From: Candidatus Heimdallarchaeum endolithica
GTDB taxonomy: Archaea > Asgardarchaeota > Heimdallarchaeia > Heimdallarchaeales > Heimdallarchaeaceae
Reading direction: 5' to 3'
NCBI GenBank assembly: GCA_021513715.1
Contig: CP084167.1
Span: 928,001-992,000 of the forward strand
Length of the DNA stretch: 64,000 nucleotides
Shown here: piece by piece, positions 1-64,000 of the stretch
How the letters are laid out: each line of letters starts with the position of its first letter
Position numbering within the stretch: position 1 is the stretch's first letter
Notes under the pieces: model-generated
Seen by the model: the letters and a program-made list of their open reading frames with translations, nothing else
What the model was told of the DNA's origin: nothing
Database searches by the model: none
Program-made: the position numbers and the translations under genes

Positions 1-895
1 TAACTGCTACCTGAGAAACGTGATGATTCCAAAAAGATACAGAATACAGGAATAAAACAACAAAAACAATTGGTGAAAGAACTAGCTTTACTAATGATAA
101 TTTAGTTGAAACAGTTTTTTCTAAATCGTTTTTTGTTTTATTCTCTATCGCAGGTTTTTTTGAGATCTTTTCTAGAAGGAAGTTTAGAAAACTATAGATT
201 ACAATATTAACAAAGATAAAAAGAACATACCATAAAATAGCAAATCTGGAGAAAAATAGGCTAAAAGTTCTACTTAAAGCTACAAAAAACACACCTATAA
301 AACTGATAGCAACAGAAGATAAAACTGGAAGATTTGACATTCTATCAATTACATAACTGATGTTTTGATTCTCACTATTTCTATTTAATTGTTCTTCAGG
401 AGAAAATAGAAGAATTAATCCTTCAAAAAGTAAAACTAAAGGAAGTAAAAAAGAACTGAGAATAAATAGAGGATTAAATGTTAAACTAAAATAAAAGGAA
501 GAGTTTTCGATCATTTTGATTAACCAAAAAGCTGTCATTGCTATTTTGTAGTTATATATTAGAAACAAATAATCAGTCAATTTAGAAAAAGCAAACATAA
601 TCAAGAAAATACCTGTCTTTCTTTTATTTATAAAAACAAGATAATTTATTGCCAACACAACAAATATAGTAAATAAAGCTAAAAGAATGAAAGAAAACAT
701 AGATTCATTTGTGCTCTTAATAGTAGCTAAAGAATATTGAATCGTTGCTTTATCTTCTCTTAATTGAGTTGAAGAAATATAAACTCTTCCAAAAACAAAG
801 GAAGTTAGATTGGCCGTAAAAAGGTTCAAAAACGACAATACTAAGGATATTAAATTTAAAATTAAGACTGTTAGTAATACAATTTTTTTTCTCAT
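1..895 (-). CDS. Multi-pass membrane hypothetical protein, 3' end runs off the window
   Basis: Manual translation from ATG at 895 (MRKKIVLLTVLILNLISLVLSF...) stays open to position 1 with several hydrophobic segments; absent from the ORF track because it has no stop in the window. Confidence 0.75.
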   Translation of the reverse strand, partial: MRKKIVLLTVLILNLISLVLSFLNLFTANLTSFVFGRVYISSTQLREDKATIQYSLATIKSTNESMFSFILLALFTIFVVLAINYLVFINKRKTGIFLIMFAFSKLTDYLFLIYNYKIAMTAFWLIKMIENSSFYFSLTFNPLFILSSFLLPLVLLFEGLILLFSPEEQLNRNSENQNISYVIDRMSNLPVLSSVAISFIGVFFVALSRTFSLFFSRFAILWYVLFIFVNIVIYSFLNFLLEKISKKPAIENKTKNDLEKTVSTKLSLVKLVLSPIVFVVLFLYSVSFWNHHVSQVAV

Positions 896-1246
896 TTTCT
901 TCACTTGGTCAACATCTATCCCTAAAATAGCAACCTTTATTAATATTTCCAATTATTTTTCCTTACAATGTTTATTCATATCTATCTGCGAGAACATACT
1001 CATTGACTATAGTATCCCTGGTCAAGAAAGAATATAGTATCTAAGTTATAGATTACTAGCTCTGGAAAGACTACATACAGTACGCAGAAGATATGAAATC
1101 TGTTTTTATTAAGTTTGTTTGTTATCAAACAAGAATATTAACACAACTGAACAGATCTTTTATTTTCTGCGGAAGTTATGTTTGTCTTTTCTTTGAACAA
1201 TTCCCCACAATACCATCTTTGCTTTAGGGACTGATATTCACCCTCG

Positions 1247-2353
1247 GTGAAAAAAATGATAAAAATAGAAAATATAGAAAAAACTTACTTTAGTAAAAAA
1301 ATAGAATTCACTCTATTCGTAAGAAATGTAAAGAAAAAAGGAAAAGAAATCGAAAAGTCTAAACCTACTGCTTCCAGTATTAGTGAAACAAAAGTCCAAT
1401 ACAACCCTCTATTTAAGACTGAAAAAAAGAAAACCTATGCTCTTCGAGGAATTAACCTAAAGATTAGAGAAGGAGAGATATTTGGTTTACTAGGTCCTAA
1501 TGGCGCTGGAAAGACTACACTAACAAAAATAATATCTACACTCATTATCCCTGACAAAGGAAATATCTTTGTCAATGGATATAATGTAGTTAGTAAAGTC
1601 AAACAAGCACGTGCTTCAATAGGTTTAGTAACAGGAGGAGAACGTTCTCTCTATTGGAAACTTACACCTCTTGAAAATTTATCTTTCTTTGGTAGGATGT
1701 ATTACCTATCAAAAAAAGAAAGTCTAGAAAGAGCTAAAGAATTGATTGAAATCTTTGGGTTAGAGGAAAAGAAAAATGATCTTGTTCAAAACTTAAGTAC
1801 AGGACAGAAGATGAAAGTAGCTTTTGCCCGTGCTTTGATGCACGACCCTCCAGTTTTGCTACTGGATGAATACAATAGAGGACTAGACCCCCAAGCTTCA
1901 AAAAACCTTAGAGATTTCATAAAAAAAGTTCTACAGAAAGAACAAAACAAGACAATATTACTTTGTACTCATGATATGACAGTTGCAGATAATTTGTCTG
2001 ATAGAGTTGGACTAATTTTTCAAGGAAAAATTGTAACTTTAGACACACCTGAAAAATTGAAGAGCTCACTAAAATTCAGAACGAAATTAACCTTTGTTAC
2101 AGATAAACCAATCGCTCCTCTAGTTGAGAAATATGAAGGAGTAAGTATTCTTACAACAAAAAACGTTGAGAGAGAATACACAACAATTCTCACTCTAAAA
2201 AACGGCTTATCCAGTATTGAAATAATGGACAATATAAGAGAAAAAGACTGCTTCATTAAAAACTTCGAAGTTAACCATGCTAGTCTAGAAGATGTGTTTC
2301 TTTCTTATACAGGAAGGAAACTAGAAGAAATAGAAAACGGAGAGGAGGACTGA
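1247..2353 (+). CDS. ABC transporter ATP-binding protein (ABC-2/DrrA-type exporter)
   Basis: Walker A GPNGAGKT, signature LSTGQ, Walker B LLLDE, H-loop CTH, C-terminal SLEDVF; start may be the ATG at 1256. Confidence 0.95.
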   Translation: MKKMIKIENIEKTYFSKKIEFTLFVRNVKKKGKEIEKSKPTASSISETKVQYNPLFKTEKKKTYALRGINLKIREGEIFGLLGPNGAGKTTLTKIISTLIIPDKGNIFVNGYNVVSKVKQARASIGLVTGGERSLYWKLTPLENLSFFGRMYYLSKKESLERAKELIEIFGLEEKKNDLVQNLSTGQKMKVAFARALMHDPPVLLLDEYNRGLDPQASKNLRDFIKKVLQKEQNKTILLCTHDMTVADNLSDRVGLIFQGKIVTLDTPEKLKSSLKFRTKLTFVTDKPIAPLVEKYEGVSILTTKNVEREYTTILTLKNGLSSIEIMDNIREKDCFIKNFEVNHASLEDVFLSYTGRKLEEIENGEED

Positions 2354-2357
2354 TAAA

Positions 2358-3263
2358 TTGGTTACTCAAACAATAGAACTAAAAAGAACAAAAACTGTAA
2401 TATTAAACGAAGAATTGCTGTTTAGAGCTAATAAAAAGTCTTTCAGAAACTCATCACGTGTAATTCTAGCTTATGCTTGGAAGAATCTGCAAAATGATCT
2501 TCGCTATTTAGGAAGTTGGATTTACTGGATGGTTGTACCGTTATTGTGGCTCATTCCTTACGCATTTCAAGGAAAAGCTCTTCTTGGAGATTCAGAATCA
2601 AGTTTCTTTCTTAAATACGGAGGAACAGGAGATTATTTCTCCTATGTGGCTTTAGGATTTATCCTCTTCAACATCGTCGACTCAGCTATTTGGGGTGCAG
2701 GAAATAGATTAAGATGGGAACAAAAGAGCGGGACTTTCGAATATATTTGGATCACACCAATTTCAAGGGTAGAATTGCTTCTAGGTTCAAGTTTTTCAGA
2801 ACTTGTTTGGATAGCATTTGTATGTACTGCGCAGTTTCTTATTCTTAACTTTGTACTATCTTGGACATTCACAATAATACAAATATTACTATCTTTAGTA
2901 GTAATAATAGTAACTCTAGCAGGTTTATTCAGCTTTAGTTTCATCTTTGCAAGCATAATATTAATTTTCAAAGAACCAGGAACTTTAAGTGAATTAACAG
3001 ATATATCGCTGAACATTCTTCTACCTGTAAGATACCCCTTACGTATTCTACCTCCGTTTTTGCGATGGATAGGATATATAATGCCTTTCGCTTACGGATT
3101 TTTCTCAATTAGAGCTTTCACTTTAGCCAGAGAATATAACCTTGGTTTCATATATTTAACAATACAGCTTATACTATCGGCTATTATGTGGATAGTTGGA
3201 TTGAAAATATTCAAACGAATAGAGCATCGAACAAGAAAAATAGGACAACTAGGAGCGTATTAA
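2358..3263 (+). CDS. ABC-2 type transporter permease
   Basis: About six TM segments, EQKSGTFEYIWITPISR motif, YP..ILP; follows the ATPase. Confidence 0.9.
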   Translation: MVTQTIELKRTKTVILNEELLFRANKKSFRNSSRVILAYAWKNLQNDLRYLGSWIYWMVVPLLWLIPYAFQGKALLGDSESSFFLKYGGTGDYFSYVALGFILFNIVDSAIWGAGNRLRWEQKSGTFEYIWITPISRVELLLGSSFSELVWIAFVCTAQFLILNFVLSWTFTIIQILLSLVVIIVTLAGLFSFSFIFASIILIFKEPGTLSELTDISLNILLPVRYPLRILPPFLRWIGYIMPFAYGFFSIRAFTLAREYNLGFIYLTIQLILSAIMWIVGLKIFKRIEHRTRKIGQLGAY

Positions 3264-3264
3264 G

Positions 3265-4122
3265 ATGAATGAGGAAAAATATAAAACTAAAGTAAATCAA
3301 TTAAAATGGGAACTAGTTGGCGCTTTAGCTATCTTTAAGAAATCTTGGCAAGTTCAAAAACGTTATCCTTTAGCCTTTTTCTTCTATGCTATTTCTCCTA
3401 TCCTCTGGTTATTACCACATCTAATATTTAGTTCTGCATTAGTAGGAGGAAGATACTCTGAAAATCTTTATTCTTTAATTGGATATGGAGACGTACTAGT
3501 ATATACTTCTCTAGGATTAGTCTTTATGGCCATCTTTTCTTCAACAATGTGGGGAACAACTTACAGTATTAGAAACGAAGAATTATCCGGAACGCTTGAA
3601 AACCTATACATATCACCCATTTCAAGATATAGCATTATTTTAGGTAATACTTTATTTTACTTAACACAAGCTATGATAGGATGCATAATACAACTTACTA
3701 TAATAGGAATATGGTACCGTGAAGCTTTTTCTTGGACTAACTTCTTACTTTCTTCAGTCTTTCTATTAATTGGCTTTCTACTAATTCAAGGAATATCTCT
3801 ACCATTAATTGCTTTTGTCTTCTGGCAGAAAGAAGGGTGGAAAATCATTCTACTTGGTGAATCCTTGATCTTGTTCATTACCCCTGTTACTTTTCCAATA
3901 GTTGTTCTTCCAACATTACTACAAAATATTGCAAAGTTTAATCCTTTAAATTACGCAATTGAAGGATTTAGGAATGCTTTTCTTTTTGGCAACTCAGGTA
4001 CTGTACAAATGTATTTACTCTTACTGTTACTTATTCTACCTTTTGCCACTACTATAGGAATAACTATTTTCCACTTTGCTGAAAAAAAGTTGAGAAAAAA
4101 AGCTCTGCTAGGTCAATATTAA
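3265..4122 (+). CDS. ABC-2 type transporter permease
   Basis: EELSGTLENLYISPISR, FP..VLP and NPLNYAIEGFR motifs. Confidence 0.9.
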   Translation: MNEEKYKTKVNQLKWELVGALAIFKKSWQVQKRYPLAFFFYAISPILWLLPHLIFSSALVGGRYSENLYSLIGYGDVLVYTSLGLVFMAIFSSTMWGTTYSIRNEELSGTLENLYISPISRYSIILGNTLFYLTQAMIGCIIQLTIIGIWYREAFSWTNFLLSSVFLLIGFLLIQGISLPLIAFVFWQKEGWKIILLGESLILFITPVTFPIVVLPTLLQNIAKFNPLNYAIEGFRNAFLFGNSGTVQMYLLLLLLILPFATTIGITIFHFAEKKLRKKALLGQY

Positions 4123-4185
4123 GAAAAAAAATAATTTTTTAATTTTTTTTTAGATTTTTTGTTTTAACGTGTTATTATTATTTAG

Positions 4186-4656
4186 TTACTCATCGTCGTC
4201 GAATTTTACACCATACTTCCATATTTTATCTAGAACTTTCTCTTCTTCTACTGTTAATTCAGAGATAAGATTTTTAAGCCCTTTTAGGATTGCTTCATGT
4301 CTTTGAACTTCTCCTAAAATATTGTTAAGTATAGCTTTTGTTTTTTGATCTGTAATTTTATCAATAATAGCTTTATTCTGATTGATAATATTCCATTCAA
4401 GTTCAATTACTGTATCTAATGTTTTGAGAACATTTTCTTTTGTTTCTTCTGGTATTGCTTGATTTAGTCCTTGGGCCCTATCCAACAATCCTTTGAGTAT
4501 TGATATATGCTTCTTTGCATCTAATCCTATTCCGTTCATTAATGATTCAATAAGTGTATTTCCTACAGCAAAATCATAATATGTAAGTAAATCTGCAATT
4601 TTCTCCTTTATCTCTATCATTTGCCTTAATTGCACAATAAATGATTCTTTCTCCAT
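4186..4656 (-). CDS. Ferritin-like four-helix bundle protein
   Basis: Two helical repeats with E...DAKKH and ELE...EVQRH metal-ligand-like patterns. Confidence 0.6.
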   Translation of the reverse strand: MEKESFIVQLRQMIEIKEKIADLLTYYDFAVGNTLIESLMNGIGLDAKKHISILKGLLDRAQGLNQAIPEETKENVLKTLDTVIELEWNIINQNKAIIDKITDQKTKAILNNILGEVQRHEAILKGLKNLISELTVEEEKVLDKIWKYGVKFDDDE

Positions 4657-4880
4657 TTTGCTTACCTTTATCGATTCTTAACAATATAATGTTTGAAGTG
4701 CAATTAAAAGTTTTCGCAGAATTTGCTTCTTAAACTTTAAAAAGACAGAATGCTGTTTATGACATAACACACAGAAGAAAAGCACAGAAAGCATATTTAG
4801 CTTATTAATTTCCATTTTTTTAACGTTTCAATATAAATTTTAAATATAGGCACAGATTCTTTAATTGCGGATGATTTTGA

Positions 4881-5798
4881 ATGAAGAAAGTTGTTTCTGT
4901 AAGTTTAGGTTCAAAAACAAGAGATTATAAGAGAGAATATGAACTTGGAGGAGAAAAAATTCAAGTTCAAAGAATAGGTACAGATGGTTCATTGAAAAAA
5001 TACAAAGAACTTCTCGAAAAATATGATGGAAAAATAGATGCTTTTGGTATCGGAGGATTTGATGCTTATCTTTGTAGAAAAAACAAGAAATACAAGATCA
5101 GAGATTTTTGGAAATTAGTAAAAAATGTCAAAAAAACGCCTTTTTTAGATGGGGGAGGAATAAAAAGTACATTAGAAAGTGAAATATTTCAGTTTGTAGA
5201 GAAAAAACTTCCTGAGGAAGTTGATGAAGATCGTTTTACTTTAGTTATGAGTGCTGTTGACCGCTGGGGGCAGGCTGAATCTGCTTGGAAATTCGTAAAC
5301 AAAAATAAAAAACTCATTACTTTTGGTGATCTTATCTGGGGATTAAAATTAGGAATTCCTTTACACTCACTAAAGACAGTAAATGCACTGGCAATATTTC
5401 TTACACCGATTGTAGTCAGACTACCATTCAGCATGCTCTATCCAACAGGGGATAAACAAACAGAGTTTAAGCCTTACAAAATCAAATATTTCAAGAAAGC
5501 TAAATTCATTGCAGGAGATTTCCATTTTATCAACAGAAACATGCCTAAGGAAGGAATGGAAGGAAAAATAATCATTACTAATACAACAACAGAAGAGAAT
5601 GTAGAACGACTAAAAGAATTAGGAGTAAAATACATCATCACTTCAACACCAAGAATAGAAGGGAGATCATTTGGAACAAATGTTCTTGAAGCGTGTATTG
5701 TTGCAATAAGCGAAAAGAATAGAGAACTAACAATGGAAGAGTATAGAGAATATCTGAAGAAGTTTAATATTGAACCCGTTATAGAGAAACTAAACTAA
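4881..5798 (+). CDS. Conserved protein of the family loosely annotated 'quinate 5-dehydrogenase' (function unverified)
   Basis: VVSVSLGS..RD, RIGTDG, DAFGIGG, DGGGIK.TLE, SAVDRWG, GDFHFI, ITNTTT, TPRIEGRSFGTNVLEA; family recognised from memory. Confidence 0.7.
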   Translation: MKKVVSVSLGSKTRDYKREYELGGEKIQVQRIGTDGSLKKYKELLEKYDGKIDAFGIGGFDAYLCRKNKKYKIRDFWKLVKNVKKTPFLDGGGIKSTLESEIFQFVEKKLPEEVDEDRFTLVMSAVDRWGQAESAWKFVNKNKKLITFGDLIWGLKLGIPLHSLKTVNALAIFLTPIVVRLPFSMLYPTGDKQTEFKPYKIKYFKKAKFIAGDFHFINRNMPKEGMEGKIIITNTTTEENVERLKELGVKYIITSTPRIEGRSFGTNVLEACIVAISEKNRELTMEEYREYLKKFNIEPVIEKLN

Positions 5799-5837
5799 CT
5801 CTCTTTTTTTCTAATTTTTTGTTTTTTTTGAGATTGA

Positions 5838-5947
5838 TAGTACTTCCGCAATAAGTTGACCGATTTCTATAGGTTAAAATTATAGGCGTTCATACTATCA
5901 TTGAGGTGTTCTCAATTCATACTTTATGAGATAATTCGGAAGTACTA
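5838..5947. mobile_element. MITE (110 bp, non-autonomous IS derivative)
   Basis: Perfect 11-bp terminal inverted repeats TAGTACTTCCG (5838-5848) / CGGAAGTACTA (5937-5947) flanked by 6-bp direct repeat GATTGA (5832-5837, 5948-5953). Confidence 0.8.
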
Positions 5948-5990
5948 GATTGAAGTGAAATATTTTTAAATTCACGCTAAAGAATAAATT

Positions 5991-6539
5991 ATGACCTCAG
6001 AATTTGTTACAAATTCTTTCTTTGGACTAGTTTTTGTTTTACCAGTATTCATGTGTAACGCTTTTGCAGGTTTTATGGGGGCTCTTTTCAAGAAATTAGG
6101 TAAAATTTATCCAATGGATGGAGGAAGAAAATGGAAAGATGGAAATCCTCTTTTAGGAGATCATAAGACTTGGCCGGGTTTTATAGGAGGATTAATCGCA
6201 GGTACGATAACTGGGATAATATTGTGGCATTACAATAACCTAAACTCTTTCTTTTTATGCAGTTATCCCTGGTATATAGGAATTCTGATGGGTGTAGGCG
6301 ATCATTTTGCTGATTTGATGGGTTCTTTCATAAAAAGAAGAATGGGAAAAAAAAGTGGTGCTTCACTTCCTCTATATGACCAAGGTTCATGGATGGTTAC
6401 AGGAGCACTTATAGCTTTACCTTTTTGTAAACCTATAGTATGGATTTACTACATCGTACCTATAGTTCTTACTCCATTGATTCACGTGATCGCTGGTTTT
6501 ATTGCTCTCTGGACAGGAATAAAAGATGTATGGTACTAA
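5991..6539 (+). CDS. carS: CDP-archaeol synthase (CDP-2,3-bis-O-geranylgeranyl-sn-glycerol synthase)
   Basis: P.F.CN, PMDGG..W.DG..LLGDHKTW.G, GD..GSFIKRRMG...G..LP.YDQ, TPLIH, IKDVW: characteristic DUF46/CarS motifs. Confidence 0.9.
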   Translation: MTSEFVTNSFFGLVFVLPVFMCNAFAGFMGALFKKLGKIYPMDGGRKWKDGNPLLGDHKTWPGFIGGLIAGTITGIILWHYNNLNSFFLCSYPWYIGILMGVGDHFADLMGSFIKRRMGKKSGASLPLYDQGSWMVTGALIALPFCKPIVWIYYIVPIVLTPLIHVIAGFIALWTGIKDVWY

Positions 6540-6621
6540 TTAGTAGAAACGAGTAAAACTGTTTTTGCTTTTATTTTATAGTTTCAAGTAATAATTTAAA
6601 AACTAGATAATTCATTAGAAC

Positions 6622-7425
6622 GTGAAAAAAATGAAATTTGATATTATTATTCTTGCTGGAAAATCAGATATGGATGAACCATTATTGAACTATTTTTCCG
6701 AGAAATATAATAAAAAATACGAGTCTAAAGTTTTAATAGAACATAATGGTGTTTCTTTTCTTAGACGCATATGTGATGTTTTACACGAGAGTCCATCAAT
6801 AGGCGATATTTACATTGCAGGATTAACAGAGAACGATATCGAACTACCTTATCCAGTTCACTTTTTAGATGTAGGTAAAGAAACTAGTACAATTGATAAG
6901 ATAGAATATTGGATTAATAATCATTTATCTAAAAAGGATCCTGTTCCAACTTTAGCCTTAATTATGAGTGGAGATATCCCAGCAGTAAAAACTGAACATA
7001 TTGAAGATTTCATAAACAAAATAAAAGATAAAGAATGTGACTTCCACTATGGAGTTGTAGAACAAACTGACATGGAAAGAGTTTTTCCTGGAAGTAATAG
7101 ATCTTATGCAAAACTAAAAGATGGTAACTTCTGCGGCTCTGATATATTTGGAATCAATCCCCAAACAATCCTAAAGTATTCTAAAACCTTTAGAGAACTA
7201 ACATCAAAGAGAAAAAGTTTCTTAAAACAAGCTTTCTTCGTCTCTCCTTTCAAATTCATCAAGATAGTTCTAAGACGTGCTACACTTCAAGAAGTAATCC
7301 ATATAGCAGAAAAAGCTTTAAAGATGAGTGTTGATATCCTAAGATTATCTTATCCAGAATTAGCAATGGATATAGATAAACCCTTCCAATATGAGATAGT
7401 AAAAAATTATTTGGAAAATGAATAG
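6622..7425 (+). CDS. MobA-like nucleotidyltransferase (NTP_transf_3 family)
   Basis: IIILAG N-terminus, SKVLI, MSGDIP, FPGSNRSY.KLKDG.FCG, C-terminal ELAMDIDKP. Confidence 0.8.
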   Translation: MKKMKFDIIILAGKSDMDEPLLNYFSEKYNKKYESKVLIEHNGVSFLRRICDVLHESPSIGDIYIAGLTENDIELPYPVHFLDVGKETSTIDKIEYWINNHLSKKDPVPTLALIMSGDIPAVKTEHIEDFINKIKDKECDFHYGVVEQTDMERVFPGSNRSYAKLKDGNFCGSDIFGINPQTILKYSKTFRELTSKRKSFLKQAFFVSPFKFIKIVLRRATLQEVIHIAEKALKMSVDILRLSYPELAMDIDKPFQYEIVKNYLENE

Positions 7426-7497
7426 CAAGTGTAAAAAGTAGAAAAAATTAAAATTTCAATTTCCAATTTTATACAAGAACTGGAAAGAAGATCAGAG

Positions 7498-8058
7498 ATG
7501 CCTAAAAGTAAATTTTTTCAAACGCTCTTAAAATATGATGAAGAAATATCTAGAAAAGTAGTTACCAGATTCAAACCCATACAAAAGGTACTAGGATTTA
7601 TCTCTCTTTCTGGAAATTCACAACCCTGGATTATTTTATCAACAGTTTTTTTTATTTTTAACGATTTTCTTACTCGTATTCAGAACCTTTCACAAGTAAT
7701 AGCAGTTCTTCTTTCTGCAAGTATAGTAGGAATAGTTAAAATGATTATAAAAAGAGAAAGACCCAATCATTTAATGGTTGAAGAATATATTGCAAAAGTA
7801 GACTACTACTCTTTTCCATCAGGACATAGCACACGAGCAATTGTTTTTTCTATAATAATAACTTACTATTACCCAGTTTTCGGCTGGATTTTCATCTTAT
7901 GGGGATTAATCATTGCTTTTACTCGAATCGCACTAGACCTCCACTATTTTTTTGATGTAATAACAGGAATCATTTTAGGAATATTTGGTGGAGTTTTAGG
8001 AATTTTTGTTTACCAAAAATTAGTAATAGTTTTGAGTGATTACTCTTTCTTCACCTAA
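7498..8058 (+). CDS. PAP2-family membrane lipid phosphatase
   Basis: K......RP (KMIIKRERP), FPSGH and TR.....H...D motifs. Confidence 0.9.
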   Translation: MPKSKFFQTLLKYDEEISRKVVTRFKPIQKVLGFISLSGNSQPWIILSTVFFIFNDFLTRIQNLSQVIAVLLSASIVGIVKMIIKRERPNHLMVEEYIAKVDYYSFPSGHSTRAIVFSIIITYYYPVFGWIFILWGLIIAFTRIALDLHYFFDVITGIILGIFGGVLGIFVYQKLVIVLSDYSFFT

Positions 8059-8123
8059 CAAATTTCAGCAAATATAAGTAAACAATTAGAGACATTTATT
8101 AACTTAAAAGATAATTATTCCTC

Positions 8124-9053
8124 ATGCTAAAGAGAACAGAAGAATTTACGCTAGAAGATTTTAAAGACAAAGATTTGCTAGTTTATGACCCCTTTTACGA
8201 TAAAAGGATAAATATTCCCATTAGAAGAGGAGGAACAACTTATAATGTTAGTTTAATAGATATGAATGAAAAACCTCTTCATCCTGACTGGACTGTTATA
8301 TGTGTTCACGGTTGGGGTTCAAATGCACTAAATTATCGTTTTGTTTTAAAGTACCTTTCTCCTTACTACAGAGTAATAGCTTATGATCTTAAAGGTCACG
8401 GAGAATCAGATAAAGATGAAGATACTTATGATTTAGGGTTGTTTACTGAAGAGTTGGCTCAAATTATTAATCATTTTAACCCTAACAATTTAGTCTTAAT
8501 TGGACATAGTATGGGGACAGCAATAGTTATGAATTATGTCTATTTAAATCCAAGAAAAATAAAAGCAATAGCACTTGTTTCTTCTTCTGCTGATTTTGAA
8601 AAACCTTTACCTCGTATTGTTCCTCTAGTTTTTTCTAAAGTAGATGAAAGGCTCAAGAATGCTTTAATTCACACGGGAATGGCTCTATGCGTGACCAAAG
8701 ATTGCCCTAAGATTTTATTAGATATTCTTCGAGAACAAAATAAAAGAACCCCCTACGAAGTTTACAGAAAAGCGCTTTTGAATACCATTTATCCGTGGAA
8801 AAAAGATGAAGACCTGAATAAAATAAAAGAGCCAACACTAATTATGGTTGGAGACAAAGACATCGTAACTCCTGTCTCAAATTCTGAAAAACTAAACAAA
8901 CTAATTCCTAACTCCAGACTTCTAATAATTCCTAATGCTGGACATTCCGTCCTAATTGAAAAAGGAAAACATGCCGCACTTCTATTGTTAGAGTTTGTAG
9001 AATTTATAAGAGAGCAAGAACAAGCAAAACAAAAAGAAGAAAGAAAGGAATGA
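8124..9053 (+). CDS. Alpha/beta hydrolase
   Basis: HGWG oxyanion loop, DLKGHGES, nucleophile GHSMG, GDKD, AGH. Confidence 0.9.
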   Translation: MLKRTEEFTLEDFKDKDLLVYDPFYDKRINIPIRRGGTTYNVSLIDMNEKPLHPDWTVICVHGWGSNALNYRFVLKYLSPYYRVIAYDLKGHGESDKDEDTYDLGLFTEELAQIINHFNPNNLVLIGHSMGTAIVMNYVYLNPRKIKAIALVSSSADFEKPLPRIVPLVFSKVDERLKNALIHTGMALCVTKDCPKILLDILREQNKRTPYEVYRKALLNTIYPWKKDEDLNKIKEPTLIMVGDKDIVTPVSNSEKLNKLIPNSRLLIIPNAGHSVLIEKGKHAALLLLEFVEFIREQEQAKQKEERKE

Positions 9054-9067
9054 AAAAATAAAAGTTA

Positions 9068-10537
9068 TTATTCTTCTGAATTGATTTTAGGAATAACTTC
9101 GATTTTTTCTTTTTCATCTATTACTATAGGCTCTTTGAAACTTATCCAGTAAGTCTTGTTCATTATTGTATCGACATCTAATCTGTTTGAAACTTCTTTT
9201 GTTCCCAAACTTGCTAATCTTACAATAAACCACTCAAAACTGTATTTGAAGTTTTTCTTGCTCCACGCAACAATCAACAAATGGTAGCAATAAGTTACAA
9301 AAAGAGCCACTAAGAGAACATATCCTGCTTTTTCATAAGGAAGCTTATCTCTAACTAAGTCATCGTCGACAAGAAAACTGAATATCCAACGAGGAAGCAA
9401 AGAGAAAATCTGGAGTGAATAAACTGTCAGAGCTACTATTCCCCATAGCCTCATTGTTCGCACAAATCTTCTATTTGCAAACTTTTCAGGATTTCCTTTA
9501 TATTCTACATAGTTTAGTAATAAAGCTACTACTCCGATCCAAGCAAAAAGAAGAAACATAAAATAAGAAAGATTAGGTCTATTCCAAGTAAAATCAAAGC
9601 GAACTAATGGATCTTTTGTTATTTCACCGACAACCAACAAGATTCCTCCTAAAATCGCAAAACCTAAACTTGTCATCCCTAAATATTGTGGAATTTTATT
9701 TGAGGGTTTAGGTTTAGCTAGTAGTATCCCTATTATTGAACCAATAAATGATACAGATAAGAAGGGGAATAAGGGTTCTAAATCTCCTGTAAGAACAACA
9801 AAAATATAAGTTACAAAGTTGTGATAACTTCGAGCTGTCCCTTCGTTAGGCCATATAGGATAAAGAGGATCAATTAACCTCCAAATTGGATAACTTAAAG
9901 CTAAGATAGCAAAAGTTAATCCAGCATAAACAAGAATATTACGTTTAATCTTCAAATATCCTTTGTTTTTAATTAGAAAATAGTGAACAATACCATTAAT
10001 TATCATACACCAACCGATTGCTTGCAAAGTCTCCATTGTAAAGAAAGCCCTACCAAATCTTTGCCAGAAATCTTCTACTGTGTGAATAGCCCAAGGTGTA
10101 GTTCCTTTTGATCTTATTGAAGAACCAATGTATCCATAGTAAAACAATCCTTCTGTAATTGCTCCTACAATCAGTAATCCCACGCCTGTAAGTATCTGTT
10201 TAGCTAAAATTTTATTAGGGTCATATCCTTTTGCTGCTTTTTTAGTCATAGCCAAAACGTTAACTATAGCTGAAATTAAGAGAAAATAACCTGCCCACCC
10301 ACTTAAAAAAGCTAATAGAAAAACACTAATAATAATGAGTGGACTCTTTTGTAAAAGCTGGTCAATGTTAGTAGCCCAAGAAATATCATAAATGTGTTGT
10401 ATTTCATGTAAAACAACCATCATAAAAATCGCCAACCCTCTCTGAAAGTCTAGAGAGGCTATTCTTTTCATTTGTTTTATTTCATTCATTTCAACTGATT
10501 CTTTTGTTAAATTTGACATTTTACGCTCTCTTTTCAA
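9068..10537 (-). CDS. Multi-pass membrane protein, HGSNAT/DUF1624-like acyltransferase domain
   Basis: RIASLDFQRGLAIFMMVVLH, ETLQAIG, PLFPFL; many TM helices; true start may be a downstream Met. Confidence 0.7.
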   Translation of the reverse strand: MKRERKMSNLTKESVEMNEIKQMKRIASLDFQRGLAIFMMVVLHEIQHIYDISWATNIDQLLQKSPLIIISVFLLAFLSGWAGYFLLISAIVNVLAMTKKAAKGYDPNKILAKQILTGVGLLIVGAITEGLFYYGYIGSSIRSKGTTPWAIHTVEDFWQRFGRAFFTMETLQAIGWCMIINGIVHYFLIKNKGYLKIKRNILVYAGLTFAILALSYPIWRLIDPLYPIWPNEGTARSYHNFVTYIFVVLTGDLEPLFPFLSVSFIGSIIGILLAKPKPSNKIPQYLGMTSLGFAILGGILLVVGEITKDPLVRFDFTWNRPNLSYFMFLLFAWIGVVALLLNYVEYKGNPEKFANRRFVRTMRLWGIVALTVYSLQIFSLLPRWIFSFLVDDDLVRDKLPYEKAGYVLLVALFVTYCYHLLIVAWSKKNFKYSFEWFIVRLASLGTKEVSNRLDVDTIMNKTYWISFKEPIVIDEKEKIEVIPKINSEE

Positions 10538-10671
10538 AGTTTTTTCCGCTGTCTTTTAAAACTTTCTTTAATCTTTGTATATAACTAATAGAAGGAGAGA
10601 AAATAGAGCGAGTTTATTTCAATTCAATTAACCAAATAAAAATTAAATTAAAAACTAAATGATAAAAGCAC

Positions 10672-12021
10672 TTATTCTTTTTCATTATCCTTCTCTATAA
10701 ATTTAAAGAAACTGGCTTTTTCATTTGGGTAAATTAATGTTGACATTCCTACTGAAGTTCTGTTAATTATCTCCTTCCCTTCAAGTTTGTTCAAAATTCG
10801 AGAGACTGTAGCTTGGGATAAACCTGTTTTTGCAGCAACAGACGCTTGATTTTGTCCTGGTTTTTCTATTATTATTCTCATAATCTTCTCTTCCTTCTCA
10901 TTCAGGAATTTGGAAAGCTTGCCTAAATCGTATTTTTTTGTTTTCTTCTTTTCTATTTTTGCTACTTCTTCCTTGCTGTTCTGCCAGATAAAGAAAATTA
11001 TCACTAAACTAGCAATCAAGAAAGAAAAAAGAAAAATAGATACTATCATCCAAGGGTTAATATCAGCAACAACATAAGCATGAACTGTACATTCTGTTAC
11101 TTGTTTGGACAAATTAGATTGGAAAATTATTTTACCCGATTGTTCTCCAGCTTGAAGTTTTATTTCAATAGTTACTTTTTTTTGTTCCAAAGGAAGAAGA
11201 TCAATAGTTTTGTATTTAGTTGAAATCCAAGTAACGTTAGCTGTAATGTTTACCTGTTGATGAACATTCAAGATATTTGTTAAAGTAAAAATCTGTTTAA
11301 TTTTATTAGCACTTCGAGGAATATATCCTACTTCCCATACCAGCGGAGAAACTAAAAAGACATTTTCCAAAGATTTGTACTTAATTAATAAAACAAAGTT
11401 GCTTGAATCAGCGTAGTTCCAAGTAAGTTTCAATTTTTCTCCTATAGTACTGATTGTTTGTGGTTCAGGATTAGAGGAATATAAAGAAAGACTGTTTGTT
11501 AGAAAAGTGGTTATTGAAAGAATAGAGACTGATTGGGTGAAAAAAATCCTAAAATCAAAATTTAAAGTCCCTTGTTCTTCTTTATTTTCGCTTAAAAATG
11601 CAATATAGAAAGAGTATTTTTCGCCTACTGAAAGAGCGCGAGGCAATCTGTAAATTATCTCAGTATATCCACTTGTTAAGTTATAGAAAGCAGAGATAAG
11701 GAGATTTCTTCCCAAACTATCAGAAACTAGTAACTGAGAGACATTCCCCCAAATAAAAACCTTGTCTGTAATTGAAGTAGAGTTTTCTTTAGTTTGTAAA
11801 TACTCAACACTTACATTACAACGTGAAGAGAAAAAATAAATATCAATCACTATATCAACAGAAACAATTTTGGCAGAGTTAACAAGTTTAGGTTCTTTGT
11901 AATGCGATAGCTCAGGAGAGTAGTAAGCCTTAAAATTTAAGTTTACAGCAAATAATGGCTGAAATAGTAATAGAACAAAAACAAAAATAAGAAATTTTTT
12001 TACAGATGAAGATTTTATCAT
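10672..12021 (-). CDS. Membrane-anchored regulator: signal peptide, extracellular beta domains, one TM, C-terminal winged HTH
   Basis: Hydrophobic N-terminus, TM WMIVSIFLFSFLIASLVIIFFIW, then LNEKEEKIMRII..NQASVAAKTGLSQATVSRILNKLEGKEII. Confidence 0.8.
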   Translation of the reverse strand: MIKSSSVKKFLIFVFVLLLFQPLFAVNLNFKAYYSPELSHYKEPKLVNSAKIVSVDIVIDIYFFSSRCNVSVEYLQTKENSTSITDKVFIWGNVSQLLVSDSLGRNLLISAFYNLTSGYTEIIYRLPRALSVGEKYSFYIAFLSENKEEQGTLNFDFRIFFTQSVSILSITTFLTNSLSLYSSNPEPQTISTIGEKLKLTWNYADSSNFVLLIKYKSLENVFLVSPLVWEVGYIPRSANKIKQIFTLTNILNVHQQVNITANVTWISTKYKTIDLLPLEQKKVTIEIKLQAGEQSGKIIFQSNLSKQVTECTVHAYVVADINPWMIVSIFLFSFLIASLVIIFFIWQNSKEEVAKIEKKKTKKYDLGKLSKFLNEKEEKIMRIIIEKPGQNQASVAAKTGLSQATVSRILNKLEGKEIINRTSVGMSTLIYPNEKASFFKFIEKDNEKE

Positions 12022-12096
12022 TTTCTTATTTACTAAGGATTACGTGTTTTTAATTCTTATCAAATAAAAAAATAAAAAGAAAAAAAGAGAATAATT

Positions 12097-13575
12097 CTAG
12101 AATTCAATATCAGCATAATCAAAGAATTCAAGATAAGTTACTTCTAATCCTCCATTTCCATTATCGTCTATTATTTCTATCCATAACCCACCGTTATCAT
12201 CTGAATAAAGTTCTACATACCAGTAACCATATGAAAAACTTATCCACAGCTCATAATCAAGATTATCTTGTATGAATTGTTGAACTTCAGGCAAAGTTAA
12301 AACAAACTCTTCTACTTCTTGTTCTGTATGGAGAGGAGGTTCAGGGATATAGTATTCTAAATAGATTACTTCTCCAGTAATGTCATCTATTTCTGCAAAA
12401 AGATAAGCCTCCCAAGAGAAAGAAGAGTAAATGTCTATATACCAGTATCCAAAACCATCGTACCAGATGTACATTTCTGTATCATCTACGTTTGCTAGAA
12501 ATTCTTGGACTTCTGGTAAATCTAAAACAATTGCCTTTATCTCTTCTTCTGTATGAATTGCAGGAGTAGTCATCAGTTTATCTATAATTTCTCCTGTTGT
12601 ATCGTCAATATATAGCTCGATCCAATCAGTATAGTTGTAGTTATAAAAACCTACTACCCAAGTAACGTTGGTAGAATAATCAATTGGATAACCTATTTCT
12701 CCATTTTCGGTATCTACTGTTTCTGTAGTATTAGTTCCGTCGTCTCCATGGTTATCATTTATTTCTCCTACTTCAGGAACAGTCATATTATCTCCAAATT
12801 CCTCATCGTAACAGTAAAACCAATCCATTAAATAAACATAGACTTCGTAATCAGGATTGTTTGTAACAAAAGTTTGAACATCAGGGTCTGTCAGTGCTAT
12901 TTCTACAACCTCTTGTGGAGTAAGAGTAGTATTGTATATATCCTTTGAAGAATAAACATCTACTATCGCTCCTGTAATATCGTCAATAGTAACAGTACAC
13001 CATGAAAAGTAATAGTCATCATAAAAATCAACAAACCAGTATTGATAAAAGTCATAGTAGGCATATACTTCATATTCAGGATTTTGCTCTATAAAGTTTT
13101 TAACTTCCTCATTCTCTAAAGCAATGGCTATAACTTGCTCCTCTGTTAGATTAGACTCATCCGAATAATAGAATGCTTCACTTTCAACAACTTCACCATT
13201 ATTATCTTCAACAATAGCATAAGCATAACTCATCCAGTCATCAGCATAAAACTCTACATACCAATAACCAAATCCATCGTAATAACAATATTCTTCCACA
13301 CTAGAATAATTAGAAAGAAATTCTTGTATTATAGGATCGCTTTTAGCTATGTTTTTCACTTGCTCCTCAGTTAATTTGGCAGGTATTGTATCATTATATT
13401 CTGTATAACCTGTATTGTCAAGATTATTTTCATCATTTCCCTTTTCATTATTAATAAAAACAGGTGGTAATTCTTTGTTCTTTTTAGCATTTGTTCCAAC
13501 TACTATTCCAATTGCAATAGAAGAAATGAACAAGCTCATGAAAGCAGTAACCAAAATTTTTTGCTTCAAATTCAT
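12097..13575 (-). CDS. Membrane-anchored acidic protein with five PepSY-like repeats
   Basis: Five units T.E(Q/E)V..IA....V..F....YW.V.FY....V.IDD.TGE.; N-terminal TM; start at MNLKQK (13575) preferred over 13638. Confidence 0.7.
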   Translation of the reverse strand: MNLKQKILVTAFMSLFISSIAIGIVVGTNAKKNKELPPVFINNEKGNDENNLDNTGYTEYNDTIPAKLTEEQVKNIAKSDPIIQEFLSNYSSVEEYCYYDGFGYWYVEFYADDWMSYAYAIVEDNNGEVVESEAFYYSDESNLTEEQVIAIALENEEVKNFIEQNPEYEVYAYYDFYQYWFVDFYDDYYFSWCTVTIDDITGAIVDVYSSKDIYNTTLTPQEVVEIALTDPDVQTFVTNNPDYEVYVYLMDWFYCYDEEFGDNMTVPEVGEINDNHGDDGTNTTETVDTENGEIGYPIDYSTNVTWVVGFYNYNYTDWIELYIDDTTGEIIDKLMTTPAIHTEEEIKAIVLDLPEVQEFLANVDDTEMYIWYDGFGYWYIDIYSSFSWEAYLFAEIDDITGEVIYLEYYIPEPPLHTEQEVEEFVLTLPEVQQFIQDNLDYELWISFSYGYWYVELYSDDNGGLWIEIIDDNGNGGLEVTYLEFFDYADIEF

Positions 13576-13693
13576 GTTTTCACCACTATAACATTCTATG
13601 AAATAAGACTTATACCTTACTTGAAAGATATGTTTCAAAAAATGAAATTAAAGTTTAGAGAGTAAAAAAAATGTAAAGAACAATTGTTTTCTT

Positions 13694-14608
13694 CTAAAAA
13701 AATTGTTTTTTTAGACTTTCTTGTGAATTATAAGGCTCTATATGGATAACAATATCCTTGAAAGATCCTGTGTCCTCAAGTTTTTTCTTAAGTTTCTCAG
13801 CAATAAAGTGCGCGTCTTTTACCATCATATCTTCATCTACAAGGAGATGAAAATCTCCTGTCCATTGATCATAAATTCTACGTAATCTAACAAGATGGAC
13901 CTCTTTAACATGTTCACACTCTAAACCTTTTTCTTCAATAAGTTTAACTATATCTTCAGGAGGACCTCTATCTAATAAAATAGGTAAACTGTCTTTAGCG
14001 ATATCATAACCAGTAAGGATGATAACAACGACAATTAATAAAGCTAACACAGGGTCTAACCAGTAAACTTCGAAATAAGCCCCAATAATTGCTCCAACAA
14101 CTAAAAAAGAAGCAATAACGTCACTACGAAAGTTTTTGCTCAGTGAAAGTATAGAAGGAGAATTGAGCTTCTTTCCAATAACAAATAAAACATAAGACAA
14201 AAAGAACTTACCAACAATACTCGTTAAAGCAACAATAAGAATAATCCACTTAAAAACTAAAAAATCTTGGTTAATCAGTCTACTAATCGCTTCTTCTGCA
14301 ATCTGATAAGAAGAAAAAATCATGAATACAACAATAGCTAAACTTAGAAGAAATTGGAACTTTTCATGACCAAAAGGATAATCACGGTCAGCAGGTTTCT
14401 TACCCATCTTCTCGCCAACACCAGCAAAAATAGACATAATAAGATCAAGCAAAGAATCAAAACCATCAGCCAATAAACTAACAGAATTAAATAATATTCC
14501 AACAACGATTTTAAGAGTCATTAATATTGAATTAATAAATAAAGACAATCCAGTAGCAATAAAATTTAAATAAAATTTTGCCATAAAGGATTTTTTTTTG
14601 ATATCCAA
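13694..14608 (-). CDS. Cation diffusion facilitator (FieF-like) transporter
   Basis: SLLADGFDSLLD, PADRDYPFGHEK, C-terminal H..AH..IHIEP. Confidence 0.92.
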   Translation of the reverse strand: MDIKKKSFMAKFYLNFIATGLSLFINSILMTLKIVVGILFNSVSLLADGFDSLLDLIMSIFAGVGEKMGKKPADRDYPFGHEKFQFLLSLAIVVFMIFSSYQIAEEAISRLINQDFLVFKWIILIVALTSIVGKFFLSYVLFVIGKKLNSPSILSLSKNFRSDVIASFLVVGAIIGAYFEVYWLDPVLALLIVVVIILTGYDIAKDSLPILLDRGPPEDIVKLIEEKGLECEHVKEVHLVRLRRIYDQWTGDFHLLVDEDMMVKDAHFIAEKLKKKLEDTGSFKDIVIHIEPYNSQESLKKQFF

Positions 14609-14714
14609 TAAACTTTTCTTTATGTATAAAGCTAATCAAGAATCACAGTATATTTGTTTAAGATAAAAAAAACTATGGTTATAAAATCTTGAATATCTAT
14701 AATTAAAAAAAGAG

Positions 14715-15686
14715 CTATAGATTGCTATTTTTTTCAACCCAGCTTATGTATTTTTTTAATCCTTCATCAATTGTTACTTTTGGTTCATAATCAAGAAGTT
14801 CTTTAGCTTTCGTTATATCAGCCAAAGTTTCAACTGCATCAGATCTATATTTTGCCTTATAGATAATTTTTGCTTTTTTACCAGTATATTGTTCTATCTT
14901 TTTAATTAAAGAAGAAAGAGAAATTGACTTTCCTGTCCCTAAATTAATAATCTCAAATTTTAACCTTTTTTTAGTAGCTTTCATAAATCCTTTAACAATA
15001 TCGTCAACATAAGTAAAATCACGCTTTGTTGACCCATCACCATAAACAACAATTGGTTTATCTTGTCTAATTGCATGAACAAAACGATGGATAGCCATAT
15101 CAGGACGTTGATGTGGTCCATAAACAGAAAAAAGTCTTAAAGAACAAAAATTAACACTATATAAGTAAGAATAGGTTTCACCATATAATTCACAAGAACG
15201 TTTACTTACACCATAAGGAGATGTAGGATGAGGAAGCATTGTTTCTTTTAAAGCTCCATTATTATTTCCATAGACAGAAGATGAACTACTAAAAATAAAT
15301 TGATTAATATCATACAATCTACACAACTCTAAGAGATTGTTTGTTGCCTTTATATTATTATCAACGTATTTCAAAGGCTCTAATATTGATTCTCTTACTC
15401 CCACATTTGCTGCTAAATGAATAATTATATCAATATTATACTTCTTTAATATTTTTTTGATTTTTGAAAAATTAAGCAAATCTGCTTTTATAAATGAGAA
15501 ATTATTATGTTCTTTTAGTTTTTTAAGTCTATTTGTTTGAATTGAAGAATCATAACTAGCACTTAAATTATCTATTCCAATTACATTACTGTTCAGAAGT
15601 AAAAGATTGTTGCATAAATTAAAACCTATAAATCCTGTACAGCCAGTAACTAGAACATTCTGAACTTTAAAATTTTTCTTGCTCAT
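14715..15686 (-). CDS. NAD-dependent nucleotide-sugar epimerase (UDP-glucuronate 4-epimerase-like)
   Basis: TGCTGFIG, HLAANVGVRES, SSSSVYG, YGVSK, VYGP.QRPDMA, RDFTYVDD. Confidence 0.88.
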   Translation of the reverse strand: MSKKNFKVQNVLVTGCTGFIGFNLCNNLLLLNSNVIGIDNLSASYDSSIQTNRLKKLKEHNNFSFIKADLLNFSKIKKILKKYNIDIIIHLAANVGVRESILEPLKYVDNNIKATNNLLELCRLYDINQFIFSSSSSVYGNNNGALKETMLPHPTSPYGVSKRSCELYGETYSYLYSVNFCSLRLFSVYGPHQRPDMAIHRFVHAIRQDKPIVVYGDGSTKRDFTYVDDIVKGFMKATKKRLKFEIINLGTGKSISLSSLIKKIEQYTGKKAKIIYKAKYRSDAVETLADITKAKELLDYEPKVTIDEGLKKYISWVEKNSNL

Positions 15687-15752
15687 TTACCTAAAAAAAG
15701 TGCTGCTGTATAAAAATAGTTTGTTACTTAATCAAAAAAAACGATAAATTAA

Positions 15753-16760
15753 CTATATTACTCCATTCCTGATAAACGAATAGTCACCTACTTTAAGAGA
15801 ATGAGCTTTTAATCCTATGACTTCACTGTTTGTTCCAACAACAGAATCAGAAATAAATACCCTTTCTAGTTTGGAATTTTCTAATATAACAGAATTTTTA
15901 ATCTCACTGTTTTCCACCTTAACACCCTTTTCGATCATTACATAGGGTCCAATTGTGGAAGAATTAATTTCACAGTCTTCAGCAATATATACTGGAGGAA
16001 CTATATTCGAATTCTTAATATTCCCAAGTATTTTATGAGTTTTTTCATTTAAATAGTGTTTATTTACAGCTAATAAATCTTCGGGATAACCAATGTCTAA
16101 TCTCCAACCATTGATTTTAGAAACCTTGACCTTATAGTTATTGTCCACTAATCTTTGTATTGCATCAGTAAGTTCATATTCTCCACGAGCAGAAGGCTGT
16201 AATCCAGATATCATCTGAAATATTATAGGCGAGAATACATAAAAACCTGAAATAACATAATTACTCTTTGGGTTTTTCGGTTTTTCTTCTAAAGATATAA
16301 CATTATCATTTTCGTCGATTTCAACTACTCCAAAACGTTGAGGATTTTCATGTTCTTCAATGTGCAAAGTTGCTGCTGCATTTGATGAAGTATGAAGATC
16401 AATTACCTTCTTTAAGTTTGCAGAAAATAGATTATCACCTAATAGAACGACAAAATCGTTAGATATTTTGTCCTCTATCAGATTTACTGCAGCTGCTAAA
16501 CCATGAGCTTGATTTGTATGTTGAATTACATAAGAAATATTTATTCCTAAATCTTCACCGTTTTTAAAATAATCAATAATTGCATTTCTTTGATATCCAA
16601 CAACAATGATAATATCATCAATATCTAGCATGTCACGCATATATTCAATTGAACGGTGTAAAATGGGTTTGCCAGCAACAGGTAAGAGATGCTTTGGTCT
16701 GAAACTGGTGAATGGTAACAAGCGACTACCGTGCCCAGCTGCAAGAACTACTCCTTTCAT
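15753..16760 (-). CDS. Sugar-1-phosphate nucleotidyltransferase (long-form glucose-1-phosphate thymidylyltransferase-like)
   Basis: LAAGHGSRLLP.T..PK, LGDN, EEKP, PSARGEYELTDAI, C-terminal left-handed beta-helix. Confidence 0.9.
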   Translation of the reverse strand: MKGVVLAAGHGSRLLPFTSFRPKHLLPVAGKPILHRSIEYMRDMLDIDDIIIVVGYQRNAIIDYFKNGEDLGINISYVIQHTNQAHGLAAAVNLIEDKISNDFVVLLGDNLFSANLKKVIDLHTSSNAAATLHIEEHENPQRFGVVEIDENDNVISLEEKPKNPKSNYVISGFYVFSPIIFQMISGLQPSARGEYELTDAIQRLVDNNYKVKVSKINGWRLDIGYPEDLLAVNKHYLNEKTHKILGNIKNSNIVPPVYIAEDCEINSSTIGPYVMIEKGVKVENSEIKNSVILENSKLERVFISDSVVGTNSEVIGLKAHSLKVGDYSFIRNGVI

Positions 16761-16921
16761 TAATTAGTAAAACTACATCTAGTATTTAAAAATTAGGATT
16801 TAGATTAAAAAAAAAATTTAAAATGAAAGAAACAACAAAAAACTAGATAACAATAGCTTTCTCAGATAAATTAAAGAAAAAATATAACCTAGTCTATGAA
16901 TAACAAATTTTAAAAACTTAC

Positions 16922-18136
16922 TTGAAAATCAATTTTGAAGAGAGTAGAACTAAAATGGAAGGAAGAAATATTTTTAAGAAGGTTGGATTTTTTTGTGCAG
17001 CTTTTTCATTTTTGCTTTTAACGTTAATGTTATTTGTGTTTTTAATCATAGAATTTGTCCAATCAGCAATACTATGGATATCTATGCTATCAGAAATAAA
17101 ACAAGGTTTGTCATTATATATATTATCGTTATCGTTAATAATAATATTTACCTTTGGAATTATACTTTACATAATTGGAGAATTTGTACAATTTTTCTTT
17201 GGTAAATATCAATCCTTACTTTTGGATAAAAAAGAATATGTTTTATCTCCAGAAGAAAAAGAAATGGTTACAGTAATCATCCCTGCTTACAATGAAGAAG
17301 AAACTATTGAGAAAGCTATTAAAGAAGTAAAGCCTTACTGTAATCATGTAGTAGTAATAAATGATGGTTCTACTGACAATACAAAACAAAAGGCTGAGAT
17401 GGCAGGTGCAATAGTAGTTAACCATAAACTAAATCAAGGTTTAGGAAAATCACTTCGAGATGGAGTGAGAAAAGCTTTATCTCTAGGATCAGAAATTATA
17501 ATAAACTTTGATGCAGACCTTCAATATAAAGCAAAAGATATTCCAAGTCTAGTTTACTATATAATACATGAAGATTATGACTTAATGATGGGCTCAAGGT
17601 TGGCAGGAAAAATCGAAAAGATGCATTGGTTTAAAAAATTTGGTAATAAATTATACACAAAACTATTAAGGTATTTAACAAAAGTGGGTATTTCAGATGG
17701 TCAAACAGGATTTAGAGCTTTTAGTGCCGAATTTGCAAAACAAATAAAAATTAGAGGAGACTTTACTTATACTCAAGAAATGATACTAGAAGCAGTATCA
17801 AAAAAATCTAAAATAGGTGAAGTACCTATTTATTTCAGAAAACGAGATTCAGGTTCATCAAGACTAATGAAAAACCCAATGCACTTTGCCAAAGCAAGTG
17901 GAATATTTTTACTGAAAGTTTTAGTGGATCTAAATCCTTTGAAAGTATATTCATTATTTAGCTCTTTCTTAATTATTATTGGATACTATTTAGGTGGAAA
18001 ATACGTGTTAGATTGGTTTGTTATTGGAGAGATAAGTAATCCATTTTGGGCAACAATTGGTGTAATAATTGTGATGACTGCTATAATCATACTTTCTTTT
18101 GGATTTTTAATAAGCGCAACTAAGCATGATAATTAG
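16922..18136 (+). CDS. GT2 glycosyltransferase, DPM1-like (polyprenol-phosphate glycosyltransferase)
   Basis: IPAYNEE, NDGSTD, DADLQY, GSR, DGQTGFRAF, EVPI.F..R..G.SRL; N- and C-terminal TMs. Confidence 0.88.
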   Translation: MKINFEESRTKMEGRNIFKKVGFFCAAFSFLLLTLMLFVFLIIEFVQSAILWISMLSEIKQGLSLYILSLSLIIIFTFGIILYIIGEFVQFFFGKYQSLLLDKKEYVLSPEEKEMVTVIIPAYNEEETIEKAIKEVKPYCNHVVVINDGSTDNTKQKAEMAGAIVVNHKLNQGLGKSLRDGVRKALSLGSEIIINFDADLQYKAKDIPSLVYYIIHEDYDLMMGSRLAGKIEKMHWFKKFGNKLYTKLLRYLTKVGISDGQTGFRAFSAEFAKQIKIRGDFTYTQEMILEAVSKKSKIGEVPIYFRKRDSGSSRLMKNPMHFAKASGIFLLKVLVDLNPLKVYSLFSSFLIIIGYYLGGKYVLDWFVIGEISNPFWATIGVIIVMTAIIILSFGFLISATKHDN

Positions 18137-18393
18137 AAAAATTATTCTTTTATTTTTATTTTTTCTTGATTTATAGCGAATGATAGCTTAAAAGTCTTTT
18201 AACTTTAAGAATAGGAGGTACACCTTCGAGCAACAATTAGATTGGTGAGTCCATAAATTGTTCTCATGTGTAAAAAGTTCAAAGATTTATTAGAAGATAT
18301 GTTAATATAGTAAGAATATAGAAGCAAAAATTAGATTCATAATGAATTTGACCAACTGTCGGTAGCGTACAAATAGATAACTTCATAATTGAA

Positions 18394-20577
18394 TTATGGA
18401 ATATATAGTAACATGGAGTACAGGTGTTCTCTAGTAGTAAATGTTCTAGTATCATAGAATTTCTTTATTACAAGAAGGTTATTTGACTGATATTGGATTG
18501 ACTTCATAAATTCTTTTACTATATCAGGAATATTGTAAATATAGAAACCAGCACTGTTCAATATTGCAATATAGCGGATGTTCAATTTTTCTTTTAAAAC
18601 TGAAAACCATTCTTGTTTAGGATGTTTAAGAAGAAATTGCCTAAAGGTTTGTGACTCGGGAAAAATTAATCTACTATAATTATGTATATAATATATTTCA
18701 AAAGGATATACGATAATTAGCTCACTTCTTGGTAGATAATTATTAACGTAATCTATCAGTTTAATTTCAAAAAGTTTCCAATGATATAGATCTTCATCAT
18801 CATTATTGAAAGGATGCAAAATAGGATATAAAACAGGATCATTTATTGTTTTAAAACCAAAAATAATGATAACTGTTGAAAATAAAACATTAATAGTAAG
18901 CATCGCAACTATTGTTATTTTCATTAAAGTTGAAATAACTTTAACTAAATTTTTTGCTTTGCTTAAAATTACACCAATTGAATTGATTTCTTTAAAAAAT
19001 AAAGATAGAGCTTCACTGCTTACAAGTGATAATACTGGAAGTAGTAATAGATAATATCTAGATAAACTAGATGTTACAAACAATTTTTGTAAGATTAGCA
19101 CAGGGATAATAATATACAATGCTAAAAATTTCTTTTCGATATTTCTTTGGAAAATACTATAAATTAACCATATAATTGATAGAGAAACAATTATTGAGCC
19201 AAGAGGTTGGTTCACTTTTCCTATGTTAACTGCTGAGATAATATATAAGTTATTTTTTCTGTATGTTTCAATAAATAAGGTAAATCTAAAAAACACAATT
19301 AAACACACAAAAACTACTGATGATAAACATATTGAGAGAGCTCTCTTAACTTTAATGTTTGTGAATATATCTAAAAACGAACTACTTTGCATTAAGAAAG
19401 TCATAAATAAAGCAAAAAGAAATAAATAATATACCATTATTAGTGAAAAAACGTTTGGTTCTACAAAATTAATATCAAATATATTAGTGTAGGGATAAAA
19501 TATTTCTCCAAAGTTAATAAAAGTTATTACATAGCGAATTGAGCCGATGAAAAAAGTAAGAAACGGGCCAAAATAAAGGTATGATAAAGAAACCCTATGT
19601 TTCTTGATTTTAGAGTTGAACTTTCTTTCTAAGAAAATTCTAAATGCTAAGTAAAATATATAATTTACCAATGATATTTGTTTTGAACAAATCATCAAAC
19701 CAATAAAAATATCTCCAAGAAGAATTGATTTTTTTCTATATTTTGCCTTTATATCTTGAATATTGAATAATATTGCTGTTAAAAAAAATGATAATTGAGA
19801 AACATCATTGTTCATAGTTGAAGATACTGAAATTAGGGCTGGACAACTAATGAATATGATAATTGTAAGACTTTTTGAATTTTTTTGTATATTAAAATAC
19901 TTAAATATTTCATATATAGCCAATACAGAAATTGTTAGAAAAATAGGATTGAGAAAACGGACTGGAAAATCACAATTTGCGATCTTAAATAACATATAAC
20001 CAATAATATGAAAAGGAGAAATATCATAAAAAAAGTGATAATTTAGAAAAGGATAATCTCGAATATAAGGAAAAGAGTTGATCTCATAGAGAAATTTTAT
20101 CATAGGCATATGAGTAAAAATAGCATCTGCGCTTGTAGTAGGAAATAATATTGAATGATAAAAAGTGAAAAAAATAAAATACAAAACAATAAAACTTGTC
20201 GATTTCTTAAGAGTAAAATTATTAAAAATGTTATTTATTTTCTCCTTTAATTTTCTTAGAAAATTGATTTGTTTCAACTGAAACTGATTATATATTTTCT
20301 TAAGGTTGTTTATTATATTATAATAAGTAAATATAAGATTTTTATTAACAATAATAAAGAATATTGCTAATGTAAAATTCATAAAAATATAAAAAATTAA
20401 GGTTTTAATGTCTAAAAATAAATAGATTATACCCATTAGATAGTTAAATACTATGTTTGATGATAAAATAAGAATTATATTAGAAGCTTTCGATGCATTA
20501 TGATTATATAAAAATATACAAGGAAATAGAATTGAAGCTATTGTAACTAAAACTGTAGAAAACATGATTGACACCAT
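18394..20577 (-). CDS. ArnT/PMT-like GT-C membrane glycosyltransferase
   Basis: 727 aa, many TMs, loop Asp (SADAIFTH), NND, CSKQ, PFL/IFYP, RYYL, soluble C-terminal domain. Confidence 0.6.
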   Translation of the reverse strand: MVSIMFSTVLVTIASILFPCIFLYNHNASKASNIILILSSNIVFNYLMGIIYLFLDIKTLIFYIFMNFTLAIFFIIVNKNLIFTYYNIINNLKKIYNQFQLKQINFLRKLKEKINNIFNNFTLKKSTSFIVLYFIFFTFYHSILFPTTSADAIFTHMPMIKFLYEINSFPYIRDYPFLNYHFFYDISPFHIIGYMLFKIANCDFPVRFLNPIFLTISVLAIYEIFKYFNIQKNSKSLTIIIFISCPALISVSSTMNNDVSQLSFFLTAILFNIQDIKAKYRKKSILLGDIFIGLMICSKQISLVNYIFYLAFRIFLERKFNSKIKKHRVSLSYLYFGPFLTFFIGSIRYVITFINFGEIFYPYTNIFDINFVEPNVFSLIMVYYLFLFALFMTFLMQSSSFLDIFTNIKVKRALSICLSSVVFVCLIVFFRFTLFIETYRKNNLYIISAVNIGKVNQPLGSIIVSLSIIWLIYSIFQRNIEKKFLALYIIIPVLILQKLFVTSSLSRYYLLLLPVLSLVSSEALSLFFKEINSIGVILSKAKNLVKVISTLMKITIVAMLTINVLFSTVIIIFGFKTINDPVLYPILHPFNNDDEDLYHWKLFEIKLIDYVNNYLPRSELIIVYPFEIYYIHNYSRLIFPESQTFRQFLLKHPKQEWFSVLKEKLNIRYIAILNSAGFYIYNIPDIVKEFMKSIQYQSNNLLVIKKFYDTRTFTTREHLYSMLLYIP

Positions 20578-20725
20578 TATTTTATAATTAAAGAGAGAAA
20601 TTTAACTAGGGTGTAATAAAGAAAAATTATATTGATAATTAAGAAAACAAAAAACTTCCATAGTACATTAAAAAGTAATGTAAACTTTTTTTGTATAAAC
20701 ACATGTTGTTCGAAACATATAATCA

Positions 20726-20838
20726 ATATAAAGTTATTGCTAAAAGAATGTTCTATACTCCCACAACTGGGCAGAAGGAGAAGAAATAATTACAAGTGTA
20801 GCATATAAAGTTATTGCTAAAAGAATGTTCTATACTCC
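20726..20838. repeat. Two identical 36-bp direct repeats around a 41-bp unique spacer (CRISPR-like mini-array, orphan)
   Basis: ATATAAAGTTATTGCTAAAAGAATGTTCTATACTCC at 20726-20761 and 20803-20838; spacer 20762-20802. Confidence 0.85.
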
Positions 20839-21121
20839 AGAAGAAAACGTTGGAAGTTAAGTCTTTTTCATAGCTCAAGAAACTGAATAACATGAAAGAA
20901 TACTTTAAAGATTAAACACTTGTCACATATTCAACTCTATTTATCATTCAACTTTAGTATCTAATATTTTTTTATTGATTTCATCGATTATATTCTTTCA
21001 AGAGCTGATAGTGAAATATTTTTGCTTTCTAATGTGAAATAACTGTTAATTATTTATTAAGTCTTTGTAGCATCTATAAAGAAAAATATAACTAAAATTA
21101 ATTAATATTTATAAGTTCATT

Positions 21122-23068
21122 TCATTTTAAGTTATTTCTTTTTTCAATTTTTTTCTGATATATTGTAATTCCTACCGTAACTAGAATAAATAATATTGTT
21201 CCTGCAATTAAAAATAGGATAGCAATTATATTAACTCCTTTAGGATAACTTTCTGCAGACATTGGATTAGTACCTTTCATCATTTCTTCTAAATCAGAGA
21301 AGCCATCATTATCCGAATCTGGTTTATTAGGGATTGTTCTATAAATATATTCTTCTAAATTTGATAAACCGTCACCATCATAGTCTTTGGATGAATCATT
21401 TAAGTTTGGATTTAAACCATAATTTACTTCCCAACCATCAGGCATACCATCACCATCAGTATCAGCCTTCAAAGGGTCAGTTCCATAATAATATTCTTCT
21501 ATATTCGATAACTGATCTTTGTCAGGATCATTATCGGTCTCTTTAATCATAGGATTGAGATTGTTTTCTAGCTCCCATTTATCTGGAAGACCATCTAGAT
21601 CTGTATCTGAATTGTTTGCAGATGTTCCAATAAGAAATTCGTCATAATTTGATAATCCATCGCAATCGTTATCTTCAAAACTATCATTAACCAACTGATT
21701 CAAATTGTTGTTAACTTCATAAAAATCAGAGATTAGATCAAAATCAGTGTCATTAGAGTATGGGTTTGTTTGAAATTTGTACTCTAGATAATCAAATAGT
21801 TGATCATTATCTTCATCACCAAATGTATTATTTTCACCCACATTAAAACCATAATAGATTTCCCACCAATCACCTATAGAATCGTTATCTTTATCAATAT
21901 AAGTAAAATTTAAAGGAAAGGGATCAATAGAATAAGCAGGACCATCTATAGAATAGAAGTTTGTTTTGAAAGTAAAATCAGTCCAATAATTTCCCTTATT
22001 TTCTGAATAAGAACACCAAACATTGTTTTTTTCATTTTCGTATGCCTGTATTGATAATTCATTATTTTCAAAAAATATGTTTTCATATATTTGAACATTA
22101 TTTGAATTATATAGAATGACACCATAGTCCTTATTCATTATCAAATTATTATTATCAACAAAAGAATCAACAGTTCCTCTGATTTCTAAACCATAAACAA
22201 GATTGTTCTTAAGAGTATTATTAGAAATAACTATGCTTTTTGAATTTTCAGAAAAGATCCCAGATTGTGTATTTTGATTACAAAAATTATTTATTACTTT
22301 GGATTTTTCTGACTGATACAAATATATTCCATAATAATTTAGAGAACAATTATTATAAGTTATATTTGTAATTGATCCTTGAGAATAAATTCCATATAAT
22401 ATATGATTTACTAAACTATTTTTATTAACAAAAATATCTAAGGAGCTTGTAATATAAATTCCATATAGCTGATTGTCAGCAAAGATATTATTTTCAACAC
22501 CTATATTTTTTGACATATCAACTTTTAAACCAGTGTTATGGTTCCTTTGAAATTTATTGTTCTCAATTCTTAAGAGGGATGAATTTTCAATATTAATGCC
22601 AACATAATTTTCTTTTAGTATATTATTAGAAATATTAGCACTTATGCTTGTGACATTATTGATGAAAATTCCATTTTTGCTATTATTTATTGTACAATTA
22701 TAAATTATAAATGAACCATTAGAAATATTCTCAATTGAAATTCCTCTCTCTCCAGCATCGATATAACAATTTTGTATTATGAAGCTTACTGTTGTAGAAT
22801 TTATTGTAATACCATTTCCGTCAGTAACAATTGTTAAATTTTCAATAATATAAGGATCTGAAGTGGTTCCTGAACCTTTAAAAACATTAAAATCTGCATT
22901 AGAGTTAATTAAAATTGGATTTGTCTGGGTAACTTCTATAAAGGGTGAAATATTGGAAGAGTGATTGAGAAGGTATACCGCATTTACATCTATCGCAAAA
23001 AATAGAATAAATAAATACAATTTGATGAAGACTTTAATTTTAACCAGAAAAAGTGCTTTTTTATGCAT
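21122..23068 (-). CDS. Cell-surface protein: right-handed beta-helix (NosD/pectin-lyase-like), nine TSP3-like Ca-binding repeats, C-terminal TM anchor
   Basis: PILINSNADF..GSGT.SDPYIIEN, repeated I.NN....N..GI.L, GNYW.D, nine DxDxD..D..E units, C-terminal TM with basic tail. Confidence 0.85.
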   Translation of the reverse strand: MHKKALFLVKIKVFIKLYLFILFFAIDVNAVYLLNHSSNISPFIEVTQTNPILINSNADFNVFKGSGTTSDPYIIENLTIVTDGNGITINSTTVSFIIQNCYIDAGERGISIENISNGSFIIYNCTINNSKNGIFINNVTSISANISNNILKENYVGINIENSSLLRIENNKFQRNHNTGLKVDMSKNIGVENNIFADNQLYGIYITSSLDIFVNKNSLVNHILYGIYSQGSITNITYNNCSLNYYGIYLYQSEKSKVINNFCNQNTQSGIFSENSKSIVISNNTLKNNLVYGLEIRGTVDSFVDNNNLIMNKDYGVILYNSNNVQIYENIFFENNELSIQAYENEKNNVWCSYSENKGNYWTDFTFKTNFYSIDGPAYSIDPFPLNFTYIDKDNDSIGDWWEIYYGFNVGENNTFGDEDNDQLFDYLEYKFQTNPYSNDTDFDLISDFYEVNNNLNQLVNDSFEDNDCDGLSNYDEFLIGTSANNSDTDLDGLPDKWELENNLNPMIKETDNDPDKDQLSNIEEYYYGTDPLKADTDGDGMPDGWEVNYGLNPNLNDSSKDYDGDGLSNLEEYIYRTIPNKPDSDNDGFSDLEEMMKGTNPMSAESYPKGVNIIAILFLIAGTILFILVTVGITIYQKKIEKRNNLK

Positions 23069-23303
23069 AACATCACTGAATAATGCTAATATTTTAGTTT
23101 ATTGGAAAGGAAAAAAATATAAATTTTTTGTAAATGAGTTTAGAAATATTTAAAGTTATCAAAAGCTGGTTTATTACTCTTTTTCAAATCTATTATAAGG
23201 ATACGGTAATTAAGAATTGTATATAATTTTAAAGTTAATCATAATATTTACTTTTTTCTAGATACACTATCGTGCATCTTGTCTGAAAAAATAATTTATA
23301 CTT

Positions 23304-25424
23304 TTATTCATCATTTAAATAGTTGTAACTCACCTCGAATATGCTTACTGAACCTTGAGAAAAAACTGGTGTTAAAAATTCAATTTTATTGAATATTTCA
23401 ATTGAATAATTTAATCCTATTTCTTCCATTTTCATAGCTAAATAATTAGGGCGATCATCTGAAACAAAGATATGAGTAATAGAGTGGTTGTATAAGTAAG
23501 TTAACGCTGTATAGGTGTCATTAAATTTAAGAATAGCTGAAAACAGTTCAAAAACTGTGGTTTCTGTATATGACATATCTGCAGAAGAATAAAAAGGATA
23601 ACAAATCGTTTTATTTTGAGGATAAACATAAAGAGGAATAAATTGCCCATAAGGATCATTAAGAATAACCATTGAACCATTATAATTTTTTATCCAGGCG
23701 TAAGAAGCTAACACATCATCGTTATAACTTATTGCTGTGCGACTTGGAATTATGTAGCTATATATACTAAATGATATAAGAAGTACAATAATGAAAAAAT
23801 ACTTACGTACATCTCTCAAATGTTTTATATTTTTTATATTTTTTCTTAGTTTATAAAACAGTTCAACTTTTTTATGTTGGAGATGAACTCTATTCTTGAA
23901 ATTATAAATATGTTCTTTGACAAACTTACCTGAAATGATAGGAGCTAAAATTATATTATTAATTTCATATACACGTTCTATCCTAAACAAGTAGTTAGCT
24001 AAGGGGAAACGGATGAAACGGCCAGTAAAAATCTGAATTTGCATAAAACTTAGAAAAAAGAATACAGAAATAAAAAATATTGAAACTCCAAATAGTTTAA
24101 CATCTATATTTTTTCTTTTTTTAAATAAAAGAGTTATCAAAAACAAAAACGAGAATAGAAATGAAAAGTAGAAAAATGAAAAATAATATAATATTAAATT
24201 AATTACCACATTACCAAAAGAAAAAAGTCCAATTTCTCCTGTTTGTCCTTTTCTTATGTAACTCCAAATTACAAGTAACCATGATGATTCCTTCGTGAAA
24301 AAAGTAATGCTTCCACCTAGATTTAGTTGCGTAAGAAATAGAAAAAGAAATTCATCAAAAAAAGCGATTAATACTTCGATTAAAGCAAAAAAAAACAAAA
24401 TAATAACTAAACTATAAACTTTTTTTATATTTCTATATTTAAAAATGTTAAATGTAGCAATTACAATTGTGCCAATTAACGCAAATCCTAATGTGTTAAA
24501 ATGAGTTAAAGAAATAGCCATAAAAATAAAGATAATAGTTAAATGATTATATAGAGAAGAATTATCATTTATTTTTAGCATCGCATCTAGATAAAATACA
24601 AGGATAAGCAAAGAAAAAGTAAAGGGATAACCACCCCATTTAGTTAAGAAAATAAATTGTGGTGTTAAAAATGCCAAAGAAACCATAGTTTCAGTTATAT
24701 AGTCTTTAAAATGACTTCTATATAATAAATATAACACAAAAAATAACAAGTTAAATATAAAATGAATGCTATTATTAACAAAAATTCCCATATTAATGTC
24801 AAAAAAACTAAAAAAATAATAATACCATAATAAAAAACAATGAGATAGAGGAGGATAAAATAAATTTTCATTTAAATAAAAGTCAGGTGCAATAATTTTA
24901 GACCAGCTTGGAAAAAGATTTTTTTGATTGAAAATTAGCAATAATTGGATAGCATGACCTTTAGGATCGTCAGCATTTGGTAATACTAAGAGTAATCCTG
25001 GTAGAATAGTTAGGAAAAATATAACTAGTAAAATAACAATTTTTATAATTCTTTTATTATAAAAAAAATTTTTTAGATAGTTTAATATTATGTTAAAATG
25101 ATATTTTATCAGTGTTTTATTTTTGTTATAAGTAACAAAACCTAAAATATAGATTATAGATATATAAATTAAAATTATATAATATGGTAACTTAAATAAA
25201 ATAATAAAAAATAAAAAAAATGAAGAAGTTAATACACCAATGCTTATATTTTTTAGAATAAAATTTGAAAAGTTACTATTAATTTTTCTATTTTTTGTTG
25301 CGTTAATAATAAGCAAATAAGTAGGTATTATTTGAGTTATGATAAATAATATTAAAAAGCTTAATTGTATAACTATGTTCATCAGTATAACATAAAAATT
25401 AATGTTTACGTTTTGAAGAAGCAT
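23304..25424 (-). CDS. GT-C-like multi-pass membrane protein (DUF6541-like), paralogue 1
   Basis: PNADDPKGH acidic loop, FYPPLSH, KWGGYP, LTH, AY.WIK, VILND, ITHIFVS; shares these blocks with 29726-31861. Confidence 0.65.
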   Translation of the reverse strand: MLLQNVNINFYVILMNIVIQLSFLILFIITQIIPTYLLIINATKNRKINSNFSNFILKNISIGVLTSSFFLFFIILFKLPYYIILIYISIIYILGFVTYNKNKTLIKYHFNIILNYLKNFFYNKRIIKIVILLVIFFLTILPGLLLVLPNADDPKGHAIQLLLIFNQKNLFPSWSKIIAPDFYLNENLFYPPLSHCFLLWYYYFFSFFDINMGIFVNNSIHFIFNLLFFVLYLLYRSHFKDYITETMVSLAFLTPQFIFLTKWGGYPFTFSLLILVFYLDAMLKINDNSSLYNHLTIIFIFMAISLTHFNTLGFALIGTIVIATFNIFKYRNIKKVYSLVIILFFFALIEVLIAFFDEFLFLFLTQLNLGGSITFFTKESSWLLVIWSYIRKGQTGEIGLFSFGNVVINLILYYFSFFYFSFLFSFLFLITLLFKKRKNIDVKLFGVSIFFISVFFFLSFMQIQIFTGRFIRFPLANYLFRIERVYEINNIILAPIISGKFVKEHIYNFKNRVHLQHKKVELFYKLRKNIKNIKHLRDVRKYFFIIVLLISFSIYSYIIPSRTAISYNDDVLASYAWIKNYNGSMVILNDPYGQFIPLYVYPQNKTICYPFYSSADMSYTETTVFELFSAILKFNDTYTALTYLYNHSITHIFVSDDRPNYLAMKMEEIGLNYSIEIFNKIEFLTPVFSQGSVSIFEVSYNYLNDE

Positions 25425-25842
25425 AACTTCAAGAAATGAAATTTAAATATAAATTTTATGTTTACCAATGTAAAAATGCTGAAAAACGAATTATCTATAT
25501 TTGATATATTATTTAAACTAATAGATTGATGAATACTTTTGATAATCATTTTATCAGGTATAAGAATAGAAAATGTCAGAAAATGATGAATATTTAGTCA
25601 CTAAATTTGTGTTTATTTTTGGACAATAAAGAAATATGAAGAGAAGTTTATTCAGATAATCTATTTTCTTCTGAAGCATTATAACTTCAGTTTTTCTTAA
25701 TTTTTTTTGATTACTATTAGGGTTATTCACAACATATTATTTACTTCTGTAAACAACTTTCTATTTTTTGTTTCTAATATAGGTAGAAAAATACAAATTA
25801 GATTATTCCATAAAATTAAAATGTTAATCAATTTATTCTAGT

Positions 25843-26973
25843 TTGAATAATATGAAACTGTTATTTGTTTTGCCTAAAAGTATCGAAAGTTTAGGAGGTA
25901 TTGAAACTACAGTCAGAAATATAGTAAAAAAATTAGAAATTAAAGGATACAAAATAGATATCCTTTGCACAGAATGGAAACAGAAAGGCGTAAAAATTGA
26001 TAATTATTCACAAAATATTCGATTAATAAAAGTTAATAGAATAATTTTTAAGAACAAGATTTATCTGTCTCCACAGATAATAAAATATTTTAATAATATC
26101 AAATATGAATATGATCAAATACATATCCATTCACTACATTCACTTACAAGTCTTTGCTTATTATACTCAATAAAAGAAAAAACAGTTTTCACCCCTCATT
26201 TTCACCCATCATCAGGTAGTGGCACTGTTGTTATGAAGTTACTATTGAATCTCTATCTAAAAATTTTTGGGAAAAAAGTACTAAGAAATGTTTCTAAGCT
26301 AATTGCAGTATCAAATTACGAAAAAGATCTTATTGTAAAGCTTTTTGAATTTAATAAAGACAATATAGTTGTTATTCCACATGGTATTTCAGAACGAATA
26401 AAAACCACAAATCAATTTACCACTCCACCAAAAAACGTGCTATATATTGGAAGATTCATCAAACAAAAAGGAGTAATGCATATTCTTAATGTATTTGTAG
26501 AACTTAAAAAACAGTTTGAAGATTTAAATTTAACTTTAATCGGAGGAGGTCCTCTTATTAATAAAATTAAGAAGTTTATAAAGAGAAATAATATTACTGA
26601 CTCTGTAAACATTTTTGAAAATGTACAATCAAATTTTATATATGAAAGCTACAAAAAATCAGATTTATTTCTAATGTTGTCGAAATACGAGGCATTTGGT
26701 ATTGCAATTGCTGAAGCAATTGCATCAGGAGTCCCAACAATCGTTAAAAGATCAGGAGGAATAGCAACTTATCTAATAAATGGAACTAATGGATTTTTTA
26801 TCGATAATGAAAAAGATATTAGACATATTGTTGAAGTTGCTACAAAAATTCTTTCAAATAATGAATTGCGAAACAAATTAAGAAATAATGGAATAAAACT
26901 TAAAAACAAGTTGTCTTGGGAAAAATCTGCTATTAAAACAGTCAGCTTAATTACTAGCAATTACCTTGAATAA
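25843..26973 (+). CDS. GT4 glycosyltransferase
   Basis: GGIE, HIHS, YIGRF..QKG, EAFGIAIAEAIASGVP. Confidence 0.92.
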   Translation: MNNMKLLFVLPKSIESLGGIETTVRNIVKKLEIKGYKIDILCTEWKQKGVKIDNYSQNIRLIKVNRIIFKNKIYLSPQIIKYFNNIKYEYDQIHIHSLHSLTSLCLLYSIKEKTVFTPHFHPSSGSGTVVMKLLLNLYLKIFGKKVLRNVSKLIAVSNYEKDLIVKLFEFNKDNIVVIPHGISERIKTTNQFTTPPKNVLYIGRFIKQKGVMHILNVFVELKKQFEDLNLTLIGGGPLINKIKKFIKRNNITDSVNIFENVQSNFIYESYKKSDLFLMLSKYEAFGIAIAEAIASGVPTIVKRSGGIATYLINGTNGFFIDNEKDIRHIVEVATKILSNNELRNKLRNNGIKLKNKLSWEKSAIKTVSLITSNYLE

Positions 26974-27146
26974 ACCATCACCAATGACTAATTACTAAGT
27001 TATGATGTATACTAACAATCCTTAAGGTAATTGTTTGAGATGTTATGGTTTGAGGTAAAGACACACAAAAACTAAAAAAGGATAACAATAATTATATATG
27101 AAAATTAAAGTTTCTTGCAAAGAATGATGATGCCAAGAGGGGTATT

Positions 27147-28298
27147 ATGAAATTACAAAATTTCAACAGGAGTATGATTTTATTATTAGTAATATTTTAC
27201 TATTTAAGTTTAACATCCTACTCTGTTATAGGCTATGATGAAGAAAGCCCAAGTATTTTAAATGTGACACATTCTCCAGCGTTTCCTAGCAATAAGGATA
27301 ATATAACAATTTTTGCAGAAATTTACGATGAATCAGGTATTGGTTCAGCCTACTGTATTTATAGAATAAATAATGATGGTTGGAAAAATATATCTATGGA
27401 AAATATTTACTTAAGTAATTATCATGTACAAATAGGCCCTTTTCCACATGCGACAAAAGTGGAATATTATATACAAGCCGTTGATAATTCAGTTAAACAT
27501 AATTATGCAATAAATGATAATAATGGTACTTTTTTTAGTTTCACTGTTGATAAAATGCAAGATAACAGCCCTCCAAAAATTGAGAATGTAAATTACAGAA
27601 TAGAAAAAACAAATGAAGAATTATCAGTAACTGTAAATGCAAATATCTATGATGAAAGTAATCTCAAAACTGTAAATTTATATTATAAATTTGATCAATC
27701 TGAATGGATTTCTTCAAATATGAACTTTGTAAACGACACATTATATAAAAAACAAATTTCACCTATTAAATCATCTTACAAGTCCATGTTTTTTTATATA
27801 GAAGCCATAGATAACTCAATCAATGAAAATAAAGCAATTGCTGATAACGGTAGTTTATATGAAATAGCATTAAAATCAGATGATCTAAATAAACCTTTAA
27901 TAAGTTCCGTTTTCTTCAAACCCGTAAATCCAACAGACAAAGAAACAATAACAATAAGCGTTAAAGTTAGTGACGAAACAGGAATCAGCAATATTGTTCT
28001 TATTTATTTCTACAAATTAAGATGGTTTTCAAAGAATATGCTACCTTCAACTAGAGAACTTTACCAATGCGAAATAGGACCGTTTAATGAAGGTGATGTA
28101 ATCAATTTTTATATAAAAGCAGTAGATAACTCATCTCATAGGAATATAGCTATTGATAATAATAATAATAAATATTATTCTATTGTTATTAAAATGAATA
28201 CAGATACAGTTGATTATAATAGTAATATAATTTGTTCTGTAATTTTCATAATAATGTTCTATACTATTACAAAAGATAAATCACATAAAAATACATAA
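27147..28298 (+). CDS. Secreted/anchored protein with three tandem Ig-like repeats
   Basis: Signal peptide; three units D..P.I..V...ITI.A.I.DE(S/T).I...Y....W...M...Y...I.P....YI.A.DNS...N.A..DN; hydrophobic C-terminus. Confidence 0.75.
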   Translation: MKLQNFNRSMILLLVIFYYLSLTSYSVIGYDEESPSILNVTHSPAFPSNKDNITIFAEIYDESGIGSAYCIYRINNDGWKNISMENIYLSNYHVQIGPFPHATKVEYYIQAVDNSVKHNYAINDNNGTFFSFTVDKMQDNSPPKIENVNYRIEKTNEELSVTVNANIYDESNLKTVNLYYKFDQSEWISSNMNFVNDTLYKKQISPIKSSYKSMFFYIEAIDNSINENKAIADNGSLYEIALKSDDLNKPLISSVFFKPVNPTDKETITISVKVSDETGISNIVLIYFYKLRWFSKNMLPSTRELYQCEIGPFNEGDVINFYIKAVDNSSHRNIAIDNNNNKYYSIVIKMNTDTVDYNSNIICSVIFIIMFYTITKDKSHKNT

Positions 28299-28480
28299 TT
28301 TGTGATTTATCATCATTGTTATTTAACAAATATTTTTGTATTCAATTTTTTTAAATTTGTGATATTTTCTTCTATTTTTCTGCGGATTCTATTATCAAAC
28401 AAACTATAAATATGCTTTAATAAAAAATATATATAAGAATAAATTCTAGACACAAGTTAGACAAAAGTAAAATAAAAATG

Positions 28481-29668
28481 CTAATTATCAATTAGCTCGT
28501 TGTAAAAATTAACGATTTTTTCTCCTAACGTTTTCCAACTAAACTCGTTTGAATTGAAATCTGCATGTTCATTAATGCTCTGCAGGATTTCTTCCAATTT
28601 AGATAAAAATGTTTCTTCATTTTCATACAAATAGCAGCGGGGATATTTCTCCTTGAAAAATCTATGTGGTTTTATGTCGGTTGCTAATACAGGTTTCAGT
28701 AATGATGCATATTCTAAAATCTTTAGCGGAAAACTAGGCTTATATATCTCTAGATCTGGAATATGAGAAACACAAATATCGAATGATTTAATCCAAGAAG
28801 GTATTTTTTCATGATCAACAGGATTAAGAATATAAAGTTTATTTGACAAATTATATTTATCTCTCAATTCTTCTAATTTATGCTTTCCGGTGCCATCACC
28901 GATAAAAACTAAATTTAAAAATGGAAATTTTTTTAGGGATTTGTAAAAATAATATACTAATTGTTCTAAATTCCTTTGCATTTCTAGTGAACCTATATAG
29001 CCAAGAGTGATACTGTCTTCATCTAAATTAAGAATACTAGAAATATCAATAGGCAAGATGCTTGTATTAAAAAAATCTAAATTAATACCAGATGGTATAA
29101 CAATATATTTATAATTTTTCGGTAAGTGTTTTTTGTAGAAATTGTGTAATTCTTCTGTAATGAAAATAAAAGCAGAAATCCTTCTTATCAATATCTTTTC
29201 AATTGTAGATATCAACTTTACATATAATTTAGTAAATAACTTTGGTACATATCCACTAGTTTCACCTATATATATCCAAGGACTTCGCAATTCATAAATT
29301 ATTTTTGAATGCTTTCTTATTTTTTTATTGAATAATACTGCAGCTAGAGATGACATTGGATATATAGTATGTATTATATCAATTTCATTATTTTTTGATA
29401 ATTCTTTTATTTTTCTGTTTGCATTCCAAATAAATTTCAAATTTCCAATAGTTGTATAAGGGTTACCTGCAACTGTGATAACATTTTGATTAGTTTTATT
29501 TTTCTCATTATTCTCGCAAGCTATTACAGTTACCTCAGTATTTCTTGCGTTGTTAATACCAAGAGTTATATTTACTAGGTAGGTTGACAGTGCCTTTGTT
29601 GAATGAAAAGGAAAATTTTGTATTATTACAACATATAGTTTTTTTTCAATATTGTTCACTCTCTTCAT
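28481..29668 (-). CDS. GT4 glycosyltransferase
   Basis: IYELRSPW, IPSGI, GYIGSL, IGDG, FPLKILEY...KPV. Confidence 0.9.
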   Translation of the reverse strand: MKRVNNIEKKLYVVIIQNFPFHSTKALSTYLVNITLGINNARNTEVTVIACENNEKNKTNQNVITVAGNPYTTIGNLKFIWNANRKIKELSKNNEIDIIHTIYPMSSLAAVLFNKKIRKHSKIIYELRSPWIYIGETSGYVPKLFTKLYVKLISTIEKILIRRISAFIFITEELHNFYKKHLPKNYKYIVIPSGINLDFFNTSILPIDISSILNLDEDSITLGYIGSLEMQRNLEQLVYYFYKSLKKFPFLNLVFIGDGTGKHKLEELRDKYNLSNKLYILNPVDHEKIPSWIKSFDICVSHIPDLEIYKPSFPLKILEYASLLKPVLATDIKPHRFFKEKYPRCYLYENEETFLSKLEEILQSINEHADFNSNEFSWKTLGEKIVNFYNELIDN

Positions 29669-29725
29669 TAAAGTGAATTTTATTGTATTATAAAAAAACT
29701 TTATGAAACATTAAAATGTAGGCTA

Positions 29726-31861
29726 TTATTTGCTCCAAATAAGAGAATAGTTCACTTCATATATAGAAACTGTCTTTAAAGAAAAAACAGTTATTAAAAA
29801 GTTCATTGAATTAAATTTTTGATTTGAGTAAATTGTTCCGTTATTAGCTAGTTTTTCTGCTATATAATTTGGTTTGTCGTCTGAAACAAAAATATGAGTT
29901 ATATTAAATGAGTTTAGAAGTTGAAGGCATTGAGTGTCGTTCTCATTGTTCAAGATGAAATAAAAAAGACTAAAAACTAAATTTTCGGTATAAATTAAAT
30001 CACGTGATGAATAAAAAGGATAACAAATTGTCTTGTTGGATGAATAAACAAAAAGTGGTAAAAATTGTGCATATTGATCATTTAATATTACCATACTTCC
30101 ATTGTAATTTTTAATCCAATTGTAAGCTATCAAAGTTTCTTCATTATAGCTAATTGTAGTTCTTGAAACGATAATATACATGTTTACAGCAAAAGACATT
30201 ACTATAATAAGAATAATTGTTAAAATCTTAAGCTTATATATAATATAAGATTTCTTTATTTTCTTTAGAAATTTCTTTAACTTAATATTTTTGTTTTGCT
30301 TCATTGTTATTTCGCTAAATTTTTTTATTTCATTAAAGTTGATAATCTTTTTATTAATAAAGTATCCAGAAAGAATAGGAACAATGATACAATTTAATAT
30401 TACATATGATCGTTCTATCCTAAATAAATAAGCAGAAAGAGGAAAACGAATGAAATTTCCTGCAAAAATTTGAATCTGGAACAAAGTTAATATAAGTAAA
30501 CTAAATAAAAATAATAGATTAACTTCTACTAAATATTGTTGTAAATTCAAATTTTTATCTAAAAAATGACAAAATAGAAAAAACAAAGCAAAAATAAAAG
30601 GAAAATAAAAGAAAGAGAAATAATACTGAAATAAATTAAAAACTTTAGAACTTGTTGAAAATAAACCTGATTGCCCAGTTTGTCCTCTTCTAATATAATT
30701 CCATAGAGTTTGAGTCCATGACGATGGTGAGTACAGAAAATCATAAATGCCTAAATATCCTTTCTTTGAAAGAATAACATAGAGATGAAACTTTAAATTA
30801 TAAATAGCAGTCTCAAGATATATAAATCCAAAAATGAGAACAATCATACTCCAGTAGTATTTTTTTTCTTTTAATGAGAATAGTCTATAGAAACTTAAGA
30901 TAAATACTCCTTGTAACAAAAAACCAAAGGAGTTGAAATGAGATAAGAGTAAAACAAATGATGTAACCAAAAATAAAAAATGATTCTTTTTAATTGGATT
31001 AGCATTAATTTCAAAAAGAATTGAAATAGAAAATATTAATATAATAAGAGAAAAAATAAAAGGAAATCCACCCCATTTTGGCAAATTAGAAAAATGAAAA
31101 GTTAAAAATAACAAAGAAATATTTATTTCTATCATTGCTTCTTCAAAATAAATTTTGTATAATAATTGAGTAAAAATAAATAAAATAAAAAATGTAAATC
31201 GTAAGAAATTATTAAAAAAAATCCCCATATTCAGATTAAAAATAGTGAAAAAAGAATAAAACCAAAGTAGAAAACAATAAGACAATGGTGGATAATAAAG
31301 TTTTTCTTTTAAATAAAAACCGTAGGAAATAACTTCAGTCCAACTTGGAAATAACGCTTTTTGGTCAAACATTAATAAAGCTTGAATTGCATGACCTTTA
31401 GGATCATCAGCATTAGGTAGGTATAAAACCATACCAGGTAAAGAAGAAAGCAAAAAAAAAGAAATGATAAAAAGTAATTTGTAGAATTTATTTTGATTAA
31501 CAAAATCTTTAATAAATTTGATAAAGAAAACATAGTGTTTCCTCATGATTTCTTTATTTGTTTTCAGTATGTGAATTCCTACCAAATATACACCAACAAG
31601 ATATACAAAGATGGAAACGAATGGTAAGTGAAATATTAAGCAAAAAAAAATAATAAGAGTAGCATTTAGAATTCCTATTCCAAAGCTGTAAAAAATAATT
31701 TGAACAAACTGAAGTTTTCTTTTGGATTCAATTTTTAATACGAGAAAAATTATATACCCTGGAACACAAATTGTAAAAAAACAAATTAATAAAAGCGAAA
31801 TTTTCACTGCAATATTTACGATAATAATCCATAAGTTTGTATATGAATTCGCTAGTAGCAC
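29726..31861 (-). CDS. GT-C-like multi-pass membrane protein (DUF6541-like), paralogue 2
   Basis: Same PNADDPKGHAIQ, YPPLS, KWGG.PF, GQTG..GLFS, YLFRIER, WIKNYNGSMVILND and NKTICYPFYSS blocks as 23304-25424. Confidence 0.65.
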   Translation of the reverse strand: MLLANSYTNLWIIIVNIAVKISLLLICFFTICVPGYIIFLVLKIESKRKLQFVQIIFYSFGIGILNATLIIFFCLIFHLPFVSIFVYLVGVYLVGIHILKTNKEIMRKHYVFFIKFIKDFVNQNKFYKLLFIISFFLLSSLPGMVLYLPNADDPKGHAIQALLMFDQKALFPSWTEVISYGFYLKEKLYYPPLSYCFLLWFYSFFTIFNLNMGIFFNNFLRFTFFILFIFTQLLYKIYFEEAMIEINISLLFLTFHFSNLPKWGGFPFIFSLIILIFSISILFEINANPIKKNHFLFLVTSFVLLLSHFNSFGFLLQGVFILSFYRLFSLKEKKYYWSMIVLIFGFIYLETAIYNLKFHLYVILSKKGYLGIYDFLYSPSSWTQTLWNYIRRGQTGQSGLFSTSSKVFNLFQYYFSFFYFPFIFALFFLFCHFLDKNLNLQQYLVEVNLLFLFSLLILTLFQIQIFAGNFIRFPLSAYLFRIERSYVILNCIIVPILSGYFINKKIINFNEIKKFSEITMKQNKNIKLKKFLKKIKKSYIIYKLKILTIILIIVMSFAVNMYIIVSRTTISYNEETLIAYNWIKNYNGSMVILNDQYAQFLPLFVYSSNKTICYPFYSSRDLIYTENLVFSLFYFILNNENDTQCLQLLNSFNITHIFVSDDKPNYIAEKLANNGTIYSNQKFNSMNFLITVFSLKTVSIYEVNYSLIWSK

Positions 31862-32073
31862 AAATTCCTCTTCATTCTATGTTTATAAATTTTTCTTGCC
31901 ATTTTAATACAAATCATATTATAATGCAAAATTACCTGTAAACAAGTTGTCATGCTTTATATATTTGATGTCTTGTAGATATCTTTATCAAAATTCAATA
32001 ACAAAAATATATTTCTAAATACAAAAAAGAATATTAGAATAATTTATAAATCCAACTTAGTTACTCAAAAACA

Positions 32074-33549
32074 ATGAACAAACTAGGTTCTGGTTTTATT
32101 TTTATATCTGCATCTCAAATGATAACAGTTCTTGGCGGACTTATCATTAACATTTTTCTCTCACGATATTTAGGAAAAGAAGGATATGGAATATACAGCT
32201 TAATTATTTCAGGTATAATGATGGTAGGTATCACCTTAGTTACAAATGGTTTTCCTCAAACGCTCTCAAAATATATATCTGAAGGAAAATATGAGCTAAA
32301 AGCATTCATAACAAAAATGCTTTTAATGCAAATAATAGAATCATTAATAATTCTTATCTTATATATTGCTTTCAGCCCGATATTATCAATAATATTAAAA
32401 GAAGATGATCTTTTTGGTTATTTACTAATTGCTTCTTTCATTATACCGACTCAAGCTATTGTTTCCTTTCTAGTTGGCTTATATAATGGGCTTCGCATGT
32501 TTGGAAATCAAGCTGCTCTTGTTTCTTTGTTTTCATTTTTTAAAGTAACTTGTATTATTTCTTTTACTTATTTATTTGGAATCAAAGGTGCAATTTTTGG
32601 CTTTTTTATGTCGACATTATTAGTAAGTCTGTTATTTGTTTTTAAAGCAAGAAAATATTTTACTAGAAGATTTAATTTTATTGTTATAAAAGATATTATG
32701 CCATTTTTTTTAAGAATTACTTTATTCAGCATTGAATTGAGTTTACTTCTTTCATTAGACCTAAATTGTTTAAAATTGTTCTTAAACTATAATCAAAATG
32801 AGCAATTGGGAATTTACAGTGCAGGGGCTGTTATAGCAAAGACAAGTTTTTTTCTTATAATATCTTTCTCAGGGGTTATGTTCCCTATTATTTCAAATTT
32901 ACTTGCTAATGATAAATTAAATGAAGCTCAGCAACAGATAGGAAATATGATAAAAATATCATCTGTATTTCTGTTGCCTATAGTGACAACTTTAGTTTTT
33001 TTAAGTCCAATTTTAGTTAATCTATTCTATGGAGTTGAATATTCATCTTCTTCATCTATAGTTTCTATTTTGGTTTTTAGTTATTCAATTCTAGGTTACT
33101 TTGTGATCTTTGCAAATATTTTAAATAGTATTGGAGAAGTCAAAACAATAAATATTATATCTATAATTACAATTGCAATAGATATAGTTTTATTATATTT
33201 TTTAATTAAAGCACTATCAATTAAAGGAGCAGCAATTGCAACTACAATTTCAAGTTCAATTGGATTGATTAGCCTAATTATAATACTCTTACAAAAAATA
33301 GGTATTAAGATGGAGACAATGTCAATTTTACGGATTTCGATTATAGGTTTGATTATTTTTGGTATATCTAATGCCTTTTTAGTTTTTTTAACAAAAAATG
33401 TCATATTCTGGATTGGAATTCTGATAATCGAAACAATACTTTATTTTACTGTTTTGCACTTTACCAATGATTTCTATGTTTTACACGTTATCAGAGAATA
33501 TTATAGCAAATACTTGAAATGGTTAAAAAATCAACGAAAGAATAATTAA
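32074..33549 (+). CDS. Oligosaccharide flippase (Wzx/MOP family)
   Basis: LSRYLGKEGYGIYSL, LGIYSA, FP.IS, GAAIAT; about 14 TMs. Confidence 0.9.
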   Translation: MNKLGSGFIFISASQMITVLGGLIINIFLSRYLGKEGYGIYSLIISGIMMVGITLVTNGFPQTLSKYISEGKYELKAFITKMLLMQIIESLIILILYIAFSPILSIILKEDDLFGYLLIASFIIPTQAIVSFLVGLYNGLRMFGNQAALVSLFSFFKVTCIISFTYLFGIKGAIFGFFMSTLLVSLLFVFKARKYFTRRFNFIVIKDIMPFFLRITLFSIELSLLLSLDLNCLKLFLNYNQNEQLGIYSAGAVIAKTSFFLIISFSGVMFPIISNLLANDKLNEAQQQIGNMIKISSVFLLPIVTTLVFLSPILVNLFYGVEYSSSSSIVSILVFSYSILGYFVIFANILNSIGEVKTINIISIITIAIDIVLLYFLIKALSIKGAAIATTISSSIGLISLIIILLQKIGIKMETMSILRISIIGLIIFGISNAFLVFLTKNVIFWIGILIIETILYFTVLHFTNDFYVLHVIREYYSKYLKWLKNQRKNN

Positions 33550-33616
33550 AAAAATTATGTTACAACATCTATGCCAAAGAACTAATGTGGAAATTCATGT
33601 TTTTCATTTTTTCAAA

Positions 33617-34630
33617 TTATCCCCGTCCCATATACTTTATTGTACGGAAAATAGGCCTAAACGACTGATATTTGAAAATTTCTTTATCGCTCACTTTTCT
33701 GCTTTTCTGTACTTGTTTTCTTGCTTCAAAACATTTGTTTAGATTTTTAAAAAAATAGACATACGCACTAATTGTAGCTTTTAAAATGTCCTTTCTTACT
33801 ATCGAATAAATAACTTTTGTGAAACATAGAATAAAGTAAATAGGTAAAAGAAGCAATAATGACTTTAACGAAAGATTTTTTGTTAAGACATACAAGCAGC
33901 TAAACTCCCTATGATACACTTTAAAAGGATTCTTTTTCTTACCTGTAGAAACACTTAATTTATGAAATGCAAAAGCATTTTTTACGATATGTATTTTATG
34001 ATTGGATAGTCTTACTCTCCAGCTTATATCAACATCATCCCAATATAGAAAAATATTTTCATCAAAGTAATTAACTTCTTTTAATACTCTAGAAGTAACG
34101 AGAAAACATGAACCTGGAGCAGAAAAAAATTTATTATTTATTTCGTTCTTTATATCTGAATAATTTTTATTAAAGCCTTTATCATTTGAAAATCCAAAAA
34201 CGCAGAATTCACCACCAATTGAATTTATCAGGTTTTCATTTTTGTTGCTATATAAAAAAATAACCGGAAAAACAATACCAATCGATTTATTACTTTTAAT
34301 ATGAACTATTAGTTTTTCTATTGTGTTGGGTTCAATTATAACATCATTATTTAGAATTAAAAAATAATTTGAACCTAATTTTTCTGCATATTTTATACCA
34401 ATGTTATTACCATAGCCATAACCACCATTTCTTTCAGAACGTACTAGTATGACTTTTTCATAGCTGTTAAATCTTTGTTTTAGTGTGCTATAGACTTCCT
34501 CTTTAGAACCATTATCAACTAAAATGATGTTAAAATTCTTATAAGTACTAACAAGAACCGATTCAATGCATTCAATAGTATCTTTTATATTATTATAATT
34601 AACAATAATAACGCTTAACTTTACATTCAT
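33617..34630 (-). CDS. GT2 glycosyltransferase (WbbL/rhamnosyltransferase-like)
   Basis: SVIIVNYN, VDNGS, N.GYG.GNNIG, LNND, FDENIFLYWDDVD; next to the rml genes. Confidence 0.88.
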   Translation of the reverse strand: MNVKLSVIIVNYNNIKDTIECIESVLVSTYKNFNIILVDNGSKEEVYSTLKQRFNSYEKVILVRSERNGGYGYGNNIGIKYAEKLGSNYFLILNNDVIIEPNTIEKLIVHIKSNKSIGIVFPVIFLYSNKNENLINSIGGEFCVFGFSNDKGFNKNYSDIKNEINNKFFSAPGSCFLVTSRVLKEVNYFDENIFLYWDDVDISWRVRLSNHKIHIVKNAFAFHKLSVSTGKKKNPFKVYHREFSCLYVLTKNLSLKSLLLLLPIYFILCFTKVIYSIVRKDILKATISAYVYFFKNLNKCFEARKQVQKSRKVSDKEIFKYQSFRPIFRTIKYMGRG

Positions 34631-34906
34631 AGAAGTTACATCCTATTCTTCTTAATAATTATTATAGCTTAACATTAAAAACTGAATTTATTATATAAAT
34701 GTACTTTTCTGGCAGTATATTCAATAATTATAATAGAAATTACTATCACTTTTCTAAAAACTTATACTCAGATAAGTTATGATTAACAATAAATGTTGCT
34801 TAAAGTAAAAAAACAGTTAAAAGTAAATTAGAGAATGAAGTACGAGTAAAAAACAAGGATTAAACAAAAAACATGAATAAAAACAAAAAATGATTGAAAT
34901 TTAATA

Positions 34907-35992
34907 TTATATTTTTTCGTTACTATAATCTTTATTTTTTTTCAAGTACTCTTTGGTTTCTATATTCTTTAACCATTCCTCATTTTTTAAATACCAATCT
35001 ATTGTTAGTTGAATACCTTCTTCAAAATCGATTGTTGAATACCAGTTCAGTTCATTTTTTATCTTTGAAATATCGATTGCATATCTTCTATCGTGCCCTA
35101 ATCTGTCTTTAACGTGTTTAATTAAAGTTTCATTAATTTTAGTATCTTTCGTTTTCTCTGATAAATAAGAAATTATTTTTTTTACAACATATATATTCTT
35201 TCTCTCATTTTGTGCACCAATGTTATATATTTCACCTACCTTTCCTTTTTCAAATACCAAATCGATTGCTCTACAATGATCTGTGACATAAATCCAATCT
35301 CTTACTTGATTTCCATCTCCATATACAGGTAGATCCTTATGGTTCAATGCATTTTGTATCATTAACGGAATTAATTTTTCTGGAAATTGGTAGGGACCGT
35401 AGTTGTTAGAACATCTAGTAATATTTACTGGCATCTTATATGTATCAAAGTAAGCTTTTACTATTAAATCTGCAGATGCTTTACTTGCTGAATAAGGACT
35501 ATGTGGATCAAGAGGAGTTTTTTCTGTAAAAGCACCTGTAGGACCTAGAGAACCATATACTTCATCTGTTGATATTTGTAAGAATTTTTTATTTTCTATC
35601 CATTCTTCATTGTGATACCAATATTTCTTGCATATTTCAAGAAGTGTATGTGTGCCTAAAATATTTGTTTGGAGAAATATTTGTGGATTATCGATGGATC
35701 TATCAACATGGGATTCTGCAGCAAAATTAATAACTCCATCTATATCTTTATAGGTTTCAAATATTTTCTTTAATAACTCAAAATTATTAATATCCCCTTT
35801 AATAAAAGTAAACCTTGACTTTTGATCTTCTGATAAATTGTTCCAATTTTCGACGTTACCAGCATAAGTAAGTTTGTCGATACCAATTATTTCTCTATCA
35901 GGATATTTATCTAGGTAATAATAAAGAAAATTACTTCCAATAAATCCTGCAACTCCAGTTACTAATATTTTCATTTTTAATATTTCCTCCAT
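34907..35992 (-). CDS. rmlB: dTDP-glucose 4,6-dehydratase
   Basis: GVAGFIGSNF, DKLTYAGN, FAAESHVDRSI, STDEVYG, SPYSASKA, NNYGPYQFPEKLIP, DRLGHDRRYAID. Confidence 0.96.
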   Translation of the reverse strand: MEEILKMKILVTGVAGFIGSNFLYYYLDKYPDREIIGIDKLTYAGNVENWNNLSEDQKSRFTFIKGDINNFELLKKIFETYKDIDGVINFAAESHVDRSIDNPQIFLQTNILGTHTLLEICKKYWYHNEEWIENKKFLQISTDEVYGSLGPTGAFTEKTPLDPHSPYSASKASADLIVKAYFDTYKMPVNITRCSNNYGPYQFPEKLIPLMIQNALNHKDLPVYGDGNQVRDWIYVTDHCRAIDLVFEKGKVGEIYNIGAQNERKNIYVVKKIISYLSEKTKDTKINETLIKHVKDRLGHDRRYAIDISKIKNELNWYSTIDFEEGIQLTIDWYLKNEEWLKNIETKEYLKKNKDYSNEKI

Positions 35993-35997
35993 GTTTT

Positions 35998-36846
35998 TTA
36001 TTTAATCAATCCAATTTCTTTTAAAAAATTATTAGTAGCATCTTGCCAAGAAGGTAGTTTATATCCAATTACCTCTTCCAAACCAAATGAGTCTAAAACC
36101 GATAAAAAAGGTCTTTTAGCTGGTGTATGAAACTCATGAGAAAGAGCAGGAAGAAGCTCTCCTTCCCAGTTTATTTTGTCTAATATATATTTAGCCCATT
36201 GATATCGTGAACAATATCCAGAATTTGTCATATGATACAATCCATAATTTTCTGTTTTTATCAGGTTATAAGTTGCTTTTACAATATCGTTTGTATAACT
36301 TGGCGATGATATCTGATCAATAACGATCCTTAGTTTATTTTTATTTCTACTCCATTTTATAGTTTTAGTTATGAAGTTATCATTCCCTTTCCCAAAAACC
36401 CAGCTTAATCTTACTAGAAAAAATCTATTAGCTATATTTTGCACATTCCTTTCTCCAAGTGCTTTACTTTCTCCGTATTTTGAAATTGGAGATGGTTTAT
36501 CATAAATTGTATAGAGAAAACCTTTATGTCCATCAAAAACATAATCTGTAGAATAATGGACAAGTACAGCCTTTAATTCATTCGCAAGTAAAGCTAAGTT
36601 TTTTGGACCAAGCCCATTTATTCGATAAGCAGATTGCCAATCATTTTCAGCGTTATCTACAGCATTATAGGCAGCACAATTAATAATTATATCAATATCT
36701 TTATTTGAAACATATTCTCGCAGTTTTTTAAAATTTGTAATATCTAATTCGACATCGGTTGCAAAAAAATTAATCCCTTCTTTTTTAAAAAAGGTTTGGA
36801 ATGATTGACCTAATTGACCTTTTGATCCTGTAATTAATATTCCCAT
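35998..36846 (-). CDS. rmlD: dTDP-4-dehydrorhamnose reductase
   Basis: GSKGQLG, NCAAYNAVD.AE, STDYVFDG, YGESK, DQ..SP, PAKRP. Confidence 0.95.
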   Translation of the reverse strand: MGILITGSKGQLGQSFQTFFKKEGINFFATDVELDITNFKKLREYVSNKDIDIIINCAAYNAVDNAENDWQSAYRINGLGPKNLALLANELKAVLVHYSTDYVFDGHKGFLYTIYDKPSPISKYGESKALGERNVQNIANRFFLVRLSWVFGKGNDNFITKTIKWSRNKNKLRIVIDQISSPSYTNDIVKATYNLIKTENYGLYHMTNSGYCSRYQWAKYILDKINWEGELLPALSHEFHTPAKRPFLSVLDSFGLEEVIGYKLPSWQDATNNFLKEIGLIK

Positions 36847-36993
36847 ATAAGCACTATTAAATTTCCATAAATATATTTTTTGTTTGATTTTTTTGAATTA
36901 CTAAAATGTAACTCGTTATTTAAAAAATTTTCTCAAATGATAGTATATATTCATTTTTTGGATACATGTATTTTTTAGTCTTAATTTCTTAAA

Positions 36994-37569
36994 TTAGCCC
37001 TTCTTATATTCAAAAGGTGATTCAATATCTTTCAAGAATGGTAAATTAGAATCTTTCTCTGAAAGAATTAATCTTGAATCTTCAATCTTGTCTAAAGGCC
37101 ATTTAATGTTTATATCTGGATCATTCCACCTGATTCCTCTATCATAAGCAGAATAATAATAATCAGTTGTTTTGTAAACAAATTCAGATTCTTCAAGAGC
37201 AAGAAAACCATGAGCAAAACCTTCTGGAATATAAAACATACGTTTGTTTTTTTCAGAGAGTTCTACACCATAATACTGACCAAAATTGGGAGAGCCAACT
37301 CTTAAATCTACAGCAACATCAAACACTCTTCCTTTAATTACACGTACTAATTTTCCTTGAGGATGTTTGGATTGATAATGTAACCCCCGTAGAACTCCTT
37401 TTGAAGATTTAGAGTGGTTATCTTGAACAAAATCAACGTCTAAACCAATCTTAGTAAACTCTCTTTTATTATAAGTTTCCATAAAAAATCCTCTTTCGTC
37501 GCTAAAAATTGCGGGTTCAATAATAAATACCCCGTCTAATGTTGTTTTAATTTTATTAAATTTTATCAT
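36994..37569 (-). CDS. rmlC: dTDP-4-dehydrorhamnose 3,5-epimerase
   Basis: DERGFFMETY, VQDNHS.S.KGVLRGLHYQ, DVAVDLR, GFAHGF, WNDP. Confidence 0.96.
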   Translation of the reverse strand: MIKFNKIKTTLDGVFIIEPAIFSDERGFFMETYNKREFTKIGLDVDFVQDNHSKSSKGVLRGLHYQSKHPQGKLVRVIKGRVFDVAVDLRVGSPNFGQYYGVELSEKNKRMFYIPEGFAHGFLALEESEFVYKTTDYYYSAYDRGIRWNDPDINIKWPLDKIEDSRLILSEKDSNLPFLKDIESPFEYKKG

Positions 37570-37713
37570 ATTACCACCTTAAAGCTTTACTACAAATTTA
37601 GATTATTTTTATTTCATAATTATTTTTATTACATAGTCACTGTTTTGCTATTAAATAAATTGATTATATTGTATTTATTTGTTGCATTATTATTACATGT
37701 AGCTAAAAGTTTT

Positions 37714-38577
37714 TTAAATAAGACTTAATAAATACCGTCCATAATCAGAATTTGAGTGCTCTTTTGCTAAATGTTCAAGTTGTTCATCGTCAATATATCC
37801 AAGTCTATATGCGATTTCTTCTAAACAAGCAATATAATATCCTTGTCTTTTTTGAATAGCTGCAACAAAATTACTAGCTTCTATCAAACCATCAAATGTT
37901 CCAGTATCAAACCAAGCTAATCCACGGCCTAACAATTCAACTTTCAACTTACCTCTTTTTAAATATTCAATATTAAGATCAGTAATTTCCAACTCTCCTC
38001 GAGGAGATGGTTTAAGATTCTCAGCAAACTTAATTACATTATTATCATAGAAATATAAACCAGGGATAGCATAGTTTGATTTTGGAAAAGCTGGTTTCTC
38101 TTCTAAGGAGATAACATCCATTGTTTCTTCATCGAATTCTACAACACCAAAAGCAGTTGGATTATTAACATAGTAGCCAAAGATTAATGCTCCTTCCTTT
38201 AAAGTGGCTGCTTTTCTTAAAATTGAAGAAAAACCTTGACCATAAAAGATATTATCACCTAAAATTAATGCAACATTATCAGAACCAATAAATTCTTTAC
38301 CAACAATAAAAGCATCAGCTAAACCTCTTGGTTTTTCTTGGATTTTATAGGAAAACTGAACACCAAGTTGAGAACCATCTTTTAATAAGTTCTTGTAGTC
38401 TGTAATATCTCTTGCAGTTGAGATAATTAAAATATCTTTTATCCCTGCAAGAAGAAGTGAAGACAGTGAGTAATAAATCATAGGTTTGTCATAAACTGGC
38501 AGAATTTGCTTTGAAATTGCTTTTGTTATAGGATATAATCTTGTTCCTGCTCCTCCTGCTAATACAATCCCTTTCAT
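37714..38577 (-). CDS. rmlA: Glucose-1-phosphate thymidylyltransferase (short form)
   Basis: [62 protein letters not shown]. Confidence 0.97.
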
Positions 38578-38631
38578 TTCGATTATAAGGAGAAGTACCC
38601 TATACTATAAAGTTTTCGTAAGCACTAATCT

Positions 38632-39393
38632 GTAGTGTCTAGTTTTTATACCACCTCCTAGGTAAAAAGGAACTAAGGGGAGGATGTCCCAAGCTCTGAT
38701 GAGGACGAACGAAATTATAATGGAGCATAAAGAGAGTAAGAAAACCAGAAAGATGAGTAGAGCCATAGACGGCACGGATAGGACAAGTGCAGTGGAGAAT
38801 AGAATGAAACCAACGATAACTCTTAAGGGTGGCATTAAAACGTTCAATATAGGAGCGTAAACCACCTTTGATAACGGAGATTTTGATACCTAGACGAAGT
38901 AAGACAGGATACCATACCCCTGCATCTGTAACGACAATACGAGGCTTAAAACCCCAACATTTGAACCAATAACGGAAAGTTAGTAAACATTCAAGATTAC
39001 TCCGTCCTTTAGTAATACTAAAACCCAGTAAAGTCTTGTTGTAAGGATCTAACGCGAACCACAGATATATTGAGCCTTGAGAGGTCCTAATCTCTGTTTC
39101 ATCTACTACTATAATCTCTGGTATTCCCCCTCTCTCTGCTACAATTCTATGTAAACTTTCCCTAAAGAGCCTGAACTTCTTTACCCAATACAATAATGTT
39201 TGATGCGTTAAACCATTCTTCCATGCTACTGTCCTCAACCCATTCTTTGAACCAATATATTCATAAATAGCTTTTATTATTATTTTTTTGGGGACTCTGC
39301 ATCTCTTAAAAAGAGCAGATAGTTTTTGTGTTTTCATATCTTACTATTAGAGTCCCCACAAATATTTTTGTCGGAAGAAAACTAGACACTACC
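38632..39393 (-). mobile_element. IS6-family insertion sequence (~760 bp)
   Basis: Perfect 15-bp TIR GTAGTGTCTAGTTTT (38632-38646) / AAAACTAGACACTAC (39378-39392); flanking direct repeat GCACTAATCT (38622-38631, 39394-39403); visibly higher GC. Confidence 0.9.
38639..39337 (-). CDS. IS6-family DDE transposase
   Basis: N-terminal HTH (LRTVA..HQTLLYWVKK), VVDET, YLWFALD, VVTDA..WY, IERFN.TLK, YNFVRPHQSL. Confidence 0.88.
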   Translation of the reverse strand: MKTQKLSALFKRCRVPKKIIIKAIYEYIGSKNGLRTVAWKNGLTHQTLLYWVKKFRLFRESLHRIVAERGGIPEIIVVDETEIRTSQGSIYLWFALDPYNKTLLGFSITKGRSNLECLLTFRYWFKCWGFKPRIVVTDAGVWYPVLLRLGIKISVIKGGLRSYIERFNATLKSYRWFHSILHCTCPIRAVYGSTHLSGFLTLFMLHYNFVRPHQSLGHPPLSSFLPRRWYKN

Positions 39394-39499
39394 GCACTAA
39401 TCTATGTGAAAAATCAATAATAAAAAGTAACATTTTAGCAATGAAGATTAAAATAAAGAATTAATAAATCTTTAAAAAGGTCAAAGAGAGATTGTCATA

Positions 39500-40195
39500 T
39501 TAAATTTTGAACAGTTCTTCTGCTAGTATTTCAGACAATTTAAGATCAATGATATTGTCGATGTCTATTGATCGTTCTAAAGGCATTTCATAATATGTAG
39601 AATGTTCTTCTTTTAAAAAAACTGAATCTTTTAGAAATTTTTGGACATAAACAGTATATATTGCACCATTTATTCTATAAAACTTTGGAAAATCTTGTCT
39701 TCTAAAATATTCATTTTTATTGTTGAATAAAAATTTTATGTACTTATCCTCTTTTGACACTGCTAGAAAAGGATGTGGTTCAAATTCACAAATTGAAATG
39801 CATGAATGGAAACTTCCTGAACATAAAAGTTCTATAGTTTTATCTACATCTTCGCTAGTTCTTAAAGGACTTGTAGGTTGCAATAACACAAATATCTCAT
39901 AACCCTTTTTTATTTCCAAAGTATGTAATATTACATCTTTCATTGGAGAAGTATCTGAAGCAAGAGTTTCAGGGCGCTCAATGGTACAAATTTCATTTTT
40001 TTTACCAATTTCTATTGCTTTTTCATCATCAGTTGTAAGTACAATTTCATCAATATATTTACTTTTTTTTGCATGTAAAATCGACCATTCAATAAGTGTT
40101 CGATTCTTTAATACTTGTAGGTTTTTGTTTTTTATTCCTTTAGAACCCCTTCTTGCAGGAATAATAGCTAAGATGTGATAATTTTTGAATGTCAT
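39500..40195 (-). CDS. neuA: CMP-nonulosonate (acylneuraminate) cytidylyltransferase
   Basis: AIIPARRGSKGIKNKN, ERP..LASD, LLQPTSPLR, NGAIY, SIDID. Confidence 0.95.
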   Translation of the reverse strand: MTFKNYHILAIIPARRGSKGIKNKNLQVLKNRTLIEWSILHAKKSKYIDEIVLTTDDEKAIEIGKKNEICTIERPETLASDTSPMKDVILHTLEIKKGYEIFVLLQPTSPLRTSEDVDKTIELLCSGSFHSCISICEFEPHPFLAVSKEDKYIKFLFNNKNEYFRRQDFPKFYRINGAIYTVYVQKFLKDSVFLKEEHSTYYEMPLERSIDIDNIIDLKLSEILAEELFKI

Positions 40196-40851
40196 TGCTG
40201 TCCATTCCTCTTTTTTTCTTTCGCTGGAACGCCTACAACTAAAGTTTGCTCTGGTACATCTCTAATTACTGCTGCTCCTGCTCCAATCATAGACCAAGAG
40301 CCAATTTTTAAGTTTTGTATAATACTTGCTCCAATTCCTATTTTTGAACCTTTTTTAACTTCAACATTTCCTGCAATGCCTACACTAGGAGCTATCGTAA
40401 CATAATCTTCTAATTTACAATCATGACCAATTACAGAGTTGTAATTAATAAGAACATGATTTCCAATCTTAACATCAGGTAATATTTTTACTCCTGGCGC
40501 AATAATGTTATCTGTACCAAGCTCAATAGTATCAAAATCAATAACTGCTAAAGGAGAAATAATATTTTCAAAAGGGAGACCTATTTTTTCTATTTTTTTC
40601 TTAACCTCTAATTTCACTTTTGGATTTCCCAAAGCAATAACACAATACCAATTTTTACCATAATACTCAAGTAAATGGTCAATATCTCCAGCTACTTTGA
40701 TTCCGTTAATGAATTTACCATGTAAATTTTTATTGTCGTCAAAAAATAAAATCTGATCAAACTTTTTATCAATTTGGTTAATTTGTCTAACATAAAATAG
40801 TGTCTCCTTCCCTTGACCTCCAGCACCAATAATAGCAATGTTTCTTCTCAT
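40192..40851 (-). CDS. neuD: NeuD/PglD-family hexapeptide sugar acetyltransferase
   Basis: IIGAGGQG, FFDD, IALGNP, IGHDC, hexapeptide repeats, GAGAAV..DVP...VVGVPAK. Confidence 0.88.
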   Translation of the reverse strand: MRRNIAIIGAGGQGKETLFYVRQINQIDKKFDQILFFDDNKNLHGKFINGIKVAGDIDHLLEYYGKNWYCVIALGNPKVKLEVKKKIEKIGLPFENIISPLAVIDFDTIELGTDNIIAPGVKILPDVKIGNHVLINYNSVIGHDCKLEDYVTIAPSVGIAGNVEVKKGSKIGIGASIIQNLKIGSWSMIGAGAAVIRDVPEQTLVVGVPAKEKKRNGQQ

Positions 40852-40974
40852 ATAAAGAACGAAAAAAATACAGAAATATAAGTTTTAATGTTAAAAGAAT
40901 CTCAATGTCAAAAATTATTAATAAAAAATAAATTAAGAAACTTTTTAATTCCATCTATTATTTTCAATCTAGTG

Positions 40975-42009
40975 ATGAATAGCAATATTTTCAAAGAAAA
41001 AACAATATTAATTACTGGGGGAACAGGAACAATAGGTTCAGCTCTTTGTAAGGAATTACTAAAGTATAACCCTAAACAAATACGCATTTATAGTCGAGAT
41101 GATACAAAGCAGTTTGACTTAGCATCTGAATTAGATGAGTATGAAAATATTAGATATTTAATTGGAGATGTGAGAGATCGAGAACGGTTATTTAGAGCTA
41201 CAGAAGGAGTAGATTACATTTTTCATGTTGCTGCATTGAAACATGTTGGGATATGTGAATACAATCCTTTTGAAGCTATTAAAACCAATGTAATTGGAAC
41301 ACAGAATACAATAGATGCCGCAATAAAAAACAATATTGACAAATATCTTTTGATTAGTACTGATAAAGCTACAAATCCTACAAATACCATGGGAGCAACA
41401 AAACTTTTAGCTGAAAGATTGACAATATCTGCAAATTTATACAAGGGAGTTGCTGAAACAAAATTTTCTGTTGTGCGTTTTGGTAATGTGTTTTTTTCTA
41501 GAGGGTCAGTTATTCCTCTCTTCATTAAACAAATAAAAAAGAAAAAAGAGATTACGATTACAGATAAAGAAATGACACGCTTCATAATGTCAATTGAAGA
41601 AGCTGCAGAATTTGTAATATCATCGATGATACAATCAGTTGGCGGAGAAATTTTTATCAAAAAAATGAGGGCAATTCAAATTGATTCATTGGCTGAAGCA
41701 GTTATTGAAGTTGTTTTGAAGCAATTGAACATTGAAAAAAAGAGTATAAGAAAGAAGATAATGGGACAGAAACCAGGAGAAAGAAAGCACGAACTGTTAT
41801 TCACAGCTTATGAATCTCATAAATGTTATGAAATGGAAGATAGATATGTTATAATACCTGAACAATATTTAAGAGATAGAGATTACTCTATTTACCATAA
41901 TTATCCTAAAACAGGAGTTCTTGAACTATCATCAGAAAAGGTAGAACAAATAACTAAAGAAGAAATCAAAGAAATGCTAAAAAAAGAAATAGCCAAAATC
42001 AGTGAATAG
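40975..42009 (+). CDS. UDP-GlcNAc 4,6-dehydratase (PseB/PglF/CapD-type)
   Basis: TGGTGTIG, YSRD..KQ, GDVRD, AALKHV..CEYNP.EA, ISTDKA, MGATK, VRFGNV..SRGSVIP, PGE..HE; start at MNSNIF preferred over 40888. Confidence 0.92.
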   Translation: MNSNIFKEKTILITGGTGTIGSALCKELLKYNPKQIRIYSRDDTKQFDLASELDEYENIRYLIGDVRDRERLFRATEGVDYIFHVAALKHVGICEYNPFEAIKTNVIGTQNTIDAAIKNNIDKYLLISTDKATNPTNTMGATKLLAERLTISANLYKGVAETKFSVVRFGNVFFSRGSVIPLFIKQIKKKKEITITDKEMTRFIMSIEEAAEFVISSMIQSVGGEIFIKKMRAIQIDSLAEAVIEVVLKQLNIEKKSIRKKIMGQKPGERKHELLFTAYESHKCYEMEDRYVIIPEQYLRDRDYSIYHNYPKTGVLELSSEKVEQITKEEIKEMLKKEIAKISE

Positions 42010-42023
42010 TCACCAATCTTGAA

Positions 42024-43139
42024 CTAAATTTTATCTAAAACTCCTTTTATTAATAACATTTCTTCTTCTTTTATTTCTGGATGAAAAGGTAAAGACAAAA
42101 TTTCTTCTGAAACTCTTTCAGTATTTTGAAGAACAGGACTTTTTGTTCCAAAGAGTTTTTTATAAAAAGGAGATAGATGTACAGGATCAAAATAAATTTT
42201 GCTAGCAATTTTATGTTCCTTTAGAGTATCAATTACAATCTGCCTTTTACCTTCTTTAACAAAAATGCTATAAAGTTGATAAACATGGAAATAGCTTCTT
42301 GGAGGTTTTAGTGGCTCAATAAATGAAATATCATCTAACAAATTATTGTAATATTTTGCCTTTTCTTGTCTTTTTTTAATAATTAAATCAACTTTTTTTA
42401 ATTGTGAAACACCTAGTGCAGCCAAAATATTTGATAATCTAAAATTGTATCCAAGTTGAATATAAGAAAAACCATCATTTGAGGTAAAATAATTTGTTTT
42501 TTCTAATCTTCCATGAGACCTGATTAACTTAAGTTTTTCATAGATTTCTTCTGAATCAGTAACTATAGCTCCTCCTTCTCCTGTTGTAATTATCTTATTT
42601 TGGCAAAAACTTAACATTGCAGAATCTCCAAAAGAACCTACTTTTTTATCATTGATTCTTGCTCCAAAAGATTCTGCAGCATCTTCTAATAATAACAAAT
42701 TATAATCCTCTGCAATTTCCTTCAATTCCTTAATCTTACAAGGACAACCTGCATAATGAACAGGAATTATAGTTTTTGTTTTTGGAGTAATTTTTTCTAC
42801 TACGTCTTCAGGTTCAAGCCCTAGACACTCAAGTTCTATATCTGCAAAAACAGGTTTTCCTCCAGCCATTAATACAGAATTAGCAGTTGAAATGAAAGTG
42901 AAAGAAGGAACAATGACTTCGTCACCATTTTTTATACCATAAGCTAATAAAAGAGAAAACAACGCAGAAGTTCCAGAATTGAAACTTATAGCATAATTTC
43001 TTTCAAAATAGTTAGCAAGCATTTTTTCAAATGTATCATTGTATTCACCTATTGCCCAATTTTTTCCTGATTCAATTACATTTTTTACAATTTCAGAGTC
43101 TTCTTCATCGTGATAGATTCTAAAGAGTGGAATAGACAT
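42024..43139 (-). CDS. DegT/DnrJ/EryC1/StrS PLP-dependent nucleotide-sugar aminotransferase
   Basis: NSGTSAL, VPSFTFISTAN, EDAAES.GA, SF..NKIITTGEGG, GYNFRL; start at MSIPLF (43139) preferred over 43262. Confidence 0.93.
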   Translation of the reverse strand: MSIPLFRIYHDEEDSEIVKNVIESGKNWAIGEYNDTFEKMLANYFERNYAISFNSGTSALFSLLLAYGIKNGDEVIVPSFTFISTANSVLMAGGKPVFADIELECLGLEPEDVVEKITPKTKTIIPVHYAGCPCKIKELKEIAEDYNLLLLEDAAESFGARINDKKVGSFGDSAMLSFCQNKIITTGEGGAIVTDSEEIYEKLKLIRSHGRLEKTNYFTSNDGFSYIQLGYNFRLSNILAALGVSQLKKVDLIIKKRQEKAKYYNNLLDDISFIEPLKPPRSYFHVYQLYSIFVKEGKRQIVIDTLKEHKIASKIYFDPVHLSPFYKKLFGTKSPVLQNTERVSEEILSLPFHPEIKEEEMLLIKGVLDKI

Positions 43140-43203
43140 GAATTTGATTGTACTTTTATTCTTTTTACTTTTTCTATCTAAAGCCTTAAAATAAACTAAA
43201 ATT

Positions 43204-43227
43204 TCTAAATCTAAATCTAAATCTAAA
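43204..43227. repeat. Hexanucleotide microsatellite (TCTAAA)x4
   Basis: Four exact tandem copies between the neuB stop and the aminotransferase start. Confidence 0.8.
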
Positions 43228-43254
43228 ATATTTGAATCATTGAAAAAATAGTAA

Positions 43255-44322
43255 CTATTCAACCATATCCCATGTAATTAAACTATCTTTTGGAATATCT
43301 TTTGATGCTTTTTTACCAATTATAAGTTCAATATTTTTTGGTTCCATACCAAAACCTGGTCTTCGAATAGATATATTATCATAAGTAAAATATTCACCTT
43401 TACTAATATCCATTGAAGAAGTAAGACTTTTTCTCGCTACTTTTGATATTTCTAATTCAGACGGAATGGGTTTTTTTATTCCACTTCCTAATGCTTGTTC
43501 TGCTAAACGAACAGCTTCAACCATTTCTTTAAATTCATGAAGGTCTAAAGATGCTTTATGATCCGGGCCTTCCATTGATTTATCAAGTGTAAGGTGTTTT
43601 TCTACAACTACACTATCTAAAGCAACACTCATAACTGGAATAATATAACCCGGGGAATGATCAGAGATTCCAGTTAAATGACCAAAAGTCTTACGAAGAG
43701 TATCAATAGACTTCAAATTATAATCTTCTACTCTTGCAGGATAATTAGACACACAATGAAGAAGAATAATCTTGCTATTTCTTTCACTGTAAAAACAATT
43801 CAAAGCATATTCGATATCACATAAATTTGCCATTCCTGTTGACATAATTATTGGTTTTCCAGTTTTTGCTACTTGCTTAAGAAGTGGGGGATTAATTATT
43901 TCTCCAGAAGGGATTTTATAGGCACTAACATTAAGTTGAGATAGGAATTTTGCGCTTTCTACATCAAAAGGAGAAGAAAGGAAAATGATTCCTTTTTCAT
44001 CACAGTATTCCTTTAAATACTCGAAATCAGAGAAAGAAAGCTCATATTTTTTTAATAATTTGAATTGATCTTCTATTTTCGCAGCTTCAACCTTTTGATA
44101 TTTAGCTAAAGGTGCATCCTTTATAACTAAATTTTCAGTTTTATAGGTTTGAAACTTAACAGCATCTGCTCCACTTTTTTTTGCTTCATTAATTAGTTTT
44201 GTAGCAATGTCTAAATCTCCATTGTGATTGATCCCTGCTTCTGCTATAATAAAAACTTGTCCAGATTTTAATTCTTTATTTTCAATTTTTATGGGTTGTA
44301 TAACCATAGGAATTAGTAACAT
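43255..44322 (-). CDS. neuB: Nonulosonate synthase (N-acetylneuraminate/legionaminate synthase)
   Basis: FIIAEAGINHNGD, DAVKFQT, SSPFD, KIPSGE, STGMA, LHCVSNYPA, SDH, EKH.TLD...GPDHKASL, C-terminal SAF/AFP-like domain. Confidence 0.96.
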   Translation of the reverse strand: MLLIPMVIQPIKIENKELKSGQVFIIAEAGINHNGDLDIATKLINEAKKSGADAVKFQTYKTENLVIKDAPLAKYQKVEAAKIEDQFKLLKKYELSFSDFEYLKEYCDEKGIIFLSSPFDVESAKFLSQLNVSAYKIPSGEIINPPLLKQVAKTGKPIIMSTGMANLCDIEYALNCFYSERNSKIILLHCVSNYPARVEDYNLKSIDTLRKTFGHLTGISDHSPGYIIPVMSVALDSVVVEKHLTLDKSMEGPDHKASLDLHEFKEMVEAVRLAEQALGSGIKKPIPSELEISKVARKSLTSSMDISKGEYFTYDNISIRRPGFGMEPKNIELIIGKKASKDIPKDSLITWDMVE

Positions 44323-44389
44323 TTTAACTTCATAATTATTTTGGTATATTGAAGAAAAGACATAAAAAGTAAAATAAAACTGTATCTTT

Positions 44390-45532
44390 ATGCAAATATG
44401 CGTTTTTACATGTTCACGCTCCGAATATTCTCTTCTATTTCCAATAATGAAAGAAATTGAAAAAAGCGAAAGTCTTTCTTTACAATTAGCAATAACAGGG
44501 ACTCACTTATTGCCTGAATTCGGAATGTCAAAGAATATAATTCAAGAAAATGGGTTTAATATCGATTTAGAAATACAAGTACCTCAATATGAAGATACGC
44601 TAGAATTCCAAACTGAAGTCGCAAGTTCTGTTTTAAAGAAACTTGGAGAAAACTTAAAGAAATTTAAGACTGACATACTTTTAGTTTTAGGAGATAGATA
44701 TGAAGTACTTCCTGCTGTTTATGCAGCATTTTTGTTGAATATACCTATAGCTCATATTCATGGTGGAGATCTTTCTGGAAATATCGATAACTCAATAAGA
44801 TTTGCTATATCAAGGCTTTCTCATATCCATTTTTGTGCAACAGAATTAAGCGCTAACAGATTAAGAAAAATTGGAGAAGAAGAATGGAGAATATATGTTG
44901 TTGGAAGTCCATCAATTGACAATGTTAAAAACGTTCCAATGGAAGAAAACAAAATCAGAAAAAAATATGGTATTCCATTAGATAAAGAGTTTCTTTTAGT
45001 AGTCTTACACCCAGAAACGGGAGGAGAGGCAAAACCTCAAGAAAATTTTGTTAAAATTGCTCTGGATGCAATAAAAGAATTAAAACAAGAAACAGTATTC
45101 ATATACCCTAATTACGATTATGGAAGTTCACAAATTACAAATGAAATAAAGAAACTAGAAAAAGTTGAGTGGTTTCACATTTTGAAGAATGTCCCACACA
45201 CAGATTATATAAATCTCTTAAGGTCTTGTTTCTTATTGGTGGGAAATTCAAGTAGTGGGATTATTGAAGCTTCAGCAATAAAAAAACCAGTCATAAATTT
45301 AGGAAATAGACAAGATGGAAGAGAAAGAGCAGGAAATGTTATTGATTTACCTTTTGATAAAGATATAATAGTTAAAACAATTAAAAAACTGCAAAAAGAC
45401 AAAAATAGTTATTTGAAATATACAAACACTAAAAATATTTACGGAAAAGGAAATTCCGCGCAAAAAATTGTAAAAATCTTGGAAAGTATAAAAGTAAATC
45501 AAAAATTATTAAAAAAACACATAATATTATAA
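44390..45532 (+). CDS. neuC: Hydrolysing UDP-sugar 2-epimerase (NeuC/LegG type)
   Basis: T.SRSEY, TGTHL..EFG, LGDRYE, HIHGGD, LHPET, VGNSSSGIIEA, G.RQ.GRE, YGKG. Confidence 0.94.
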   Translation: MQICVFTCSRSEYSLLFPIMKEIEKSESLSLQLAITGTHLLPEFGMSKNIIQENGFNIDLEIQVPQYEDTLEFQTEVASSVLKKLGENLKKFKTDILLVLGDRYEVLPAVYAAFLLNIPIAHIHGGDLSGNIDNSIRFAISRLSHIHFCATELSANRLRKIGEEEWRIYVVGSPSIDNVKNVPMEENKIRKKYGIPLDKEFLLVVLHPETGGEAKPQENFVKIALDAIKELKQETVFIYPNYDYGSSQITNEIKKLEKVEWFHILKNVPHTDYINLLRSCFLLVGNSSSGIIEASAIKKPVINLGNRQDGRERAGNVIDLPFDKDIIVKTIKKLQKDKNSYLKYTNTKNIYGKGNSAQKIVKILESIKVNQKLLKKHIIL

Positions 45533-46981
45533 ACTATAATGCAAATCAATAATTTCATAGATTTTTTTCTTTATATTCTCAATTGAATCGCTCTCAAAAA
45601 AGTAATTGTAATCAATCTTTTTTTCTAAAGGATTATTTATTTGTTCTTTTAAATCCGCTAAATTAGTGATTTTTTGAGCAAAACCTTGTTCAATTAGATT
45701 TTCAACATGTTCTATTCCTGGAGAATCTAACAAAAAAACCTTCAATCCGAAATTTAAACCCTCGTAAATAGCTGTTGAATATACACCTACTAAAATTTTT
45801 GATTCAGCAAAAAGCTGATAAAGATTTTTTTCTTGACTGATAATTTCTATTTTACTATTTTTCAAATGAGGATAAAGTTCTGCCCATTTCTTACTTTCTC
45901 TTGGGTGAAGTTTGTATACTATATGATAGTCAATTGAATTATCTTTACTTAATTCTATTGCAAGTTTAGAAAGCTTTTCTCCAACTGTTATTTGAGAGAT
46001 AAATAAAATTTGATTTTTCTTTTGTATATTACTATAAAATTCCTTTTTTTTCTCTAGTTCAGGAAAACCTACAGAAATAATTTTATTTTGTTCAATTGGA
46101 AATTTCACGCTTTTTTTCCAATAATCTCCAAAAACGAAAAGATAATCTGGAAAAGTATATTTTCTAGCACCTTTACTCTCAAAAGAGTAACCTAAGTGGT
46201 ATTTAGATATCACACCATGTTGAAGCTCTATTACTGGAATATTTTTTATTTTGCAAGCTTCAATAAAATCTTCTTTACCATAACTGCAAATAATCAAAAC
46301 AACTTTGGGTTTTATCCTTTCTAAAACTTTTATAAATAGTGGGAGAATACGCGCTCTTATGGATAATCTTACTTCTACTTTTGATCTAATATCAATTTTT
46401 GACCCAAATTTTTTATAAATTTCGTCTGATAGAAAGTTAAGATATTCCACTTCATCGTTGTTGAGTTTTACTTTTCCAATTCCAAATAGTTTCTTTAATT
46501 TAACTAAAAAGTAAACAAAAGAAAAATATCTGATATTTTTTGTTTTAGGGGGTTTATAATAAAAAAGAGTATTATCACCTTCTAGTGTCAGTGTTGAATA
46601 TTTCAAATCATTTGAGAAATGATCCGTGTAAATATCCCACCATTTTCCATCTGGTTGAATTTTTCTTCTTGGATGACTAATAATAACAATATCGTGTTCT
46701 TTAGCCAAGAAAGGATTTTGTTTAAAAGATATAATAGATAACAAGTAATTTTTTAACTTAGTAAGGTAATTTCGTAAAATAGTAGAAGTGGAAAGTTTCT
46801 TGCCTTGAGCAACATCTACATTAGTTACTGTATTATCTTCAAGAATTAAACGATAGACAGTGAATCGAATTCTCTCCCAAACTAAAACTCCTTGGATCTT
46901 TTTTTTAAATAAGTTATTCTCTTCTTCAAACGTAACTAGATCAGAGTAAAGTTGTTTAATATTAAAATTCTCTCTTGACAT
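45527..46981 (-). CDS. Putative nonulosonate (sialyl-type) transferase, GT-B fold
   Basis: IELQHG, FPDYLFVFG, ILFISQ, YKLHPRE (HP motif), STAIYEGL; next to the neu genes. Confidence 0.55.
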   Translation of the reverse strand: MSRENFNIKQLYSDLVTFEEENNLFKKKIQGVLVWERIRFTVYRLILEDNTVTNVDVAQGKKLSTSTILRNYLTKLKNYLLSIISFKQNPFLAKEHDIVIISHPRRKIQPDGKWWDIYTDHFSNDLKYSTLTLEGDNTLFYYKPPKTKNIRYFSFVYFLVKLKKLFGIGKVKLNNDEVEYLNFLSDEIYKKFGSKIDIRSKVEVRLSIRARILPLFIKVLERIKPKVVLIICSYGKEDFIEACKIKNIPVIELQHGVISKYHLGYSFESKGARKYTFPDYLFVFGDYWKKSVKFPIEQNKIISVGFPELEKKKEFYSNIQKKNQILFISQITVGEKLSKLAIELSKDNSIDYHIVYKLHPRESKKWAELYPHLKNSKIEIISQEKNLYQLFAESKILVGVYSTAIYEGLNFGLKVFLLDSPGIEHVENLIEQGFAQKITNLADLKEQINNPLEKKIDYNYFFESDSIENIKKKIYEIIDLHYSL

Positions 46982-47093
46982 AGGGTTCTATGATTGTTTT
47001 AATTCTTTACTTTTAAATTTTTCAAATTGGCAAGTTTTTCTTTAGATAGTTTTAAAAAGTCATTATATTGTTTTTCATTACTTGGTGCAATAG

Positions 47094-48650
47094 ATGAAGT
47101 TAAAGAGAGAGAACTCGTTAATAAATCAAGGAAGATCATCAAAATTTTTGATTGTTTTCATTTTAACTTTTGTCGTTGCAAAAGGATTTGGAATTGCTTT
47201 TACAAAAATTTTTACCAATGTTTTAGACCAGAATGAAATGGGACAATATCAAGTAGTTATTTCAGCAATTTCTTTAATACTTTCTTTTTCTGCAATTGGT
47301 TTCCCAACAGCTTTAAATCGATACGCAATTAGATACAAAACTAAAAATCAAATAAAAGAATTAAAAGATTTTATTTTTTCAGGTTTTATAATATTCATTA
47401 TCCTAGAATTTCTTATACTTGTCACTTTATTAATTCTTTATTACTCTTTTAGTATTAAACCTTGGTTCTTACAAGTAGAATTTTATGTTAAAACGCTATT
47501 TCTTATAGCAATTGTTGTTTTAACTCAATTTATAAACACAATGTGTTATGTTATTTCATCATCTTTGCAAAACAGTAAATATTACGGAATTATCATGGTA
47601 ATGAGAATATTATTACAGATTCCATTCGGAATGTTATTTGTTCTAAAATATGACCTAGGGCCTTTTGGTTTAATTTTTGGTTTAGCGGTATCTGAGTCAT
47701 TAGTAGCAGTTTATAGTATGTTTATAATTATAAGTGACATCGGAATTGGAAAATTCTCTTTTAAAGAATTGAAAAAAATACTTGAATTCTCACTTCCAGT
47801 ATACGTAAACGGATTTTTAATGATGGGATTCAATCTAATCATTTTAATTTATGTCATATATGTTGATCCAATAAATGGAAATAATACTATCGCATTGTAC
47901 AACTACGGAGCATTATCAGTGGTCAACTTAATTTTACTTGCAGGAAACGTTTTTAGGATGGTTTATCGCCCTATTGTTTACAAATATTATGAAAGAAACC
48001 AATATAATGAAATGATTGAACTAACTGTTAGGGTTCTTAAGATATTTTTAATTCTGATATTTTTTCTTTCTATTTTCATCTTTGCTTTCTCCCCCCTTCT
48101 TATACAGTTTTTCACTCAATCCTCTTATTTACCTAGTTTAGTTGCAATTCCTATATTACTCATATCAGTTATTTTTACTTATCTTCCAAACATAATCTCT
48201 TATGGACATTCACTATACTTTAAGAATTATTGGAATTTAATTGCAAGCTTAATAAGTCTACTTTTAGCATCACTTATAGGTTATTTTATAATCCCAAAAA
48301 ATGGTTTATTAGGAATAAGTTTTGCTTACTTGACATTAAGAGTTTTTTACTTCATTGGATTAACAATAATTTCACAACAGTATTTTAGAATAAAATATGA
48401 TATTAAACTCATTTCAAAGATAATATTAGCTATAATTTTATCAATACTAATAGGAATCGTTCTATACTTGTTTGCCTTCAGTTTTTTGGGTATATATACA
48501 AACATCATTATCTCATTTAGCATCTCAGGCATTGGATTTGTTGCAATCATATTTTTATCAAAAATTATAACTAAAGACGATTTTCAATTTTTAAAGAACA
48601 TTTTCGATGTTTATATACAAGCGATAAAAAGCAGAATTAATTCAAAATAA
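47094..48650 (+). CDS. Oligosaccharide flippase (Wzx/MOP family)
   Basis: FTNVL...EMGQY, GFPTALNRY, FSLP, IALY; about 14 TMs. Confidence 0.85.
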   Translation: MKLKRENSLINQGRSSKFLIVFILTFVVAKGFGIAFTKIFTNVLDQNEMGQYQVVISAISLILSFSAIGFPTALNRYAIRYKTKNQIKELKDFIFSGFIIFIILEFLILVTLLILYYSFSIKPWFLQVEFYVKTLFLIAIVVLTQFINTMCYVISSSLQNSKYYGIIMVMRILLQIPFGMLFVLKYDLGPFGLIFGLAVSESLVAVYSMFIIISDIGIGKFSFKELKKILEFSLPVYVNGFLMMGFNLIILIYVIYVDPINGNNTIALYNYGALSVVNLILLAGNVFRMVYRPIVYKYYERNQYNEMIELTVRVLKIFLILIFFLSIFIFAFSPLLIQFFTQSSYLPSLVAIPILLISVIFTYLPNIISYGHSLYFKNYWNLIASLISLLLASLIGYFIIPKNGLLGISFAYLTLRVFYFIGLTIISQQYFRIKYDIKLISKIILAIILSILIGIVLYLFAFSFLGIYTNIIISFSISGIGFVAIIFLSKIITKDDFQFLKNIFDVYIQAIKSRINSK

Positions 48651-48760
48651 CAGAACAGCACATATCAAAATTGTTAGATCCTTCATTCATTACAGAAAAT
48701 AATAATTAGATATAACATAAATAAGTAGAATTTAAAAGTAGTACATTTTTTTTTATTATA

Positions 48761-49744
48761 ATGGAATTCAAAAACAGATACATTAAATACGTCCATAGGA
48801 AATTTATTAAACCACTAACAATTGAAGAAAAGGATTTTATTTCATCCCAAAGTAGTAATTTTTTCCTTAGTGGTATATCAGGAAGAACCGGTACAACATG
48901 GGTGATGAGGCTAATCGGAGATTTGTTAAATCACCTCAACTATACTTCCATTGGTGAGTCTGGTTTTTTTGTATTTGGTCAATTTAGGAATGCACCTGTA
49001 GAATATTTTCAAATTACACCAGGAACAGAAAAAAATAAAACAGCATATCTTAATTTTTTCTACAAATTTGTTTCAAAATGGGCTTATGACAGAAGAAAGA
49101 TCTATAAAGGAGGTTTACAAGGACTAAAAATTTTTGTTCCTAAAAAAGCTATAAAGATGTCATTTGAAAACCTAAAAAAAGAACTAGAAAAAAAAGAGAC
49201 ACTTGATGAAATATATCAGTGTTTTGGAAATTTTTACTCAAACATTCTAAATTACCACTCATTGTTACAAAATAATTCTCTACGATGGATAAGTAAAGAA
49301 CCAGGATACGCTAGGCATGCAGATGATTTATATCGACTAATTCCAAAAAGTAAAAATGTTGTTTTAGTACGAGAAGGTAGAGATGTTGCTCTATCAATGA
49401 AAAATAGAGGATGGGAAGATGCAAATCTTAAAAGATGTATATTAAGATGGAAAACTTTCACAGAAATGTCATTATCAGCAATAGAAAAAGTTCCAAGTGA
49501 AAATATTAAACTTGTCAAATATGAAGAACTGGTAGATAACTTTCAAGAAATGACTTTAGAAATATTAGAATTCTACGGATTTAAACCAGATGAAATTATA
49601 GAAGAAAAACTCAATGATGAGAATTATAGATTTAAACCTCTTAAAGGAAATTATGGAAAGTGGAAAGAAATCTATACAAGTGATGAGAAAAAGTTCTTTG
49701 AAGATTCTTGCAGCACAATCATGGAAAAACTAAATTATCTTTAA
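48761..49744 (+). CDS. PAPS-dependent sulfotransferase
   Basis: 5'-PSB loop GISGRTGTTW, W.SKEP, 3'-PB VREGRDVALS, VKYEELV, GKWK. Confidence 0.88.
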   Translation: MEFKNRYIKYVHRKFIKPLTIEEKDFISSQSSNFFLSGISGRTGTTWVMRLIGDLLNHLNYTSIGESGFFVFGQFRNAPVEYFQITPGTEKNKTAYLNFFYKFVSKWAYDRRKIYKGGLQGLKIFVPKKAIKMSFENLKKELEKKETLDEIYQCFGNFYSNILNYHSLLQNNSLRWISKEPGYARHADDLYRLIPKSKNVVLVREGRDVALSMKNRGWEDANLKRCILRWKTFTEMSLSAIEKVPSENIKLVKYEELVDNFQEMTLEILEFYGFKPDEIIEEKLNDENYRFKPLKGNYGKWKEIYTSDEKKFFEDSCSTIMEKLNYL

Positions 49745-49824
49745 ACCTAAAATATAGATACTTTTTCTTTACTTATCTTTCACCCTTTCCAAACATATTT
49801 AAAAAATAAAAAAAAAAAAGAGAT

Positions 49825-50910
49825 ATGAAAGTTTTAATGCTAGCAAGCTGCTTTCCAACTGAAAAAGAACCATATTTATGTTTATTTCTTAAAGAACTAG
49901 AAGAACAGTTAGTAAATTATGTTCCAGAGCATTTTGTAATAAGCCTTCATGGGTACAATAAACTAAAATTGTTTAAAAGATTATTAGAAATTAAAAAATT
50001 TAATAAGGAGCATAATATTAACATTATTCACGCTCAGTTTGGTTATTCTGCAGGTTTCTATGGATCATTAATAAAGAGAAAAAAACAAGCATTTATTGTA
50101 ACTGTCCATCGATTTGAACTTTTTGAGAAAAGTAAAAGACCATTTGTTAATTTTGGGTTAAAAAGAGCAGATTTGATCATAGCTGTTAGTAATTATATTC
50201 GTAAAGAGATAATTAAACTTAATAGTAAACTAGCAAACAAAACAATTGTTTTACCTAACGGAGTAAATACAGAAAAATTTGCTAAAGAAGAGATACGATT
50301 AGTAAAAGAAAAACAAGAAATAAAAATAGGTACTTTGGCCCACCACAGCAAAAGAAAAGGAATTGATAAATTAATTAAAGCATTTAAGTTGTTAGAAGAA
50401 GAAAACAATAATGTTTCTTTACACATTGGAGGTAAAGGACCAGAAACAGATAACCTTAGGAAACTAGCAGAAGAAAAAGGAATAAAAAACATTCACTTTC
50501 ATGGAAGTTTATCAGAGGAAGAAAAAGTAAAATTCTATCAAATGCTAGATATTTTCGTCTTATCTTCTGATTCTGAAGGACATCCAGTTGCTCTACTTGA
50601 ATCAATGTGTGTAGGAGTTTGTCCTGTAGTTTCAAATATTCCATCAATAGAAAATACAGTAATTGACAAAGAAAATGGAAGAATTTTTGAACTGGAAGAT
50701 ATAGATGAACTATCTTCAATTTTAAAAGAATTAACAGAGAATGTAGAAATGATTAACAAATACAAGATTAGTTCTCGAAAAAAAGTTCTAGAAGAATATG
50801 ACTTAAAAAAGAGAGCTGATAAATTAAGTCAGATTTACAAAAATATTTATGAAAAAAAAAGTTATTTCTTGAAGCGTTCAAATAACAATTCAGCAAAAAT
50901 ACGAGATTGA
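49825..50910 (+). CDS. GT4 glycosyltransferase
   Basis: IHAQF, VTVH, AVS, PNGV, KRKG, EGHPVALLESM. Confidence 0.92.
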   Translation: MKVLMLASCFPTEKEPYLCLFLKELEEQLVNYVPEHFVISLHGYNKLKLFKRLLEIKKFNKEHNINIIHAQFGYSAGFYGSLIKRKKQAFIVTVHRFELFEKSKRPFVNFGLKRADLIIAVSNYIRKEIIKLNSKLANKTIVLPNGVNTEKFAKEEIRLVKEKQEIKIGTLAHHSKRKGIDKLIKAFKLLEEENNNVSLHIGGKGPETDNLRKLAEEKGIKNIHFHGSLSEEEKVKFYQMLDIFVLSSDSEGHPVALLESMCVGVCPVVSNIPSIENTVIDKENGRIFELEDIDELSSILKELTENVEMINKYKISSRKKVLEEYDLKKRADKLSQIYKNIYEKKSYFLKRSNNNSAKIRD

Positions 50911-52109
50911 TTCTTTCTACTGAAAAAACTTAATTTTTCTCTATTACATCCATATTCTAACTTTCCTTTTTTCCATAAAGCCCACAGATTTTCTAATTTA
51001 GCAGAAATTTCATCTACTTTTTCAGTTACTTGAGAGAACTTCTGTTCTATTTTAAAACAAAGCTTGTCTATTTCTCCTTTTTCTCCCACTAAAAGAATAT
51101 GAGAATTTGCAGAAGCATAGTCATATACTTTGGTGTGCAACATATATTCTGTTTTTTTAGGAACAACGTCAATAACTATATGAGAACGGTCTATTGCATT
51201 AAATAACTCTTCTTTTGAAAGGTATCCCAGATCAGAGAAATAATCTAAACTAATATTTGCTCTCTTTAACATTCTTTTCAAAACTTTCCTTGAAGTATTT
51301 CCTGCATATTGAAATACTAGTTCATCACTATCTATTCTGTTTTCTTTAATAAATTTCCCTAAGCCAAAAAAGAAATGTTGCATTGTCTTTTTCTGTAGCA
51401 AATAAAAGTTCCCAAAATAAGAGATCACAAACTTGTTTTCACCTTTCTTAGAAAAAGTAGTTGGTATTGTATCCAAAGAAAATCCATTATAGACTATCTT
51501 AATGGAATCTAAGGGTATATCAATTGATTTTGAGATTAGCTTTGCGCACTCCTCTCCAACAGTAACAATTAAATCAGCACTTTCTGCTATTTTCTTCTCT
51601 ATTTTCTTTACTCTTCTTTTACCTAATGAAAAAGGAAATTTAATAAAAGGATTCCCACTCCAAGGATCGCGATAGTCAAGAACTAGTGGTACATTAAATT
51701 CTTTGGCTAATTTATATCCTATAATTATAGAAGAATATGGGGGAGCTGTAGCTATTATTGCATCCAGTTTTATATCAGATAGCTTTTCTTGAGCTTCTCT
51801 TAAAGCGGATTTTATCCATTGAAAATAAATATCAGGAAAAAATAATAATTGGTCAAGTTTAAATAATTCTAACAAAACTAAAATTTTTGTTTTGTAACCT
51901 ATTTCTCGAAGTTTAGGGCGCTTTGAGCATATTGGAGTAATAGAAGTTTTTGATGAAATGTCTTCATTATTAATGCAAACATTTCTATTACTTGTTAGTA
52001 AAAATACGTTCACATCATTTTCAGCAAGGTATTTACAAAAACTAGAAGGTCTTATTCTTCCTACAGCTTTATCGGGAGGATAAAAGTAAGAAACAAATAG
52101 CACATTCAT
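50862..52109 (-). CDS. GT4-like glycosyltransferase
   Basis: VSYFYPP...G..R, ATAPP, LDYRDPW, YNGF, YFGNFY, TKVYDY; start at MNVLFV preferred over 52130. Confidence 0.85.
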   Translation of the reverse strand: MNVLFVSYFYPPDKAVGRIRPSSFCKYLAENDVNVFLLTSNRNVCINNEDISSKTSITPICSKRPKLREIGYKTKILVLLELFKLDQLLFFPDIYFQWIKSALREAQEKLSDIKLDAIIATAPPYSSIIIGYKLAKEFNVPLVLDYRDPWSGNPFIKFPFSLGKRRVKKIEKKIAESADLIVTVGEECAKLISKSIDIPLDSIKIVYNGFSLDTIPTTFSKKGENKFVISYFGNFYLLQKKTMQHFFFGLGKFIKENRIDSDELVFQYAGNTSRKVLKRMLKRANISLDYFSDLGYLSKEELFNAIDRSHIVIDVVPKKTEYMLHTKVYDYASANSHILLVGEKGEIDKLCFKIEQKFSQVTEKVDEISAKLENLWALWKKGKLEYGCNREKLSFFSRKNQSRIFAELLFERFKK

Positions 52110-52213
52110 AATACAACAAGAAATAATCATTTTATATCTTTTATCTTTACATTTTCTAAATAAACAGATGCTCTATATGATAAGTTTAAAAAGAGTGATA
52201 TTCTTTTGAATTT

Positions 52214-53293
52214 ATGATTCCAAGAACAACTGTAGACATTAGTGATGAAGAAAAAAATGCCATTAATAGAGTAATCGAAAGTGGTCAGTTTGTTAAGGGA
52301 AAAGAATGCGAAGAATTTGAAAAAGAGTTCAGTTCATATCAAGGAGTAAAATATGGGGCGGGAGTGAATTCTGGAACGTCAGCTCTTCATTTATCGTTAT
52401 TAGCTCTAGATTTAAAGCCGGGAGATGAAGTAATAACTGTCCCAAATACTTTTGCAGCTACTATCAATGCAATAATTATAGCAGGAGGAAAACCTGTTTT
52501 TATAGATATAGATCCAGAAACTTTTACAATTAATGTGGAAAAAATAGCAGAAAAAATAACAGAAAAAACAAAAGTAATTTTACCCGTACATCTTTATGGG
52601 TTAATGGCAGATATGAAACATATTAAAGATATTGCTGAAGACAATAATTTGTTGATTCTAGAAGATGCTTGTCAAGCTCATGGAGCAGAGATAGATGGAA
52701 AAAAAGCTGGACAATTTGGAGATTTAGCAGCATTCTCATTCTTTCCTACAAAAAATATAACTGTTGCTGGCGATGGAGGAATGGTTATTTCTAATAATGA
52801 AGAGCTTATCCAAAAAATAAAAGCATTAAGAGATCATGGTAGAATAAATAAAAAACATGTTATGGCAGGACTAAATAATAGAATGAGTGAAATATTAGCA
52901 GCTATAGGAAGAGAACATCTAAAAAAAATAGACAAATTCACACAACACAGGAGAAAAATAGCTGAATTGTATAAGAATAAATTAGAAGACATTGAACAGA
53001 TAACTTTGCCCATAGAACCGAGAAATTATAAACATGTTTATCATTTATACACAATAAGAGGAAATGATAGAGACGATTTGAAATCTTATCTATACTCCAA
53101 TAATATTGGTTCAAGTATAATGTACGCAGAACAGCTAAATAAGCTGGATTATGTTATTCAAGTTGCAGGAATACAAAACACTCCAATAAATGAGCAAATA
53201 AACAAAGAGATCTTATCTATACCAATCTCTGGAACACTTGATATAGATCTAGTAGAACAGACAATAGATACAATACTTAAGAGATACAACTAA
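52214..53293 (+). CDS. DegT-family aminotransferase (WbpE-like)
   Basis: NSGTSAL, PVHLYG, EDACQAHGA, FSFFPTKN...GDGG, HVYHLYTIR. Confidence 0.9.
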   Translation: MIPRTTVDISDEEKNAINRVIESGQFVKGKECEEFEKEFSSYQGVKYGAGVNSGTSALHLSLLALDLKPGDEVITVPNTFAATINAIIIAGGKPVFIDIDPETFTINVEKIAEKITEKTKVILPVHLYGLMADMKHIKDIAEDNNLLILEDACQAHGAEIDGKKAGQFGDLAAFSFFPTKNITVAGDGGMVISNNEELIQKIKALRDHGRINKKHVMAGLNNRMSEILAAIGREHLKKIDKFTQHRRKIAELYKNKLEDIEQITLPIEPRNYKHVYHLYTIRGNDRDDLKSYLYSNNIGSSIMYAEQLNKLDYVIQVAGIQNTPINEQINKEILSIPISGTLDIDLVEQTIDTILKRYN

Positions 53294-53377
53294 ATAAATA
53301 TCACATTGAAAAATCTGAAAGTTCAACAACATGTTTAAAAAACAGACATTTTTTTTTGTTTTAGATTATATCAGAGA

Positions 53378-54013
53378 GTGTTAAACTTGTGGACAAAAGC
53401 TAGCGATTTTGTAAAGATAGGAGAAAATGTAGTTATAGGAGCATATTCTGTGCTTGGTGTAAAACCTAGGAGTGAACAGATTACAGATCTAATAATTGGG
53501 GATAACAGCATTATTCGTTCTCATTCAGTTTTATATACAAATACTAAAATCGGAGAAAAATTTCAAACAGGACACGGGGTTTTAATTAGAGAAAACAACA
53601 TAATTGGGAAAAATGTTAGTTTTGGTTCTCATAGCATTATTGAGAGAGATGCTTTTATAGGAAATAATGTAAGAATTCATTCAAATGTTTTTATTCCAGA
53701 ATATACTCACATTGAAGATAACGCGTGGATAGGACCCAATGTTGTTATAACTAATGCTTATCATCCATTGTGTAAAAAAGCTAAAGAATGTATGAAAGGA
53801 CCAACAATCAAGAAACATGCGATTATAGGCGCAAATACAACTATTTTACCATATGTAGTTATCGGAGAAAAAGCTTTTGTTGCAGCGGGTTCTGTTGTAA
53901 CAAGAGATGTACCTAACGGAAAAGTTGTAGCTGGAAATCCTGCAAAAATTATTAATAATACAAAAAATTTAGAATGTAAAACGGGAATCTTAGGAAAAAA
54001 TCCATACAGGTGA
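53378..54013 (+). CDS. Hexapeptide N-acetyltransferase (WbpD-like)
   Basis: Hexapeptide repeats, IGPNVVITN, IGANTTILP, AGSVVTRDVP....AGNPA. Confidence 0.88.
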   Translation: MLNLWTKASDFVKIGENVVIGAYSVLGVKPRSEQITDLIIGDNSIIRSHSVLYTNTKIGEKFQTGHGVLIRENNIIGKNVSFGSHSIIERDAFIGNNVRIHSNVFIPEYTHIEDNAWIGPNVVITNAYHPLCKKAKECMKGPTIKKHAIIGANTTILPYVVIGEKAFVAAGSVVTRDVPNGKVVAGNPAKIINNTKNLECKTGILGKNPYR

Positions 54014-54017
54014 ATTT

Positions 54018-55013
54018 ATGTCAAAAATAGCTCTAGTTGGTTTTGGTTATTGGGGAAAAAATCATTTTAAAACTTTAAAAAAACTAAAAGATGAAGGAAT
54101 AATAGAAAAAATAACTGTTTGTGATTTAAACAAAAATGCATTAAGAAATTTAGAAAAAGAAGATGAAATAGAGATATGCTATGATTGGAAAAAACTCCTT
54201 ACGAGTGATATTGACCTAGTTTCGATAGTATCTCCAACCCCATTACACTACGAAATGGCTAAAGAATTTATGCTGAGAGGTAAAGATGTATTAGTTGAAA
54301 AACCTCTAGCAATGAACGCTAATGAATGTGATGAACTTATAGAAATCTCAGAAAAAGCAGGTTCAGGGTTGATGGTTGGACATATTTTTAGATTCCACCC
54401 AGGAGTAGTAGAGTTAAGAAACATGATAAGAAAAGGAGATTTTGGTAATATATTAAATATTTTTATTAGAAGACAGACTCTACGAGTACCCAGAAAAGAT
54501 ATGGGAGTATTGCTTGCACTAGGAATCCATGAAGTAGATATAGCTTGCTTCCTCCTAAATGAAGAATTACCAGAAACAATATATGCAGATATAAATAGTT
54601 ATTTTGGAAATGCAGAAGAAATGGCTCTAATAATCCAAAAGTTCAAGAATACAACAGCTTATTTTTACGAAAGCTGGATAGACCCATCTAAAGGTAAATT
54701 CAGAGAATTAACTTTAATTGGAACAAATGGAACTGCAAGCCTGAATTTTTCAGAACCTGATAGAATTACAATTCATCAGTCTTATCTAGAAAGAAAACAA
54801 GAAGAAAATTTCAGTGTTGTAAACGGCGGAGACTTTATAGTTAGGCTCGAATATTCCGAACCATTATATAATGAGTTAAAACATTTTATTGAAGAAAGTA
54901 ATAACAAAAAAAATTATCATTCAAATGGTTATGTGGGCAAAAGAGCTGTAGAGTTAATTGAGAAAGCTTTACTTTCAAACAAACAACAAACTTTCATTGA
55001 AGTAAAGAATTAA
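54018..55013 (+). CDS. Gfo/Idh/MocA oxidoreductase (WbpB-like)
   Basis: GFGYWGKNH, P...H, VLVEKP, MVGHIFRFHP, HEVD, EPL..EL.HF. Confidence 0.88.
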   Translation: MSKIALVGFGYWGKNHFKTLKKLKDEGIIEKITVCDLNKNALRNLEKEDEIEICYDWKKLLTSDIDLVSIVSPTPLHYEMAKEFMLRGKDVLVEKPLAMNANECDELIEISEKAGSGLMVGHIFRFHPGVVELRNMIRKGDFGNILNIFIRRQTLRVPRKDMGVLLALGIHEVDIACFLLNEELPETIYADINSYFGNAEEMALIIQKFKNTTAYFYESWIDPSKGKFRELTLIGTNGTASLNFSEPDRITIHQSYLERKQEENFSVVNGGDFIVRLEYSEPLYNELKHFIEESNNKKNYHSNGYVGKRAVELIEKALLSNKQQTFIEVKN

Positions 55014-55307
55014 TTTCATTAAGAAACTTTTAATTTTCAATGGGAATATTAATTGTGCTATAGAAAGATACTTTTTTGGTTCCATTAATACAGTTAACAA
55101 AAAAAAGAAAAAATCAATTGAAAAAAAATTAGAGTTTATGGAAATAGTTTTTAAGAAATACTAAAACTAACAAGAGAAAATAACGAAATAAGAAAAAAAG
55201 TACACGAAGAAAAGAAGTGAAAAAGTTATAGATTTAGTTTAGTTAATCTGCAATCCTTTTACAGATATTTGATTATCCTATTCTATTAAAACAATAAGTA
55301 AAATTTA

Positions 55308-56261
55308 CTAAAAATTAGTCTGTATTGGAGAAGAATCAGTAGAATAAATTTTATCAAGTTCAAAGAGAGAAAGAATATCAGCTATTTTCTCTTTTTCCAC
55401 TTTAGTAAGATCTCTTTTCCATTTGTCAATTAGACTATCACCAGTTAAAAGAGCACTGTCTTTTCTAACTTCAGGAGAGGGTTTTTTCATAATTTTACAA
55501 ATAGACTTATCATAATCTCTCCCAATGAAAGAAAATAATTTTTCCAATTCTTCTTCTGGATAAAGCACTAAATGCTCATAAAAAATCAAGTGAAAATCAT
55601 TGTCTGATAATTGTTTAAGGGGAACATAATTTTCAATACACCAAAGAAAAAGGCTTTTTTCGAATTGCGTATCAGCTTTCTCAATGTCTCTCTTAAACTC
55701 ATTTAGATAGTCATCCATTAGTAGTGGTTGAGAAAGAAAAGTAGACAAATCAGTCACCCAGTTTTGTTTAATACGAGAAACAATTACTGCTCCAGGATGA
55801 CGCATTAAAAAAATAAGTTTGATTTCAGGAAAATGAACCTTAATTCATTTTAGCATAAGATTTGTGCGAATATCCTTAACCAGTCTTTTTGTGCAAAAAA
55901 ACTTCTTGTTAAAACGATCAATCCAACTATTACGTATTGCTCCAGAAAGAATTTTCTCTGCGGGAAGCAAAAAAGAACTTTCATTATTATCTGGTCTAAG
56001 ATACTGTCTGTAGTAAAAATGAATACAAAGAGGAACTTTTTTAGAATGAAAAGGTTCGAAAAGATAACGATATTCGTTTCTATAATTAATAATATTAGAC
56101 AACCAAGTTGTTCCACTACGACCTGTTCCAGCTAAAAAAATAGTGTTGCGATAATCAGTGTCTAAGTTAATGTAAACTTTACTAAAAAGACGCATTTTAA
56201 TAGAATCAACTAAAGTACCCTCTTTTCTTTTGCGATTAATTTTTTGTATAAACTCACTCAT
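55308..56261 (-). pseudogene. Sulfotransferase interrupted by one in-frame TGA (55845-55847)
   Basis: N-half has GTGRSGTTWL and FEPF, ends NLMLK-TGA; the same frame continues IKVHFPEIKLIFLMRHPGAVIVSR...FYEHL...KWK. Confidence 0.85.
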
Positions 56262-56494
56262 ATAATCACTTTAAGAAGATTTGAACAATTGACTTTTTTA
56301 CAAAACTCAAAGAAACAAAGTTCATAGCCGAATTTCAAGAGTATCTGCAAAGAAACACTATCATTAGTTATCTTAACTATAAAGATGAAAGTAACTTCAT
56401 AAAAAATAACAGTTATTTCTTTTTAATTCTTACCATATGAATTAAACAATTAATAGTTAAGTAAACTTTTTATTTTCTATCCTAATTTTAAATT

Positions 56495-58327
56495 GTGAGA
56501 TATAAAGATCCTTTTCTTATTCCAATAACGCAAATTAGTAAAACAAAGAAATTAAGGAAGGAAGAAAAGATACAATTAATAGAAAATATCTTTCAAAAAA
56601 TAATACAACTAACTGGAGAAAATGAAGAAATAATAAAAAAAATAGAAGAAATAAGGAAAATAATAGCGAAGAGCGGAATAGAAATTAATATAGAAAAAGA
56701 ATATCTCAAGAATTTAAAAAATTTAAAAAATTTAAAAAATTTAAACAGAAAATTCAACTTTAGTTTAGACGAAAAAAAATCAAATATTTTTATTACCCCC
56801 TATCATCTTTCATTAATAACAAGCATTTGCTTAATAGACCCAGAAAGCAATGGAGAGTTTAACACACCATTCTATATAGCTGAATATATGGCAAAAAGAG
56901 CAATAAAATACTATTTAACAAAAAACAAATCAGAAGAAAAAACAGAAAAAAACAAACTATTAAGATTTAAGTTTGCAGATATAGCTAGTGGAACAGGAAA
57001 CTTAATAATCGCTCTCTTATATGAAATAGAAGAGAGAATAGAAAAAGAAGAAGAGTTAGAAAATGAAGAATTAATAGAGTTTATCAGTAACAACATTTAT
57101 TGTTACGATAATAACCAGCTAGCATTAAAAATAAATGAGCTTAGACTACTCTTATTAATCAAATATTCTCTGGAAGAAGCAGGATTAAGAAAAATAAATT
57201 TTAAAACAATAAAAACAAATACTTTGGATAAAGAAAAAATAAAGAAAAACAATTATTTTGATATTATTTTAATAAATCCACCCTTCAAAACTTATGGATT
57301 AAGAAATGGACAAAAATATAGCCAAGAATTAAAAAACTATTTAAGAAGAGAATATAAGACAGCAGAGTATAAACTCCCACTTTATCCACTATTCATGGAA
57401 AGAGCGATAGAACTACTAAAAAAAAGAGGAGTGCTCGGAGTAGTCAGCCCAGATAGTTTTTTGTTAGGTAAATATTACTCAAAAATAAGAAAATATATAC
57501 TCAATAACACTACAATTAAAGAAATAACATTATTAGACTATGAACCCTTTGAAAAAGTAACACTAGGAAGAACAGCACTAACTTTCTATATGAAAAAAAA
57601 TGAAAAAGAAAAAATATATAGTCAAATAATCACAAAAAGAATAGGCAATTATCAATCTTTTACAAACAAAAATGAGATTAAAAGATATTTAAACGACGAA
57701 AAAAAATTCCTAAATAATGATCGAAATAGATTTTTTCTGTTCTTTAATGAGAAAGAAGAAAAAATGGTAGAAAAATGGATAGAAAAAGCAGATTGTAAAT
57801 TGGAAGATTTAGTAACAATACATACAGGAATAAGAAGCAAAATAGGACAAAAAAAGATCATTAGCTTAAAAAAACATGATGAAAATTGGAAAAAAGGAAT
57901 AATATCAGGAAAACAGATAAAACCTTATTACCTAGAGTATAAAGGACATTGGATAAAAGTTGATCCATCAGTATTATGGGCTGGAGGGTATAAAAAAGAA
58001 ATAATAGAAAAACCGAAAATATTTATTAGACAGACAGGAGATAAGATAATAGCTTGCGTAGATCAAGAAGGATATTACCACTTAAATAATATTCACTCTC
58101 TAGCCCCAAGAGATGAAACAATTGATCTTTACTCTTTATCTGTTATATTAAATTCTAAAGAATTTAACCAAATATACCAAATATTAAGTATGGAAAAAGG
58201 AAGAAATTTTGCTCAGATAGATATAGATTTCTTATTAAGGATGCCAATAATTAATTTCTCAAATGAGAAAAAGAGAAAGCTACAAAAATTTTACTACCTT
58301 CAAAATGATAAGAAAAAAATGGAATAA
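56495..58327 (+). CDS. Solitary N6-adenine DNA methyltransferase (Eco57I/TaqI-like, gamma order)
   Basis: GEFNTP, motif I DIASGTGN, motif IV NPPF, LY.LF.E, TaqI_C-like KIFIRQT and LNS. Confidence 0.88.
   Translation: MRYKDPFLIPITQISKTKKLRKEEKIQLIENIFQKIIQLTGENEEIIKKIEEIRKIIAKSGIEINIEKEYLKNLKNLKNLKNLNRKFNFSLDEKKSNIFITPYHLSLITSICLIDPESNGEFNTPFYIAEYMAKRAIKYYLTKNKSEEKTEKNKLLRFKFADIASGTGNLIIALLYEIEERIEKEEELENEELIEFISNNIYCYDNNQLALKINELRLLLLIKYSLEEAGLRKINFKTIKTNTLDKEKIKKNNYFDIILINPPFKTYGLRNGQKYSQELKNYLRREYKTAEYKLPLYPLFMERAIELLKKRGVLGVVSPDSFLLGKYYSKIRKYILNNTTIKEITLLDYEPFEKVTLGRTALTFYMKKNEKEKIYSQIITKRIGNYQSFTNKNEIKRYLNDEKKFLNNDRNRFFLFFNEKEEKMVEKWIEKADCKLEDLVTIHTGIRSKIGQKKIISLKKHDENWKKGIISGKQIKPYYLEYKGHWIKVDPSVLWAGGYKKEIIEKPKIFIRQTGDKIIACVDQEGYYHLNNIHSLAPRDETIDLYSLSVILNSKEFNQIYQILSMEKGRNFAQIDIDFLLRMPIINFSNEKKRKLQKFYYLQNDKKKME
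56711..56746 (+). repeat. In-frame 9-bp tandem repeat (AATTTAAAA)x3 plus one imperfect copy inside the methyltransferase
   Basis: Encodes NLKNLKNLKNLN. Confidence 0.85.
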
Positions 58328-58675
58328 CGTTAAAACGAATAGCGTAAAATTTGTATTTAAAAAACAATTTTTTGCTTAAAATCATTAATATTGTTTATAT
58401 TAAAAAACTGAAAGAAGGATTAAAAGCAAGATGAGAATTCAACCAAGAAAAACGGTAAATGTTAAATCTAAATTATTTTGAATTTATTAAATTTTTACTT
58501 TTTCTAATAGCATAAATTTAAAATAATAGAAATATATGTATGATACTAACAAACTCTACTTGGTTTTATAATGTTACACCAACAACGAATTTAAAGATCC
58601 TATTTAACTTTTTAAAAATCACAAAAATAAAAAACATAGAAAAAAATAAATACAAAACAAATAACGAGTCCTATT

Positions 58676-59623
58676 ATGAATAAACTACTAATCACAGGTG
58701 GATTAGGTTTCATTGGAACTAATTTAATACAGAATCTTTTAAAGGAAAATGAGTTTAATATAGTAAGCGTAGATAATAACTTTATTAATGTGAAACCAAC
58801 AATATTTCAAAAAAGAATAACAACGTATTTTTGTGATATTACAGACAGAAAAAAGTTAGAATATATCTTTAAAAAAGAAAGACCAGATATAGTAGTGCAT
58901 CTTGCTGCTATACATTATATACCTTATTGCATTTCAAGGCCATCAGAAACGATAATGAATAATGTTATTGGAACAGAGTCTGTACTTAATGCAGCCAAAA
59001 AAAATAATGTCTTAAAAGTGATTTTTGCTTCCTCTGCCGCAGTTTATAAACCTTCAGATTACAAACACAAAGAAAATGATGAATTAAAACCTTTAGAAAT
59101 CTATGGAGAATCAAAGTTATTCGGAGAATATATATTACAAAGATATTCAAAAGAAACAGATATAAAATCAATAGCTTTAAGATTATTTAATGTCTATGGA
59201 GATTATGAGACTAACCCACATCTGATCCCTGATCTTGTTAAACAAATAAAAGATGGTAAGACAAAAATTACTCTAGGGAATCTTGAACCAAAAAGAGATT
59301 ACATTCATGTAAATGACGTTGTTCATGCGATTCAGATGTTAATAAACTTTGAAACAAAAGATGAATTTCAAGTCTATAATGTAGGAACAGGTATAGGGAC
59401 ATCAGTTGAAAAAATTGCAGAATATTTGGAAGAAAATTGTAAGAATAAACTAATTTTTAACTCTATTTCTAAAAAAAAGAGAAAGAATGATCGTATGAAT
59501 TTAGTAGCAGATATATCTAAAATCAAAGAAGAACTTGGTTGGTATCCAAAAATTAATGTTAAGGAAGGAATTGCAAAACTGTTAGAAAGTGATAACTACT
59601 TTCAACAAAAGAATAGTGATTAA
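58676..59623 (+). CDS. NAD-dependent nucleotide-sugar epimerase/dehydratase
   Basis: TGGLGFIG, HLAAIHYIP, SSAAVY, YGESK, RLFNVYG..ETNPHLIP, RDYIHV.D. Confidence 0.9.
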   Translation: MNKLLITGGLGFIGTNLIQNLLKENEFNIVSVDNNFINVKPTIFQKRITTYFCDITDRKKLEYIFKKERPDIVVHLAAIHYIPYCISRPSETIMNNVIGTESVLNAAKKNNVLKVIFASSAAVYKPSDYKHKENDELKPLEIYGESKLFGEYILQRYSKETDIKSIALRLFNVYGDYETNPHLIPDLVKQIKDGKTKITLGNLEPKRDYIHVNDVVHAIQMLINFETKDEFQVYNVGTGIGTSVEKIAEYLEENCKNKLIFNSISKKKRKNDRMNLVADISKIKEELGWYPKINVKEGIAKLLESDNYFQQKNSD

Positions 59624-59624
59624 A

Positions 59625-60755
59625 ATGAGAATAGCGATGTTAAATAGATATTTTTATCCTGCAATAGGAGGAGTAGAAAATCATATAAAAAATCTCTCTA
59701 GAGAACTAATAAAGATGGGGCATGAAATTGTCATTATTTGTTCAAATAGAAACTTTAAAGGAGAAAAAATAGAAAAAAAACATGAAAATATTCAAGGTAT
59801 CAACATATTTAGGTATAATAAATTCAAAGAAATACATAAATTGTTAAAAAAACTAAAAGTTGACATTGTACACATTCATTTATATAGATCAACACATACA
59901 CCATTCTTATTTCGAGAAGCAAAAAAAGCAAAATTACCTATTATTCATACACCACACTGCATATACCCCCCAAAATCATTTGTTGACTTATTGAAGAAGA
60001 AAATATATGATTTTCTTTTTTCTTCATTAATAATTAATTCATCAAGTGTCATAATAAATCTAACAAAACAAGACCAAATGGATATGATGAAGCTAGGAAT
60101 GAAAAAGGAAAAGTCTATCATTATTCCAAATTCTATAATAATACCGCCAGAAACTAAAAAAGAGACTAATGTTTTTAAGAAGTATAAACTAGCGGAAAAT
60201 TATATTTTATACGTTGGAAGAATTGATTGGAATAAAGGAATAGATAAATTGATATATGTAGTCAAAAAAGTACAAGAACTAGATTCAAGATGTATAGAAT
60301 TAGCGATTGTTGGTGAAGATATAAGTGAAAAAAAGAAATTATTAAAACTAATTAAAAAATTGAATCTAGAAGAAAAAGTAAAGTTCTTAGGTTTTGTTCC
60401 AAGCAATGATTTAATTAGCTTATATAAATATGCTACCTGTTTTATATTATTGAGTGCATATGAAGGGTTACCAACAGTAGTATTAGAAGCAATGTTTCAT
60501 TCTACTGTAACTATTGCAACAGCTGAAGGGGGAACAAAATTTGTAATAGAAAATGGAGTAGATGGTTTTTTAGTTGACAAAGAAGATATTAATAATATTG
60601 CAGAGATTATAATAAAATTAGTAAAAAACAGACAAGAAGGAGTAGAAATTGGAAAAAGAGCAAAAGAAAAAATAATTAATAATTATTTATGGGAAAAAAA
60701 TTCTGTTAAAATGAAAGATATATATTATAGAATTGTTAGGAAGAATGAACTTTAA
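59625..60755 (+). CDS. GT4 glycosyltransferase
   Basis: YP.IGGVE, HIH, TPH, VGRI..NKG, YEGLPTVVLEAM; start at MRIAML preferred over 59589. Confidence 0.92.
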   Translation: MRIAMLNRYFYPAIGGVENHIKNLSRELIKMGHEIVIICSNRNFKGEKIEKKHENIQGINIFRYNKFKEIHKLLKKLKVDIVHIHLYRSTHTPFLFREAKKAKLPIIHTPHCIYPPKSFVDLLKKKIYDFLFSSLIINSSSVIINLTKQDQMDMMKLGMKKEKSIIIPNSIIIPPETKKETNVFKKYKLAENYILYVGRIDWNKGIDKLIYVVKKVQELDSRCIELAIVGEDISEKKKLLKLIKKLNLEEKVKFLGFVPSNDLISLYKYATCFILLSAYEGLPTVVLEAMFHSTVTIATAEGGTKFVIENGVDGFLVDKEDINNIAEIIIKLVKNRQEGVEIGKRAKEKIINNYLWEKNSVKMKDIYYRIVRKNEL

Positions 60756-61335
60756 TATTTTAAAATTGTTTTTAGAAGAAGATCAAAGAGCTACTACTTA
60801 AACTCATGTCAATTTATATTTTGATTAGTCTAAACTTATTTTTACTCTTTATTTCAATAAATAGAGATATAAAAATAGTTAAAGTCAAGAAACTAAACTT
60901 TTTGAACCTATTTTCATAATTGTATTGTATGCGGTCACATATAGAAGTAAGTACTCTTACCTTCACAATTTTTTTGTTCGATTTATCATTTTCTTTTTGT
61001 ATCAAGTCCTGAAGGTTGTAATTTCAAGTTCTTTTGTACTATTAATTCAGTATTACTATTAATATTATTTATCTAAAGAATGAAAAACAAATATTATTAG
61101 ACTTTGGTAAAAATCATCCTTTGACTTCGTCTACAAAGATTATTAATTATTTCAAACAAACATTTATTTTTATTTATTCTGAATTTAGTTTTATTGGGTT
61201 TACCTTCTGTATTTGTTAATGTTTTGTGATCTTAACTTTGATTTACAGAATTGGATACTTAAATCCTTTTTATAATAATTTTTAAAAAAAGTTATATTAT
61301 TCCGCAGTAAAAGAAAAGATATGATTAATGCTAAT

Positions 61336-62667
61336 TTATTCAAGATTATTTTTTATAATATATTCTGGTTTTTTTAATTTTTTATATAAAAAAGAGATAT
61401 TCATCATCATAGTTATTATATGTGCCAAAAACCAAGATAATGAGATTATCTCTAAATTATTTAAGATTTGCAACATAGTCCAAGAACACATAATAGAAAC
61501 AAACGATATTAGGCTTTCATTTACAAGAAGAAGTTTTCTATAATTAAAACTTCTATAGATAGATCCAGAGATTCTGTTTATCAAGTATGGTAACGCAGAT
61601 AATAATAGAATGCGAAATGGTCTTAACCCTTTTTCTTCAACTTCTGTACTATATAATACTAATATGTGTTTTGATAATGGTAATAGAATAGAAATACCTA
61701 TAATAAAAGCTATTTCCAAGATTACTATTATTTTATATATATTCGTTTTGTTTAGAGAATCTCTTTCAGACAACTTAGAATATATAGCATTTGAGATAGA
61801 GCCAACACTTAAAAACACTAGGTTTGATAAAGACCAAATTGTTGTAAAAACACCATTTTCTGCCATACCTATATATTTAATGATCAGAATAGTATAAATA
61901 AAACCTGGCATTCTTGCTATTAATATTGATAAATAATTAACAAACGAGTATTTAAAAAACTCACAAATATTAATATTGTGCGATTCACTTTTTTCTATAC
62001 TATTCAATAATTTTAGTATTTTCTTGATATCAAAAATGATCATTAAAAAAAATGATATCAAATATGATAAGATTAAAGTTAATAAAATACCATATACTAA
62101 GAACTTTAAAAAATAGATAAATAGGATCTTTAATATCATTAATATTAATTCTCTTATAAATATGTAATTTGATCTCTTAAAGCCTAAATATATAGATTCT
62201 TGTAAAATATGTAGAACAATAGAGAATGTAATAAGAACAATTGAGATTATATATATATTTCTATGCTTCTCACCAGAATATATAAAAACAATGTAATAAA
62301 ATGAAGATAATACTGACATTACTACTGATAAAAGTAACACTATTGAAAACGCCTTTTTTATTAAATTAGAAATGATATAATCTGATTTGAATAAACCTTT
62401 TCTAATATAGTGGATTAATGACATGTCAACTCCAAATATTGATAATGTAGAAGAAAACAGTCCAATTGATATTATGAAACCTGCAATCCCAATTGATTCC
62501 AGACTATAAAACCTATTTCCAATTAACCAAAAAATAAAGTTAGTTATAGCACTTATAATTAACCTTAACAGCAAGAAAAAAGAATCTTTGAATATTTGGT
62601 TTTCCTTGAGATTTTTAATTTCCAGCATACTATTTTCCCTTCTAATCATTATTAAAAAAATTATCAT
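61336..62667 (-). CDS. Oligosaccharide flippase-like membrane protein
   Basis: FIFW....RFYS.E.IG, FKYSFVNY, G....GVF...W; about 12 TMs. Confidence 0.8.
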   Translation of the reverse strand: MIIFLIMIRRENSMLEIKNLKENQIFKDSFFLLLRLIISAITNFIFWLIGNRFYSLESIGIAGFIISIGLFSSTLSIFGVDMSLIHYIRKGLFKSDYIISNLIKKAFSIVLLLSVVMSVLSSFYYIVFIYSGEKHRNIYIISIVLITFSIVLHILQESIYLGFKRSNYIFIRELILMILKILFIYFLKFLVYGILLTLILSYLISFFLMIIFDIKKILKLLNSIEKSESHNINICEFFKYSFVNYLSILIARMPGFIYTILIIKYIGMAENGVFTTIWSLSNLVFLSVGSISNAIYSKLSERDSLNKTNIYKIIVILEIAFIIGISILLPLSKHILVLYSTEVEEKGLRPFRILLLSALPYLINRISGSIYRSFNYRKLLLVNESLISFVSIMCSWTMLQILNNLEIISLSWFLAHIITMMMNISFLYKKLKKPEYIIKNNLE

Positions 62668-62945
62668 TTCAGTACATTGTCTATGGATTCAATAAGAGAA
62701 CTAAAATTCATAGTTTTTAATCAGATATTATAAATATAGAGGAAATAAAAACCTATCGAATTTTCGATTGGTTTTGAAACTTATAGTTCATCATAACTAA
62801 AGTGAGTACTTTCTCTAGTATGTTAATTATTATTTAAAAGAATATAAAAGTTTTGATTTTATGTGTAGTAGAGAGAGAAAATCTTTTTCCTACAATAATA
62901 TAAATTATAAAAAACAATATTATATAGATAATATTATATAGATAA

Positions 62946-63950
62946 AGCATGTCCAAAATTCTTTTTCACCTACTAAACGGTCCGAAGGAGTAAAAGGTAG
63001 TTGTAACAGAGAGAGAACTGTACAAGGTAGAAAGAATGGTAGAGGGTAAACGATCAAGGATCGGGGGAAGAGAGAGTTTGAGGAGACTAATCCAAAGACA
63101 TGTTTGACACTACTACGATACTCGGGGTGATGATTATGACGATAGAGACTAGGGTAGAGACGATGAGCTTGAACTATTGGTCCGGGGAGAGGAGGAGAGG
63201 GATAACGAGTATCACTTTTTGGGGGAATGATGGGGAAGAAGGAATGTTGTTTTAGAAGTCCCACGATATTTTCTGTCCAGTAGTTACAATCTCCATAAAA
63301 TCGCAAGAAAGGTTTTAAGAGTGCAGAAGGAAGTTTCTGCCAGAGTAAACCGAAGACTTTACTATCGTGAGTGTTACTAGCAGAATGAGCTAGAGAGACT
63401 ATAGCTCGAGAGGGTAAACCTACTATAAGATGTATCTTCCAGAAAAGTTGGGTTGGGAAGTTTTCTTTAGTCCTCCTCTTGCCCACTTGAGAAAACGCCA
63501 AACAGAAGCTTGAAGAATTTTAAACCCTGAACTGTCCACCGCTATAGCTCTCAAGCCTTTTTTTTTCACTATTTCCCTACCTAAGTTTATTATCCACCGC
63601 TATAAGATTTTACTTTCTGTCGTTCTCCACACAGCATGAAAGATTTAGAAGGAATCTTCTTCATCTACCCCTCTTCTATCAAAAAATTGCATAGAGACAA
63701 CTTTTCCTCTAATTTTCTCCAAGCTATTCCTTCTATTCTTGCGATAATCGCTAAAGCCAGTATCACCCATCGTTCCGCTATTCTTTTTCTTCCTCTCTTA
63801 CTTTCTCTCAGTTTTTCATCCACCAGTTTCTTAAGGAAAGGTTCATCAATGATTATGAATTCTCTTACTTTGTGGATTCTATGATCTGAAAGAAATTCAT
63901 AATTCAGACATAATCCCCCACATTAATAAAAATTAATTTTTGTACATGCT
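62946..63950 (-). mobile_element. Decayed IS5-like (DDE_Tnp_1) insertion sequence, ~1.0 kb
   Basis: Imperfect TIR AGCATGTCCAAAA (from 62946) / TTTTGTACATGCT (to 63950); direct repeat TAGATAA at 62939-62945 and 63951-63957; higher GC. Confidence 0.8.
62980..63911 (-). pseudogene. IS5-like transposase pseudogene (approximate boundaries)
   Basis: Manual translation: KRGRKR...IAWRKLEE...G-stop-MKKIPSKS, frameshift, AIAVDSSGF, frameshift, WKIHL...HDS...YGD..Y...IPPK...YRSSVKHVF; several stops and frameshifts, and K at the expected catalytic E. Confidence 0.8.
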
Positions 63951-64000
63951 TAGATAATTGATTACAACTAGTTAATTAATATAAATTATCATTAAATTAA

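Follow-up and report, generated by a model that had tools for sequence, protein, structure and literature searches.

The CTP:phosphoglycerate cytidylyltransferase CpgD takes part in ceramide-diphosphoglycerate synthesis in Caulobacter (PMC12275187). This soluble, GT-A-type enzyme is encoded in a lipid locus and makes a CDP-activated head-group donor, with transfer by a separate enzyme proposed – a precedent for a cytidylyltransferase that can supply a lipid head-group donor (PMC12275187). Other described proteins with counterparts in the locus presented here are TTHA0179 of Thermus thermophilus (2dpw), a structural-genomics "hypothetical transferase"; the CDP-archaeol synthases (CarS) of A. 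pernix (5GUF) and A. fulgidus; small bacterial lipid phosphatases of the PAP2 type, namely the undecaprenyl-diphosphatases BcrC, YbjG and SepP along with PgpB and LpxE; and two proteins sharing a two-domain fold, AAR, which is the acyl-ACP reductase of cyanobacteria (6jzq), and the NRPS terminal amidation domain (TAD) of carmabin (9e4s; bioRxiv 10.1101/2024.10.28.620694). A literature search found no paper on the gene cassette described below or on its Q5DH and TTHA0179 families, and no substrate on record for either family.

Gene content of the locus

The window, the whole stretch of 64,000 nucleotides of DNA of the Asgard archaeon Ca. Heimdallarchaeum endolithica that was analysed, contains five ORFs that the initial annotation had reported as co-oriented genes; all were found where it had placed them, on the + strand. 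The gaps between them are, in order, 193, 83, 73 and 66 bp; the genes share an orientation yet are not closely packed. The arrangement is no chance juxtaposition, since the same five-gene order recurs in Ca. Heimdallarchaeum aukensis (88-98% protein identity) and, without carS, throughout the family and on bacteria-like contigs from metagenomes.

The first gene (4881..5798, +) encodes a protein of 305 aa with no Pfam or NCBIfam match. Its homologues, of which the search gave more than 7,400, go by the name "quinate 5-dehydrogenase" (Q5DH) in the sources. The AF2 model (pLDDT 93) has two alpha/beta domains, and its best fold match is the acyl-ACP reductase 6jzq (Z 13.7 over 248 aligned residues), followed by the carmabin TAD 9e4s (Z 12.1), with about 250 residues of fold in common; periplasmic-binding-protein and LacI folds score lower, at about Z 9. 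The list of invariant residues in the Q5DH family includes no Cys and no GxGxxG/NAD(P) motif, and a profile comparison with true AAR homologues gave a probability of 1%, i.e. no detectable homology. For these three reasons the protein is judged to have the AAR fold without belonging to the AAR family by sequence or catalytic residues.

The nucleotidyltransferase gene (NTP; 6622..7425, +, with an alternative start ATG at 6631) had been described as MobA-like. Its product does match NTP_transf_3 and the NCBIfam MobA model weakly, and some of its homologues have been named MobA or CobY automatically. It is nevertheless very improbable that this is a genuine MobA/MocA or cobamide (CobY) nucleotidyltransferase in a cofactor-related cluster – the scores are far under the cut-offs (19.2 bits against a gathering score of 27, and 18.5 against 164), the neighbourhood has no molybdopterin or cobamide genes, and the family is expanded to at least six copies per genome. 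The family profile (1,193 representative clusters) matches 2dpw over the full length with an E of 4e-58, and in a Foldseek search the AF2 model (pLDDT 95) matched 2dpw (TM 0.77/0.88), then KdsB, NeuA, IspD and GlmU. A C-terminal subdomain of 100 residues is common to the protein and TTHA0179 and is not found in MobA. By profile and predicted structure, the protein is placed in the uncharacterised TTHA0179 family and not with MobA, and it is probably a cytidylyltransferase, the closest characterised folds being those of the cytidylyltransferases KdsB, NeuA and IspD.

CpgD, which the initial annotation had named as a comparison, is a real CTP:phosphoglycerate cytidylyltransferase (PMC12275187), but of another subfamily: it falls in COG1213 and resembles IMPCT (4JD0), while the protein of the locus has the distinct C-terminal subdomain of TTHA0179. 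No PAP2 or AAR-fold partner has been described for CpgD, whereas the NTP gene is linked to both. In the Thermus thermophilus control genome the PAP2 family search gave no match, so the partner set of TTHA0179 differs there.

The fourth gene (7498..8058, +; PF01569, 72 bits) encodes an integral-membrane PAP2 phosphatase or phosphotransferase. All three catalytic motifs are present (KMIIKRERP, PSGH and TRIALDLHYFFD), and about five hydrophobic segments are predicted. The protein resembles BcrC/YbjG/SepP, PgpB and LpxE in size, in its several TM segments and in the three motifs; what sets the PAP2 of the cassette apart from them is its translational coupling to, or fusion with, a nucleotidyltransferase. 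We know of no such coupling or fusion described for BcrC/YbjG/SepP, PgpB or LpxE enzymes.

The last gene (8124..9053, +) encodes an alpha/beta-fold hydrolase (ABH; Abhydrolase_1, 121 bits) with a GHSMG nucleophile elbow.

A three-gene cassette in Heimdall archaea and bacteria

The Q5DH, NTP and PAP2 genes are a conserved, widespread and uncharacterised three-gene module, found both in many bacteria and in a single order of Heimdall archaea. Among the Heimdall genomes, those of genera g1, g2 and g4 have Q5DH-NTP-PAP2(-ABH) synteny; NTP-PAP2 pairs occur in f3 and f4, and Q5DH-NTP pairs in f3. A sample of 80 metagenome loci with a Q5DH homologue, on apparently bacterial contigs, extends the comparison. 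Where the downstream flank reaches 850 bp or more (51 loci), 32 loci carry NTP; where it reaches 1.5 kb or more (42 loci), 28 carry PAP2. Throughout the loci bearing NTP and PAP2 the gene order is identical, and is that of the Heimdallarchaeaceae. In these metagenome loci the median gap is 12.5 bp from Q5DH to NTP and -4 bp from NTP to PAP2.

The linkage between the Q5DH and NTP families, which the initial annotation had mentioned, is real: the two genes are adjacent at every examined Heimdall locus of families f1 and f3, and in most metagenome loci with enough flanking sequence. PAP2 comes next, adjoining NTP in 11 of the Heimdall loci and 28 of the metagenome loci, and the natural proteins P0158 (495 aa) and P0211 (423 aa) are fusions of NTP with PAP2. 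In g1, g2 and a single g4 genome, PAP2 is followed downstream by the hydrolase gene (53-95% identity). This gene is absent from the bacterial cassette in the metagenome loci; it is a Heimdallarchaeaceae addition to the module.

The carS paralogue

The second gene (5991..6539, +; PF01864, 97 bits) encodes a CarS-like protein, CarS2. Like the CarS enzymes of A. pernix and A. fulgidus, CarS2 has about 180 aa, is multi-spanning and aligns over the full length, and the CarS and CdsA-type CTP-transferase motifs are intact, with LLGDHKT..G and GSFIKRRMG..G..LPLYDQ aligning to 5GUF. It differs from them in scoring below the NCBIfam CarS equivalog cut-off (123.5 against 148); a second CarS in the same genome (G000:C1:3125603, at 3.13 Mb) scores higher, at 131 bits. 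The carS of the window falls in the CarS2 clade, one of three Heimdallarchaeaceae-specific groups of CarS paralogues.

The initial annotation had proposed a pathway built around carS. Its grouping of the Q5DH, NTP and PAP2 genes survives as a conserved cassette, but carS, a paralogue inserted in a single genus, is no hub, and the bacterial cassettes in the metagenome loci contain no CarS. Only in the two sister genomes of Heimdallarchaeum (G000 and G001) does carS lie inside the cassette, while the CarS2 orthologues of g2, g3 and g4 lie elsewhere, in a conserved context beside a PAS protein, FeoB and an aminotransferase.

The gap in front of carS has signals of its own. Three T-runs (T7, T6 and T8; 5799..5830, +) follow the Q5DH stop codon and are kept in H. 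aukensis, and this T-rich stretch is a probable archaeal terminator. An AT-rich, TATA-like box lies about 27 bp upstream of CarS2. Between them is a MITE of 110 bp (5838-5947, within an unstranded feature at 5832..5953), which has terminal inverted repeats of 11 bp (TAGTACTTCCG/CGGAAGTACTA) and a duplicated target, GATTGA. The H. aukensis alignment has an empty site where the MITE sits, and the element is a fresh insertion in this genome.

These features, with the restriction of the arrangement to one genus and the carS-free bacterial cassettes, raise the alternative that the position of carS is incidental. The module would then have its own function, and CarS2, an ordinary and partly redundant CDP-archaeol synthase, would have landed by local rearrangement in a genus with active small mobile elements, metabolically unlinked to its neighbours. 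This is a serious alternative, though on the unlikely side, and several observations speak against it. In g4 a further paralogue, CarS3, lies 1-3.5 kb from a different NTP paralogue. The two are accompanied there by an ABH-like gene (at least four g4 genomes), by three DegV genes or by two CrtI-like genes, and the CarS–NTP pairing thus arose at least twice. In g2, a second NTP paralogue fills the slot that CarS2 holds. The insertion also kept strand and order, and has been retained in both species at 98% identity.

Possible function of the cassette

The route proposed for the module is CTP activation, hand-over and phosphate removal on a membrane lipid phosphate or polar head group, a tentative reading that may well be correct but stops a little short of probable. 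It is from the gene content, conserved linkage, fusions, folds and paralogy observed here that we infer every substrate of the route and the order of its steps. In the order suggested by the initial annotation, NTP would activate a head group, the Q5DH protein would transfer it, and PAP2 and the hydrolase would mature the lipid. In the cytosol, the NTP enzyme would make a CMP- or CDP-linked intermediate, and the AAR-fold protein, also cytosolic, would bind or present a hydrophobic or phosphorylated partner and not act as a dehydrogenase. PAP2, as a small integral-membrane enzyme, would act at the membrane, either dephosphorylating the lipid product or substrate or serving as a His-phosphotransferase. 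In Heimdallarchaeum, the lineage-specific CarS2, inserted between the first two genes with its own putative terminator and promoter context, would likely link the module with an isoprenoid ether-lipid phosphate.

The Q5DH fold match to an acyl-chain-handling enzyme counts in favour of this route. Its other lipid links – PAP2, the CarS paralogues, and the DegV, GGR-like (geranylgeranyl-reductase-like) and CrtI-like neighbours of NTP paralogues – are circumstantial, and the lipid-related neighbours, such as the GGR-like flavoenzyme that adjoins NTP-PAP2 in f3, all come from related genomes and so are non-independent observations. Counted against it are the splitting of the trio over two loci in f3 and f4, the confinement of carS in the cassette to two sister genomes, and the terminator-like T-tract before carS, any co-regulation of carS with the cassette being putative. 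The module contains no CDP-alcohol phosphotransferase, and the two in the genome lie far away. As a pointer to an undescribed membrane-lipid pathway the cassette is promising, though unproven.

In NCBIfam the PAP2 protein scores best against undecaprenyl-diphosphatases (SepP, 48 bits; PRK11837, 37 bits), and CarS2 also scores above the Pfam threshold for PF01148, a CdsA-type family (31.6 against 24). Dolichol and phytol kinases are members of this CdsA/CarS (CTP-transferase) superfamily. Together with isoprenoid-related neighbours (GGR-like, CrtI-like and Caroten_synth) in relatives and bacteria, this would fit a module that recycles or salvages polyprenyl phosphate, in which PAP2 would be a BcrC/YbjG/DOLPP1-type phosphatase of polyprenyl or dolichyl diphosphate, CarS2 a CTP-dependent prenol kinase, and NTP and Q5DH would serve the same carrier-lipid cycle. 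Such a function is quite unlikely. The phosphatase matches are far below the equivalog cut-offs of 250 and 229, CarS2 aligns to CarS over its full length, the soluble nucleotidyltransferase and the AAR-fold protein are left without a role, and the NTP–PAP2 fusions and translational coupling are explained no better than by the head-group or lipid-phosphate route.

A further objection to that route lies in the company Q5DH keeps, as its dominant partner in fusions and neighbourhoods is an AAR-type reductase or aminotransferase, over NTP/PAP2. True AAR homologues are often fused to, or beside, Q5DH-family proteins, and a true AAR-like reductase is the commonest fusion partner: Q5DH is joined to PF01488 in at least 25 fusion clusters, and to PF00155 in two. 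In 13 metagenome loci (the "type B" context) an HTH regulator and Q5DH are followed by a true AAR homologue (matching 6jzq at E 2e-40), and the f1 Q5DH genes cluster with the bacterial clade in which this context occurs. With partners mainly of these types, the chemistry may be that of acyl, aldehyde or amine groups and not of head groups, and fold and fusion partners together point to acyl-reductase-type chemistry or ligand binding over any known transferase activity.

On this evidence the module could handle acyl-derived tails or a small molecule, with the Q5DH protein as a non-catalytic or ligand-binding AAR relative, teamed with a true AAR-like reductase (sometimes plus an aminotransferase) or with NTP, in the modification of a fatty-acyl-derived compound (aldehyde, amine or acyl-nucleotide) rather than a phospholipid head group. 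NTP paralogues beside DegV fatty-acid-binding proteins, and nine DegV genes in the genome, would agree with this. It is nonetheless improbable: the Q5DH family lacks a conserved Cys, GxGxxG and profile-level AAR homology, no PF01553 acyltransferase was seen in the genome, and a membrane PAP2 translationally coupled to NTP argues for a phosphorylated lipid substrate.

One gene outside the cassette is also conserved in place. At 4186..4656 (-), divergent from the cassette, is a gene for a helical protein of unknown function (156 aa, no Pfam match), which is kept in the same divergent position beside the Q5DH homologue in g1, g2 and g4 (loci L015, L016, L017, L025 and L034), with 53-96% identity.

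Conservation of the gene cassette

The window genome is a single contig of 3.33 Mb; of the genomes in the collections, that of Ca. Heimdallarchaeum aukensis PM71 is the most closely related. The five co-oriented ORFs that the initial annotation placed at 4881–9053 are all present: a 305-amino-acid protein named 'quinate 5-dehydrogenase' (4881–5798 (+), hereafter 4881, of the Q5DH family), carS (5991–6539 (+)), a nucleotidyltransferase (6622–7425 (+), hereafter 6622, of the NTP family), a PAP2 protein (7498–8058 (+)) and an alpha/beta hydrolase (8124–9053 (+)). Tblastn searches with the window proteins found the order Q5DH-NTP-PAP2, in some cases followed by the hydrolase, in three genera of the Heimdallarchaeaceae: Heimdallarchaeum itself and the genera designated g2 and g4. 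NTP-PAP2 pairs were found by tblastn in two other families of the order (f3 and f4), and in f3 a further locus carries Q5DH-NTP pairs. Compared with the window proteins, the neighbors in the f3 and f4 loci showed no divergent kinase-like gene. The Q5DH family occurs in 20 of the 201 sampled Asgard genomes, and all 20 belong to the Heimdallarchaeaceae, f3 or f4.

Outside the archaea, eighty metagenome loci were recovered with the Q5DH family alignment. Among those with enough downstream sequence, an NTP gene followed in 32 of 51 and a PAP2 gene in 28 of 42. The order Q5DH-NTP-PAP2 was invariable in these loci, with median gaps of 12.5 bp and -4 bp, and two proteins (P0158 and P0211) are fusions of NTP_transf_3 and PAP2. 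Because the order is conserved, start and stop codons overlap and fusions exist, the trio is very likely a functional module. The linkage of 4881 to 6622 on which the initial annotation had built is conserved in the Heimdall relatives and in the metagenomes, and the idea of a conserved, uncharacterized and probably lipid-related module is supported. The trio is large and widespread, has no functionally studied member, and carries a misleading annotation in most cases – a literature search found nothing relevant on the cassette, on TTHA0179 (the Thermus protein discussed below) and its neighbors, or on the CarS and DegV proteins of Heimdall archaea.

Upstream of the cassette, the gene at 4186–4656 (-) encodes a helical protein of 156 amino acids that matches no family. 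It is divergent from 4881, with which it may share a promoter region, and this placement beside the cassette is kept in the same three genera. An ABC-2-type exporter is also encoded upstream in the window. Downstream, and convergent with the hydrolase gene, lies a gene for a 489-amino-acid multi-spanning protein (9068–10537 (-)) with a weak match to HGSNAT_cat (a DUF1624-type acyltransferase); it is found at that position only in the genus Heimdallarchaeum. In g2 and g4 the cassette is followed by a PmbA/TldD metallopeptidase pair (482 and 453 amino acids; L016, L025 and L034) that is not in the window. A tblastn search of a plasmid collection returned no match.

Proteins encoded by the cassette

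The 267-amino-acid product of 6622 matched PF12804 (NTP_transf_3) below threshold (19.2 against 27) and scored 18.5 against the MobA model NF001457, which has a cut-off of 164. Neither the neighbors within 1–16 kb of the window nor the loci of the relatives included molybdopterin genes. Identity as a true MobA, which would have counted against the proposed pathway, was thus checked by model score and gene neighborhood and came out negative. The NTP family profile instead matched TTHA0179 (2dpw), a structural-genomics protein of Thermus, over its full length (E 4e-58, positions 4–248). The AF2 model of 6622 (pLDDT 95) aligned to the same structure in Foldseek with an E of 1.5e-18, TM scores of 0.77/0.88 and an rmsd of 2.9, and the profile and fold matches place 6622 in the TTHA0179 family, C-terminal subdomain included. 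The next Foldseek matches were KdsB, NeuA, IspD and GlmU. From its profile and its model, 6622 is thus predicted to be a GT-A nucleotidyltransferase that most resembles cytidylyltransferases and is not MobA. IMPCT (4JD0) was absent from the best 60 of 117 profile matches and from the best 50 of at least 500 Foldseek matches, and among the matches listed the likeness of 6622 to CpgD/COG1213 is only that of GT-A cytidylyltransferases in general.

The NTP family comprises about 1,200 representative clusters and is expanded in Heimdall genomes, with at least six matches per genome, often in tandem. Genus g4 has tandem arrays of up to four paralogs (L030:7759–12045 and L031:6552–11970), and a single copy lies at 541 kb in the window genome (L032:9271–10146). 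Genes around the arrays encode a LigB-like protein, a nitroreductase, a 227-amino-acid multi-TM protein and unknowns, and the repeated proteins of about 318 amino acids beside them resemble surface proteins with a signal anchor and a C-terminal TM anchor.

The first protein of the trio is not what its name implies. No Pfam or NCBIfam model matched 4881 at E <= 0.01, the shikimate and quinate dehydrogenase domains included, and the assignment as a shikimate/quinate 5-dehydrogenase was rejected. Its AF2 model (pLDDT 93) consists of two alpha/beta domains, with the best fold matches to an acyl-ACP reductase (AAR; 6jzq, Z 13.7, 248 residues aligned) and to an NRPS terminal amidation domain (TAD; 9e4s, Z 12.1); periplasmic-binding-protein folds score lower, at about Z 9. 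4881 shares the two-domain AAR fold of the AAR/TAD family, but Q5DH lacks the GxGxxG NAD(P)-binding loop and the invariant catalytic cysteine: in the family alignment no cysteine is invariant or nearly so, and the consensus contains no GxGxxG. Hhalign gave a probability of 1% between the Q5DH family and true AAR homologs, and 4881 did not match PF01488. With the motifs absent and no profile homology, a true dehydrogenase or a member of the AAR family was rejected as well.

Q5DH is a family of more than 7,400 matches, with about 50% identity to proteins of Thermoanaerobacter and others, and it has a second bacterial context. In 13 metagenome loci (including L038, L042, L043, L073, L081 and L096) the gene order is dus, an HTH regulator of about 185 amino acids, Q5DH, a true AAR homolog, greA and lysS; neither the HTH protein nor the AAR homolog of these loci appears to have been characterized. 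Q5DH is also fused to a PF01488 domain in at least 25 clusters and to an aminotransferase in two. The partner of Q5DH is thus either an acyl reductase or an NTP enzyme, and the 'quinate 5-dehydrogenase' label seems to be explained by the PF01488 domains that its fusions and its neighbors in the second context carry.

The PAP2 protein matched PF01569 with 72 bits, and its translation contains all three motifs of the family (KxxxxxxRP, PSGH and SRxxxxxHxxxD) as KMIIKRERP, PSGH and TRIALDLHYFFD, with T replacing S in the last. Its nearest NCBIfam models, all with low scores, were undecaprenyl-diphosphatases, PgpB and LpxE. It missed the cut-offs for equivalog undecaprenyl-diphosphatases of the SepP (48.3 against 250) and YbjG/BcrC (36.6 against 229) types. 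Hydropathy of the window protein and of the fusions, examined for the orientation of PAP2 in the membrane, gives an ambiguous count of helices ahead of the first motif. The hydrolase matched Abhydrolase_1 with 120.7 bits and has the GxSxG elbow, as GHSMG.

CarS paralogs and possible lipid links

The window carS product (CarS2), a putative CDP-archaeol synthase, matched PF01864 above its gathering threshold (97 bits, cut-off 22) and scored 123.5 bits against the CarS equivalog NF003114 (NCBIfam), under the cut-off of 148. In an alignment with A. pernix CarS (5GUF), both CTP-transferase motifs (LLGD.KT..G and GSF.KRR.G...G...P..DQ) are kept, and the enzyme is probably active. The window genome has a second CarS at about 3.13 Mb (G000:C1:3125603–3126103, locus L033) with a score of 131 bits, against 96 for the window copy. 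Among 47 genomes of the order, there are up to four CarS matches per genome in the Heimdallarchaeaceae and one in nearly all members of the other families (f2–f4). A maximum-likelihood tree resolved three clades specific to the Heimdallarchaeaceae, CarS1, CarS2 and CarS3 (supports 100/99 and 98/95), all co-orthologous to the single copy of f2–f4; CarS2 and CarS3 are sisters (98/95), and the window copy falls in CarS2. Each of the three paralogs has a conserved neighborhood of its own (L033, L116–L130).

The window carS is therefore a spare copy, and a carS gene lies between homologs of 4881 and 6622 only in the window genome and H. aukensis. The CarS2 orthologs of genera g2, g3 and g4 are elsewhere, adjoining a PAS-domain protein, FeoB and an aminotransferase. 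In both the window genome and H. aukensis, three T-runs end the 4881 gene and a separate AT-rich box precedes carS. The notion of a pathway built around carS was not borne out, and a rival explanation is that the placement of carS is incidental. A MITE of 110 bp (window 5832–5953) lies 43 bp upstream of carS, with terminal inverted repeats TAGTACTTCCG/CGGAAGTACTA and the target duplication GATTGA; H. aukensis has no element at this site, which marks the insertion as recent.

Other lipid links of the cassette are circumstantial, and they come from related genomes and are hence not independent. In g4, a CarS3 paralog lies 1–3.5 kb from an NTP paralog, accompanied by an ABH-like (alpha/beta hydrolase) protein, by a tandem of three DegV (fatty-acid-binding) genes or by two CrtI-like oxidoreductases. 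In f3, the gene immediately before NTP-PAP2 encodes a geranylgeranyl-reductase-like flavoprotein, and a Caroten_synth membrane protein adjoins in several bacterial loci. The window genome has nine DegV, four PAP2 and two CDP-alcohol phosphatidyltransferase genes, and no PF01553 (PlsC-type) acyltransferase was found in it. Its DegV (FakB-like) genes are at G000:C1:3260915–3267428 and five other sites, with four of the nine in one cluster. Five unnamed protein families beside NTP and CarS paralogs (c3, c4, c10, c35 and c36) gave hhalign probabilities of about 1% or less against Q5DH, DegV and NTP; by eye, c3 resembles an alpha/beta hydrolase.

Possible function and history of the cassette

The best-supported reading couples nucleotide activation by 6622 to a membrane step by PAP2 on a phosphorylated lipid. 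The part of the AAR-fold protein would be to bind or present a ligand, that of CarS2 to supply or draw on an isoprenoid lipid phosphate, and that of the hydrolase, in the Heimdallarchaeaceae, to trim the product; every substrate here is one that we infer. A precedent is CpgD (PMC12275187), a cytidylyltransferase whose product is a lipid head-group donor. The individual steps assigned in the initial annotation, with 6622 activating a small phosphorylated head group, 4881 transferring or modifying it, and PAP2 and the hydrolase maturing the lipid, were not supported. One rival to the coupled activation and membrane steps is a polyprenyl-phosphate cycle in which CarS2 acts as a prenol kinase. Another, suggested by the partnership of Q5DH with AAR, is acyl-derived chemistry.

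A bolder and improbable version of the coupled reading is that NTP and its coupled or fused PAP2 are an unrecognized head-group transfer system without a CDP-alcohol phosphotransferase. In it, NTP would produce a CDP-linked donor and the AAR-fold protein would bring in the lipid, onto which PAP2, acting as a His-phosphotransferase like sphingomyelin synthase or LpxT, would move a phospho-group. The module would be common to bacteria and Heimdallarchaeia, multiplied in the latter and wired there to extra CarS paralogs. If true, bacterial-type head-group enzymes would be mixed with archaeal ether-lipid cores.

Should membrane lipids be its substrates, the trio would be a new enzyme set by which many bacteria metabolize phospholipids or polyprenyl phosphates. 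The annotation can in any case be corrected – Q5DH proteins are not quinate dehydrogenases, and the NTP proteins are not MobA. Heimdallarchaeia are the closest archaeal relatives of eukaryotes. Among the sampled Asgard archaea the trio is confined to the order containing the Heimdallarchaeaceae, in which family CarS is triplicated, the NTP family multiplied and DegV genes many. The Heimdallarchaeaceae therefore offer concrete ground for testing the lipid-divide question: how bacterial-type lipid enzymes combined with archaeal ether-lipid synthesis.

The history of the cassette does not look like that of one simple transfer. In the Q5DH tree, the copies of the Heimdallarchaeaceae fall beside a bacterial clade with the AAR-partner context, and those of f3 and f4 at the base of the clade with the NTP-PAP2 context. 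With these copies in different bacterial-containing clades, en-bloc transfer from a single bacterial donor was unsupported. It also misfits the NTP tree, in which the NTPs of bacterial cassettes group in one clade, those of Heimdall genomes in several others, and the cassette NTPs within the Heimdallarchaeaceae in two lineages. Because both trees are unrooted, they do not distinguish donor from recipient. Genus g2 holds both NTP lineages, as Q5DH-NTPbeta-NTPalpha-PAP2, and in Heimdallarchaeum the slot that NTPbeta has in g2 is occupied by CarS2.
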